Shown here: positions 1 to 64,000 of the stretch, one piece after another
How the letters are laid out: every line of letters starts with the position of its first letter
Numbering within the stretch: position 1 is the first letter of the stretch
NCBI GenBank assembly: GCA_002104945.1
Contig: MCFH01000078.1
Location: 1 to 64,000 of the forward strand
Direction of reading: 5' to 3'
DNA length: 64,000 nt
From: Piromyces finnis finn
Taxonomy: Eukaryota; Fungi; Neocallimastigomycota
Made by a program: the position numbers and the translations under genes
Notes under the pieces: model-generated
What the model was told of the DNA's origin: nothing
Seen by the model: only the letters and a program-made list of their open reading frames with translations
Database searches by the model: none

Positions 1-3000
1 GTGATCAATCTTCCGACATTGACCATGCTCTTATCAATTCGAAGATGAAAGATCTTATTCACTCAGGATCATTTATAAATAATTTTTATCCTGTATCAGA
101 CCATAAGCCACTTCTTATTAATGGTAAAATTATTCCTATGGAAGATTTTTCTAATGACTTTAAGTTCCTAAGAAAATTCTGAAATGGAATAGATTAAAAT
201 GTATTGAGGAAAAGGAATCTATTCTCAGTCATAATAAATTCCAAATACTTTCAGCAAAATTCAACGATCCTAATGTTTCTACAGATGAACTTTCCAAAGA
301 TTTACTTCAACTGCTTTTTCAATTGCAGACGAGCTCAGTATTACCTCAGCAAATAATGTTATAAAGTCTTCATTTCATATTTCACAACAAATTTTTAATC
401 TCAAAAAATCAAAATGAAGTTGTATAAGAGATTTAAAAAAGAAAGAATTTATGATATAGATGAATTTATTAAAAGAATTAAAATCTACCGTAAGCTCATT
501 GATTACATCCACAAAAGATGTAATGAATTTAGGAACAAGAATATCTTCATTGGATTAAAACAGGATGTGAGTATATGAAGAGTCATAATCCTAAGAAGGC
601 CTGGAAATGGATCAAGAAAACTGCAAAAATTGGAAAAGATTCTTTCTTTATTGCTCAACCAATTAAAAATAAAAATGGAGAATTAGTTGTTGCTACGGAA
701 GAACAACTAGATGTGTGGCATGATCATTTCGAAAATCTTGCATCAGATCCAAGTGGTGTAAGTCTTGATTTGGAGCATTGGTATGAAGAACCAACGAATA
801 AACGTTTTTCACTCCTATGCTTGATGAAGGGATATCAACCAAGATATTAGTATTGATGAAGTCAAGTCAGCTATCCTCTTACTCCAATTATAAAGCATCA
901 GGTCCGGATGGTATTCCAATTGAATTTTACAAAGCATTAATTCCATCAAGTAATGATTCTAATAATGCTACAGATAATAATTCTTCCGGTAATACCTTCA
1001 GATAATGATGTCTTATGGTTTAAATTTTATTCTTAAATTATTCAACCGTATTTGGGATGGAGACTTCCCCAACTCATGGAATGAATCCAGTATTGTTTCT
1101 ATTCCTAAGAAGGGAGATTTGACAGATTGTGATAACTATCGAGGTATATCACTTATCAATAATGGTATTAAGTTGATTTCCAAAATTGTCACCACTAGAA
1201 TCTCAGAATATGGTCTAAAGAATAATTTCATTAGACCTGAACAATTTGGGTTTTCGAAAAAAGGAAGAAAGTATCAGTCTTTTCATTTCAATCCAAGAAA
1301 TATGCCGTAGACGTCAATTAGATAATAAAGAGAATATTTGGCCTTTTTAGATCTCAGGAAAGCATACGATTCAGTCCCATCGGTAATATTCTCCATAAAT
1401 TAGATTGTTTAGGATCCGAGGTAAGAGTTTACAATTCATCAAATTTATATTTAACATCTAAGGCTAATGTCAAATTAGATGGACAATTCTCGAAATCTTT
1501 TGATGTGAAGAAAGGGTCCGTCAAGGATGCCCTCTTTCTCCTATTCTCTTTAATCTCTTTATTAATGATATATTTAAAGAGTGTGAAGATCTCGGAGTCA
1601 GTTTAGGTGACACTCGATGCTGTGGTGGACTTTTTGCAGATGATATAGTTATTTGTGCTCCAACAAGAGGATGCTTAAAAAAGATGCTTAGAAGAGTTAA
1701 TGATGGGCCTTGTATAATGAAATGGATTTGGTATCCAGAAATGTCACGATGGTGATTCGTCCTGAATCAATAGAAAATCAGAACAAGAGAGATCCAACAT
1801 TTTATTAGCAGGACAACCCATTCCAACTACTGATTGTTTACTTATCTTGGTGTTCCATTTGATAAGAATCTGTCCCTTAAACCAGTTATTAAGCTCTTAA
1901 TAACAAGGTTTTGAAAGGGCTTTTCTCAGTCAGTAATTCTTAAGATCTAATATTCCTATTCCTTCAAAAACTAGTACTTAACTCACAAGTGATTAGCAGA
2001 GTTTCATACTTGCACCATTACTTGGATCCAACAAAGCAGGTCTAGGAATTGCTCAGAAGCATGTTAACAAAGGAATACGATGGGTTGCCGGAGTTCATAA
2101 AGCTGTATCGTTTATATCTTTATACTCTATCTCAAAAGATTTGAATATTCCTCCATTGTCAGCCAAATGTGCTTAGCTCAGGTTAGATGTTTTAACAAAT
2201 GGAAAAACTCAAATTGTATTATCTCACACCTTGTCAATTACATTCCTAAATTTAGAAAATACACGTGGTGCAAATCAAGTAGGACACTTGATAAAAAATT
2301 AAAGAAACATGGAGATGTTAAAGCAGTTAAAAACTTTTATTGGAAAAGATCTCAAAGGGAATTCAATCAAAGCGCAATATTATGATGATAATAGTTTATT
2401 GATACTAAGATTTTATTAAATTATGTTATGAGTACCCAGAGTTTTGCCTATGGCTTCTACTGGCTATTGAAAGCAAGAAGCGGATACAAGTTGGATGCTA
2501 GAGTTGCCAAAGCTGCCAAATTTGTTGATCCAGTTTGTCCTAACTACTGTCCATGTTGCAAGTGTGGAGATCAAAGTATTAAACATTGGTTATTAGATTG
2601 TCCAACATTTAGAGATATCCGTATTAAACATTATGATTCCATAGTCCAGCTATTAAATTTTTTCAGTCAACGTAATTCCAATAGTCCTATCAATAATAAT
2701 GAAATTGATAAATCAGTAGAGATAGTAATAATATTAATAGTAATAGTAACAATAGTAATAATAACAATAGTAATAGTAACAATAGTAATATAACAATAGT
2801 AGTAATAGAAATAATAATATTAGTAATGATACATAGTGAAGATAATAATTCTAATTTAGATAGTAATTTAGTTAATGATAGTAATAGTTCTAATAATCCG
2901 GTGAATATTAATGTGTATGATTATTCTAGTGTGTGCAGTAAAAATATTTAATTCCTTCTTGGGGGAAGAAGTTTTAACAAATTAATTACAATTCAAGGGA

Positions 3001-3378
3001 ATGGAAAGAACTTTGTAAGCGTCAGATTCAATCTGGTACTAACGAAGGAACACCATTCTTGACGGTAACCGCGGAACTTCTAACCAAATCATGCTTTTCT
3101 ATTGGCCAGCAATGGTCATGTTCAAAAGGTTTGAAGAACATCCAAGAGCGTCAATGCTGAAGAAACAGTAAGACAGGCCAGGAGGGCCAGCGCAACCAAT
3201 GGAGATCATAATTTTGTCCCATGATAAAAATTTTATCTTTGCTCGGTGTCCCATTGGAAGTCAAATACATTTATTATACTTTGTATGATAGTGGCTTTCT
3301 TACTTTAATTAAAATTACTAGAATAATTATACCCAATTTTTATTCATTTGTGTTTATTTTAAACATATTTTTTTTTTA

Positions 3379-3406
<28 letters not shown>
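1..3406 (+). mobile_element. Frameshifted copy of the adjacent LINE (end of APE, RT, C-terminal Zn finger, 3' UTR); runs off the left window edge
   Basis: Near-identical reverse complement of 3475-6907 (position 1 pairs with about 6907). ORF fragments at 575, 817, 1005, 2167 and 2428 match parts of the 1508-aa protein. From position 1 to the stop codon it is 3224 nt versus 3263 nt in the intact copy, mostly through 1-nt deletions. Confidence 0.95.
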
Positions 3407-3409
<3 letters not shown>

Positions 3410-3644
3410 GGCATCAAATATTTTAAACTTTATTATTAATTTAATTAAAATTATAATACATGTAATATAAAAATTAAAATAAAATAAAAATAAAAAAAAT
3501 ATGTTTAAATAAACACAAATGAATAAAAATTGGGTATAATGTATTCTAGTAATTTTAATTAAAGTAAGAAAGCCACTATCATACTAAAGTATAATAATTG
3601 TATTTGACTTCCAATGGGACACCGAGCCAAAGATCAAAATTTTA

Positions 3645-6600
3645 TCATGGGACAAAATTATGATCTCCATTGGTTGCGCTGGCCCTCCTGGCCTGTCTTA
3701 CTGTTTCTTCAGCATTGACGCTCTTGGATGTTGCTTCAAACCTTTTGAACATTGACCATTGCTGGCCAATAGCAAAAGGCATGATTTTGGTTAGAAGTTC
3801 CGCGGTTACCGTCAAGAATGGTGTTCCTTCGTTAGTACCAGATTGAATCTGACGCTTACAAAGTTCTTTCCATTCCCTTGAATTGTAATTAATATTGTTA
3901 AAACTTCTTCCCCCAAGAAGGAATTTAAATATTTTACTGCACACACTAGAATAATCATACACATTAATATTCACCGGATTATTAGAACTATTACTATCAT
4001 TAACTAAATTACTATCTAAATTAGAATTATTATCTTCACTATTGCTATCATTACTAATATTATTATTTCTATTACTACTATTGTTATTATTACTATTGTT
4101 ACTATTACTATTGTTATTATTACTATTGTTACTATTACTATTAATATTATTACTATCTCTACTGATATTATCAATTTCATTATTATTGATAGGACTATTG
4201 GAATTACGTTGACTGAAAAAATTTAATAGCTGGACTATGGAATCATAATGTTTAATACGGATATCTCTAAATGTTGGACAATCTAATAACCAATGTTTAA
4301 TACTTTGATCTCCACACTTGCAACATGGACAGTAGTTAGGACAAACTGGATCAACAAATTTGGCAGCTTTGGCAACTCTAGCATCCAACTTGTATCCGCT
4401 TCTTGCTTTCAATAGCCAGTAGAAGCCATAGGCAAACTCTGGGTACTCATAACATAATTTAATAAAATCTTTAGTATCAATAAACTTATTATCATCATAA
4501 TATTGCGCTTTGATTGAATTCCCTTTGAGATCTTTCCAATAAAAGTTTTTAACTGCTTTAACATCTCCATGTTTCTTTAGTTTTTTATCAAGTGTCCTAC
4601 TTGATTTGCACCACGTGTATTTTCTAAATTTAGGAATGTAATTGACAAGGTGTGAGATAATACAATTTGAGTTTTTCCATTTGTTAAAACATCTAACCTG
4701 AGCTAATGCACATTTGGCTGACAATGGAGGAATATTCAAATCTTTTGAGATAGAGTATAAAGATATAAACGATACAGCTTTATGAACTCCGGCAACCCAT
4801 CGTATTCCTTTGTTAACATGCTTCTGTGCAATCCTAGACCTGGCTTTGTTGGATCCAAGTAATGGTGCAAAGTATGAAACTCTGCTAATCACTTGTGAGT
4901 TAAGTACTAGCTTTTTGAAGGGAATAGGAATATTAGGATTTCTTAAGAATTTACTGACTGAGAAAAGTCCTTTCAAAACCTTGTTATTAAGAGCTTTAAT
5001 AACTGGTTTAAGGGACAGATTCTTATCAAATGGAACACCAAGATAAGTATAACAATCAGTAGTTGGAATGGGTTGTCCTGCTAAGTAAAATGTTGGATCT
5101 CTCTTGTTCTGATTTTCTATTGATTCAGGACGAATCACCATCGTTGAACATTTCTGGATACCAAATTCCATTTCATTATACAAGGCCCATTCATTAACTC
5201 TTCTAAGCATCTTTTTTAAGCATCCTCTTGTTGGAGCACAAATAACTATATCATCTGCAAAAAGTCCACCACAGCATCGAGTGTCACCTAAACTGACTCC
5301 GAGATCTTCACACTCTTTAAATATATCATTAATAAAGAGATTAAAGAGAATAGGAGAAAGAGGGCATCCTTGACGGACTCCTTTCTTCACATCAAAAGAT
5401 TTCGAGAATTGTCCATCTAATTTGACATTAGCCTTAGATGTTAAATATAAATTTTTGATGAATTGTAAACTCTTACCTCGGATTCCTAAACAATCTAATT
5501 TATGGAGAATATTACCGATTGGGACTGAATCGTATGCTTTCCTGAGATCTAAAAAGGCCAAATATGTCTCTTTATTATCTAATTGACGTCTACGGCATAT
5601 TTCTTGGATTGAAATGAAAAGACTGATACTTTCTTCCTTTTTTCGAAAACCAAATTGTTCAGGTCTAATGAAATTATTCTTTAGACCATATTCTGAGATT
5701 CTAGTGGTGACAATTTTGGAAATCAACTTAATACCATTATTGATAAGTGATATACCTCGATAGTTATCACAATCTGTCAAATCTCCCTTCTTAGGAATAG
5801 AAACAATACTGGATTCATTCCATGAGTTGGGGAAGTCTCCATCCCAAATACGGTTGTATAATTTAAGAATAAAATTTAAACCATAAGAATCATTATCTGA
5901 AGTGGTATTACCGGAAGAATTATTATCTGTAGCATTATTAGAATCATTACTTGATGGAATTAATGCTTTGTAAAATTCAATTGGAATACCATCCGGACCT
6001 GATGCTTTATAATTCGGAGTAGAGAGGATAGCTGACTTGACTTCATCAATACTAATATCTTGGTTGATATCCCATTCATCAAGCATAGGGAGTGAAAAAC
6101 GTTTATTCGTTGGTTCTTCATACCAATGCTCCAAATCAAGACTTACGCCACTTGGATCTGATGCAAGATTTTCGAAATGATCATGCCACACATCTAGTTG
6201 TTCTTCCGTAGCAACAACTAACTCTCCATTTTTATTTTTAATTGGTTGAGCAATAAAGAAAGAATCTTTTCCAATTTTTGCAGTTTTCTTGATCCATTTC
6301 CAGGCCTTCTTAGGATTATGACTCTTCATATACTCACATCCTGTTTTAATCCAATGAAGATATTCTTGTTTCCTAAATTCATTACATCTTTTGTGGATGT
6401 AATCAATGAGCTTACGGTAGATTTTAATTCTTTTAATAAATTCATCTATATCATAAATTCTTTCTTTTTTAAATCTCTTATACAACTTCATTTTGATTTT
6501 TTGGAGATTAAAAATTTGTTGTGAAATATGAAATGAAGACTTTATAACATTATTTGCTGAGGTAATACTGAGCTCGTCTGCAATTGAAAAAGCAGTTGAA

Positions 6601-8171
6601 GTAAATTCTTTGGAAAGATCATCTGTAGAAACATTAGGATCGTTGAATTTTGCTGAAAGTATTTGGAATTTATTATGACTGAGAATAGATTCCTTTTCCT
6701 CAATACATTTTAATCTATTCCATTTCAGAATTTTCTTAGGAACGTTAAAGTCATTAGAAAAATCTTCCATAGGAATAATTTTACCATTAATAAGAAGTGG
6801 CTTATGGTCTGATACAGGATAAAAATTATTTATAAATGATCCTGAGTGAATAAGATCTTTCATCTTCGAATTGATAAGAGCATGGTCAATGTCGGAAGAT
6901 TGTTCACCTCGAGTCCAAGAGATAGTAGACCCTCTAAGCGGAAGAATTTCCCAATCTCCTAATCCATTAGTTGATAACCAGTTGGATAATTTTACTTTAG
7001 ACATATTAAAATCACCAACAAGAATCGATGGATGGGATGAATGAGTTTGTAACCACAAGCGAACTTCTAACTTTGCATGATCAACATAGATGTTGTGATG
7101 ACTATGAGGCATATAAACATTTCCAATCGAGCATTTGAATCTATTCCAGAGACTAAAAGTATAAATAGAAATAATATACTTTCCAGAGAAGTTTTCAAGT
7201 GAGGCTTGACACGAATTGTGAAAACCTAAATATAAACCTCTCATTCCCGGAACTGATTCGTCAGCTTTCTTGAAAAAGTGTCTATAGTTTCGCAAAGTAA
7301 CACGACAAGGATAATCTGTATTCGATCCAGAACCATTACCAGTTTCTTGGAAACATAAGAATAATGGTTTGAAAATAGCTGTGAAATAGCTAATACTATC
7401 TCTCTTTTCATGATTCCACCCATTGGTGTTCCAACTAAGACAAAAAGAAAAGTTATCAGGCTTGTTGGATGAGGAAGAATCGTTGCTATTATTATTATTA
7501 TTAAAGTCATCGTTATTAATGGATGATGCATCAGAGGAATAAGTAGAACTATTACTAGATGGCTGTGAAACTGAAGAACTATCAACTATTGAACTGTTAT
7601 CAGAGTTGATAGAACTATTAGAATTAATTGTTGAATGTTGAGATTGAAATTGTGTTTGCTGTAGATCTGGAATATTTTCATGATGGGAAACTTGTTGAAG
7701 ATCCTGTTGAAGATCTCGTTGAAGATCGGATTGTTGATGAGATTGTTGAACTGATTGTTGAACTGATTGTTGAAATGATTGTTGAATAGAATGTTGATGT
7801 TTATTAGAAACTAAAATTTTACGTTTGAGAGTGGAAAAAGTGTATTTGTGATTCCTTCTACTACGAGCTGAAAAGGAAATTGAGGTAACTGAAAGTTTCT
7901 TCTTTAACATGTGTAAGATTTTAATACAATCTTTTGATGAACCATGAACCTTGACTAAGAAAAAGTGATCATTGAAAGTTTGAAAATATTTAACACTAAT
8001 AACTGAATTAAATTTATCTTCTAGAATAACCTCGAGTTTTTCCCATAGCATATTTACTGACCATGATCGAATACCACGGATAAAGAAGGAGCGAATATCA
8101 TCTAAGGGGATACCATAAGACCGGGTACCACGTCTGATATAATTCTTATCTTTAATATAAAGGACTGACAT
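3645..8171 (-). CDS. LINE polyprotein, 1508 aa: N-terminal RRM-like region, Q/S/N-rich linker, APE endonuclease, reverse transcriptase, C-terminal Cys/His zinc finger, N-rich tail
   Basis: APE motifs SWNTNG, FQET, NVYMP, GDFN, IDH, SDH; RT motifs PKKGD..NYRGISL, QFGFR, FLDLRKAYDSV, GVRQGCPLSPILF, FADD, YLG; CPCCKC..KHWLLDCP. Confidence 0.97.
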   Translation of the reverse strand: MSVLYIKDKNYIRRGTRSYGIPLDDIRSFFIRGIRSWSVNMLWEKLEVILEDKFNSVISVKYFQTFNDHFFLVKVHGSSKDCIKILHMLKKKLSVTSISFSARSRRNHKYTFSTLKRKILVSNKHQHSIQQSFQQSVQQSVQQSHQQSDLQRDLQQDLQQVSHHENIPDLQQTQFQSQHSTINSNSSINSDNSSIVDSSSVSQPSSNSSTYSSDASSINNDDFNNNNNSNDSSSSNKPDNFSFCLSWNTNGWNHEKRDSISYFTAIFKPLFLCFQETGNGSGSNTDYPCRVTLRNYRHFFKKADESVPGMRGLYLGFHNSCQASLENFSGKYIISIYTFSLWNRFKCSIGNVYMPHSHHNIYVDHAKLEVRLWLQTHSSHPSILVGDFNMSKVKLSNWLSTNGLGDWEILPLRGSTISWTRGEQSSDIDHALINSKMKDLIHSGSFINNFYPVSDHKPLLINGKIIPMEDFSNDFNVPKKILKWNRLKCIEEKESILSHNKFQILSAKFNDPNVSTDDLSKEFTSTAFSIADELSITSANNVIKSSFHISQQIFNLQKIKMKLYKRFKKERIYDIDEFIKRIKIYRKLIDYIHKRCNEFRKQEYLHWIKTGCEYMKSHNPKKAWKWIKKTAKIGKDSFFIAQPIKNKNGELVVATEEQLDVWHDHFENLASDPSGVSLDLEHWYEEPTNKRFSLPMLDEWDINQDISIDEVKSAILSTPNYKASGPDGIPIEFYKALIPSSNDSNNATDNNSSGNTTSDNDSYGLNFILKLYNRIWDGDFPNSWNESSIVSIPKKGDLTDCDNYRGISLINNGIKLISKIVTTRISEYGLKNNFIRPEQFGFRKKEESISLFISIQEICRRRQLDNKETYLAFLDLRKAYDSVPIGNILHKLDCLGIRGKSLQFIKNLYLTSKANVKLDGQFSKSFDVKKGVRQGCPLSPILFNLFINDIFKECEDLGVSLGDTRCCGGLFADDIVICAPTRGCLKKMLRRVNEWALYNEMEFGIQKCSTMVIRPESIENQNKRDPTFYLAGQPIPTTDCYTYLGVPFDKNLSLKPVIKALNNKVLKGLFSVSKFLRNPNIPIPFKKLVLNSQVISRVSYFAPLLGSNKARSRIAQKHVNKGIRWVAGVHKAVSFISLYSISKDLNIPPLSAKCALAQVRCFNKWKNSNCIISHLVNYIPKFRKYTWCKSSRTLDKKLKKHGDVKAVKNFYWKDLKGNSIKAQYYDDNKFIDTKDFIKLCYEYPEFAYGFYWLLKARSGYKLDARVAKAAKFVDPVCPNYCPCCKCGDQSIKHWLLDCPTFRDIRIKHYDSIVQLLNFFSQRNSNSPINNNEIDNISRDSNNINSNSNNSNNNNSNSNNSNNNNSSNRNNNISNDSNSEDNNSNLDSNLVNDSNSSNNPVNINVYDYSSVCSKIFKFLLGGRSFNNINYNSREWKELCKRQIQSGTNEGTPFLTVTAELLTKIMPFAIGQQWSMFKRFEATSKSVNAEETVRQARRASATNGDHNFVP
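7690..7790 (-). repeat. 12-bp coding tandem repeat (QQSx / LQQD) in the LINE ORF linker
   Basis: Repeated ctgattgttgaa-like units on +; protein QQSIQQSFQQSVQQSVQQSHQQSDLQRDLQQDLQQ. Confidence 0.8.
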
Positions 8172-8816
8172 GATAATAAATTCTAATTAAAAAATATTGA
8201 ATATAAAATAAATACTAATAAAAATTACAAATATAACGTATATGGAAAAAAATCTGTCTCTCTCTCTCTTCTTAAAAGTACTGGATAGTACAAAAATTGT
8301 TACGATGCTTTGTTTAAAGTTTCTTATTTTTTGAATTCTAGTTGTAAATTTTCTTTAAAAATTCTAGTTTTGGTTTGTTGTTAGTAAATTCGAATCGCTT
8401 TTTGACACTAAACTTGTTTGACTTTACTTTTCATTAAATATTTAAATTGGTAAAAAATTTGAATCAAGAATGTCGACACCAGAAAGCTTGTGAATAGTAT
8501 TTTTACATGATGTAGAGTGAATCAGTCTCTTACAAGAAACAATACAACAATAGCTACATGAATATAAAAGTACAATGCAAATGCTAAAGTTGACTACATT
8601 GGATTCTTACAAGAGAAGAGTAGTACTACATGAATACATGAATAAAAGAAAAAATACAGCAACAAAATGTATTACTCTTCTAATTAAATACTATACAAAC
8701 TTACCTGAAAAATCAAACATTCACTTATTCATCAAATACTTAAATTTGATGAATAAAATGTTTTTTAATCGCTCAGTACCATGAGCTTAGTCCTAATAAT
8801 TTTCCCTTGAAGACTA

Positions 8817-9064
8817 ACCAAGCATCCATTGCGCAATGCTTGGATTTAATTCTTTCTACTCTCTCAGTACCATGAGCATGAGTAGACCCCCTTGAGAAAT
8901 TACATTTATTAAATAAATGAAGGCACATTCCTAAGAGGGCACCAAGCATCCATTGCGCAATACTTGGATTTAATTCTTTCTACTCTCTCAGTACCATGAG
9001 CATGAGTAGACCCCCTTGAGAAACTACATTTATTAAATAAATGAAGGCACGTTCCCAAGAGGGC
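8817..9064. repeat. Two tandem 124-bp units with internal inverted repeats, plus a partial diverged unit at 8771-8816
   Basis: accaagcatccattgcgcaat starts at 8817 and again at 8941; the units differ at only a few positions. Confidence 0.95.
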
Positions 9065-9813
9065 TTCACTATTGCTATCATTACTAATATTATTATTTCT
9101 ATTATTGTTATTACTACTATTGTTATTATTACTATTGTTATTATTACTATTACTAAAGTAGTAATGGTCAACCTGAAAATTTTGAAAATTTCATAAAGGA
9201 CAACACATTGTAAGTATTACCTTTTAAAATGTTCGGAGATGTTTCTCTTTCTTAAACTTTAAAAATTACTTAACACATTTTTTTTTTTTAAAAAGAAAAT
9301 TTCAAAACTTTTTTTTTTTAAATTTTTTATTGTTATTTTGATATTTTTTTATATTATTAAAAAAAAAATTTCTTTTTTTTATTTATATGTTCTCTTTTTC
9401 TTTTTTTTAAACATTTGAAATTCTTTTTTTTTATGTCAAAAAAAATTTTTTTTAATCTAAAAACTTTAAAATCTTCGTTTTTCATTTTTTTTTTTTTTAT
9501 ATTCTATGAGCAACGTAGTTTTCAAAATAACTTTTATAAATAAGAATAATAATAATAAGCTTTATATAAAATTATATATATTAAAAAAACTAAAAATTAA
9601 TAAAAAAAAAAGGCCCACTATTACTATTTTTATTAATAAAAAAAAAAAATTTTTTTTATAATTTTTCATTTTTTTATAAAGGTATATTTTTCCCTTTTCT
9701 GGATCAATAAATTTTGTTCATTATTTTTTATAAATAGTATAAATAAATATGTGATGAAATTTTATCTTATATTTTGAAATTTTTTAAAAAAAATACTGCT
9801 GTATCTAAATAAT

Positions 9814-11704
9814 CTAGATTAATTCGGCAATGTTCATTGGCATTTCTTCGATTTGAGTGTTGTAGAATTGTTCAATATCACGAAGCATTCTAACATCATC
9901 GTTGGTAACAAAGTTGATGGCAACACCCTTACGACCGAAACGACCACCACGACCAATTCTGTGAATGTAGTTTTCTCTGTTGGCTGGTAAATCGTAGTTG
10001 ATAACAAGAGAAATTTGTTGGACATCAATACCACGAGCAAGTAAATCAGTGGTAATTAAAACACGAGAAGAACCAGATCTGAATTCTCTCATAATAATTT
10101 CTCTTTCACCTTGAGTCATTTCACCGTGCATGGCAGAAACGGTGAATTCTCTGGATTGCATCTTTTCGGTAAGCCAGTCGACCTTTCTTCTGGTGTTACA
10201 GAAGATAATAGCTTGAGTGATAGTAACAGTTTCGTATAAATCACATAAAGTATCTAACTTCCATTCTTCCTTTTCAACAGAAACGTAGAATTGCTTAATA
10301 CCTTCTAAGGTTAATTCATCACGCTTAACTAAAATTCTGATTGGGTCACGCATGAAGTTCTTGGTAACTTCAAGAACATCTGGTGGCATAGTAGCAGAAA
10401 GTAAGACAACTTGGGTTTGTGGTGGTAAAAGTTGGAAAACTTCGTAAATTTGGTCCTTGAAACCACGAGATAACATTTCATCAGCTTCATCAAGAACGAA
10501 CATCTTAATTTGTTCAGTGTTAAGGGCACGACGGTTAATCATATCCCAAACACGACCTGGAGTACCGACGACAACGTGAACACCAGCTTCTAAGATCTTC
10601 ATGTCGTCACGGACATTGGTACCACCAATACAGGCGTGACACTTACAATCCATGTAATCACCAAGAGCTAAAACAACCTTTTGAATTTGTTGAGCTAATT
10701 CACGAGTTGGTGAAAGGACAAGAGCTTGACACTTGCGAATGCTAATATCAATGGATTGAAGGATAGAGATAGAGAAGGTAGCAGTCTTACCAGTACCAGA
10801 TTGGGCTTGAGCAATAACATCGTGACCCTTGATAACTGGAAGAATAGCACGTTGTTGAATAGCAGATGGCTTTTCAAAACTTTATAATCAAAAACATAAT
10901 CATAATAATATTAATATACCACTCTTTCAAAGAAAAAATTAAAAACTTTTAATAATTAAATATTTACCCGTAGGCGAAAACACCACGTAATAATTCTTCC
11001 TTAAGGTTCATGTCATCGAAGTTGTCGGTGACTTCATCCCAGTTAGACTATTGATAATAATAAAATAAAAATAATAAATATTATTAATATTTATTTTTAA
11101 ACTATAAACAATCCTTTTTATTTACAAATTAATTAAAACTTACTTCAATTTCACCTTCTGGAACATCACTGAATCCAGCTTCTCTTCTATATTATTTTTA
11201 TTAATAGATAATATATTTATTAATATAAATAATTTTATTTATAATTTTTTCAAAACATAATCATTTTATATTATTAAAAAAAAACTATAAATCAAATACT
11301 ATAGATATTCCTTGTTTTTTTTAACAATATTTATTTATTCTTCAAAGTTGTTTATAAAATATAAATTATTAATTGATTTTTTTTTAAATATATTATGTAT
11401 TTTAGATATAAAATCTCTGTTTACATATAATAAAAGGTTCATTGTTGTTAGTGTATGACTTTTATGTTGACATTGTTTCTTTTTTTAAATCGTTTATATA
11501 GCAACTATATATTTTATTTTATGGGTATTTGTATTTATATTGAAATATAATATTTTGATTTGATGCTTTGATTATTTATGGTAAAAGAATTTTGATTATG
11601 GGATTGATTTTTTTTTTTTCGATTTTATTTATTGGAATACTATAATACTGATTTACACTTTTTTTTTTTCATAAATATATGTCAGTTTACCTATTATCAG
11701 CCAT
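9814..11704 (-). CDS. TIF1: Translation initiation factor eIF4A (DEAD-box helicase), 400 aa; exons 11691-11704, 11144-11186, 10968-11047, 9814-10879
   Basis: GT-AG exons sum to 1203 nt. Protein MADNRREAG...[62 protein letters not shown]. Confidence 0.97.
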
Positions 11705-13332
11705 TGTAAATTATAGTAATTTAATTTATACTTTTAAAAAATAATATTATATATTTATTGATGTAATTTTTTTTTTCTAAAATGTATATTGTCTATTTTA
11801 GAAAAAAAAGAAAATTTTATAAGTTTATTATAAAATTAAAATTATATTTTTCTGTAAAAAACTTAAAAAAAGGTCTGTAAAATTTTTGACTTTTAAACCT
11901 TACCCCCTACGACAAAATTACAAAAATTCATACGTTGTTAGATTAATTGAAATCTAGCGAATTAGAAGGAATAATCATCAATAATACAAATGGAAGGGCG
12001 AAGTTTTTACAATACGATGATTCGCTAGAATTCCATTTTTAATAAAACATAATCCAATCACAGCACATACAGATTGTTTTTATATAAACATTGTACATTA
12101 TAATGTACAATAGATGTAGTTATGATTTTTTTACAAATTTATTGATAATATATGAATTTTAATATAATAAATAGAAATTGATTTAAATTAATCTATGAAT
12201 GATTTTAATACGTCCATAGAACTCAATATAAAAATGGATTGAAAAATTTTTAATAATTTATAATATATTAAATTTAATCTATGAATATGTATAAAATTAA
12301 ATTAAATCATATATTCCATTATACATTATTATTTTTTTAATTTAAAAAGATTGTTTTTTTTAAAATTTTTAATTTGGAAGGTGAGGAACGTTTAAACCAT
12401 ATATTATCAATCATTCTAACAATATATATTATTATATCGTATAATATATTATCCTCAATTTTCATCTGTATCGATAGTATATGAATCTAATAAGAAATAA
12501 ATCAAAATCAAATGTATTAATAAATATATTAAGAAAGGATGGATGTACATTTATATTGATGACTACTATTCCATCATAAATTAATTAGAGTTCCACATAT
12601 TAAATAAAGGTTAGGATGATGCTTCAATTAAGAATCAGAATTAAAAATTTAATGAATGAATTAATAATTTAATAAATAAAATTCTATAAATAAATCAATG
12701 TATAAATGATTAATGCATAAATAAATTTCAATAACAAATAAATGCATCGTTGATTATTTCATTTTAATTCTCCTTTTTTCAATTAATTTTTTTTTTAAAA
12801 AAAAGAGATTAAAATTTAATAAAGGAGGATTAGGACTTGACTTCTAGACCTTTTAGACTATTAAAATCCTTGTTTAATTTATGTTTTTTTCAGGAATTCT
12901 ATTTTTAATGTATAATCTATGGTTTTTCAGGAATTCTATTTTTTAATGTATCTTATAAACAATGACATGATGTATAAATTATGTTCCATGATATTATTAA
13001 AAAAAAATTCCTATTTTTATGGAATGAAATTTAAAAGGTATTTTTTTATGCCATTTCATAAATGTATTAAATCTATAAAATTTTGTGGCTTATATTAACA
13101 AAAATACGCTTTTGTAAACTAAAATAGACATGTAACAAGAAAAAGAATATTGTTGGTCATAAATTAAAAAAAACGTGTTTTATCCTAATAACTAAATTAT
13201 TAATTTAATTAATCTATATTAAAAGGATATTTAAAATTCTTTACACAACCACTGCTACTATATAAAAAAAGAAAAACAATAAGGATTATTTATTAATAGA
13301 TTATTTTTTATAAATGAATTTTAACAAAAGAA

Positions 13333-13590
13333 ATAATAACGTAAAGTAATAATAATGATAACATAGAATAATAGCAAGAATAACGTAGAGCAATAATAAT
13401 AATAATAACATAGAAGAATAGCAATAACATAGTATAATAATAATGATAGCATAGAATAACAATAGCATAGAGTAATAATAATGATAGCATAGAATAACAA
13501 TAGCATAGAGTAATAATAATGATAGCATAGAATAACAATAACATAGAGTAATTATAATAATAACATAGAAGAATAACATAAAGTAATAAT
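13333..13590. repeat. Minisatellite, about 38-bp unit (taataataatgatagcatagaataacaatagcatagag) with degenerate flanks
   Basis: Direct tandem copies visible; explains the hydrophobic pseudo-ORFs at 13301-13579. Confidence 0.85.
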
Positions 13591-14169
13591 AAAATATATA
13601 ATCATATATATTATACTAATTAATTAAAAAAAAAAGGAGAATGAAATATAAATGTATATCTATTATCTTCTATACTCAATTTCTATTGATATGAAAAGGT
13701 CAATGACATAATGTTTATTTGAATAAAAACAACCTTTAGTTGCTATTATAAACTATTTAACTTAACACTACTAAATCATAAACATTGTTAATAAAATAGC
13801 CTTATTGATCATGTAGAAGAAAATAAAAAAAGTTTTCTAAAACTTTTTTTAATAGATTTAACAAATATCGGACAATATTCATTAAACTTTAAAGTATATC
13901 TATTTTTAAAAAACATCTTTTTTATTTTATTATATAACTATTACTGTTTTTTGAGAGGATCTAAACTCAAGGGAGATTTATTATTGACTTATGTCTACCT
14001 GACTTTTATCTATATATATATAATGGGGTTTAAAAGGCTTTTTTTTTTTTTTTAAAAAAAAGTTTTATTTTACACTAATGTATTTAAAAGAAATAAAGAT
14101 TTTATTGAAAACATGTGTATATCATATAAAAAATCTTATCATTTTATGCTTTATAGACATATAATTATA

Positions 14170-14690
14170 TTAATATTTTATCTTGATCACCAAGAGGAAA
14201 TAGCCTAAAGCATAAAGTAATGCAAAAACAATCATATGACCATAATTGGAATAATAATAAAAGTAATGACGGCATAAATAAAATTAAGATTAATAAAAGT
14301 ACCCTTGATCATTTTTCCTGCATATTTTTTGTATTAAAGTTATGTATAATAATGCTAAAAAAGCAAAGCCAGTTATACCAGAATCAATCATGGCGGATGT
14401 ACCAGATTTACTTCTTTTATAAAAATTACTTGAACTATTGAAATTATTTCCACCATAATAATTACTATTATTATTGTTGTATCCGGAACCGTCACCATCT
14501 AAAACATTATCTGTATCTCTATTAATTATTGAAACACCAGAGATAACAATTGTAATAACCACAGTTAAAATATAAAGAATAGTAGCCCAAACATCTTTAT
14601 ATTGTGGTTTTTCATTTCATTGGATTTTTTTTTTTTTTTTTTGTAGCCATTGCCTTTTTCATTAGGACAGAGCTATTAATATTATTTATT
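14170..14690 (-). pseudogene. Frameshifted fragment of a PNS1 / choline-transporter-like (CTL) membrane protein gene
   Basis: Joining frames gives EKPQ(Y)KDVWATILYILTVVITIVISGVSI...GITGFAFLALLYITLIQK/YAGKMIKGTFI...GHMIVFALLYALGYF, resembling the N-terminal TM segments of fungal PNS1. Several frameshifts and stops; no downstream continuation found. Confidence 0.55.
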
Positions 14691-15274
14691 TTACTGATGG
14701 TAATAACATTAATGTTTTTGTAATGTAGTGTAAATTTAAATACATGAATAAAAAAAGAAAGAATAGTTGTATCCAATTTTCAAAGAGAATTTTTAATATT
14801 TAACTATTACTATTATTATAATAAAAATTTATTGTTTTGTCAGCTACCATCAAATTCTACAGATAGTCATACTAAATAATTTTATTTATATTATGTACGT
14901 AGTTTTTTTTAAATAAAAAAGAAAATATTTCATCATCTATATGTATATTTATATAGTAATTTTTTTTAGGATAATTTTAAGTTTATAAACAAAAGGGCAT
15001 TAGTATAGAATAAATAAATTTTTTTTATAGGTTCGGTTCATAGAACAAAGATTAGGTATAGAGAGAGGAGAGAAACCATTTTTAAACAATATTTTTGTAT
15101 AGGGAAATAATTTGAATAGTACATATAATATAAATGAAGCCAAATATAATACCTAATGACAATTAATACTAATGAATAATAACATAGAATAGTATAAAGT
15201 TTTGTACTGTAGTAGTAATAACATAGATAGTAGTAAAAACATAGAGTAATATTAAATATAATAATAATAGTGAT

Positions 15275-15510
15275 ACTATTACATAATTACTATTACCATT
15301 ACATAATTACATACTATTACCATTACATAATCATAATTACATACTATTACTATTATATAACATACTATTACCATTACATAATTACATACTATTACTATTA
15401 TATAACATACTATTACCATTACATAATTACATACTATTACTATTACATAATTACATACTATTACTATTACATAATTACATACTATTACCATTACCATACT
15501 ACTACCAACC
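15275..15510. repeat. Minisatellite, about 24-bp unit (acataattacatactattactatt)
   Basis: Tandem copies visible; source of the YYYHYIIT pseudo-ORFs. Confidence 0.85.
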
Positions 15511-16943
15511 ACCATCAATAATATTAATATTATCTAATAAGAAATGAATATTCATCATTATTACTGTATCCTTATCATCAACATCATAAATAATTTTCAT
15601 TATTTAATTTTATCTTCATTATCATATAAATTAGAATTTAATAATAAAAAATTTTTTTTCTTTTTATTCATAATAAAAGAGATGTCAATAATAAAATTTA
15701 CTATAAAGAGATCAAAGTTTTTTTTTTTTTTGATTTTATAGATAGAATGTATTACATCAATTTTATACTATAATATAATTAAGAAAGTAAAAAAAAAAAA
15801 AAACTGTCTATATATTTATTTATTCTTTATTAAGAAAACAAATTAAAGTAGAAAAGGTTTTATATATTAATTTTCAAGTTTCTTTTTATTGAAGGTATTA
15901 AATAATAGTATTCTTATTAAATATTAAAAAAAAAAAAAAAAAAAAAGATAGATAAAGGGATTATTATATTTTTAAAGAATATATTAAAACATATTATCAT
16001 CCTTCCTTCACATTTTTTTATTTTTTGTTTGCTATTATAGTTTTTTCTAAGGGCGTTATGGTAGTGATGGATAAAGTTTATGAACTAATTTATTTTCATT
16101 TTTTTTATCTGTAATTATTTCATCTTTAATAACTATAAAAACCTATTTTATACTTTGTAGTTTATCCATAATATTGTCTATGAAAAAAGTTAGGTACTGA
16201 GAAAAACTATTTATCCTATATAACTAAAATATCTAGATAATTAAAGACAGAAGGTCCTAACAGATAGTAATTATAGTGTATCATTCATTCATTCATATGT
16301 ATATGTAAAAACTATTGACTTTTACTACAATTATCAAAGTTTTTTTTTTATGAATAAAAATTAAATAAAAAAAAAAAAAACCAAGAATAATATTCTATTT
16401 TTATTTTTATTCATATTCCAATTTAATTTACTTTATTATTCATTATAAATGAAAAAGTTTTTTTTTATTAATAATTAATAGTAATGGGCTTTGAAATCTT
16501 TTATAATAATGAATAATTGAAGAGCTTTACTGTAATTCTTTTATATTAATAATACTGTAATATGGTATTATATGATATTATATGGTATTATACGTATAAT
16601 ATAATATTATTATAATATTGTATGATATTATACAATTATACAATATTATCAATATAATAGTATTCTTTCCTATTTATTATTCATTATTACTTTGTATTAT
16701 TACCGCCGTATTACCTTGTTAATTACTATTTAAAGTATTTATTAAATGTGTTAATATTATTGAAAATGTGATTTAAAAATTTTAATATAACTTTATATTA
16801 AAATGATACATTTTTTTTTTTAAAAAAAAAGCCAAAATTTTTAATTTAACCTAAACCATTTTATAGTATGGGATTGAAAAAAAAAGTAAAAGAAGAAAAA
16901 ATACGTTTAAATATCAAATTTATCTTTATTATTTAATACTACT

Positions 16944-17787
16944 TTGACTATTACTATTACTATTACTATTACTATTACTATTACTTTGACTATTACTATT
17001 ACTATTACTATTACTATTACTATTACTATTACTATTACTATTACTATTACTATTACTATTACTATTACTATTACTATTACTATTACTATTACTATTACTA
17101 TTACTATTACTATTACTATTACTTTGACTATTACTATTACTTTGACTATTACTATTACTATTACTATTACTATTACTATTACTATTACTATTACTATTAC
17201 TATTACTATTACTATTACTATTACTATTACTTTGACTATTACTATTACTTTGACTATTACTATTACTTTGACTATTACTATTACTTTACTATTACTATTA
17301 CTATTACTATTACTATTACTATTACTATTACTATTACTATTACTATTACTATTACTATTACTATTACTATTACTATTACTATTACTTTGACTATTACTAT
17401 TACTTTGACTATTACTATTACTTTGACTATTACTATTACTATTACTATTACTATTACTATTACTATTACTATTACTATTACTATTACTATTACTATTACT
17501 ATTACTATTACTATTACTATTACTATTACTATTACTATTACTATTACTATTACTATTACTTTGACTATTACTTTGACTATTACTATTACTTTGACTATTA
17601 CTATTACTTTGACTATTACTATTACTATTACTATTACTATTACTATTACTATTACTATTACTTTGACTATTACTATTACTATTACTATTACTATTACTAT
17701 TACTATTACTATTACTATTACTATTACTATTACTATTACTATTACTATTACTATTACTATTACTATTACTTTGACTATTACCGATTA
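16944..17787. repeat. About 840-bp hexamer microsatellite (TATTAC)n with interspersed TTTGAC variant units
   Basis: Directly visible; one 1-bp register shift near 17288. Confidence 0.97.
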
Positions 17788-20700
17788 CAACTATAATTTA
17801 ATTTTATCAATTATTATTATATAGTAATAAAAGACTGCATAAATTTAAATAAAACTATTCGACTTTTTTTCTATTATTTTCCATAAAAAATAAAAGACTT
17901 TTTTTTTTTTTATTTTAAAAGCTTAAAAAGTTTATTGAGTTTTATGAAATAACAATAGCAATATAACAATAACAAAATGATTAAAAGTCAAATTTAAAGT
18001 ACAGCATCATTGAATCGATGTTTTAACTCTAAAAACAACTAAACCTTAAGAACAATAATAACAACAACAAGTCTAAAATAAATAAGATTTTACTTTAATA
18101 TTTTAAATTTATAAAGTAGTTGTAAAGTATAAATGAATAATTAAAAAAAAAAAAAAACAAATTCCCTTCAAACAATATTTTTTTTTTAAAAAAAAAGGAT
18201 TCTTTCATTTCTTTTTTTTAAAAGTAAATCCATAAAAAGCATTTTATTGCATTTCATAAAAAAAAAAGATTTTTTTTAAAGTTTCTATTATTTTAAAAGT
18301 CAATTTTTTTTTTAAATTGAGTTTAAGAATAAATAACTTTAAGAAACTGTTAGCTTTTAAGCTTTTTAAAATTTGATGTGAACAAAATTTCAAAATTTCA
18401 AAAATAATAATTAAAAATAAAAAAGAATAAAATATAAAAATGTTTTTTTTTATAGTTTTAGTTGAATAATAAAAAAGCACCTCTTTCTCTTTTCCTTTTC
18501 ATCTCTTTTTACGAAGAAATCAAGAAGATGAAAAAAAAAAGAAAAAGTCAACATTTTCTGGGCACGTTTTCTGGGAACATTTACATTTCTTTATGGCCTG
18601 ATTTTTTAGGTGTTTTTTTTTTAATTTCAATTTCAATTTTCATTTATCTTTTTTTACACAAAAAAATCAAATTAAAATTTACAAGAGTCAATTGTAATAT
18701 ATGTACAACATATATAACCTTAAAAACTTTATTTATTATCATGAACTCAAAATGTAATTTTATTGCTTATGAAAATTTGGGTCATTTCTTGATTAAAAAC
18801 TATATTTATTAAACTTTTAATATATTTATATACTTTTATTTTATATTGAATCCATATATTATCAATAAAATACAAATTAAATTAAATTGATTGTAGGACA
18901 AATTAATTTTTTTATCAAAATTAATAAATTAGAAAATGCCAAATTTGGCATGAACTTCCCCCTTTTTTTTTAGTTTTTCTGGTGACGAGCACCAACAAAA
19001 ATTTAAAAAATAGAACAAATCATGAGTAGATGTAACAAGCATCTTTTTTTTTTTTTTTTTTCTTTCTTTCTTTCTTTCTTGTCCATTTGTTCAAGAAGGT
19101 AGTGAAGTAAAAAAAAAAAAAAATAGAAAAAAACAATGGTTTTGTTTTTTTTCTACTTTTCTGGTTGGTATTTTAAAGTATTTTTTATCGTTTTTATTGG
19201 TGTGTTTTAATTGATCCTTTAGGTTAGTCAAAGACCAACAACATTTTATTAATTTTTTTATTAATTTAATCTGATTATCCTTTTTTTTTTTTTCTTTATT
19301 AAAGAGTATTTTGTAAATGAAATAGGAAATTATGATTTTCATAAATATTAAAAGCATACTTGTTGACCATGCTCCATTTCATTCAAAGACTACATTTGAC
19401 TATGCTCCATTTTCTTCTTCTTCTTCTTCCTCCCATAGAAATAAATAGTGACGTTTAAAATTTTTAAACTTTTCTCGGTCTGTTTTTTTTTCTTGTGCTT
19501 TAAATTTTTAGGTAACATTTTATTTAAATAATAATATATGTTATATATATTACAATAAATTGAAAATACTATTTTATAATATATTATCAATAAATTCAAT
19601 TGAAATTTTTTAAATTTTAATTTAAAAAGGTAGATTAGAATGGATAAAATAAAAAAGCAAGAAATTTATATTTAATTTTATGGATAATAAATTTTAATAT
19701 ATATCATATTATATTAAATTAAATCAATTCATATATTTTAAATTAATTAAATAATATATTAAATTTAATAAAAATGGATGGAAGGCTTTATGAAAAAAGA
19801 AGCACCAGAAATAGCCAAAAGAAAAAAAAATTAGGCCAAAAACAAAGCAGTGATAAAATAAAAAAAAGTTTTAAAAAATAATAAATCAATTAAAAAGATA
19901 TCAAAAGATAAAAATAAAAGAGATTTTTTTGTTTACTTCATTATTAACAACATTACTGCTATTGTTTAATGGAGTGCTTTGCAGGTGCTTTTTTTTTTTT
20001 TTTTACCTAAAAAAAGTTGAACTATTTTTCAATCCAAAAGAAAAAAAAATTGAAAATTTTAAATTTGTATTCGTTTATTTTTTTTATATTAAAAAATAGT
20101 TCATATTTAAATTTTGAGATATAAAAAAAAATTAAAAAAAAATTTTTGAAATTTTTTATTTCTTTTTGTAGAATAACAGTAAAAGTAAAAGTAAAAAAAT
20201 TGAATCGATTTTTATTTGAAAAAAAAAGTGTAGAAAGAAAGAAAACAAATTTATTATTTATTTATTATGAATAACTATTAAAAAAACTATTTATGATTGA
20301 TTTTGTTTATTAGCAAATCATAAAAAAAAAGTTTAAAAGTCTTTTTATTTTTTCATTCGTTGAAAAGTATCTTTTATTCATTAGTATCCTTACTACCTAC
20401 CTACCTACCTACCTACCTATTTAAGTTAATATTTATTTAAATACAAAATATTGAATTTAATCTCTTTTTTTTTTTTTATTTATTTAGTAAATTGTATAAT
20501 ACTACATTTACTAGACACTTTTTTTTTAAACCTACAACAAAACTATCCTAATTTTTTTATTTAAAAAAAAGAAAAAGAATAATATATGTTATTACATATT
20601 TTCTAATACTTTTTAGTTTTGTATTAAATTTTGTTTTTATTTTTTTTTATTTTACTTTTTCTATTCTTTCATATAAAAATAAAAAAAATAGTATCCTATT

Positions 20701-21728
20701 TTATATATACTATATATTATTATATATTATATATTATTAGTGAAAGAAAGGAAAGGAAAAAAAAATTGATTAATACTAAATACCTTTTTTTTTTTTTTTC
20801 TTGAATTGAATCTTTAAATATAATAGTAATATAATTTATAGATTATTTTATCTTTATATTTTGATATAACCATAAATAATATAAAAAAAAAATATAATTA
20901 ATAATCAAGTTAAAAAAGGAAAGAAGAAGAAGAAAAAAAATTGAGTAATACCAATATTCAAGTCAAAATATTTAGTTAAACTACACAAGAATTAATTAAA
21001 TATAGAAACAACAACTGTAATAAGAATAAATAAGCAAATAAATAAATAAACTTTTCACCAAATATAAAAAAGAGTAAAAAAAAATAATAATAATTTTTAG
21101 TGATTCCCGCCGTAAGATTAAAAAAAAAAAAAGAATCATTTTATGAAATGTTTTAAAATTTGTACAATAGCCAACTATAGTATATATACATATATATAAA
21201 TATAAAAATAGTGTAATATAACAAAAAGAACATCTATTATTAAAAAAAATAATAAAAGGAAAGAAAATCTTTATATTCATAAGAAAAAGAAAACCGTCAA
21301 CGTTTATTTATCTTTTATATAAATACAACTTCAATTCAAGCGTATTATCATTTGTACATTTCATAGCACATTACATTATTATTCATTCACTCATTTATCA
21401 ATATAACAGAGTTATACTGAAAAATGAATAGTTGAAAAAAAAAAAAAAAAGTTGTATCAAATAAAAAAGATATTAATAATAAATAAAATCATATATTTAT
21501 TCATCACTAATTTAAATTAAACTAAAATTTAAAATAATATTAGTAAACGTAGAAAAGAATTATTTTATTATACCCTTTCTTAGCTAATATTTCATGTATA
21601 TAAATATTTAACCTTCAGCAACTCTTTTTACAATAAAATTATAAACTCAGCTTTATATTTAAAACTATTAATAGTTCAACCTAGTTTTTTTTTTATTTTT
21701 TTCTTTTACATACAATCAAAAAAAGAAA

Positions 21729-24700
21729 ATGTCGTTAAAATCAGAAATATCTGACTTGAGTTCAACAAATTCTGTATTAAATATAGCTAAAGCAGAAATA
21801 ATGAATACAAGTATAATTTTAAATCCAGAACCAATAGAATATTGCTTAACAAAATTTAATTTTGAAGCATCTAAAAACGATGAACTTTCTTTTAAAGCAA
21901 ATCAATATATACGTTTAACAAAAAAAGTAGATGGTGGTTGGTGGGAAGGAAAACTTGATGAAAGAGTATGTATACCATTTAAAATGTTTATTTTTTTATA
22001 TAAAAAAAAATTATTAAAAATTAAAATGTGTAATTAGTTGTCCAACTTGATAGACCAATACTTATTTTTTTTTAACCTATCCTATAAATAATTCTTTTTT
22101 TTTATTGCTAATTTTTATTACACTATACAATTTACTAAAGATTGGATGGTTTCCTTCAGATTTTGTAACAACAGAAATCGAGCCACAAAAACAACAGGAA
22201 TTAGCAAAAAATGATAAAGTATTAAGTACAGAAGAAATGTCAGTATTGAAATATAAGAATATCGTTTTTAATCGTTCACAACTTAAACTATCGGATTTAG
22301 ATGATGGCGGAATTGAAATTTCAGAATCAGAATTTGTACGAAATGAAATCACAAAAGATTTAATTCACTCAGAAGAAGCTTTCATAGAGGATATTAAAGT
22401 TTTCACAAATGTAGGTATCTTGTATAAATAATATAAATATGAAATTATAATTTGAATGATATTATGATTTTTTTTTTTTTTTTTTTGAAAAAGGTTTATT
22501 AAATGGCATTTAAAAGTAAATGCCATAAGATTATTCATTACTATTTTCAAAAGTTTTTAATTTTCTTTCCTTTCTTTTCAACACAATTTTTTTTATAGAG
22601 TTTTTTTTTTTTATCTTTTCAACACAATTTTTTTTATAGAGGTTTTTTTTTTATCTTTTCAACACAATTTTTTTTATAGAGTTTTTTTTTTATCTTTTCA
22701 ACACAATTTTTTTATAGAGTTTTTTTTATCCTTTCTTTTCAACACAATTTTTTTTATTAATTTTTTTTATCCTTTCTTTTCAACACAATTTTTTTTATAG
22801 AGTTTTTTTTTTATCTTTTCAACATATTAATTTTTTTTTTTTTTTTTTTTTTACCTTGTTCCATTCTTTTATTATAATAGCAATTTATAAAACCAATGGA
22901 AAATGAAACATGGATATCGTATGCTGATCGTAATGATATGTTTGGAAGATTTCCATGGCTTTCAAATTTACATATATGCTTAACATCTGAACTTAAATCA
23001 GCATTGAATCAACCTGAAGAAAAAAATCTTGGAAATTGCTTTAGTTGTGTGGTTCGTAATAAAAGGAATAAAATATTCATTAAAAAAATTATACAAACTA
23101 CTCAATATACATAATATGTATGGATTAATAACCTTCCTTTATTTTTTTTTTATAAAATTTTTTAAATGATATTAGATTCAAAATTTTGAAATTGTATATA
23201 GTGATTATTTTTCATCTTTTCCAAGAGCGATATATGTTGCTAGTCAATATAATTCAAATAATAAAATGACTACATTTTTAGTGGTAAATTTTAAAGGATG
23301 GAATAAATTGTTGTCGTTACAAAAAAGGAAAAAAAATATTAAAAAAAATTTTTTTTATTATTTCTATTTAGAATGCTGGATGTCAATCTTTACCTCCAAT
23401 TTTACATATATTATCATTTCTTCATAAACCAATTCAAAGAATAGCAAAATATTCTCCTATATTATCGGTATGTATTCATAATATAAATTCATAGTAGATA
23501 GTAGGAAGAGTGATGAATATTAATGTATTCATTGAATAATTCATTTCCTAGGAATTACTTCATTTTACTAAACCGGAAGATCCAGGTTTTAATGAATTGG
23601 TAGATATGGTGACAAAATTTAAACAACTTGAAACCTATTTAAAAACCCTTAAAAATAATGCTGAAAAACAAGAAAGATTAAAGAATTTATATAATTCTAT
23701 TGAAGATTGGGTGGTAAGTTACAAATATATATATATAATCTTCATCGTTATTGGTGGTGATTGCAATCATTAACCCATTGCAATTATTATACCTTTAAGT
23801 GTGCCTTTTAAATATTTCTGTAGCAGTTATTTATTATAAATATTTATTATTATTTATTTGCTTACTTATTAGGGTCCTGGAATAGAAAATTATGGTGAGC
23901 TTTTGCTAGAATCAAAAGTTCATTTATTAGATCCAACTTCTTCAAGTACAACACCAAAGTCTCATTTTATTTATTTATTGGAAAAATTATTTGTTGTATT
24001 AAAGCCAATTTCAAAGGCAGATAATACCAAATATAATTTAGTAGTTTCAGTTCCTGTTTGGAAGGGTACATTAAATATTATCAACGATATTAATGATTTA
24101 AATACATTCCAAGTTATCTTTTTACCATCCGAACAATCCAATAAATTAAAATCTTTAGTTATTACAGTTGCTAAACCAGAAATAAAAAAACAGGTAATAA
24201 TAAAATCTAATTTTAAATAGGATTCAGTGGTTGGTGTACTAATTTTTTTTTTTTTTTTTTAATTCATTGAATATTTTTAAATGATTTTTAGTGGGTTGAC
24301 ACCGTTAAAAGACAACTTGAAAAAAGTAATGATACAAACAATTCTTTTATAGATAACGTTTAATAATCAATTAATTTTAGGACTAATAATTAAATATATT
24401 CTTTATTATTAGATGTTCGTTTAACACTTCCTTCTCTTCCAAAGGAAATACAGGATGATTTATCTTCCAATGATACTAATCAATCCAAGAAAAAATGGAA
24501 AAAGTTGGTTCCAAAATTTGCTAGAACAAAGGGTAAAAATGAAACTACTTTACCTCCTTACACATCATCCAATTTACTTTTGAAAACCTCTGAAGGTGGT
24601 ACTCTAATATCGTCAGAATTATCTAATCTTGAACATAAAATTATCACTGAAGAAAAAAGAAAACAAGGAAAACTTTTAAAGATAAAATATGAAGAAGAGG

Positions 24701-27700
24701 AAACTCTTGATTCTCCAGCCATAAACGATTATTCTTCCGGGGTTACTTCTCAAAGTTTTGGTACTATAATGTATGATAATCTCGATCCTCTATCTCACGA
24801 TATCATTAATCGTGATTCTACTTCATCTACCGATACCTGCTCTTCTGCCTCTTCCAAAATGACCACAATTTGTACTAAATATAATGCTGTTGAAAGAAAT
24901 GCCTATAGTTTTGATAATACCTCATCCTATTCTGAAGGTACAGCGTTTACCAATGTGAATACTTCATTTAACCAAATAGGTAATCATTTCCAAATGACAC
25001 GAATGACCAATGAAAATGTTTTAGAAGCAAAAGGAAATGATGAGTTTGACAGAATGATGCGTGGTAGTAGTGTTGGTGGAGAAGAAGAAGAAGAAAAGGC
25101 AGAGGATGAATTTGATAGAATGATGCGTGGTAGTAGTGTTGGTGGAGAAGAAGAAGAAGAAGAAGAAAAGGCAGAGGATGAATTTGATAGAATGATGCGT
25201 GGTAGTAGTGTTGGCGGAGAAGAAGAAGAAGAAAAGGCAGAGGATGAATTTGATAGAATGATGCGTGGTAGTAGTGTTGGTGGAGAAGAAGAAGAAGAAA
25301 AAGAAAAGGCAGAGGATGAATTTGATAGAATGATGCGTGAAAGTTATGCTGAAAATAGAAAAGAAAAAGCAGAGAATGAACTTGATAAAAGTAGGAGTGA
25401 AAGCCGTGTTGAAGGCCAAGAAGAAGAAAATGCGAATGATAAATTTGATGGAATGATGGGTGAAAAGAGTATTGAAGAAAAAGTAGATAATACGGTAGAT
25501 AGAAGGATGAGTGAAGGTCTTGTTGAAGAAATAGCAGAGGTTGAATTTAATGGAAGGATGAGTGATCATCCTAGTGCTGAAAAAAAAGAAGACAAGAATG
25601 AACAAGTAAACACAACTTGTAACAATCCTGATTCTGCCATGGATGAACCTTTTGAATCAAGTCAATTAAAACGCATCCATCTTGATGAAACTATGGCACC
25701 ATTTTCGATGGAACCTTCTGATACTGTTAATAATCCTACTATTATTGATGATGTCAAGGAAAAAAGTCACATAGAACAAAACAAAATCAATAGGAACACT
25801 TTTGCTGCTGAACCTGTCACTATTCCATCAAACGAAGTAAATCCAATGCCAATGGAATCTACTACTAATCCTATTCCTGATACGTTGACGGAATACATGA
25901 TGACTCCTCCAATGCCTATGGAGGAATCGTCTTCACTGGGTAAAGAAGTTTTCACTACACATTTACCATTATTCAAAAAGGGTATCTTTGAACCCATAAA
26001 AGAAATGAAGAAAAGTTTTGATACAACTTCAATACTTCATCATAAGAAATCCACCACTACCTGGTTTTCCGAAGATTCTAAAAGTGAAACGGAAGAGTTA
26101 AAGCGTAGTGTCAATACAAAAGAAAGTCTTTTATATCAATCCTCAAAGGAAGATATTCATAAAGATAATGGTGTTAATATTTTATTAGAATTGGAAGAAT
26201 TAGAAAAGAGAAATAAGCATAAAAAGAACGAATTTAGTGAAATATCTTCTACCACTTCATTAAAGTCGGTTCAAATGATTTCAAAATTTAGTCCGCTTAT
26301 GCAATCCCATGATGATGTCCATCATTCATTTTCAAAATCTGAACTACCTCAATATCCTGAACATCAAGATTCAATGGGTAAAGGGGATGAAGTATTATCA
26401 GAAAGTTTTGGTCATCAAGATTCTAATCTTTATTCCATGTATAAAAACAAGAATATTGTAAAGGAAGATTTATCCACTTTATTAACTTCCAATGAATCCT
26501 CCATGCCACCTTTAGTAGAAACAAGCGTCCGTAATAAGAATATTTCCGGACAACGTGAGGATCTCCTCAACCACTGCACCGAGACCAATGAACCAGAGGT
26601 TGGCTTAGCGACATCAAAAGAAAAGGAGGAGAATATCGTAAAAGATCCACAAGCCAATGAAGTTGTTCAAGAAGAAGAAGAAGAAAAGAAGGATGCCATT
26701 ATAAATAAAATAATTGAAGCCAAGATAGCTCAAGAAATTAAAGAGAAATGTGGTGATATTAGTAATAAAGATTTAACCATTAAAATACGAATTAATGAAG
26801 AAGATACGAGTAAAGACATCAATATTGAAATTAAGATTAATCGCAATACCGAAGACAAAATTCCAGCTGTTACAATTGAAACCGAAAAAGACGATGATCA
26901 TCAAGAAGAATCGCAATTAAAGGTAATTACTGCTGCATCCGCCGTATCGGAAACTGAACCAGTGGAAAGCACCGCCGAACCAGTGTTACCATCAGAATCC
27001 ACACAAAATGTAATTATAGAACAAGAAGAAAAGAAAGAGAAGGAACAATTAAATTCATCAGGAGTAGAGGAGGGAGCATTAGTTGAAGCATCTGTTGCTG
27101 TAAGAGAGGGTAATTCCGCCAAAGATATGGCAACCCAAACTATCGAAAATCCCACCGTTCATGACGGTATCAGTGATCCCATTGTGAATAATCAACCTCT
27201 CAATACTATGGAGATGTATAAATCATCCATTCAAAAGAAGAGAAGTGCCATCATTACCACCACCGAATCTAGTAATGATTCTGCCAGTCCAACCTTTCTT
27301 CATAATCTCATCTCCTCTCCATCTACCGTAGCTACAGAAGCCACGGACGTCACTTTATCAATGATAGGAAATGAGGAAGACAAAATGCATAAACAAAGTT
27401 GTTCCATGGATTCCTATGAATCCAAGGCCACCTTGAATGGTTTCAATCTTTCCCATGGTAATTTAGGAGAAGTTGATACCTCTGTTGAGGGTTGTAGAAG
27501 CGAAAGTGAATGTCAAGAGGATCAACATTTTTCAGCCGTGAAGGATAGGAAGAAATTAAAGAGTCCGCCGTTACCTTCCACCGATTCACCTGTTATTCCA
27601 AGCATTACAACCTTTAAAGAAGAAAAAGATCATATTGTGGAATATGGACTATTGGAAAAACAATTTAAATCCTTTTTAAGCCGTCATCATTTACAAGTAG

Positions 27701-28089
27701 AAGAATTAAAGGATAATAATCGTTATTCCGATTCCTTTGTTCGTTATCAAAATGTCGACTTTAAAAAAGAAAGCGAAGTTTTTTCTACCGTTGATGTCGC
27801 CGCCACTGAAACAACAGAACAACATGGAGAACAAGAAACGGAAATGGAATTAACCTCTTCTCAGGATCATGAACTTTTCACGGAATCCTCTCTTTCTGTC
27901 ACGACGACGACCACCACCCCTATCGAGGAAACTATTCCACTATTATTAACAAAGCGTTTACCAAGTACTCTTAATCACCCTCTTCGTCATTTTCCTAGTA
28001 ATCTTAGATACCATTCAGATTCCTACACGGTTACCAACACCACCCCGGTCAATCTTAAGACTTCCCCATCGAACGATGACCTCTTGTAA
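21729..28089 (+). CDS. Rho-family GEF, SH3-DH-PH plus long acidic disordered C-terminus, about 1691 aa; exons 21729-21965, 22141-22410, 22881-23051, 23176-23283, 23372-23467, 23552-23713, 23873-24193, 24292-24325, 24413-28089
   Basis: SH3 (KFNFEASKNDELSF..GGWWEG..IGWFPSDFV), DH (RNEITKDLIHSEEAFIEDI; FLHKPIQRIAKY), DH-PH junction (IEDWVGPGIENYGELLL). All junctions GT-AG with consistent phase. Confidence 0.85.
22571..22830. repeat. Intronic minisatellite, about 40-bp unit (ttttcaacacaatttttttatagag...) in intron 2 of the GEF gene
   Basis: About six tandem copies visible. Confidence 0.85.
25039..25338 (+). repeat. Coding tandem repeat, 63-69 bp unit, DEFDRMMRGSSVGGEEEEEKAE x4 plus a partial copy
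   Basis: Visible in DNA and protein; unit length varies in the GAA tract. Confidence 0.95.
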
Positions 28090-31000
28090 AAAATTCCTTT
28101 TTAATCCATCATCAAACCAATACATAATTAAAAAAAAAAAAAGTATTTTAAAAAAAATTCAACAAAACGGAAAATAAAAAATAAAAGCACACTATAATAA
28201 ATATAAAAATTTTAATCAATTCTATTATAAAAAAATCTTTAAATTTTTTTTATATTTAATCCTTTTTATATGAAACGAAAAACAAAAATAAAGAAAAAAG
28301 GAAAAAGTAAATACTAAAAAAAAAAAAAAAATAGGAAAAAAAAAAAAAAAAAAAAAAATAGGAAAAAGGAAAAAAGTATAATATATATATAAAAAGAAGG
28401 ATTATTATATATATATAATTATATATAAAAAAAGTCATCTTTAATTTTTATACTTTTTTTTATTATTATTATTAATTTCTTTTCTCTCTTTTATTTTTTT
28501 GAAAAAAAAAAAAGTCAAAAGAATACAACATACTATTTTTTTTTTTTTTCATTCCATTCCATTTCATTTCCTTTTTTTTTTTTATTATTATTATTTTTAC
28601 CAAATTTATTTTTAACATCGTTTATCTAGATAAAAAAAAAAAAAAAAAGAAAGAAAAAGAGTAATATATGCTTTTATACCTATATAAAAAAAAAAAAAAA
28701 ACTTTTCAACTATTTTATTATAGATCAAATAAAAAAAAAAAGCAAATTATATATATGTTAAAAAAAAAAAAGAAAATAATTACATAATTAAAAAAAAAAA
28801 GTATTTATAGATATAAAATAGATATAGTCTTTAAAGTTATTTGTTATTATTTAAAAAAAAAAGCAAAGCAAAGCAAAAAATAAAAATAAATGTAAAAAAT
28901 AAAGATATAAAAAAAAAAAAAAAAAAAAATTTTTTTTAAAAGAAAATATTTACATCTTATAAAATAATATTTGGTATAAAGGGATGTAGGTGTAGATGGT
29001 GGTAATGATGGTGTAGAAGAATACTTTCCTATTGAATATTTTTCTTTTTAATATTTTTAAAATTAAAAAGAAAATTTTTTATTATTATTATCATTATTAT
29101 TATTGTTATTATTCTAATTATTATTATTATTATTATTTTATTGTTATTTTTGACTTTTTATCCTTGATGTGTATAGACCGACCGACAATAACCGGGCATT
29201 CTTGTTTATTTAATAACTATGGCAATAATTACTTTTATCATAAAAAAAAAAGTCATAAATAAGGTATTAAAATAAATAAAAGAAAAGAAATGACGCTTCG
29301 AATGAAAAAAGATTAAAAAAAAGAAAAAGAAAAAAAACAATACTAATTAAATATAATATCTATTATTCCATATCAGTTTAAATCAACAACCCACAAAAAG
29401 AAACATTTAAAATAAAAAAAAGTCAATGTAACGAATACTAATCATAATTTCATATTTGAACAATCTTTGATATTTATATATTTAGTTATACTACTACTAT
29501 TAAAAACTTTATGTAACCATTATATATATATATATATTTTTTTTTTTTAGATTAAAATAACAAGAGTATTTAACTAAACGAATATCTTTTTTTTTTAAAA
29601 AAAAAAAAAAACTTTAATTCTTTTAATGTCTGTACTATTGTATTTTTATTTACATAAAATAAATAATAAAAAAAAAGGCATCGCGTTCGTGCTATTACAT
29701 TACAATACCTTTTTTACTTTTAAAAATAAAGTTTATTAAATAAGATTAATAAAGTTTAGAATTGTAAAAAAACTATGTTTAAAATTTTACGAAAATACAA
29801 TTCTGAATATTAACTTTTTTTTTTTAAAAAAAAGGTTTATGGATACTTTGCTATTTTTGACAATTTATATTTATTTTATTTAAAACTTTAAGGTATTCCT
29901 CTTTTTTTTTATTCATAGTAAAAAAAAAAAAACTGGCCTTGTTTTTTTTTTAGTTTTTTTACTTGCCTCTTCTGGTATTTCTTTGTATAAAATTTTTTAT
30001 TCAACTTTTGCCTAAATCTAAGCAGAATATTAATAAAATGTTTGTGGTAAAAAGTAAAAAAAAAAAAAAAAAAAATAAAATTTCAATTGCTTTTACTGTA
30101 GTTAAATATATTATTAGTATATTCCAATATATGTAAATATTTATTAAATAATTTAATTCATTAAAATAAAAAATCAAATTAAAATTTTTAAAAAAATCCA
30201 CAAAATTATTGATTATAAAACCTAATCCTTTTAATCTTGATTTATAACAAAATAGAACTTTGTATTTTTTAATAATAAACAAACTTTATAACTCTATTTT
30301 TTATAACTACATAACAAGCCTTCAATAACAAAAAAATTATAATTTGAATTGAATAAATTTTTATCAAAGTTTCATTGCAGATGATCTACCATAAAAAATT
30401 TATTCTTTTGGCAAAGACACTGGCAAGTATTTTTCTTTTTATTTCATCTTTTTTTGTTTAATATCTCATATATTATAATATATGGATCAACAATGGTTTA
30501 ATATAAATATAATCATATTCTACATATATGGACATTATATACTATTTAATTCAATTTCTATTTAATAAACGAAATAATTAAAAAAAAAAAACATTTGAAC
30601 AAATTTATTATAAAATATAATAAATATATTAACCTATATATATTAGAATAGACTTGAATATATTATAAAAGAATATATCAAAGATTTAATACTCCATTTT
30701 TAATCTATTAAAATGCTTAAAGAATATTATTTATATAAATCCAATATATTATAATATATGAATAATATATGATAATAATATATCAAATATTAAAATAAAA
30801 TTTCCAAAAAGAATAAACACTAAAAATTTATTTAATTATTAGTTTATTTATTCATTCAATTAATATTAGTTATTTATTTAATTTATATTTGTATTCATTG
30901 AATTATTTGACGTTGTCAAGATTAAAAAATTGATGTGTTTTAAATGTCATGACTCTAAAACAATCAAGAAGAAGAAGAAGAAGAAGGTTTAAAAAAAAAA

Positions 31001-33319
31001 AGGAAAACTTTGTATCCTTTCTTCCTTTGCAATCAATACTAAACTATACACTTTAGAAATAACAATAATACTAAAATATAATAATTTCGTTTCTTTTTTT
31101 TTTTTTTTTAATTAGGGAATTCTGTCATAATCAAAGTTTTTTTGATCAAGGAGATTTTTTTAGGAAATGTATGTAAAACATTAATATTAAAGCCACATAT
31201 AATTAATATTTATAAATGTTTAATAGTCTATTAAACGTAATAATATTATATAATAAGCCATGATAGAATAAATTTATTAATATTAAAATTTGTGGTTAAA
31301 ATATACCAAACCCTAATTTTTATTAACTCATTCCATAGGAAAATAGTTTATTTACGTAATGTATTTACATTTTATTATAAAATAAAGTTTTAATATGAAC
31401 AAATTAAATTATTTAAAAAGATTTAATAATTTTTAATATTTATTATATCATCATAAATAATAAATTTTTATTATTATTATTATTATTATTTATATATAAA
31501 TATTATTATTCCTTTTTTTTTTTTTTTTTTATAATCTTATTTTTTATTATTTATTAGCATAATAAAAGGGAAAAAAAAAAAAAAGAAAAGGAAAGGAAAA
31601 AGGCATCTTTTTTTCTTCTTCTTCTTCTTCTTCTTCTTTATTATAACATTATTCGGTGAAATTTCTTTATTTTTTGGTTGCTTATAAATAAAGAAACTCC
31701 TTTCTTGATGAACTTTTTTTTTTTTAAATATAAACATTTGAAGTAAAGAAAGGAGATTAAAAATATTTATCTATAAAATAATCTTTACAAAAAAAAAAAA
31801 AAGTAGAAATTATAGTAATATATTTATTTATCATCTTTAATTCTAAAATTTCAATCAGTTATTCCTTAAAGACTCTATAAAATCAAATTTAAAAGATTTA
31901 AAGAAGAAATAAATATTAGATATATTAATATTAACGATATAAAAAAAAAAATAAAAAAATAAAAATAAAAACAATAAAAAAATTAAAAAAAAAAAAAAAA
32001 ATCAAGGTAAAAAAAAAATAAGCAGAAGTGATAATAATATTAAAAAAAAAAAAGTTTAAAGTAAAATTATAACCCATCTTGTCATCTAATAATTAAAAAT
32101 TTTAAAAAAGCAAAAAAAAAAAAAAAAAAAACCCCCGATTTAAATAATTATTTATTGATTTATAAAAAATATTTTAATCTGAAAAAAAAAGTATTGCTAC
32201 TAAACTAAATAATAATAACAATAATATTCCCCTAAAAAGTATACTAAGAAAAAAAAAAAAGAGTATATAAATATTAATTATTATTAATATTTAACACTTG
32301 GCTATTTAACTGTAAGTTAAATTTTAAAAATAATAATGTATATTTATTTATATAATAGTATAAATTTTAATTTATTTCATTTCAATAGTATTTCAAATTA
32401 TTTAATAACATAACTAGTTTATAAATAGTTTATTTACTTTACATTTATTTCATCTGTTTTTTTTTTTTAGTAAATATTTAATTATTATTTTTTATTATTC
32501 ATTCTAAATTTACCTTTTTTTTTATTATTAATATTGATATATATATATATAGTACATACATTTATTAATACCATTTTTGTTTATTCCTTATAATAATAAG
32601 TAATATTTAATACAATTTTAAAAAAAAATAACATTATCAACAACAATAGCAACAACAATAATAAAACTATTCTTTCACATTATATAGTTACGATATTTTT
32701 TAAAGTCAAACAGAAAACAATAATTATTTTTTTGTGTTGTCATTAATATATATAAATTAACAAATAATATATAATAGAACTTTTTTATTTCCACATTAGT
32801 TTATCATAATTTAAAATATTACTCTATTCAGTATCCTAAAAACGAACTCAACTTTATAAAAGTACAGAGTATTTTTTTTTAATCCATTAAAGTTATTTTA
32901 TGTATATATCAAAATATATATTTGATTTTTAGGATTCCTAAAAGTGAAATAATCTTGACATTGATTCAATATTATAATACTATTGATATAATATCTTTTT
33001 TTTTAAATAATCACTATAATTATCAACAGTTTATTGTGTTTTCTTTTTTTTTTTTTTTTGAAAAAATAGTAGTATTAATAAATATAGAAAAACATTATTT
33101 TTATAAAGACACAATTTTAAAAAAAAAATAATTATAGTTGTGCCAAATAGCTACCTATATAAATAGTATTAATTTATTTTAAAAAAAAAGAAAAAGAGAT
33201 TTATTATATCAATTTTTGTTCAAGATTTTTTTTTTTAAATCTTTTGTGATACGGATTCGTTAAAAAAAAATAGTATAATCCTATATATATATATAATTCA
33301 ATATCCTTTAGAAAATAAA

Positions 33320-35147
33320 ATGGAAAAAGGAGAAAGCAATACACAACAAGCATCGAGTGAAAATAACAAAGAGAAATTAAAGAAAACAGAAATGATACCT
33401 ACAGAGTCAAATAAAGTTTCAAAAGATACTTCATTAACATCAGATAAAAAAAAATCAGAGTCAGAATCAAGTGATAACAAGGTGAATTCCCTCATCACTC
33501 AAGTCAGTGAAAATAGTGATGAAGTTAAGAAAAATAATAGTAAAGCAAAAAAATCTACTTTGAAAAAAATAAAAAAAATAGATAATAATAATACTATCTT
33601 TCCAACTGAAAATGATGAAACTGATGCTGAAACAAAACTTCTTAGTAGTAAAAATACCTCAAATAACGATACATTAAAAAAAACAAAAATAAAACAACAA
33701 ATGAATGAAATGTCAAACAATAATTCACTATTTAAATCATTATTTTTTTCATGTTTTGGTTGCTTTGTATGTAAAAATACAGAAGCCGATACAATAAAAA
33801 CAACCAATAATACTAGTAATACCGCATCAAAAAATATTAATAATACAGATTTAGAAAGTTTAACTTCACCCATTAATACATCGATACCCCAAAATAAAAA
33901 AACACAAAATAGAATATCCATCAATTCAGAAGATCTTAAGAAAAAATCTGAAGAAGTATGTTTTTTTTTTTTTTTTTTTTTTTTTTGAATACATAACTAG
34001 GTTTAGGAAAAGAAAAAAAAAATATAGAAATTGAAAACGTATAGATATTAAAAAAGTTTGGATGTTAAAAGAGTATAGAGATTAAAAGAGTATAGAGATT
34101 AAAAAAGTATAGACATTAAAAAAGTATAGACATTAAAAAAGTATAGATATTAAAAGAGTATAGATATTGAAAAATGTAAAAAATAGAAAAAAAAAATAGA
34201 GTTAAGTTTTATAGGATAAATAGAAAAAGGATCTAAAACATCAATATAAAGATATTATGTATATTTAATCGAAAATAAAAACTAATACTTAGGATATTCA
34301 TCTTTATATATATATTAGGATAAACCAAATAAATGGCTTTTAAAACCACAAATTCCAGAAGACGTTGGTAAAAAGACATTAGTATTAGATTTGGATGAAA
34401 CTTTAGTTCACAGTTCATTCAAGGTAAAAATAAAGGAAATATATATATATATATTTATCATTATTACCATCAAGTTTACCTAATAATTTTTTTTGTACTC
34501 TTTTATAATAGCCAATAGCACAGCCAGATTATGTTATTCCAGTTCAGATAGAAAATCAAGTACATAATGTATATGTTTTAAAGAGACCCGGTGTTGATGA
34601 ATTTTTAAGAGCTATGGGTGAAATATATGAAATTGTAATTTTCACAGCTAGTGTTGGAAAGGTAAATAACGAGTGATTCTTTTATTTTACAATAACAACC
34701 ACAACAATAATAATAATATAAAATAAAAAAAAAAGATGATAATGAAAAGTAGTGATTGATAATAACCTTTAAAATCTAATTTAATTTTTTTAATGGTCCA
34801 TTTTTTTTTTTTTTTTATTATTAAATGCAATAATCTAGTATGCTGATCCAGTACTTGATACATTAGATAAATACAAGGTAGTAAGGCATCGTTTATTTAG
34901 AGAAGCATGTATTCATTATAAAGGAAATTATGTCAAAGATTTAAGTCAACTTGGTAGAAATTTAAAGCATGTTATTATATTAGATAATTCACCTGCTTCC
35001 TATATTTTCCATCCAACAAATGCTATACCAGTCACTAGTTGGTTCAATGATCCAGAAGACAATGAACTTTATGAATTAATACCATTTTTAATGGATCTCA
35101 AGAAAGTAGATAATGTCACATTAGTATTAGATAATAATAATGAATGA
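33320..35147 (+). CDS. PSR1: FCP1/SCP-family (NIF domain) protein phosphatase, Psr1/Psr2-like; exons 33320-33955, 34319-34423, 34512-34661, 34839-35147
   Basis: [15 protein letters not shown] (DxDxT motif), [56 protein letters not shown]. Confidence 0.92.
34064..34169. repeat. Intronic 18-bp tandem repeat (ttaaaa[a/g]agtataga[g/c/t]a) x about 6
   Basis: Visible in intron 1 of the phosphatase gene. Confidence 0.85.
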
Positions 35148-35988
35148 TAATATATAACTTTTTATTTTTATATTCTTTTTTTTTTTTTCTAAAAAAAAAA
35201 AAAACAAAAAAAACTTATCCTTTCAAATTAAAGTAACTACTACCTTTAAAAAAAATAAACATTTATAGAAATTAGAGTTTTTTTTTTTTTTAATATTATT
35301 ATTGATGTTTTATCTGATATATATATATATATAACTCCTTCTCCTACTTTAGTACAACCTTTAAAAAATACACCATATCATCATTATTTTATAAATTATA
35401 TTTAAACCACAATGAATTTTTATTATAGATAGAAACAAATAATAATTTATAATAATAGAGCAAAAGTATGAATTTTAAAGTGCGTACACTACACATACAT
35501 AAAAAAAAAAAAAAAGAAACCCAAACCTTTCTTTACCATTACTAAATTTACAATTTATAGTAAACGATTAAATTTCATTTAAAAAAAAAAATTAAAACTT
35601 TTTTTCTTCTTTATATATATATATAAAATAAAATAAAATAAAATAATAATATTTAATTTTTCATTATTATTAATAAATTAAAATAAAATAAAAAAAAAAT
35701 AATAAAAAAGACCATTATCATTTTTTAAAAAAAAAAGAGATTTTTTTTATTTTTATTTTTAATTTATTATTTAAAAAAAAAAAAAAAAAAAAACGACTAT
35801 TTTGGGAAATGGATCCTTTTTATTATTATCTTTTTCTAATTTTACTACCTTGAAGCTAATGTAAAATTTAAAAAAAGTTGGATTTTATTGAAAAAAAAAA
35901 ATTCATTTTTATAAAAAAAAAAAGAAACCAAAAAAAAAAAAAAAAAAAAAAAAACCTAATTAAAAAACCTTTTTTTAATATATTTAAC

Positions 35989-36020
<32 letters not shown>

Positions 36021-37724
36021 ATATATATAAAAAAGCTTTAAAAGAAATTTCACTGACCATTTTTTTTTTTTCCCCATACTATAAAATATTTATTAAAAAA
36101 AAAAAAAATTATCTTTTGTGCAGTAATAATAGCACTAAATCAGAATTAAAAAAAAAAAAAAAAAAAAAAAAACTATTAATCTATTAATATATATATATTT
36201 CCTTTTTTTTTTTTTTTTTAATAATTTTTTTATAAAAAAAAAAAAAAAACTATCTTTGTTATTATTACCTAAAAATTATATTAAAAAAAAAAAAAAGAAT
36301 ATTTTTTCAAATTTTTTTTATTATTATTATTTTTAATTCTAAAGAATATTAAACTAAAAAAAATATTGAAAAAAAAAAAAATTACTATATATTAATACCT
36401 ACTTTTTTTTTTTTTTAATCTATTTAAAAAAAAAAAAAAAACATATCTATAATTATATAATATATTTTTTTTTCCTTTATTATTTTTACTTTTTTTTTTT
36501 TAAATTAAAAAGGTAAAAATACAAAAAAAAAAAAAAGATAAAAATTAAGAGAGATTATTAAAAGGCTGAAGATATTTAAATAAATAGGGTGTATAATTTA
36601 TAAAAGAAAAATAAATAAAATAAAATAAAAAATATTTGAAACTTTTATTTATTCTAGTTGGTTTATACGATAAAAGGGTTTAATTATTATATATTTGTGT
36701 ATAATGATTGTATCTGACCGTTAAGGTGCTTTTAAAAAGTTAAATTTTTTTTTTATATATATATATATATAATATTTAATGATTTGTTTAGAATTAGTCA
36801 TTATTAAAATATTAGGTACAAGACATCTTCATGCCAATTATAATTTTAATTTTTAAAAAGTTAGCCATCATCATCATAATATTTTAATTTTTTTTATGAG
36901 ATTTTTCAACTTTTTTTTAATCGAAAGCTGTCATAATTCATATATGATCTTTACTAAGTTTTTATTTTTATTCTTTTTTTATATAGTTTATAGTTTTTTT
37001 TTTTTTTTTATCGCTTTACTTCTTTTTCTTCTTCCCATTTTTTTTTTTCCTTTTTAATTTCCTTTATGCTCTTTAAAAAATTTATGATTGTTTTGCTAGC
37101 CTTGTTGTCGTCCAATATTGTTTGTATTATAACAATACTAATCATTATAGATAAATTTTTTTTTTCAATCCTATTTATTAACTATTTCTTAAAAGCAACA
37201 ACTTTTTCTTCTTCTTCTTCTTCTTCTTTAAATTACTATTACCCATCATCAAATAATCAAATTACCAAATAATAATTATTTATTTGTACCTCACCACAAA
37301 TTCTTCTTTTTCTACTACTACTACTACTACTACCTTTTCCAATATTACGGCCTCTCCTTAACACCTCCAAGTCATCCTTGATCAACTGAGAAAACATTTT
37401 TTTTTTTCTAGACTAGGAAGAGAATACACATCTTTTATTCATTTATTTAATTAGTGATATTACATAATATTAGATGATAATACATATTGGTATTGATATA
37501 ATAAATAATAAATAAAAATAATAAAATATATATAAATAAAAATATAATTATTTAAGTTGCATAAAAGTTTAATGAACTCTGCAATTTGTACTGTGTGGGA
37601 TTGGTTCCCACCTAATAAATTAAATGAAATAATAAAAAAAAAAAAAAAAAAAAGTATCATCAGGTAGGATGGTGTGGTGTCCACTAAACTCTCCCATGAA
37701 CTCATAATGTTTTCATTCAAAGAA

Positions 37725-38130
37725 ATACTAACATTGAACTCTGTGTACGATCGATCGGACGAGATCTTTAATAATACAATTTGATTTTCTCCATTTAACA
37801 AAACATTTCACTTGTTGCGCAGCATAAATACCTGAAAGGGTAGGAATCTTCATATCTCTTGTAAGAGCATACAGACGAATAAATGAATTTCGTTCGAAAA
37901 CAAAATCTTTGGTATTAAGACTTTTATTGTGAAAGCTATTGACACTCCATAAAACAGCAGTATTGATAAGAGATTGGTCTCTTCTAATTCTATTTTTGTT
38001 GGAATCAAGTAAAGGAGCATAATAAGAGACTTTGCTTAAAATATAGGAATGAATGACTATATTTTTTAAGCCAATGGGAACACAATTGTTAGTGAGAAAG
38101 CTCTTAAAAGAGAATAAAGAAACTGAGAAA
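37725..38130 (-). mobile_element. Relic fragment of a second, diverged LINE family (post-RT region)
   Basis: Manual translation ILSKVSYYAPLLDSNKNR...SFIRLYALTRDMKIPTLSGIYAAQQVKCFVKWRKSNCIIKDLV aligns with VISRVSYFAPLLGSNKAR...SFISLYSISKDLNIPPLSAKCALAQVRCFNKWKNSNCIISHLV of the 1508-aa ORF. Confidence 0.85.
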
Positions 38131-38690
38131 ACATGCCATTTTTAAAAATAATAAATCTTTTAAAAATTTTTTTGTCTGTTTGTTTGTTTGTTTTGTTTGT
38201 TTGCTAGCTTGCTTGCTTACATCATTACCCTGAATCTTGTAATTCCTTTAAATTACAAAACAGTTTAATATCCTTTGCCTTTCACCTCACCGCCACCACC
38301 TACCATCAACAACTTCTTCCCTCTATCAAGATTTTACATTTATAAAATATTTATTCTTTACATACACACCTCCACCTCCACCACTACAATACTACCACCA
38401 TCACCACCATTTTTCTCATTACTATAAACATTATAAAAAAATATTTTTAATTATTTTTATTTGTTTTTGTTGTTTTTTCTCTTTTTTTTTTTTTTTTTAA
38501 TTTATCCTAAATAAAGATGCTTTATTTTGTTTTCCAATTACATATTACTTGAATCTAGAAAAAAAAAAAAACTTTTTTTTCTTACAAAAAATACATTATA
38601 AAAATTATACTATATATCTATTTAATTGAATTGGCAAAACATTTTTTTTATAGATATTCTAAAACGGTTAAAGGTTGTTTTTTTTTTTAC

Positions 38691-41636
<2,946 letters not shown>

Positions 41637-44600
41637 TTTCAAGTTTTTTTAAAATGTTTTATAAATAATTATTTAGTTTTTTTTGTCTTTTTTATATTTT
41701 ATTCGGGAAGAAATTGTAATTTTTTTTTTTGAGTAAACCAGCTCAAATAATACGTATATTTTTTATTTTGTTTTAATAAAATCAATATCTGTCTTTAAAA
41801 AAATTTCCTCAAGAAATCTTTTATTATACAAAATGATAAAAAAAAACTTTATACAATATTATTTATATCCTTTTGTTTTAAAAAAAAAATAAGAAAATTA
41901 AAAAAAAAAAAAAAAAAGGAGAAAAATTTTTGCGTATTTATATTAAAACAAAAAAAAATTAAAAATTAAAAAAACTTTTAATAATAAAATTTTTAATAAA
42001 AAATTTTATAATCTAAAAAAAAATTGTACAATTGAAAATTTAAATTTTTTTTTTTCTTTAACCCATTAATAATTCCATTAATTATATGCTTGAAAAAAAA
42101 GTTCATGTCATTATCCTACAACTAGCATTAGTATTAAGATTTTTGGTATTCCTGGTATCACTTTATAAAACTAGAATTTATATTTTAACCTTTTTCTATT
42201 TTACCTTTTTATTTTTAGAATTTTTATTTTTTTAATATTCTTCATTTTAGTATAAATAAAATTTATGCGTTATTTTTATTAAAGTTCTTTAATAATATTA
42301 ATATATGAATAATATATTTATGAATATATTCAATCTATAAAAAGTTTTTCAATTTATAAATTAATTTTCCCTGAATTAATTCATCATCAATTTATCTATA
42401 TAATAGAGTGTAATAATAATATGTGATAAATATATTAATATATTCTATAATATTAAAAAGGATGATCATTTCAAAACTTCAATAATACTAATTTATCATG
42501 AATAGAAAAAATGACGAAATTATTTCCATGATTAAAAATTTAAATATAAAAGAATTTAAGCAGAGAATGTTGGTAAAGAAAAAAAAGGCATGGTGAATAA
42601 TTGTGGTAACATTAAAAACAATTATTTTAACAAGCAATAAATAACAATGGTAAAAAGAAAAAGTGGTTGATTTTAAAATAATTACTAAAAAGAATTCGTA
42701 AGTTTTACCAGAAGTGGTATAAGAGTAGCACTTTTTTCAATAATGGCAACCAAATAAATAAACCGTTAATTAACATTTTAAGCCAAAAAAGTAAATAATG
42801 TAATTATTATTCTTTAACCAGAAATTATTGGTAGAGTTTTTAGAGTGTAGTGGTTAAATTCCACCATAGGAATAATTATTAATGGAAGTTTTAAATTTTA
42901 TTAATAAATAAAGTTACATTTCCATATAAATCATCAATTCAAAGGTATTGATTCACACGTTTATATTATTCTATATTAATTTAATTATATACAAAAAAGT
43001 GTCAATAGTTAATATATTAAATGTATCAAAAATATATTTGTATTTAAATATTATATATGGAATGAATATATTTATAGTATTACTCATCCATGATGAAACT
43101 TTAATTTTATTATTCATTAAAGTTTAGTCATAAAAATTATTTTTAATAGGACACCAAAGTTTAATAAATAAAAAGTTTAAAAATATTACCTGTTTTACAT
43201 AATGTATATAATATATACATTATGTAGAGATAATGTAAAAGAAGACAAAACTAAAAATAACAATAGTACAAAGAAAAAATGGCATACACACAACTCCTCC
43301 TCCTCCTCCTGCATAAAAGTTGATTATGTTATGAAACAAAATAACAATTCTAAAGCATAAAGCATTGAAAAACCATTAGCATTAATAAAAAATATAACAT
43401 GATAAAAAAAAACATTAAAACTTTTTTTTTTATTTGAAATAGAAGAAAGGAATAAAATTTATGCTATTGAACTTTATCTTATACTAAATTTTCATAGTAT
43501 ATATAATTAATATCCGTAAGGAAAATTACCTACAAATAGTCATTGAGGTAGCTAAACTTTATTATATAATTAATGAAGTTTTAATGTTTTTTTTTAAATA
43601 GTTACTATTTAAAAAAAAAACATAAATTCATTATATGAAATCACTGTATAAAAAAAAGAAAACGTTATATGAGATTGAAATACAACTAAAAAATATTTTA
43701 TTGTCTTTGAAGATATAAACTCGTTGATATTTACAAAAAATAAGAAAATATATTTCTCTGTATTGTTTTAATTTTACTTTATATAGATAAAAACACCTTT
43801 TTTTTTTTATTTCCATACTATAGTTTAAATATTTTTTTTTAAGAGTTATGTTCACGATGGAAATAAAGTTGGTTTAATTTTATTAAAGACTTAATACTAT
43901 TGTTTATTATAGACTAATTATAATTATATATTAACAACCATTTTATATACTATAAGTGATTGATTTAATGAAATATTAAAGTAGGTATAATACATTTAGA
44001 TATATATATTTTGATATAATATTTTTACATAGTTTAATTATTAATTACTTTTTTAGATATTCATTTTATTATCCTATTTTTATATAAATATATATATGTA
44101 TTTCTTTTAGTTTAATTGTATTAGAAGAGAGATGAAGAAGTAACAAGACGTTGCATTAACAAATTCTAACCTATATTTTTAATTACATTATTACATTAAT
44201 AATGTGTACATTGTCAACTTTATAAAATCATTATTATATACATTCATGTATTAATTTAATGTACATAATATTATAATTCATTTATTCCTTAGTATTATTA
44301 TTAATATATAATAATAATATTATTAAAATGTCAACCTTTGTATTAAAAAAGTTTTTTTTTTATTTTTAGAATAGAAATAATAATAATAATAAAATATATA
44401 TATAAAAAAAAAAAGTGATAATAAATAATATAAATAATAATAATAAAAAAAAGATATTTATACATACATATATATGATTTCTTTATAGTGAGAAAATAAA
44501 ACCAATATCAATAATAAAATATATCAACATATCATATTCTCATATATTTACTTATTATTTAATAAATAAAAGATTTTTATTCTCTTAACATTAGAGATTT

Positions 44601-45041
44601 CAATACATTTGAAGAATAACAGTTCTAGTAATAATCTAGTAGTATTATTTTATTAACAATACAATAATAATTAAAACAATATTAACATATAATAGAATAA
44701 AAGTGAGTATATATATATTAAATATAAATGATTTTTTTTATATAAAAAAAAATAATATTTTAATTTTAAAATTCATTTTAATTGATAAATCAAATATCAC
44801 CAATTTTTATATCGAAACTATAAAATCTAATCTTATACTTTCTTTAACAAAAAGTAGGTATTTCATTTTTAAATTTATATTTTTAATAGTACTTGTAGAA
44901 TATAGTATCTTATAGAATTAAAAATTTATTAATAAAATCTTTTTAATAATACTAATTTTATCATCAATTTATTTTGACAACCACCACCACCGCATTGATT
45001 AAAAGCAATAAAAGAAAATATTAATAGAACAAATATAGAAA

Positions 45042-45554
45042 ATGAGATTTAATGTACTCTCCTGTTTATTTTTTATAATCATATCATGTATAAATATAAT
45101 ATGTATCAGTGGTCTTTCTTTAGACGATAAAAGAAATATTGAAGCTGTAATTAAGGTTTATTTCAACGATGCAAGTGAATCTTGTAAAGATGAATATAGA
45201 CATATCCAAAAATTAATGCTTGAAAAAGATGAAAAAGCAATTCAAAATTTCTTGAGTACATATAGAGCTACGACTTGTGAAGTTAATACTGTTGCATTTA
45301 GTGAAATAAGCAAAGAATTATACAATTTTTATCGTAATTACCCAAGAGATAGAGATGGAAATAAATGTAATGAAAAGGAAGTTCAATATCGATTTGATCA
45401 ACTTGGTATATGTAGAGATGAATGCTATACTAAAATAGCAAACTTTTTATATATCTATAGATATCATTTTAGAGGTTCTCGCTTACACAGAAATCAAATG
45501 CAATTAATGGAAACTTGTGGTGATTATACAAAATTAGTAAATAGCGTTAAATAA
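45042..45554 (+). CDS. Orphan small secreted Cys-rich protein, 170 aa, intronless
   Basis: ATG-to-stop ORF of 513 nt in about 80% AT surroundings; hydrophobic N-terminal signal; six Cys in the mature part; no family recognised. Confidence 0.75.
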   Translation: MRFNVLSCLFFIIISCINIICISGLSLDDKRNIEAVIKVYFNDASESCKDEYRHIQKLMLEKDEKAIQNFLSTYRATTCEVNTVAFSEISKELYNFYRNYPRDRDGNKCNEKEVQYRFDQLGICRDECYTKIANFLYIYRYHFRGSRLHRNQMQLMETCGDYTKLVNSVK

Positions 45555-45629
45555 TAAATATGTTGTTTACTAAGTAAAGTTGTCTATTTCATTTTGTATA
45601 AATTAAATAGCCTTTTTTTATTTAATATT

Positions 45630-45702
45630 AGTATAATTTATCGTCATATAAATTAATGAAAAAGAAGTATAATTTATCGTCACATAAATTAATGAAAAAG
45701 AA
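45630..45702. repeat. 36-bp direct repeat x2 downstream of the orphan gene
   Basis: agtataatttatcgtca[t/c]ataaattaatgaaaaaga occurs twice. Confidence 0.85.
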
Positions 45703-46758
45703 ACATTAGAAATTAAAAAAAAAAAAAAACAAAAAATGAAAAATGAAAAATGAAAAATTAAAAGAATTTTGTTCTTTATATTAAATAAATTAAAAAAAAA
45801 TAAGATAAATAAAATATACATACATATATATAAACATATTTTATATTCAATATTATATTTGATATACGTTCCATACGCCTTATTCCATATTTCGTTTTAA
45901 TTGTTTTCATTTTAGTGTTTCGTATAACTTTTCAACTTTTCATTGATTTTGTGTAACAACAATCCTTTTATTTTATTGTACCTTTATTGTTATAATGAAA
46001 TACCAAGTATTTTATATTTAATATGTATGAAGATATTAAAAAATAGATAAATAAAATAATAGAAAATATATGCAGTATTATTAGTTTTGTAATTATATTA
46101 CCATTATAAAAAAAAAAAAAAGGATTAATAGAAAAATGAATTATTAAATTTGAATTTAGTTTACAGGAAACTTTAGATAATTACTTATTATCAAATTAAA
46201 CCAAATAACTACAAATTCATAGAAAGTTTTTCAATCTATTAATTTTCATTTTGATATTATAAAAGTTAATTTAGCGTATTTTACTTCTTAATTTTCACAA
46301 CAAATGAAAGCCAGGTTTAAAAAAATGTAGGGGAAATTAATATATACAAAAAAGGTTACTGATAAAAGTTTTTTTTTTTTTTTTTATTAATTAATTATTT
46401 ATATTATGGTGAAACGTGATTATTATATATACATGTAATGTAGTATTGTAATATATAAAAGATGGAATCTATAATAACATATTCCGTTTCATATTTTATA
46501 TTGTTAGGAATGCATCTCCAGATATATTACTATTTTAATATATTGATATATAAATTTTATTAAATGTAAAGTTTAATCAAGCTATCATCTTCAACATTTT
46601 TTTTTAAAAAAAGTAACCTATTTATTTGACATATTTAATAATCAAAAAGTAGTTTAATATAAATTAATTAAATTTTTAATAAAACTTTTATAAAGTTTAT
46701 TTATATTAAAAGTTAAATGAAGAACTTGTATAAATAGTATAACAATTTTCATCTATTT

Positions 46759-46792
<34 letters not shown>

Positions 46793-48696
46793 TAAAATAA
46801 AGCAATTAAAAGAAATTAAAACAACCAAATAAAATAAAGAATAAATAAATAAAAAATATTATTATATTAAAATAATTTAATTAATAATATTTATATAAAA
46901 AAATAAAACAAAAGCAAAATAAAACAAACAAACAAACAAACAAAAAAAAAAGAAAATAAATAAAATATAAAATAAATAAAATATAAAAAAAGTCTTCATT
47001 ATACAATCAAAATAAAAAAAAACTAAACAAATAAAAATATAAATATATAAAATAATAAAAACTTATTTAAACAAAACTTAGAATTTAACTTATTATTGGT
47101 AAGTTTTTATAACAACAAAAGTTTAAATTAATTTATTTATGGATAGTAATAAAAAACACGGATGTTTCTAGTAGAAAACAATAAATAAAATAGTGAGAAC
47201 ATTTTTAAAAATTCATCTGCTAAATAGGATGAAATAATGAAAAAAAGTGTATTAGAGATGATTCATCATCATTTTTAATTTTAAAAGTTTAAAATCTTTA
47301 GATTAAAATTAAAGTTTAATTAATGGGATTTAATAAAATTAATTTAAAAAAAAAATAATACAGAAAATAAATAATAAATTAAAATGTATACATTATTGTA
47401 CACAATTCTATAAATGGAAATAATTATAAAATCCATGGCATTTTATTATGTAAATGTTTCAACATGTGTTGCAACATCTATCATTATAATAAAGAGGAAA
47501 GATTATCATGGGTAACTACAAAATAATAGAAAGAATATTAGAATATTAGAATAGTAATAAAAAAAAACAGCAATCCTTTTAAATAACAAATAATAATACT
47601 ATTAACCAAAATAAAAAAAAAATACTTTTTATTATTAAAATTTAAAAGTTCATCCAACAATTTTCATATAAGGAAATTAATAAGCATCCCATTTTTTTTA
47701 TTAATATCAAACTAAATAAAAAAAAATAGTAAAAAGAGAAATAAATATAGAAAAAAACTACTTATAATCTAACGCTCTATTCATAGTTTTATAATGGATT
47801 ATTAAAAAAAGTAAAATTAATAGACTAAGGATAGCAAAAAAAAAGTTTTAGAAAATTATTATAAAAAAAAGATAATTTTTTTTAAAAGGATAATCCTCAA
47901 AAAGGGTTATAAAAAATTAAAGAAATATTTCAAAAAAATAATAACATAAAGTAAAATTGTAAAAAATATTTATTCAAATGAATAAAATTTACTATTATTT
48001 ATGGATGTAGTAGTGTTAGAATACATACCAATGCCATTTATCGTATTACTATTTTTTTTTAAATCCCATTATTAATTTTCTTGACAAAATAACTATCAAC
48101 ACCACTACCACTACCATCACCACCACCATTCACCACTGTTTTTATTATGGATAGGAAAAAAGAGGAAACATCGATTTTTTTAATAAACTTATTTGATGCT
48201 AAAGATTAATTAATTAATATATGATACAATTGAATTTTTAGTATATTAGAATAGGTTACATAAACCTTATTTAATCATTTAATAATAAAATATATTTTGA
48301 GTATATATTAGAATATACTATTTACATATTATATTGTAAAGATAGTTTGTCAATAATTTTAATGTTTAAAAAATAAACTCATTAAAGTTTTTAACTAATA
48401 TATGTACATGTATATTATAATATATGATCAATATATTACAATCAAATACAATATATTATATTTTTTGTTCAATTATTCCTATAATAACTTTTAAAATTTT
48501 TTTATATTTAATTATAGGGAATATCTAAAAGATGATTGGTACAGAAGAAAGAATTGATAATATAAATAAAAAACACTCACGTAGATTTAACCTTACACGC
48601 ATTTTTAAAAGAATTAGAAGAAACAAAAAATCTAATTTTGTTAAATCTAATAATAAAAATACAAATCAATTAATTGTTAATAATACTGAATTAAAT

Positions 48697-50229
48697 ATGG
48701 CTAACACTCCATCTGGTAAGAGAGCTCTTATAACCATTTTAGATGGTTGGGGTATTGGTGAAAAAGGTAAGGGTGATGCTATTTACAACACCACCACTCC
48801 ATACTATGACAATCTTTTAAAGAACTACCCAAACAGTTACTTAGTTGCCTCTGGTGAAAAGGTTGGTCTTCCAGCCGGTCAAATGGGTAACTCTGAAGTT
48901 GGTCACACCAACATTGGTGCCGGTAGAGTTGTTTACCAAGATTTAGTTAAGATTAACATTGCTTGTCGTGAAGGTACTATTAAGGACAACAAGGCTTTCG
49001 CTGAATGTTTAGATTACGCTAAGAACTCTGGTAAGAAACTTCACTTTATGGGTTTAGTTTCTGATGGTGGTATTCACAGTCACCAAGATCATTTATTCAA
49101 GATGTTACAAGTTTGTAACGAAAAGGGTCTTGAAAAGGTTATTGTTCACGCCTTCACTGATGGTAGAGATTGTGACCCAAAGAGTGGTAAGGGATTCATT
49201 AAGACTTTAGTTGATGTTTGTAACGAAAACAACGCTAAGGTTGCTTCCGTTGTCGGTCGTTACTACGCTATGGACCGTGATAACCGTTGGGAACGTGTCG
49301 GTCAAGCTTACAACCTTATTGTTAAGGGTGAAGGTAAGCAAGTCACTGATTTAGTTGAAGCTGTTCAACAATCTTACGATGAAGATGTTACCGATGAATT
49401 CATTAAGCCAATTCACAACGCTAATGTTGAAGGTAACCTCGAAGAAGGTGATGCTGTTATTTTCTTCAACTTCCGTAACGATCGTGCTAAGGAACTTACT
49501 ATTTGCTTCACTCAAAGAGACATTCCAGAACAAAACTTAAAGGTTATTCCAAATCTTCACTACTGCACTATGACCCCATACGATCCAACTTTCAAGGGTC
49601 TTCACATCTTATACGACAAAGAAAACGTTGACAACACTATGGGTGAATACGTTTCTAAGCTCGGTTACAAGCAATTACGTATTGCTGAAACTGAAAAGTT
49701 CCCACACGTTACTTTCTTCTACTCTGGTGGTCGTACTGAACCATTCCCAAATGAAGACCGTATTTTAATTCCATCTCCAAAGGTCGCTACTTACGATTTA
49801 AAGCCAGAAATGAGTATTTACGAAATTACTGAAAAGTTAGAAGAAGCTATTAAGAAGGAAGAATACGCTTTAATTGTCTTAAACTACGCCAATGGTGATA
49901 TGGTTGGTCACACTGGTGTTTACGATGCCATTGAAAAGGCTGTTAAGTACGTCGATGACTGTTTAAGCAAGATGATTGAAACTGCTAAGGAACACGATTA
50001 CGAAGTTATTATCATTGCTGATCACGGTAACTGTGATAACGCTATTAACCCAGATGACACTCCAAACACTCAACACTCTACCAATGTTGTTCCATTCTTC
50101 TACATTACCGACAGAAAGGATGTTAAGATTCAACCAGGTCAATTATCTGATGTTGCTCCAACTGTCTGTAAGATTTTAGGTCTCGATGTTCCAAAGGAAA
50201 TGACCGGAAAGCAACTTATTGATTTCTAA
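48697..50229 (+). CDS. gpmI: 2,3-bisphosphoglycerate-independent phosphoglycerate mutase, 510 aa, intronless, Bacteroidota-like; in-frame ORF extends upstream to 48532
   Basis: [16 protein letters not shown] (catalytic Ser), [53 protein letters not shown]. Highly biased codon usage begins at the ATG at 48697. Confidence 0.97.
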
Positions 50230-52529
50230 ATGAATTAACATTGTATATTGTAACATTTACATTTTATTATTCCCACCATAATAATAATCAGTAACACATT
50301 ATTTATTTATTCTTTTCATTAATAATAACTATCTTTCAAAATAAGAAAAATAAAAAAAAGAATAATCATTTAAAAAATTAGCCTATACCATCAAAAAATA
50401 AAATTGGCTATTTTTTCATTATTTTTTTTTATACATACAATAGATAAAATAACACACCTAATACTATAAAAAATTAAAAGAATCGTTTAGTGAAAAATTT
50501 AAAAAATAATAATAATATGTTATAAAAAGTACAAACAAATAATTAAATAATTAATTAGGCTTGTGAAATAATTAATTCAAATCATTTAAAAAAAAAAACA
50601 AATACACAAAAATAAAATTTAAAAAATAAACATTATAATTAACACATTGTGTCTTTTAAGTAGAGTGTCCAAAAAAGGTAAAATACAGAATTTTAAAATT
50701 AAACAGAATTCTCTCTCTCTTTTTTTTAAAAGCTGTAAACTTTCTATATTAAAAAAGCGGTAAACTTTTTTATAGTTGCCGTTTATTTAAAAAAAAAGAT
50801 GAATGTTTATAAAATTTTATTGGTTGAAAGTGTGAAAAGTCTAACCATATCATTGTTACTTTTAACAGACACATACACGCTCTCTAAAGCCATTTTTATT
50901 TTTTATCTTTTAAAAAAAGTAACACAAATTAAATTGTGTAACGTATTGTTAGTAATGATTTTAAAGTTATGGAGGTTGTTGTTTGGAAGGATGAAAAGAT
51001 CAATTGATAGGTAAAATGGAACCTTTTAAAGTAGGGAAAGACTGTGTTTTTTTATTTTCTATAATTTATGGTTGAATAATAAGACACCACCATTCCTTCA
51101 AATTTGATCACACTTAAAGTCATGTGATTATAAGTATTGATAACATTAAACTATGCTTTTAAAGATTTGATAAATAATTTATATATAATAAATACAATTT
51201 ATTCTATCTCAATATATTTTGATATATATTAATATGGAAGTGGCTTTTTATTCTCCAATCAAAATCTAGATGATGCAATTATTTTATAAAAATAATCTCT
51301 TTTTTTAAATAATACTACAAAAATGATGGTTTGGTATAACAAATAAAATTCTGGAAATTAAATTGATATATTTATTATTTTATTTATAGTATTATATTTT
51401 AATATATTATGATAATATATTAAATGTAACTATTTTTATTGTCGTTCCAAACCCATTTTTTATGGTGAGTTTTTAGGAGAAGGAAAAGAATAGACTAGCC
51501 ATAGCCATGCTTCTATGAATTTTTTTTTTTTTTTCATGGTTTATCTTTTGTATACATTTTGTAATACATTCATTATCAATAGTTTTACGTTTATCAAGGA
51601 ATCTCATAATAATTTTTATTAATAATAATTATTCTATATATTTTATCTCTACTACGATGATGCTGATTAATAATTAATAGTAATTTTATTATTATTATTA
51701 TCAAATTTTTTATAATAATTCCCTCATCAAAAAAAAAAAAAAAAAAATAATTATTATATATTATATATATAGAAATTATTCAAAATTTTTTATTATTATT
51801 TGTTCATTCGGTTGTTTTATTATATTAAAAATTAAAATAAAAGGAAGAATAATAAATTAATTATATATTACAAATAAATTTTGGTATAATAAAAAATTTT
51901 TGTTTTTTTTTAAATAAAATAAAATCAAAAAAAAAAAAAAAAAGTAAAAAAAAAAATAAAATAAAAAGGGAATATAAAGAAAGAAAATAAAAATAAAATT
52001 AAAAAAAAATTAATTATTATTTATTTTAGGTAATGAATATAAAGATTTATTTTAAAATAGTTAAAAGAAAAGATGAGAATATTTTATTAAATCAAATTTG
52101 GGAGATTAAAAAAAAAAGTATTGATGACAAAATATATATTAACCAAGAATCAAATAAAATTGTAGATATGTAAAATATTATAAAACGTTTTTTTTTTTTT
52201 TTTTAGGAAAAAGAGAAAGGAAAAGAAATTGTGTGATATATAAAAAATGATATATAAAAAACGAAAAACAATAAATATAATATTGAAGGATTTATGAAGA
52301 AAAGAAAACGAAAAGAAAAAAAAAACTCATTTCAAAATAATCAATCTATTTTACGAATCTTACCATTGTTTTTTTTTTATCTTTAAAGATTTAAATTAGA
52401 AAAAGCAATAAATACAATCTCAATTACTTTTTTATTTAACAAAAAAAAAAAAGCTTTTTTATATATATATAAAAGAAAAAAAAACCATTATTAATATTTT
52501 ATTATTTTATTTTATCAAAAGATTTCAAA

Positions 52530-53739
52530 ATGGTTAGACTTTCAGTTAAAGCTTTATGTTTAAGTGCTGTTGCCTTAGTTTCTGCTAAGTCACCTTTACT
52601 TGCTTGGACTAACAAGAAGTATATATTATATTACAAATAAAATTTTTTATTATTTCAATAATAATATTATAATAGGTTGAAAAATGAATTGATGATTGTG
52701 TAATCGTTATATAGTGTAAATGCTAAAAAATAATGAATTAATAATTTTATATTAAAAAAATTAATCTAGTGTCGCTGACGTCGCTTCTGCTAACTACGCC
52801 AACGCTGAAGATGCTGCTAATTTATTAGCTCCATTCTTAGAATCTTGCCCAAAATCTGTTTTAATTTTTGATCAACCAGAGGTAAATTTCAATGTATTCA
52901 GTATAAAAAACGATATAAATAAAAGTAACTATCGGGGAATATCAAACTAATTTGTAAATTATTAAAAAATAATATTTAAAAATGATTGCCAATAAAAAAA
53001 ATAGTTCAACATTGGTGAATTAAATGAAATGAGAGCTGTCAAGAGTGCTTTTGAAGCCGCTAAGTCTTCTATTCAAGTTGGTCACTTTGATACCGAAAAT
53101 GTTAACAATGTCGATACTATTGTTAACACTATCGCTGAAAAGTGCTCCAACACTATTGCTACTGAAGGTATGTATTGTTTAAATTTTTTTTTGAAACTGT
53201 TAAATTTTATTAATGGAAATGAATATTAAAAAAATAAAATAGACAAGGTTGGTGAATCTGATTCTATTGTTATCAAGAAGTTATCCGACTACCTTTCCGA
53301 ATCTCAAAGAATTGTTAAGGATTTATTAGACAAGGTTAACGACGATACTCTTGTTGTTTTCGTTTCTAACAACAACGTTAACACTCAAAAATTAGTAAGT
53401 AGTTTCGAACAAACAACTATAAAGAATAAAAAAAGTAGTGTGATAATAGTGAATAATTTTATTAAATCCAATTTTTTTTAATAATATTAGTTGGTTCAAC
53501 GTCAAGAACAACAAGCTAACAACCAAACTGTTCCAGAACAAAATGCTCAAGCCAACAACCAAACTGTTGTTGCTGTTAAGGAAGATCACATTTTCGGTAA
53601 ATACGTTTTATTCAACAAGGCTATCTTCGAAGGTATAGTTGGTATGGCTCCAATTATCTTAATTGCTTTAATTGGTGTTTCCTGGTTAATTTCTGTTCAA
53701 ACTCCAACCAGATTCATCGCTAAGAAGAAGGAAAATTAA
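52530..53739 (+). CDS. Voa1/Ac45/Big1-like type I ER membrane protein (V-ATPase assembly/accessory factor); exons 52530-52618, 52770-52881, 53005-53167, 53243-53394, 53491-53739
   Basis: Signal peptide then SPLLAWTN; lumenal C-P-K-S-V-L-I-F-D-Q-P; C-terminal YVLFNKAIFEG-TM-SVQTPTRF resembling the Ac45/VOA1 TM region; terminal KKEN dilysine motif. Confidence 0.7.
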
Positions 53740-55364
53740 TTTTTTTTTTTTTACTATTTTATAAAATTAAAGAACATAATTTAACAATAATATTAAATCA
53801 AACAATAAATAAATAAATAAATAATAATTAAGTAATAAACTTTTTTTTAAAAAAAAAAGAATAATTAAAAGAGAATAGCGATTATAATAAAAATTGTAAT
53901 AAAAAAAAAAGAAAAAAATATACAATACTATATATTTTCATTATAAATTATTTTTTATTATAATTATTTAGAAGGCAAATATAATTACTATTTAAATATC
54001 TTTTTTTTATTTTTTTTTTTTAATTTTTATTTATATATATATATATTGAAAAATAATAAAAAAAATATAAAAAAAAAAAAAGTAACGAAAGTAAACTAAT
54101 AATAATACATAAAACCCACTAATAATTATCATCATCATTATTAGTAATAATATAATAAAAAAAACTTATAGAATATTTAAAATAATTAAAAAAAAAAAAA
54201 TTTATACTTCATATATATATATATAAAATTGAGTGTTTTTTTTTTTTTTTTTTACCTAAAAAAGTATCTCGTTGTGTTGGGTTTTTCATTAAAGGAAGTG
54301 TTGTTGGGTTGGTTGGGTGGATGATAAGAAGGTATGGGATGGAAGAAAAGTAAGGGTCAATTTAAAAATATATATATATATTTTTTTGCTGTTCTTTGTT
54401 TTTAGCACAGAATATATAGGAATGTGAATTGGAGGGAGTAAGAATTTTTTTTTTTTTTTTAAAAAGTAATCATTCATTAAACATTACATATTATCAGAAA
54501 TGGTGCTTTACACCATAAAAGTCAGATATAAAAAAGGATTATAAAATTTTTTTTATATTTTTGTGTTGTCTTTTAAAAGTAGTAGCCATTATTAATATAT
54601 CTATTTATAAAGGTGAATTTTAATAAAAGAATAATACACACCCACACACCCACACACCCATCTCTACAGTCTCTTTTCTTTTCTTTATCAAAGACTAATT
54701 ATTTTGTGGAATATCTTTATTTTTTTAAAAATTTTTTAAACTTTCTTTTTTTTAAATGGATCATTTTTTGATTAAAAATTTTTTTATTAATTATTTTTAT
54801 ATTTTATTTCTTTCCTTTCTTTTTAAAAGAATTTTAAAATGAAATTATAAAAATTTAAATAATAAATCTTTAAAAAAAAAAAAAAACGAAAGAAATAAAA
54901 CAAAACAAACAAACAAAAAAAATATAAAAAAACAATAATAATAAAAAAAGGAAAAACAAAAGCATATATATTATTATATATTAATACCTTTTTAATATAT
55001 ATAGTATATAACAAATAACTTGAAATTAATATGAATTTATAAAAAATAAAAATAATTCTTTTATAAATTGTATAGTATATATAATATTATTATTACTTTA
55101 AATTTATTATTAATAAAAAATATCAAAGAAAACCCAATTAATTTAAAAAAGAATATATAAAATTGTTTAAACAACAAACCAAAAAGAGAATAAATGAAAT
55201 AAAATTAATTTGAAATTACCAAAAATAAAGTATATTTAAATATGTAAAAAAAAAAAAAAAAAAGAAAAAAGAAAAAAGGAAAAAAAGAAATATAAACTAT
55301 GACATACACAAATAATGATAATGATAAAGAAAAAAAATAGAGAACAAATTCAATAAACTAAAAT

Positions 55365-55397
<33 letters not shown>

Positions 55398-55542
55398 TAA
55401 AAAACAACTTTTTTTTTTTTTTGAAATTATAATAATTCTAATATAAAAGAGTCAATTTTTAATTATTATTATTATTATCATTAAATTTAAAGTAGTAAAT
55501 ACTCATTTTCCCCCTTTAAATTGAAAAAAAAAGAATATTTTA

Positions 55543-55582
<40 letters not shown>

Positions 55583-56237
55583 ATAAAACATTATTCAATT
55601 TTAAACAAATAATTATAATAAAGCTAAATTATCCACAATTTTCAATTTTTTTACCACAAGAAATTAAAAAAAAAAAAAAAAGTGATTTTACAATTATTAT
55701 AATTTTTTTACTTTATATATATATAAACAGTGAATAGTAATAGTAAAAAAATTATAATACTTGTAAAGCAAATTGTCATTTGATAGTAAAAAAAAAAAAA
55801 AAAAAAAATTAAATAGTATTATACCCTTTTTTTTCGATAAAAATTTAATAATAGCTCATTGGAAAAAATATTTATTATATACAATTAAAAAAATAAACGA
55901 AAAACGAAAAACAAAAATATATTTCAAAAATATTTAATATAATTTTATTATTTAACAATAAATTATACCTTTTTTTTTTTTTTCCTTCATTCTTTTAAAT
56001 AGAATAAAAAACGAAACATTTAAAATTAAGAAATTAAAAATATTAAAAAAAAAGGAAAAAAATAATATTAAGAAATTAAAAAATAATTCTATACATATAT
56101 ATATATAAATACAATACTTATTATATATTATTTTTTAAAATAAAAAATAAAAAAAAATAAAAAAAATAATAATATTCTTCTCCCCTCCCCTCTTTAGAAT
56201 ACTTTATATCTCATAGTAATATATTATACATTCGAAA

Positions 56238-57024
56238 ATGCCTTTATTTAAAAAGTTGAGTAAAAATCAAAGTGTAAGAAAGGATGAAAATAATATGACC
56301 GACAATATTTTACAAAATAATACCATAGAAAATGACAATATTCATACGAATGACAATACGACAACGAAAGAAAAGCTAATTATACTGAAAAATAATTCAC
56401 AGGATTTTTTGATGGAAGAACCAAAAGAGGCCAATACCTCAACAACCGATACTATTCCAAGTAATGATAATGTGGTACTACAACATTCGATAAATTGTTG
56501 TTCCCCTCAAAAAATTAGTAATGAAGATCTTCATGAAACCGATTCTACAAACCTAACTCACGGTCCCACAGCTACTGACGGAAATAAAAATACAAAAAAA
56601 ATTCATGGTACAGTAGCTTTTAATTCAAATCAGAATTTTAATAATAATGAAGAGGAGGATACGGTTGAACGTGTTCCAAGTGTACCTAAATTAAATATTG
56701 CCCATAAAAGAAATAGTATTTTTAGAAGTTTTTCGAAAATGAGAAGAAAGTCAAAATCTAGTGAAGATAAAAAATATAAATCCACTCCGTAAATTTTTTA
56801 ATAGTTTTTATAATATATATATATTTAGATTTAGATGTTTAGATATTATTTAAATTATTATAGTTATAAATAGCCTTTTTCTTTTATACCATTTTAAATA
56901 TTTTAAAAGATAAATTTCTACTTGTTATAATAACAAAAATCTTTTTTTTTTTTTTATAAATATATATAATATAATTTAAAATTTTTTTTTTTTTCATATA
57001 CTATTTTCATAAAAATATACATAC

Positions 57025-57055
<31 letters not shown>

Positions 57056-58858
57056 TATATATAATAATTAACTATGCTTATTAATTATAAAGACATTTAG
57101 AAAGTGATTCAAAATCAACAAAATCACCACTAACAAAATCAAATTCTGTCAAAACATCGGCTAAAAATTCACCTATTGAAGATGATTCCATTAAAATGAA
57201 ACGTTATAGATCAGTACCTGATACAAAAAGTCATATTAAACATAGTACAAGTTCTAAAAAAAAGAAATATGAAGGATCATTAAATATAAATACAAATAAT
57301 ATTGACCATAAACAGGGTCCAATGACCATTTCTTGTGATTTTCCTGTTAAAGAAACAAATACTATGGTTAGAGATTTTGATCCAAAAACCGGTAGAAAAA
57401 TGATTAATAATTATGTTGTTGTTAAGGAGGTTGGAAGAGGTTGTCACGGAAAAGTTAAATTGGTTTATGATAGTGATACAAATGAACAATATGTAAGTTT
57501 TTACTATTACAATTATATATATATAAACATACATATTACTTATCTATACCTATGGAATCTTTTTTTTTTTTTTTTTGTTATTACTAACCTTGTTACTAAC
57601 CTTATTATTATTATTTTTTTTTCTTTTATTTAATTTTTATTATATCTTATTATTTTTTAATTCCTATTGCATTATATTCTGTCATTTAAAATTCTTGATA
57701 TTTTTAAAAAAAAAATGGTTCGATAAATATTAAAGGCAATGAAAATTGTTAATAAGAAATTAAGACGTAGATTTTATTATAGAATGGCGTTAAGTCATCA
57801 ACACGATGCTGTAAATCCACATATGGAAAAAATTAAAAGAGAAATTGCCATATTGAAAAAATGTTCTCATCCTCATGTTGTAAGGTTAAAGGAGGTGATC
57901 GATAGTCAGGAATCCGAAAAAATATATATCAGTAAATTTTTAATTTCTATTTCATTTATTCTCTGCTTATTATTATTATTATTATTATTTTCATCAGTTT
58001 ATGCTTAGAATCATCATCATCATCATCATCATTATTAATATTATTATTATAATTATTATAATTATTACTTTTTCCTTTTTTAAAAGAAAGGAAAATATTA
58101 AAAAAAAATTAATATTGAAATGAAACCTACATCTTTTTTTTTTTTTTTTTAATTAATATAACTAACTTTAAAATATATTAATATTGCAAAAAGTCATTTA
58201 TAAATATTAATTTATTATTATTATTTTTAATAATAACAGTATTAGAATATTTAGATGGTGGTGAGGTGAAATGGCAAGTAAGTCCAGAAGAACCTAAGCC
58301 TGTCATGACACAAGATGTCGCCAGAAGAGTATTTAGAGATGTTATATCCGGTGTTGGTTATCGTAAGTTAATTTTATTAGGAAAAAAAAAGCGTAATTGA
58401 AATTAATACTATTAAGCAACAACAACAACAACAACAACAATAATAATAAAATTTTTTTTTGTATATCTTTATATTTAACTATAAATACTCTACTGTGTGT
58501 GGAATATTAGTTCATCATCAAGGTATTGTTCACAGAGATATTAAACCAGCTAATCTATTATGGACCAGTGATGGTCATGTTAAAATTAGTGATTTTGGTG
58601 TGAGTTGCTTTATGAATACGGATAATCCAAACCTTACTTCCCAAGAACGTAGAAATAATGAATTAGAATTAGCAAAAACAGCCGGTAGTCCAGCTTTTTT
58701 TGCACCAGAATTATGTGGAATAAGTAATTTTGATTTGTTATTTAGTTTATATATAACATAGTATTTTTTTTTTTTTTTTAAAAAAAATTTTTTTCATCAT
58801 TAAAAAACAAGTGTTAAATACCTCTTTTTTTTATTAATACCCTTTTAATTATATACTA

Positions 58859-58895
<37 letters not shown>

Positions 58896-61255
58896 TTTCT
58901 CTATAAAAGATGATGATGAAATATCAAATACTATTACTCAATTTGCAGCATTATTAAATAGTAGAACATCAAATAAATCTCAATCAGCTTTTCCTCATAC
59001 ATCATCCAATGTTTCTTCTTATTCAAAATTAGATGCAATATTTGCACCACGTTCAATTCATACACCATCTATTATGTCACAATTATCGGATGGTTCATTA
59101 AATAAAGTTAATAATGAATCAAAATCCATTCTTATTCAAGATGACAAATCACAAATGGAGATGAATGATACAACGATTATTAATCAAACTTTTTTTAATG
59201 ATAAATCTTCCTATTCCTCATTACTTCATCCTCCTTCTTCCGAAAATAATGATAAAACAGAAGCACTAAATATTAGTGAAAAACCAAGTACCTTATCTTT
59301 ATTAAACCCAGACCTAACTAATCTTCCTCAAAAACCAAGATCTATTAAATGGGTTCAATACCCGTCCAAAAGAAGTTTATCTCTATCGGAGGGTACTAAT
59401 ATTAATATCATCAGTAAAAGTAGTTTGGACGATAAATTAAATTTAACCAATAATATTATATTGAATAAGAGTTATTCGGTACGAAGTAATCAATCGAGCA
59501 ATTCAAATCTTCACTATTCAAGCAATGAATCCCTCAATATCAAAAGAAAAATACCCGAAAATTTTAATGGAGAACCGAGAATGGTATATTCTTCCAGTTA
59601 TAATACCATAGATAGTAATAATCGAATTCGATTTGATCATGATACCAAATCATACCTTAAAGTTCAATCCAAATCCAATTTAAGTATAACAATGGATTCG
59701 ACCAATAATAATGAAGGAGTTGATGGCAATGTAAATACCAATAATATTACTTATGCTATTAATAGTTGTACTTCACCGACCGAATATGAAAAATCCCTAC
59801 CTACAGAATCCCCATTATTTATAAGAAGAAGATGTTCCCAATCTTCTGCTAAATCTAATAAAATGTCTCGATCTCAATCCTCTCTTTCATCAAAATTTAA
59901 TGGTAATCTATTATTATTATTATTATTATTATTATTTTGGGATTATATATATATATATATATCCATTAAAGTCCATCTTACCAATAGTATATATTAGCAT
60001 TGATATCGATAGAATGGACTGTGTGGATGATACAAAAAAAAAAAAAAAAAAAAAAAAAAAACAGTAGCAATCAATGATTTATTAAAAAAAAAAAAAAAAA
60101 AAAAAACAGTAGCAATCAATGATTTATTAAAAAAAAAAAAAAGTTTTTTAATCATTTAAAAAAAGAAAAATATCATCAATAATTTATTAAACAAATTATT
60201 TAATAATATATTTTATTATATTAATCAATTATTATATTTATTATTATTATTATTTTTTTTTTAATAAAAATAAATGCTACATGCCTTTATAGATAAAAAA
60301 GGAAATGGATCAAGTAGTGCCTTACGTGCAAAAGGATCCTATTCATCCTCTATAAGTCAATTTTCTAATAATAATGATAAGAATAAAGGGGAAGAACAAA
60401 CGAATGAACCTGAACCAAAAAGACCTACTCCTAATATTGATGGTAAATTAATTGATATATGGGCTATGGGGGTTACACTTTATTGTCTTATTTTTGGTAC
60501 TGTTCCATTTACAGCGAGTACTGAATTTGAATTATTATCAGTTATTTGTCATCAAGAGTAAGTTTTCATCTCTGGAAATTTAAATGCTGTTTTAGCAAAT
60601 AAATAATTTTTTTTACATTTACCTTTATCCTTCCCCTTTTTTTTTTTTTTTATTTTATTTTATTTCATATCACGTATATATATATATATATAATCAATAT
60701 ATTCTAATGTCATTTTATTTTATTTTATTTTATTTTTTTAATTCATAACCTATATATAAAGATTGAAATTTATTGAAGATATTCCAATTAGTGATTCATT
60801 GCGAGATCTTTTAACAAAAATTTTAACAAAGGATCCAAAAAAGAGAATTAGAATGAAAGAAATAGAAGTATGTACAATACGTAGGAAATATATCTACTTT
60901 AAAATGAACACTATATTCTATTCTATTCTAAATATATGTATATCTTGAATTTTGATAATATTAAATCAAAAAAAAATTAACTCTTTATAAATCATTTATA
61001 TATATTATATTTTTATTAAAGAACCATCCATGGGTAACAGAAGATATGACTAAAGAGGAAAGAAAAGAATGGTTAGAATTTGTTAGTTTGAATGATGATC
61101 CATTAGACGTTACAGAAGATGAAGTTAAGAAGGCATTAACCTTAAGAGTATGATTATACTATTATTAATAATAATAATAATAATAATAATATATATATAT
61201 TTCAATTTGAATTAAATAATAAAATTAATAGAAGGATTAACCATAACTTTATTTT

Positions 61256-61295
<40 letters not shown>

Positions 61296-61406
61296 GGAAC
61301 GTATTAAAAAAAGTTTTAGTAAATTTACTCATTCATTAAATTTTATTGGTGAATTCCGTAGAAGAACAAGAAGTATGCCATCTGTAAAAGGTTTGTATTT
61401 CAAAAT

Positions 61407-61440
<34 letters not shown>

Positions 61441-62224
61441 ATAATAATAATAATAATAATAAATATCATTAATAAATTTGTATATTTGTATACTATTTTA
61501 TTTAAATATCTTTATAATTTTAATAAAAATAATAGTAATGGATAAAGAGTTATTAAAACAAAACCAAAACCAAAACCAAAACCAAAATCAAAATCAAAAT
61601 GAAAACGATAAAAACGAAATTGCAGATTCGGCGATTCGTGAAAGTGTAGAAAGTATTCCTACGATTAGTATTGCAAATTCGAATAATAGTATTAATAATA
61701 CGACAAGTAATATGTCTATGACACTCAATCGTTATCAAATCAATCATAGTAATAAAAGTTCAAATCACGACATTTCCAGTTACCATAATTATCCTAAAGT
61801 TGATCAAGAGATTAAAATGAATCAACCGGATTCCTCTTTAAATATTAATTCACGTAGTGATTCTGATTCCGTTTCCAATAATATACATATTTTACCAGGT
61901 TTAAAACGAAGGAATACAGTAAATAATGAAATCCATGAATCTAATGTACGCTCCTCCCAAATTTATACTATACCAAAAACTTTTTTAAATAATGATATAG
62001 AAAATGTTAAAAATCCTTATCATGCTAATGAGGAAGAGGAGGAGGAGGAAGAAGAAGAAGCAGATATTAATGAAGATTCTAGTGGTGAAATCCTATATAT
62101 GTCTTTTGATAGAAAATCAAAAAGAAAAAATACCCAAATTGATTTAGATCATGATAACGATACTGACAATAACGACACTAAAAGTTCTAATCTTTCACCA
62201 AATAATGTAAATTTTGAAATTTAA
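56238..62224 (+). CDS. Ser/Thr kinase of the CaMKK / Snf1-activating group (Sak1/Ssp1-like); exons 56238-56788, 57093-57492, 57736-57931, 58240-58362, 58511-58723, 58910-59902, 60293-60557, 60762-60867, 61022-61147, 61297-61390, 61536-62224
   Basis: [93 protein letters not shown]. Junction phases are consistent. Confidence 0.9.
60061..60128. repeat. Poly(A)-flanked direct duplication of cagtagcaatcaatgatttatt in kinase intron 6
   Basis: Two identical copies separated by an A-run. Confidence 0.8.
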
Positions 62225-62519
62225 AAAAAAAAAAAAAAACTAACTAAAAAGTTTAATTTTTTTTTTTTTAATATTTATAATAGTTTTATTTTTTTAATTT
62301 TTCCCTTTTTTTTTTATTTTTATTTTTTTTTTTTTAAAAAAAGTAGTATCATCATTTAGAATTTCTTTTTCTTTTTAAGTTATTTATTTTTCATCTTTTT
62401 AAAAAATATTTATTTAAAAATAGTAATTATAATTAAATTTTAAATATAAATATAATTTAATGAATATATATATATATTTTTTTTTTTTGGCTTTTTTTAA
62501 AAAAAAAGTAATAATAACA

Positions 62520-62578
62520 ATATGAATATAATGAATAATAGCAATAATAATAGCAATAGCAATAGCAATAGCAATAGC

Positions 62579-62670
<92 letters not shown>
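62520..62670. repeat. (AAT)n / (AATAGC)n microsatellite
   Basis: Directly visible. Confidence 0.9.
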
Positions 62671-62674
<4 letters not shown>

Positions 62675-62798
62675 TGTATATTTATTTTTATTATATTATA
62701 GATTATAAAAAAAGGTACTGACTTTTAATTTCTCTTTTTTTTTTTTTTTTTAATAAAGAGAAAAGAAATAAATATTCAGTATTAATAATATATTTTTA

Positions 62799-62840
<42 letters not shown>

Positions 62841-63147
62841 TTTTATTTTATTTTAATCATTGACATTATACTCGTCATCTCTTTATAAGTAGTCTTGATA
62901 AAAAAAAATAAAGTAAAAATAACCAAAAGCAATATTTAAAGCAGATAGAAAAAAAACATTTATAAAATGCCTTTCCTATTTTTTTTTATTAAATATATGT
63001 GGCTTACATTTACAAATATATAAATACGCCGCATTATAGTTTTAAATTTTATTTCATTTTTAATTATTTTATTTTAATTTTTTTTTTTTTTAAATCCAAT
63101 TCATTTCATTTTTTCTATAATTTTAGGAAAAAAGAATAAAATTAAAA

Positions 63148-63717
63148 ATGATAACCAAAGAAGATAAAAATAAAGAAAGATTTCAATTGGAATTGGAATT
63201 TATTCAAATGTTATCCAATCCTTTATACCTTCATTGTAATTTTTTTTTTTTTTAAAAATTTGAAATTTATGAAATACATTGCTAAAAAAATATTTGTTTT
63301 TTTTTTTTTTTATATAAATCAAAATATATAAATAAATACACAATAATAACAACAACAATAAAAAGGGCTAGCCCAAGAAGGTTACTTTAATAAACCAGAA
63401 TTTATTAATTACCTTGAATATTTAAAATATTGGAAAAATGAAGAATATTCAAAATTTATAATGTAAAAATCTAGTTTTTTTTTTTTTTTTTAAAAAAATT
63501 ATTTATATGAATATAAATATGCATATATAGTAACAACAACAACAACAACAATAAATGTATCATTTGCTAAGTATATATATATATTATTAAACAAATGTAA
63601 TGGTTTAGGTTTCCATATTGTCTTGCTATATTAGATTTACTTCAACATAAAGAATTTCGTGATTCTTTAGCTAATAATGACTTTGCTTTAAATATACATA
63701 AAAAACAATTTAATCAT
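63148..63717 (+). CDS. MED31: Mediator subunit 31 (Soh1), 5' exons about 63148-63235, 63366-63462, 63610-63717; the last exon is not found inside the window and the start codon is uncertain
   Basis: RFQLELEFIQMLSNPLYLH / WLAQEGYF..PEFINYLEYLKYWK.EEYSKFI / FPYCLAILDLLQHKEFR. Confidence 0.9.
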
Positions 63718-64000
63718 GTATGTATTTTTTTTTATTCCTCAATCTCCTCCTCTTTTTACTCTTTTTTTTTTTTTTTTTAATTTATATAAAAGTTTTTTTT
63801 TCTAATTTTTTTTAAAAAAAATATATATTAATATTAATATTTTTTTTTTCAAATATAATATTTTCTATTAAAAAAAAAAAAAATAGTGGAAGTATTATAG
63901 ATATAATAAAAATCGTTCTTTAAAAATGAGTTTCTAAAATTACTTTTATATACCAACAATTTTCTCCCTCCTTTTATAAGAAAAAGAAGAAAAGGAAAAT

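Follow-up and report, generated by a model that had tools for sequence, protein, structure and literature searches.

The locus described here raises the question of whether a core glycolytic step of the gut fungus Piromyces finnis is carried out by a gene taken from bacteria and, if so, what has become of that gene in its new host. The window, a 64,000-nucleotide stretch of contig MCFH01000078.1 read on the forward strand, was described in an initial annotation, made from the sequence alone, as containing an intronless cofactor-independent phosphoglycerate mutase (iPGM) among intron-rich neighbours. It was proposed that the gene had been acquired from gut Bacteroidota, that it had replaced a step of central metabolism, and that it was old, ameliorated and not contamination; a homology search with a maximum likelihood (ML) phylogeny and a check for a second dPGM or iPGM in the genome were named as ways of deciding the matter. 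The answer is built up here from the identity of the enzyme, the structure of its gene, the origin of its sequence and its place in the genome.

The enzyme and its domains

The gene lies within a single uninterrupted open reading frame of 565 codons at 48532-50229 on the forward strand. The Met at 48697 is codon 56 of this frame and aligns with the N-termini of bacterial iPGMs, and the part of the frame that follows it has two features that concern the enzyme itself.

48697-50229, forward strand: core iPGM (GpmI) coding sequence, 510 aa plus stop, a bacterial-type enzyme by Pfam, TIGR01307 and alignment to 1EJJ
48952-49584, forward strand: the transferase domain iPGM_N (PF06415), an insertion within the phosphatase domain of metalloenzyme type (PF01676) at 48718-50187

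Both Pfam profiles match the 510-aa product (iPGM_N, PF06415, 1e-80; Metalloenzyme, PF01676, 1e-74) and give the two-domain architecture, with PF01676 spanning residues 8-497 and PF06415 residues 86-296. The score against the equivalog TIGR01307 is 657.5 bits, for a cut-off of 330.65, and residues 9-508 of 510 are covered; in an AlphaFold model the pLDDT of the core is mostly 80-97. For the catalytic, Mn-binding and substrate-binding positions, the residue set of the 1EJJ literature was used. The catalytic Ser nucleophile and the seven Mn ligands of this set are conserved (D12, S62, D403, H407, D444, H445 and H462 in 1EJJ numbering, corresponding to D16, S66, D401, H405, D442, H443 and H460 of the query), as are the substrate-binding residues H123, R153, D154, R185, R191, R261, R264 and K336 of 1EJJ, and most active-site residues are invariant across an alignment of 34 sequences. 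Judged from its sequence, the window protein is an intact cofactor-independent phosphoglycerate mutase (iPGM/GpmI), predicted to be Mn-dependent and to interconvert 3- and 2-phosphoglycerate, without the cofactor, via a phosphoserine intermediate.

Comparison with iPGMs in the PDB places the protein closer to bacterial than to eukaryotic enzymes. The iPGMs of Geobacillus stearothermophilus (1EJJ) and Bacillus anthracis (2IFY) align over their full length at 496-500 bits and have in common with the window protein the Ser62 nucleophile, both Mn sites and the substrate-binding Arg/Lys/His residues, but they are ~50% identical to it, come from another phylum and are without an N-terminal extension. 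The eukaryotic structures (Caenorhabditis/filarial 5KGN/5KGL, Trypanosoma 3NVL and Leishmania 3IGY) are of the same family and fold and yet more distant, the nematode enzymes scoring 423 bits and the trypanosomatid enzymes 225-244 bits, against 500 for Bacillus and ~770 for Bacteroidales. The window protein is without the character of a plant- or kinetoplastid-type iPGM.

The 5' leader and the upstream reading frame

The description of the gene as intronless among intron-rich neighbours stands in part: the neighbours are multi-exon and the coding sequence has no introns, but it is the coding sequence alone that is intronless, because spliced transcripts of relatives show an intron in the 5' leader. 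The Anaeromyces transcripts L005 and L006 match the A. robustus genome (L135) with 99.8-100% identity and skip 2,621 nt of it; exon 1 ends ...TTATTTATTG, the intron runs GTAGGT...TATAG, and exon 2 begins 26 nt before the upstream ATG. Comparison of the Piromyces-type transcript L010 with the Piromyces E2 genome (L138) gives the same donor motif and an acceptor 14 nt before the upstream ATG. A TTAGGG block, tried as the acceptor in all lineages, was only partly right, since the acceptor lies at one or other of these two distances (14 nt in the Piromyces type, 26 nt in Anaeromyces). The donor motif, TTATT(A/T)ATTG followed at the splice site by GTA(A/G)GT, is common to Anaeromyces, Piromyces E2, one of the Neocallimastix copies (N. 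californiae copy B) and the window, in which the donor at 47099 reads ...CTTATTATTG followed by GTAAGT, and the acceptor, TATAG followed by GG, ends at 48517. Across the relatives and the window, the leader introns, including the putative one, are GT-AG and 1.4-2.6 kb long. From the transcripts of the relatives we infer the following arrangement upstream of the core.

46785-47098 (start approximate), forward strand: putative exon 1, a 5' leader that is 60% A and free of ATG, to which the leaders of transcripts L004 and L005 align at 67-74%
47099-48517, forward strand: putative 5'UTR spliceosomal intron of 1419 nt, GTAAGT...TATAG, with donor and acceptor conserved with the relatives' transcripts
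48518-48531, forward strand: the first 14 nt of exon 2, 5'UTR that follows the putative acceptor, where L010 joins exon 1 at exactly the same point
48532-48696, forward strand: in-frame upstream extension of 55 codons, basic and low-complexity, with an FKRIRRNKK-type motif, open in seven lineages

The 14 nt at 48518-48531 belong to a block just 5' of the first AUG that is conserved in all lineages. Two further observations concern the region upstream. A poly-T tract of ~35 nt (~46745-46780) stands directly before the A-rich, ATG-free leader, and it may be that the promoters and leaders of highly expressed gut-fungal genes are in general built in this way, from such a tract followed by an A-rich, AUG-free leader. 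Within the putative leader intron, a C-rich imperfect repeat of trinucleotide type (CAC/CAT units) at 48100-48140 stands out from its AT-rich surroundings.

The open frame begins 165 nt upstream of the start given in the initial annotation, and which of the two in-frame AUGs is used bears on the form in which the enzyme is made. In seven transcript contigs of orthologous genes the leader, 65-427 nt long and A-rich like that of the window, is free of ATG, so that the ATG at 48532 would be the first AUG of the spliced mRNA; in the window, 46750-47098 is likewise free of ATG. From this AUG to the bacterial-type Met, a frame of 51-56 codons runs without a stop in seven lineages, namely the window, Piromyces E2, Anaeromyces, N. 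californiae copy B and three known from metatranscriptomes, and the same holds for more than 15 database variants; the other two frames of the extension contain 4 and 15 stops. Residues 1 to ~33 of the extension (MIGxEE...FKRIRRNKK) are nearly constant, and the remainder is an N/K-rich linker that changes length in frame; some of these indels may have arisen by triplet-repeat slippage. The genus Neocallimastix, which has at least two iPGM paralogues, provides in this pair a natural test of whether the upstream frame matters. Copy A (N. lanati, L137:5822-6000), at the ancestral syntenic locus, has a recognisable remnant of the extension, interrupted by a stop at codon 8 and by frame breaks, and copy B (N. 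californiae, L136:6001-6156), which is non-syntenic, has a 52-codon extension intact together with the leader-intron donor motif.

It is a serious possibility, with a probability a little short of even, that the upstream 55-codon frame is plain 5'UTR, perhaps a nucleic-acid element or proximal promoter, and that the enzyme is made almost wholly from the AUG at 48697, leaving the frame no role at the protein level. The composition of the extension is that of a UTR (GC 0.19, GC3 0.09), and the strong codon bias of the core is absent from it, AAA/AAG being 7/0 as against 3/39 in the core. Its pN/pS of 0.81 does not differ from 1 (p = 0.27; whole extension, codon-aware alignment, three independent pairs), a 35-nt block in the region is identical at all codon positions across genera, and AlphaFold gives the extension pLDDT <50, that is, disorder, with a short helix at residues 22-30. 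In addition, several public annotations begin at the second Met, whose AUG stands in an optimal context with A at -3 and G at +4. Against this reading, the upstream AUG, which has an A at -3, comes first in the spliced mRNA after an AUG-free leader of 65-427 nt, and its frame has stayed open with in-frame length changes only in seven lineages, when 55 open codons would be expected by chance at this composition with a probability of ~0.002 (shuffling). Furthermore, the stop at codon 8 and the frame breaks are confined to one Neocallimastix paralogue and the sister copy keeps the frame.

On this evidence the production of a long isoform in meaningful amounts is judged slightly more likely than not, and a specific role for the extension tail is considered rather unlikely. 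A fuller proposal, put forward tentatively and also thought rather unlikely, is that fungal leader sequence would have supplied the acquired enzyme with a new N-terminal tail, that two isoforms would arise from the two in-frame AUGs, that the basic disordered tail, with its NLS-like or amphipathic FKRIRRNKK helix, would redirect part of the enzyme elsewhere or to a partner, and that the Neocallimastix duplication would have split these roles between a long-capable and an extension-decayed copy. Selection at the amino-acid level was considered and set aside, the first 32 codons giving an omega of 0.3-0.7 on tiny counts and the full extension giving no significant result. A canonical hydrogenosomal or mitochondrial presequence or a PTS2 was rejected by inspection, on account of acidic residues at positions 5, 6 and 9 and a misfit in spacing. 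The extension peptide was sought elsewhere in the genome and was not found.

Origin among the Bacteroidales

Homologues of the enzyme were sought in a word-indexed search of 5.8 billion proteins. The best six matches are gut-fungal orthologues with 86-94% identity; those with names come from Piromyces sp. E2, Anaeromyces robustus and Neocallimastix species, and the closest named orthologues are from Piromyces. Past these orthologues, all of the best 120 matches are Bacteroidales-like, with 53-67% identity, the named ones being Bacteroidales or termite gut metagenome in every case, and apart from the gut fungi no eukaryote is found among the best 120. Full-length Bacteroidales GpmI matches with 64-67% identity number in the hundreds (Muribaculaceae, Duncaniella, Barnesiella, Bacteroides MAGs and termite gut). 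Of the 80 loci found in a pattern scan that covered the prokaryotes at one genome per species, 78 belong to named Bacteroidota, and the motifs quoted in the initial annotation as Bacteroidota-like are present both in the window protein and in the Bacteroidota consensus.

Two sets of matches call for separate comment. Five proteins of 543-604 aa with 53-62% identity (P0007-P0011), considered as non-fungal eukaryotic relatives, were rejected as such, being Prevotella-like sequences with internal segments duplicated; they are probably artefacts of metagenome assembly, and they outrank genuine full-length Bacteroidales matches by bit score. The iPGM of contig CAZXFT010000006.1, titled as an uncultured Bifidobacteriaceae MAG (L089), groups with Chitinophagales in a quick tree (SH-aLRT 93), and this contig is probably mis-binned or the MAG chimeric.

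An ML tree was inferred with IQ-TREE under LG+C20 PMSF from 52 rows and 512 columns, the rows being Bacteroidota and gut fungi only, with no other bacterial phylum and no other fungal, plant, kinetoplastid or nematode iPGM. The gut-fungal sequences form a clade with support of 100/100 on a stem of 0.66 substitutions per site, and the sister of this clade is MDD2798477.1, a protein from an uncultured Bacteroidales MAG (96/89). The pair is nested in Bacteroidales-type sequences through nodes supported at 72/93, 86/77, 91/93, 98/82 and 100/99, some of which are thus moderate (bootstrap 72-91), and the donor is resolved to order and not to family; outside the Bacteroidales and the fungi stand Flavobacteriales, Cytophagales, Sphingobacteriales and Chitinophagales. 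An approximately unbiased (AU) test rejected a clade of the 29 Bacteroidales-type rows without the fungi (p = 0.0037, delta lnL 44.6), the Bacteroidales group having been delimited partly after the tree was seen.

Some eukaryotic iPGMs are bacterial-like, and it could be argued from this, and from the lack of any iPGM of other fungi among the tree rows, that the gene came down by vertical descent as a fungal or eukaryotic iPGM and merely resembles bacterial ones, or else that it passed from fungus to bacteria. This is very improbable, given that the fungi sit several nodes deep in the Bacteroidales in a tree that otherwise follows the Bacteroidota orders, that a fungal clade outside the Bacteroidales is rejected by the AU test, that the best 120 matches are free of eukaryotes other than gut fungi and that the eukaryotic iPGMs of the PDB score far lower; in a published tree, too, fungi are set apart from this clade. 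The evidence instead supports the reading of the fungal iPGM as an old transfer from Bacteroidota, specifically Bacteroidales, which replaced the native step. The acquisition from gut Bacteroidota claimed at the outset is thereby borne out by the best non-fungal matches, by the nesting and by the AU test. The GpmI proteins of present Bacteroidales (Muribaculaceae, Barnesiella and Prevotellaceae) are 504-507 aa long and have the same domain order and catalytic residues at 62-67% identity, but the fungal gene differs from theirs in its host codon usage, its intron-bearing eukaryotic leader, its possible N-terminal tail and its long stem.

Integration, age and replacement

Two neighbours of the gene are informative with regard to its age.

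45042-45554, forward strand: upstream syntenic neighbour, an ORF of 170 aa without a Pfam match, compared by tblastn
52511-53736, forward strand: downstream syntenic neighbour, a multi-exon gene of BIG1_N / Ac45-VOA1_TM type, compared by exon-wise tblastn

A homologue of the first lies upstream of iPGM in Anaeromyces robustus and Piromyces sp. E2, and a homologue of the second lies downstream of iPGM in Anaeromyces, Piromyces E2 and N. lanati. The presence of the same flanking genes in Piromyces, Anaeromyces and Neocallimastix means that the insertion is old, and indicates one integration that predates the divergence of the three genera. That the window is fungal is seen from two further genes in it, one for a GH9 cellulase that bears three fungal dockerins (CBM10) and one for a helicase of eIF4A type; in both the ORF begins mid-domain, and the genes are therefore multi-exon. 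The relative synonymous codon usage (RSCU) of the iPGM core correlates with that of the GH9 exons (r = 0.93) and the eIF4A exons (r = 0.94), less with that of two other long ORFs of the window (r = 0.56-0.60), and not with that of the Bacteroidales homologues (r ~0), and its GC3 is 0.34 as against 0.55-0.62 in the latter. The GC content of the gene is 0.36-0.41 and that of its flanks 0.12-0.21.

In view of the host flanks, the synteny and the eukaryotic features of the gene, iPGM is physically integrated in the fungal genome. The idea that it is bacterial contamination or a mis-assembled bacterial fragment, to which the lack of an intron in the coding sequence and a GC roughly twice that of the flanks might lend some colour, has a negligible probability and is already refuted by the synteny across genera and by the spliced, leader-intron-bearing transcripts of the relatives, and it is further opposed by the position of the gene amid fungal multi-exon genes on a 64-kb AT-rich contig, by codon usage that is that of host genes and not of Bacteroidales, and by a best bacterial identity of only 64-67%. 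The claims that the gene is old, is ameliorated towards the codon usage of the eIF4A and GH9 genes and lies in host-like AT-rich DNA are thus all upheld.

A genome-wide six-frame search of the draft assembly (56.46 Mb, 232 contigs), in which a highly fragmented gene could escape detection, found one iPGM_N locus and no match to the dPGM model TIGR01258. Of the assembly's eight PF00300 matches, which comprise an FBPase-2-like domain and generic histidine phosphatases, none qualifies as a dPGM, each scoring far short of the dPGM cut-offs; this includes a multi-exon one on contig 189 that was scored exon by exon. As far as the assembled sequence can tell, the window gene is the only recognisable phosphoglycerate mutase of the genome, and no native enzyme appears to remain beside it, as expected of xenologous replacement and in agreement with the proposal that a step of central metabolism had been replaced.

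It is considered very probable, taking these lines together, that the window holds the sole, intact, Bacteroidales-derived iPGM of a gut fungus, which entered the common ancestor of the three genera, replaced an earlier enzyme and became fully domesticated with a spliced leader and an upstream extension. A gut Bacteroidales iPGM gene would have passed to the common ancestor of Piromyces, Anaeromyces and Neocallimastix and would have replaced whatever enzyme ran the 3-/2-phosphoglycerate step before. It would then have taken on the codon usage of highly expressed host genes, and would have gained a fungal promoter, a long A-rich leader interrupted by a spliceosomal intron and an in-frame extension of 51-56 codons starting at the first AUG of the mRNA.

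The transfer of iPGM from Bacteroidales to gut fungi is already known. In a preprint that later appeared in Appl Environ Microbiol (Murphy et al. 2019, bioRxiv 10.1101/487215), the phosphoglycerate mutase genes of gut fungi are described as bacterial in origin, with no fungal homologues found, and as a case of 'xenologous replacement'; the 2,3-BPG-independent enzyme is listed among the horizontally acquired ones in Figure 4, and its tree, Fig. S13, is labelled 'Bacteroidales & Neocallimastigomycota'. The four gut-fungal assemblies then available were mapped in that work and an HGT frequency was given for Piromyces finnis, and the gene family, fungal phylum, donor order and conclusion of replacement are the same as here. 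The available text of Murphy et al. 2019 makes no mention of a 5'UTR intron, an upstream extension or paralogue decay; the term 'N-terminal' does not occur in it, and introns figure only as genome-wide averages. What is new here is accordingly modest, namely the leader intron and the conserved upstream frame. To a published example in which a central glycolytic step is run by a bacterial gene across a whole fungal phylum, the present analysis adds no new principle, but it offers a compact illustration of the way in which a gene of bacterial origin turns into a eukaryotic one, through host codon bias, an AUG-free leader, a conserved 5'UTR intron and a recruited upstream frame. A bacterial-type iPGM, which the animal host does not have, might also serve as a selective marker for gut fungi or as a target in them.

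A last observation concerns the long ORFs at 24505-28089 on the forward strand (1194 aa, with no Pfam match) and at 3645-8171 on the reverse strand (1508 aa), the codon usage of which is unlike that of highly expressed genes.
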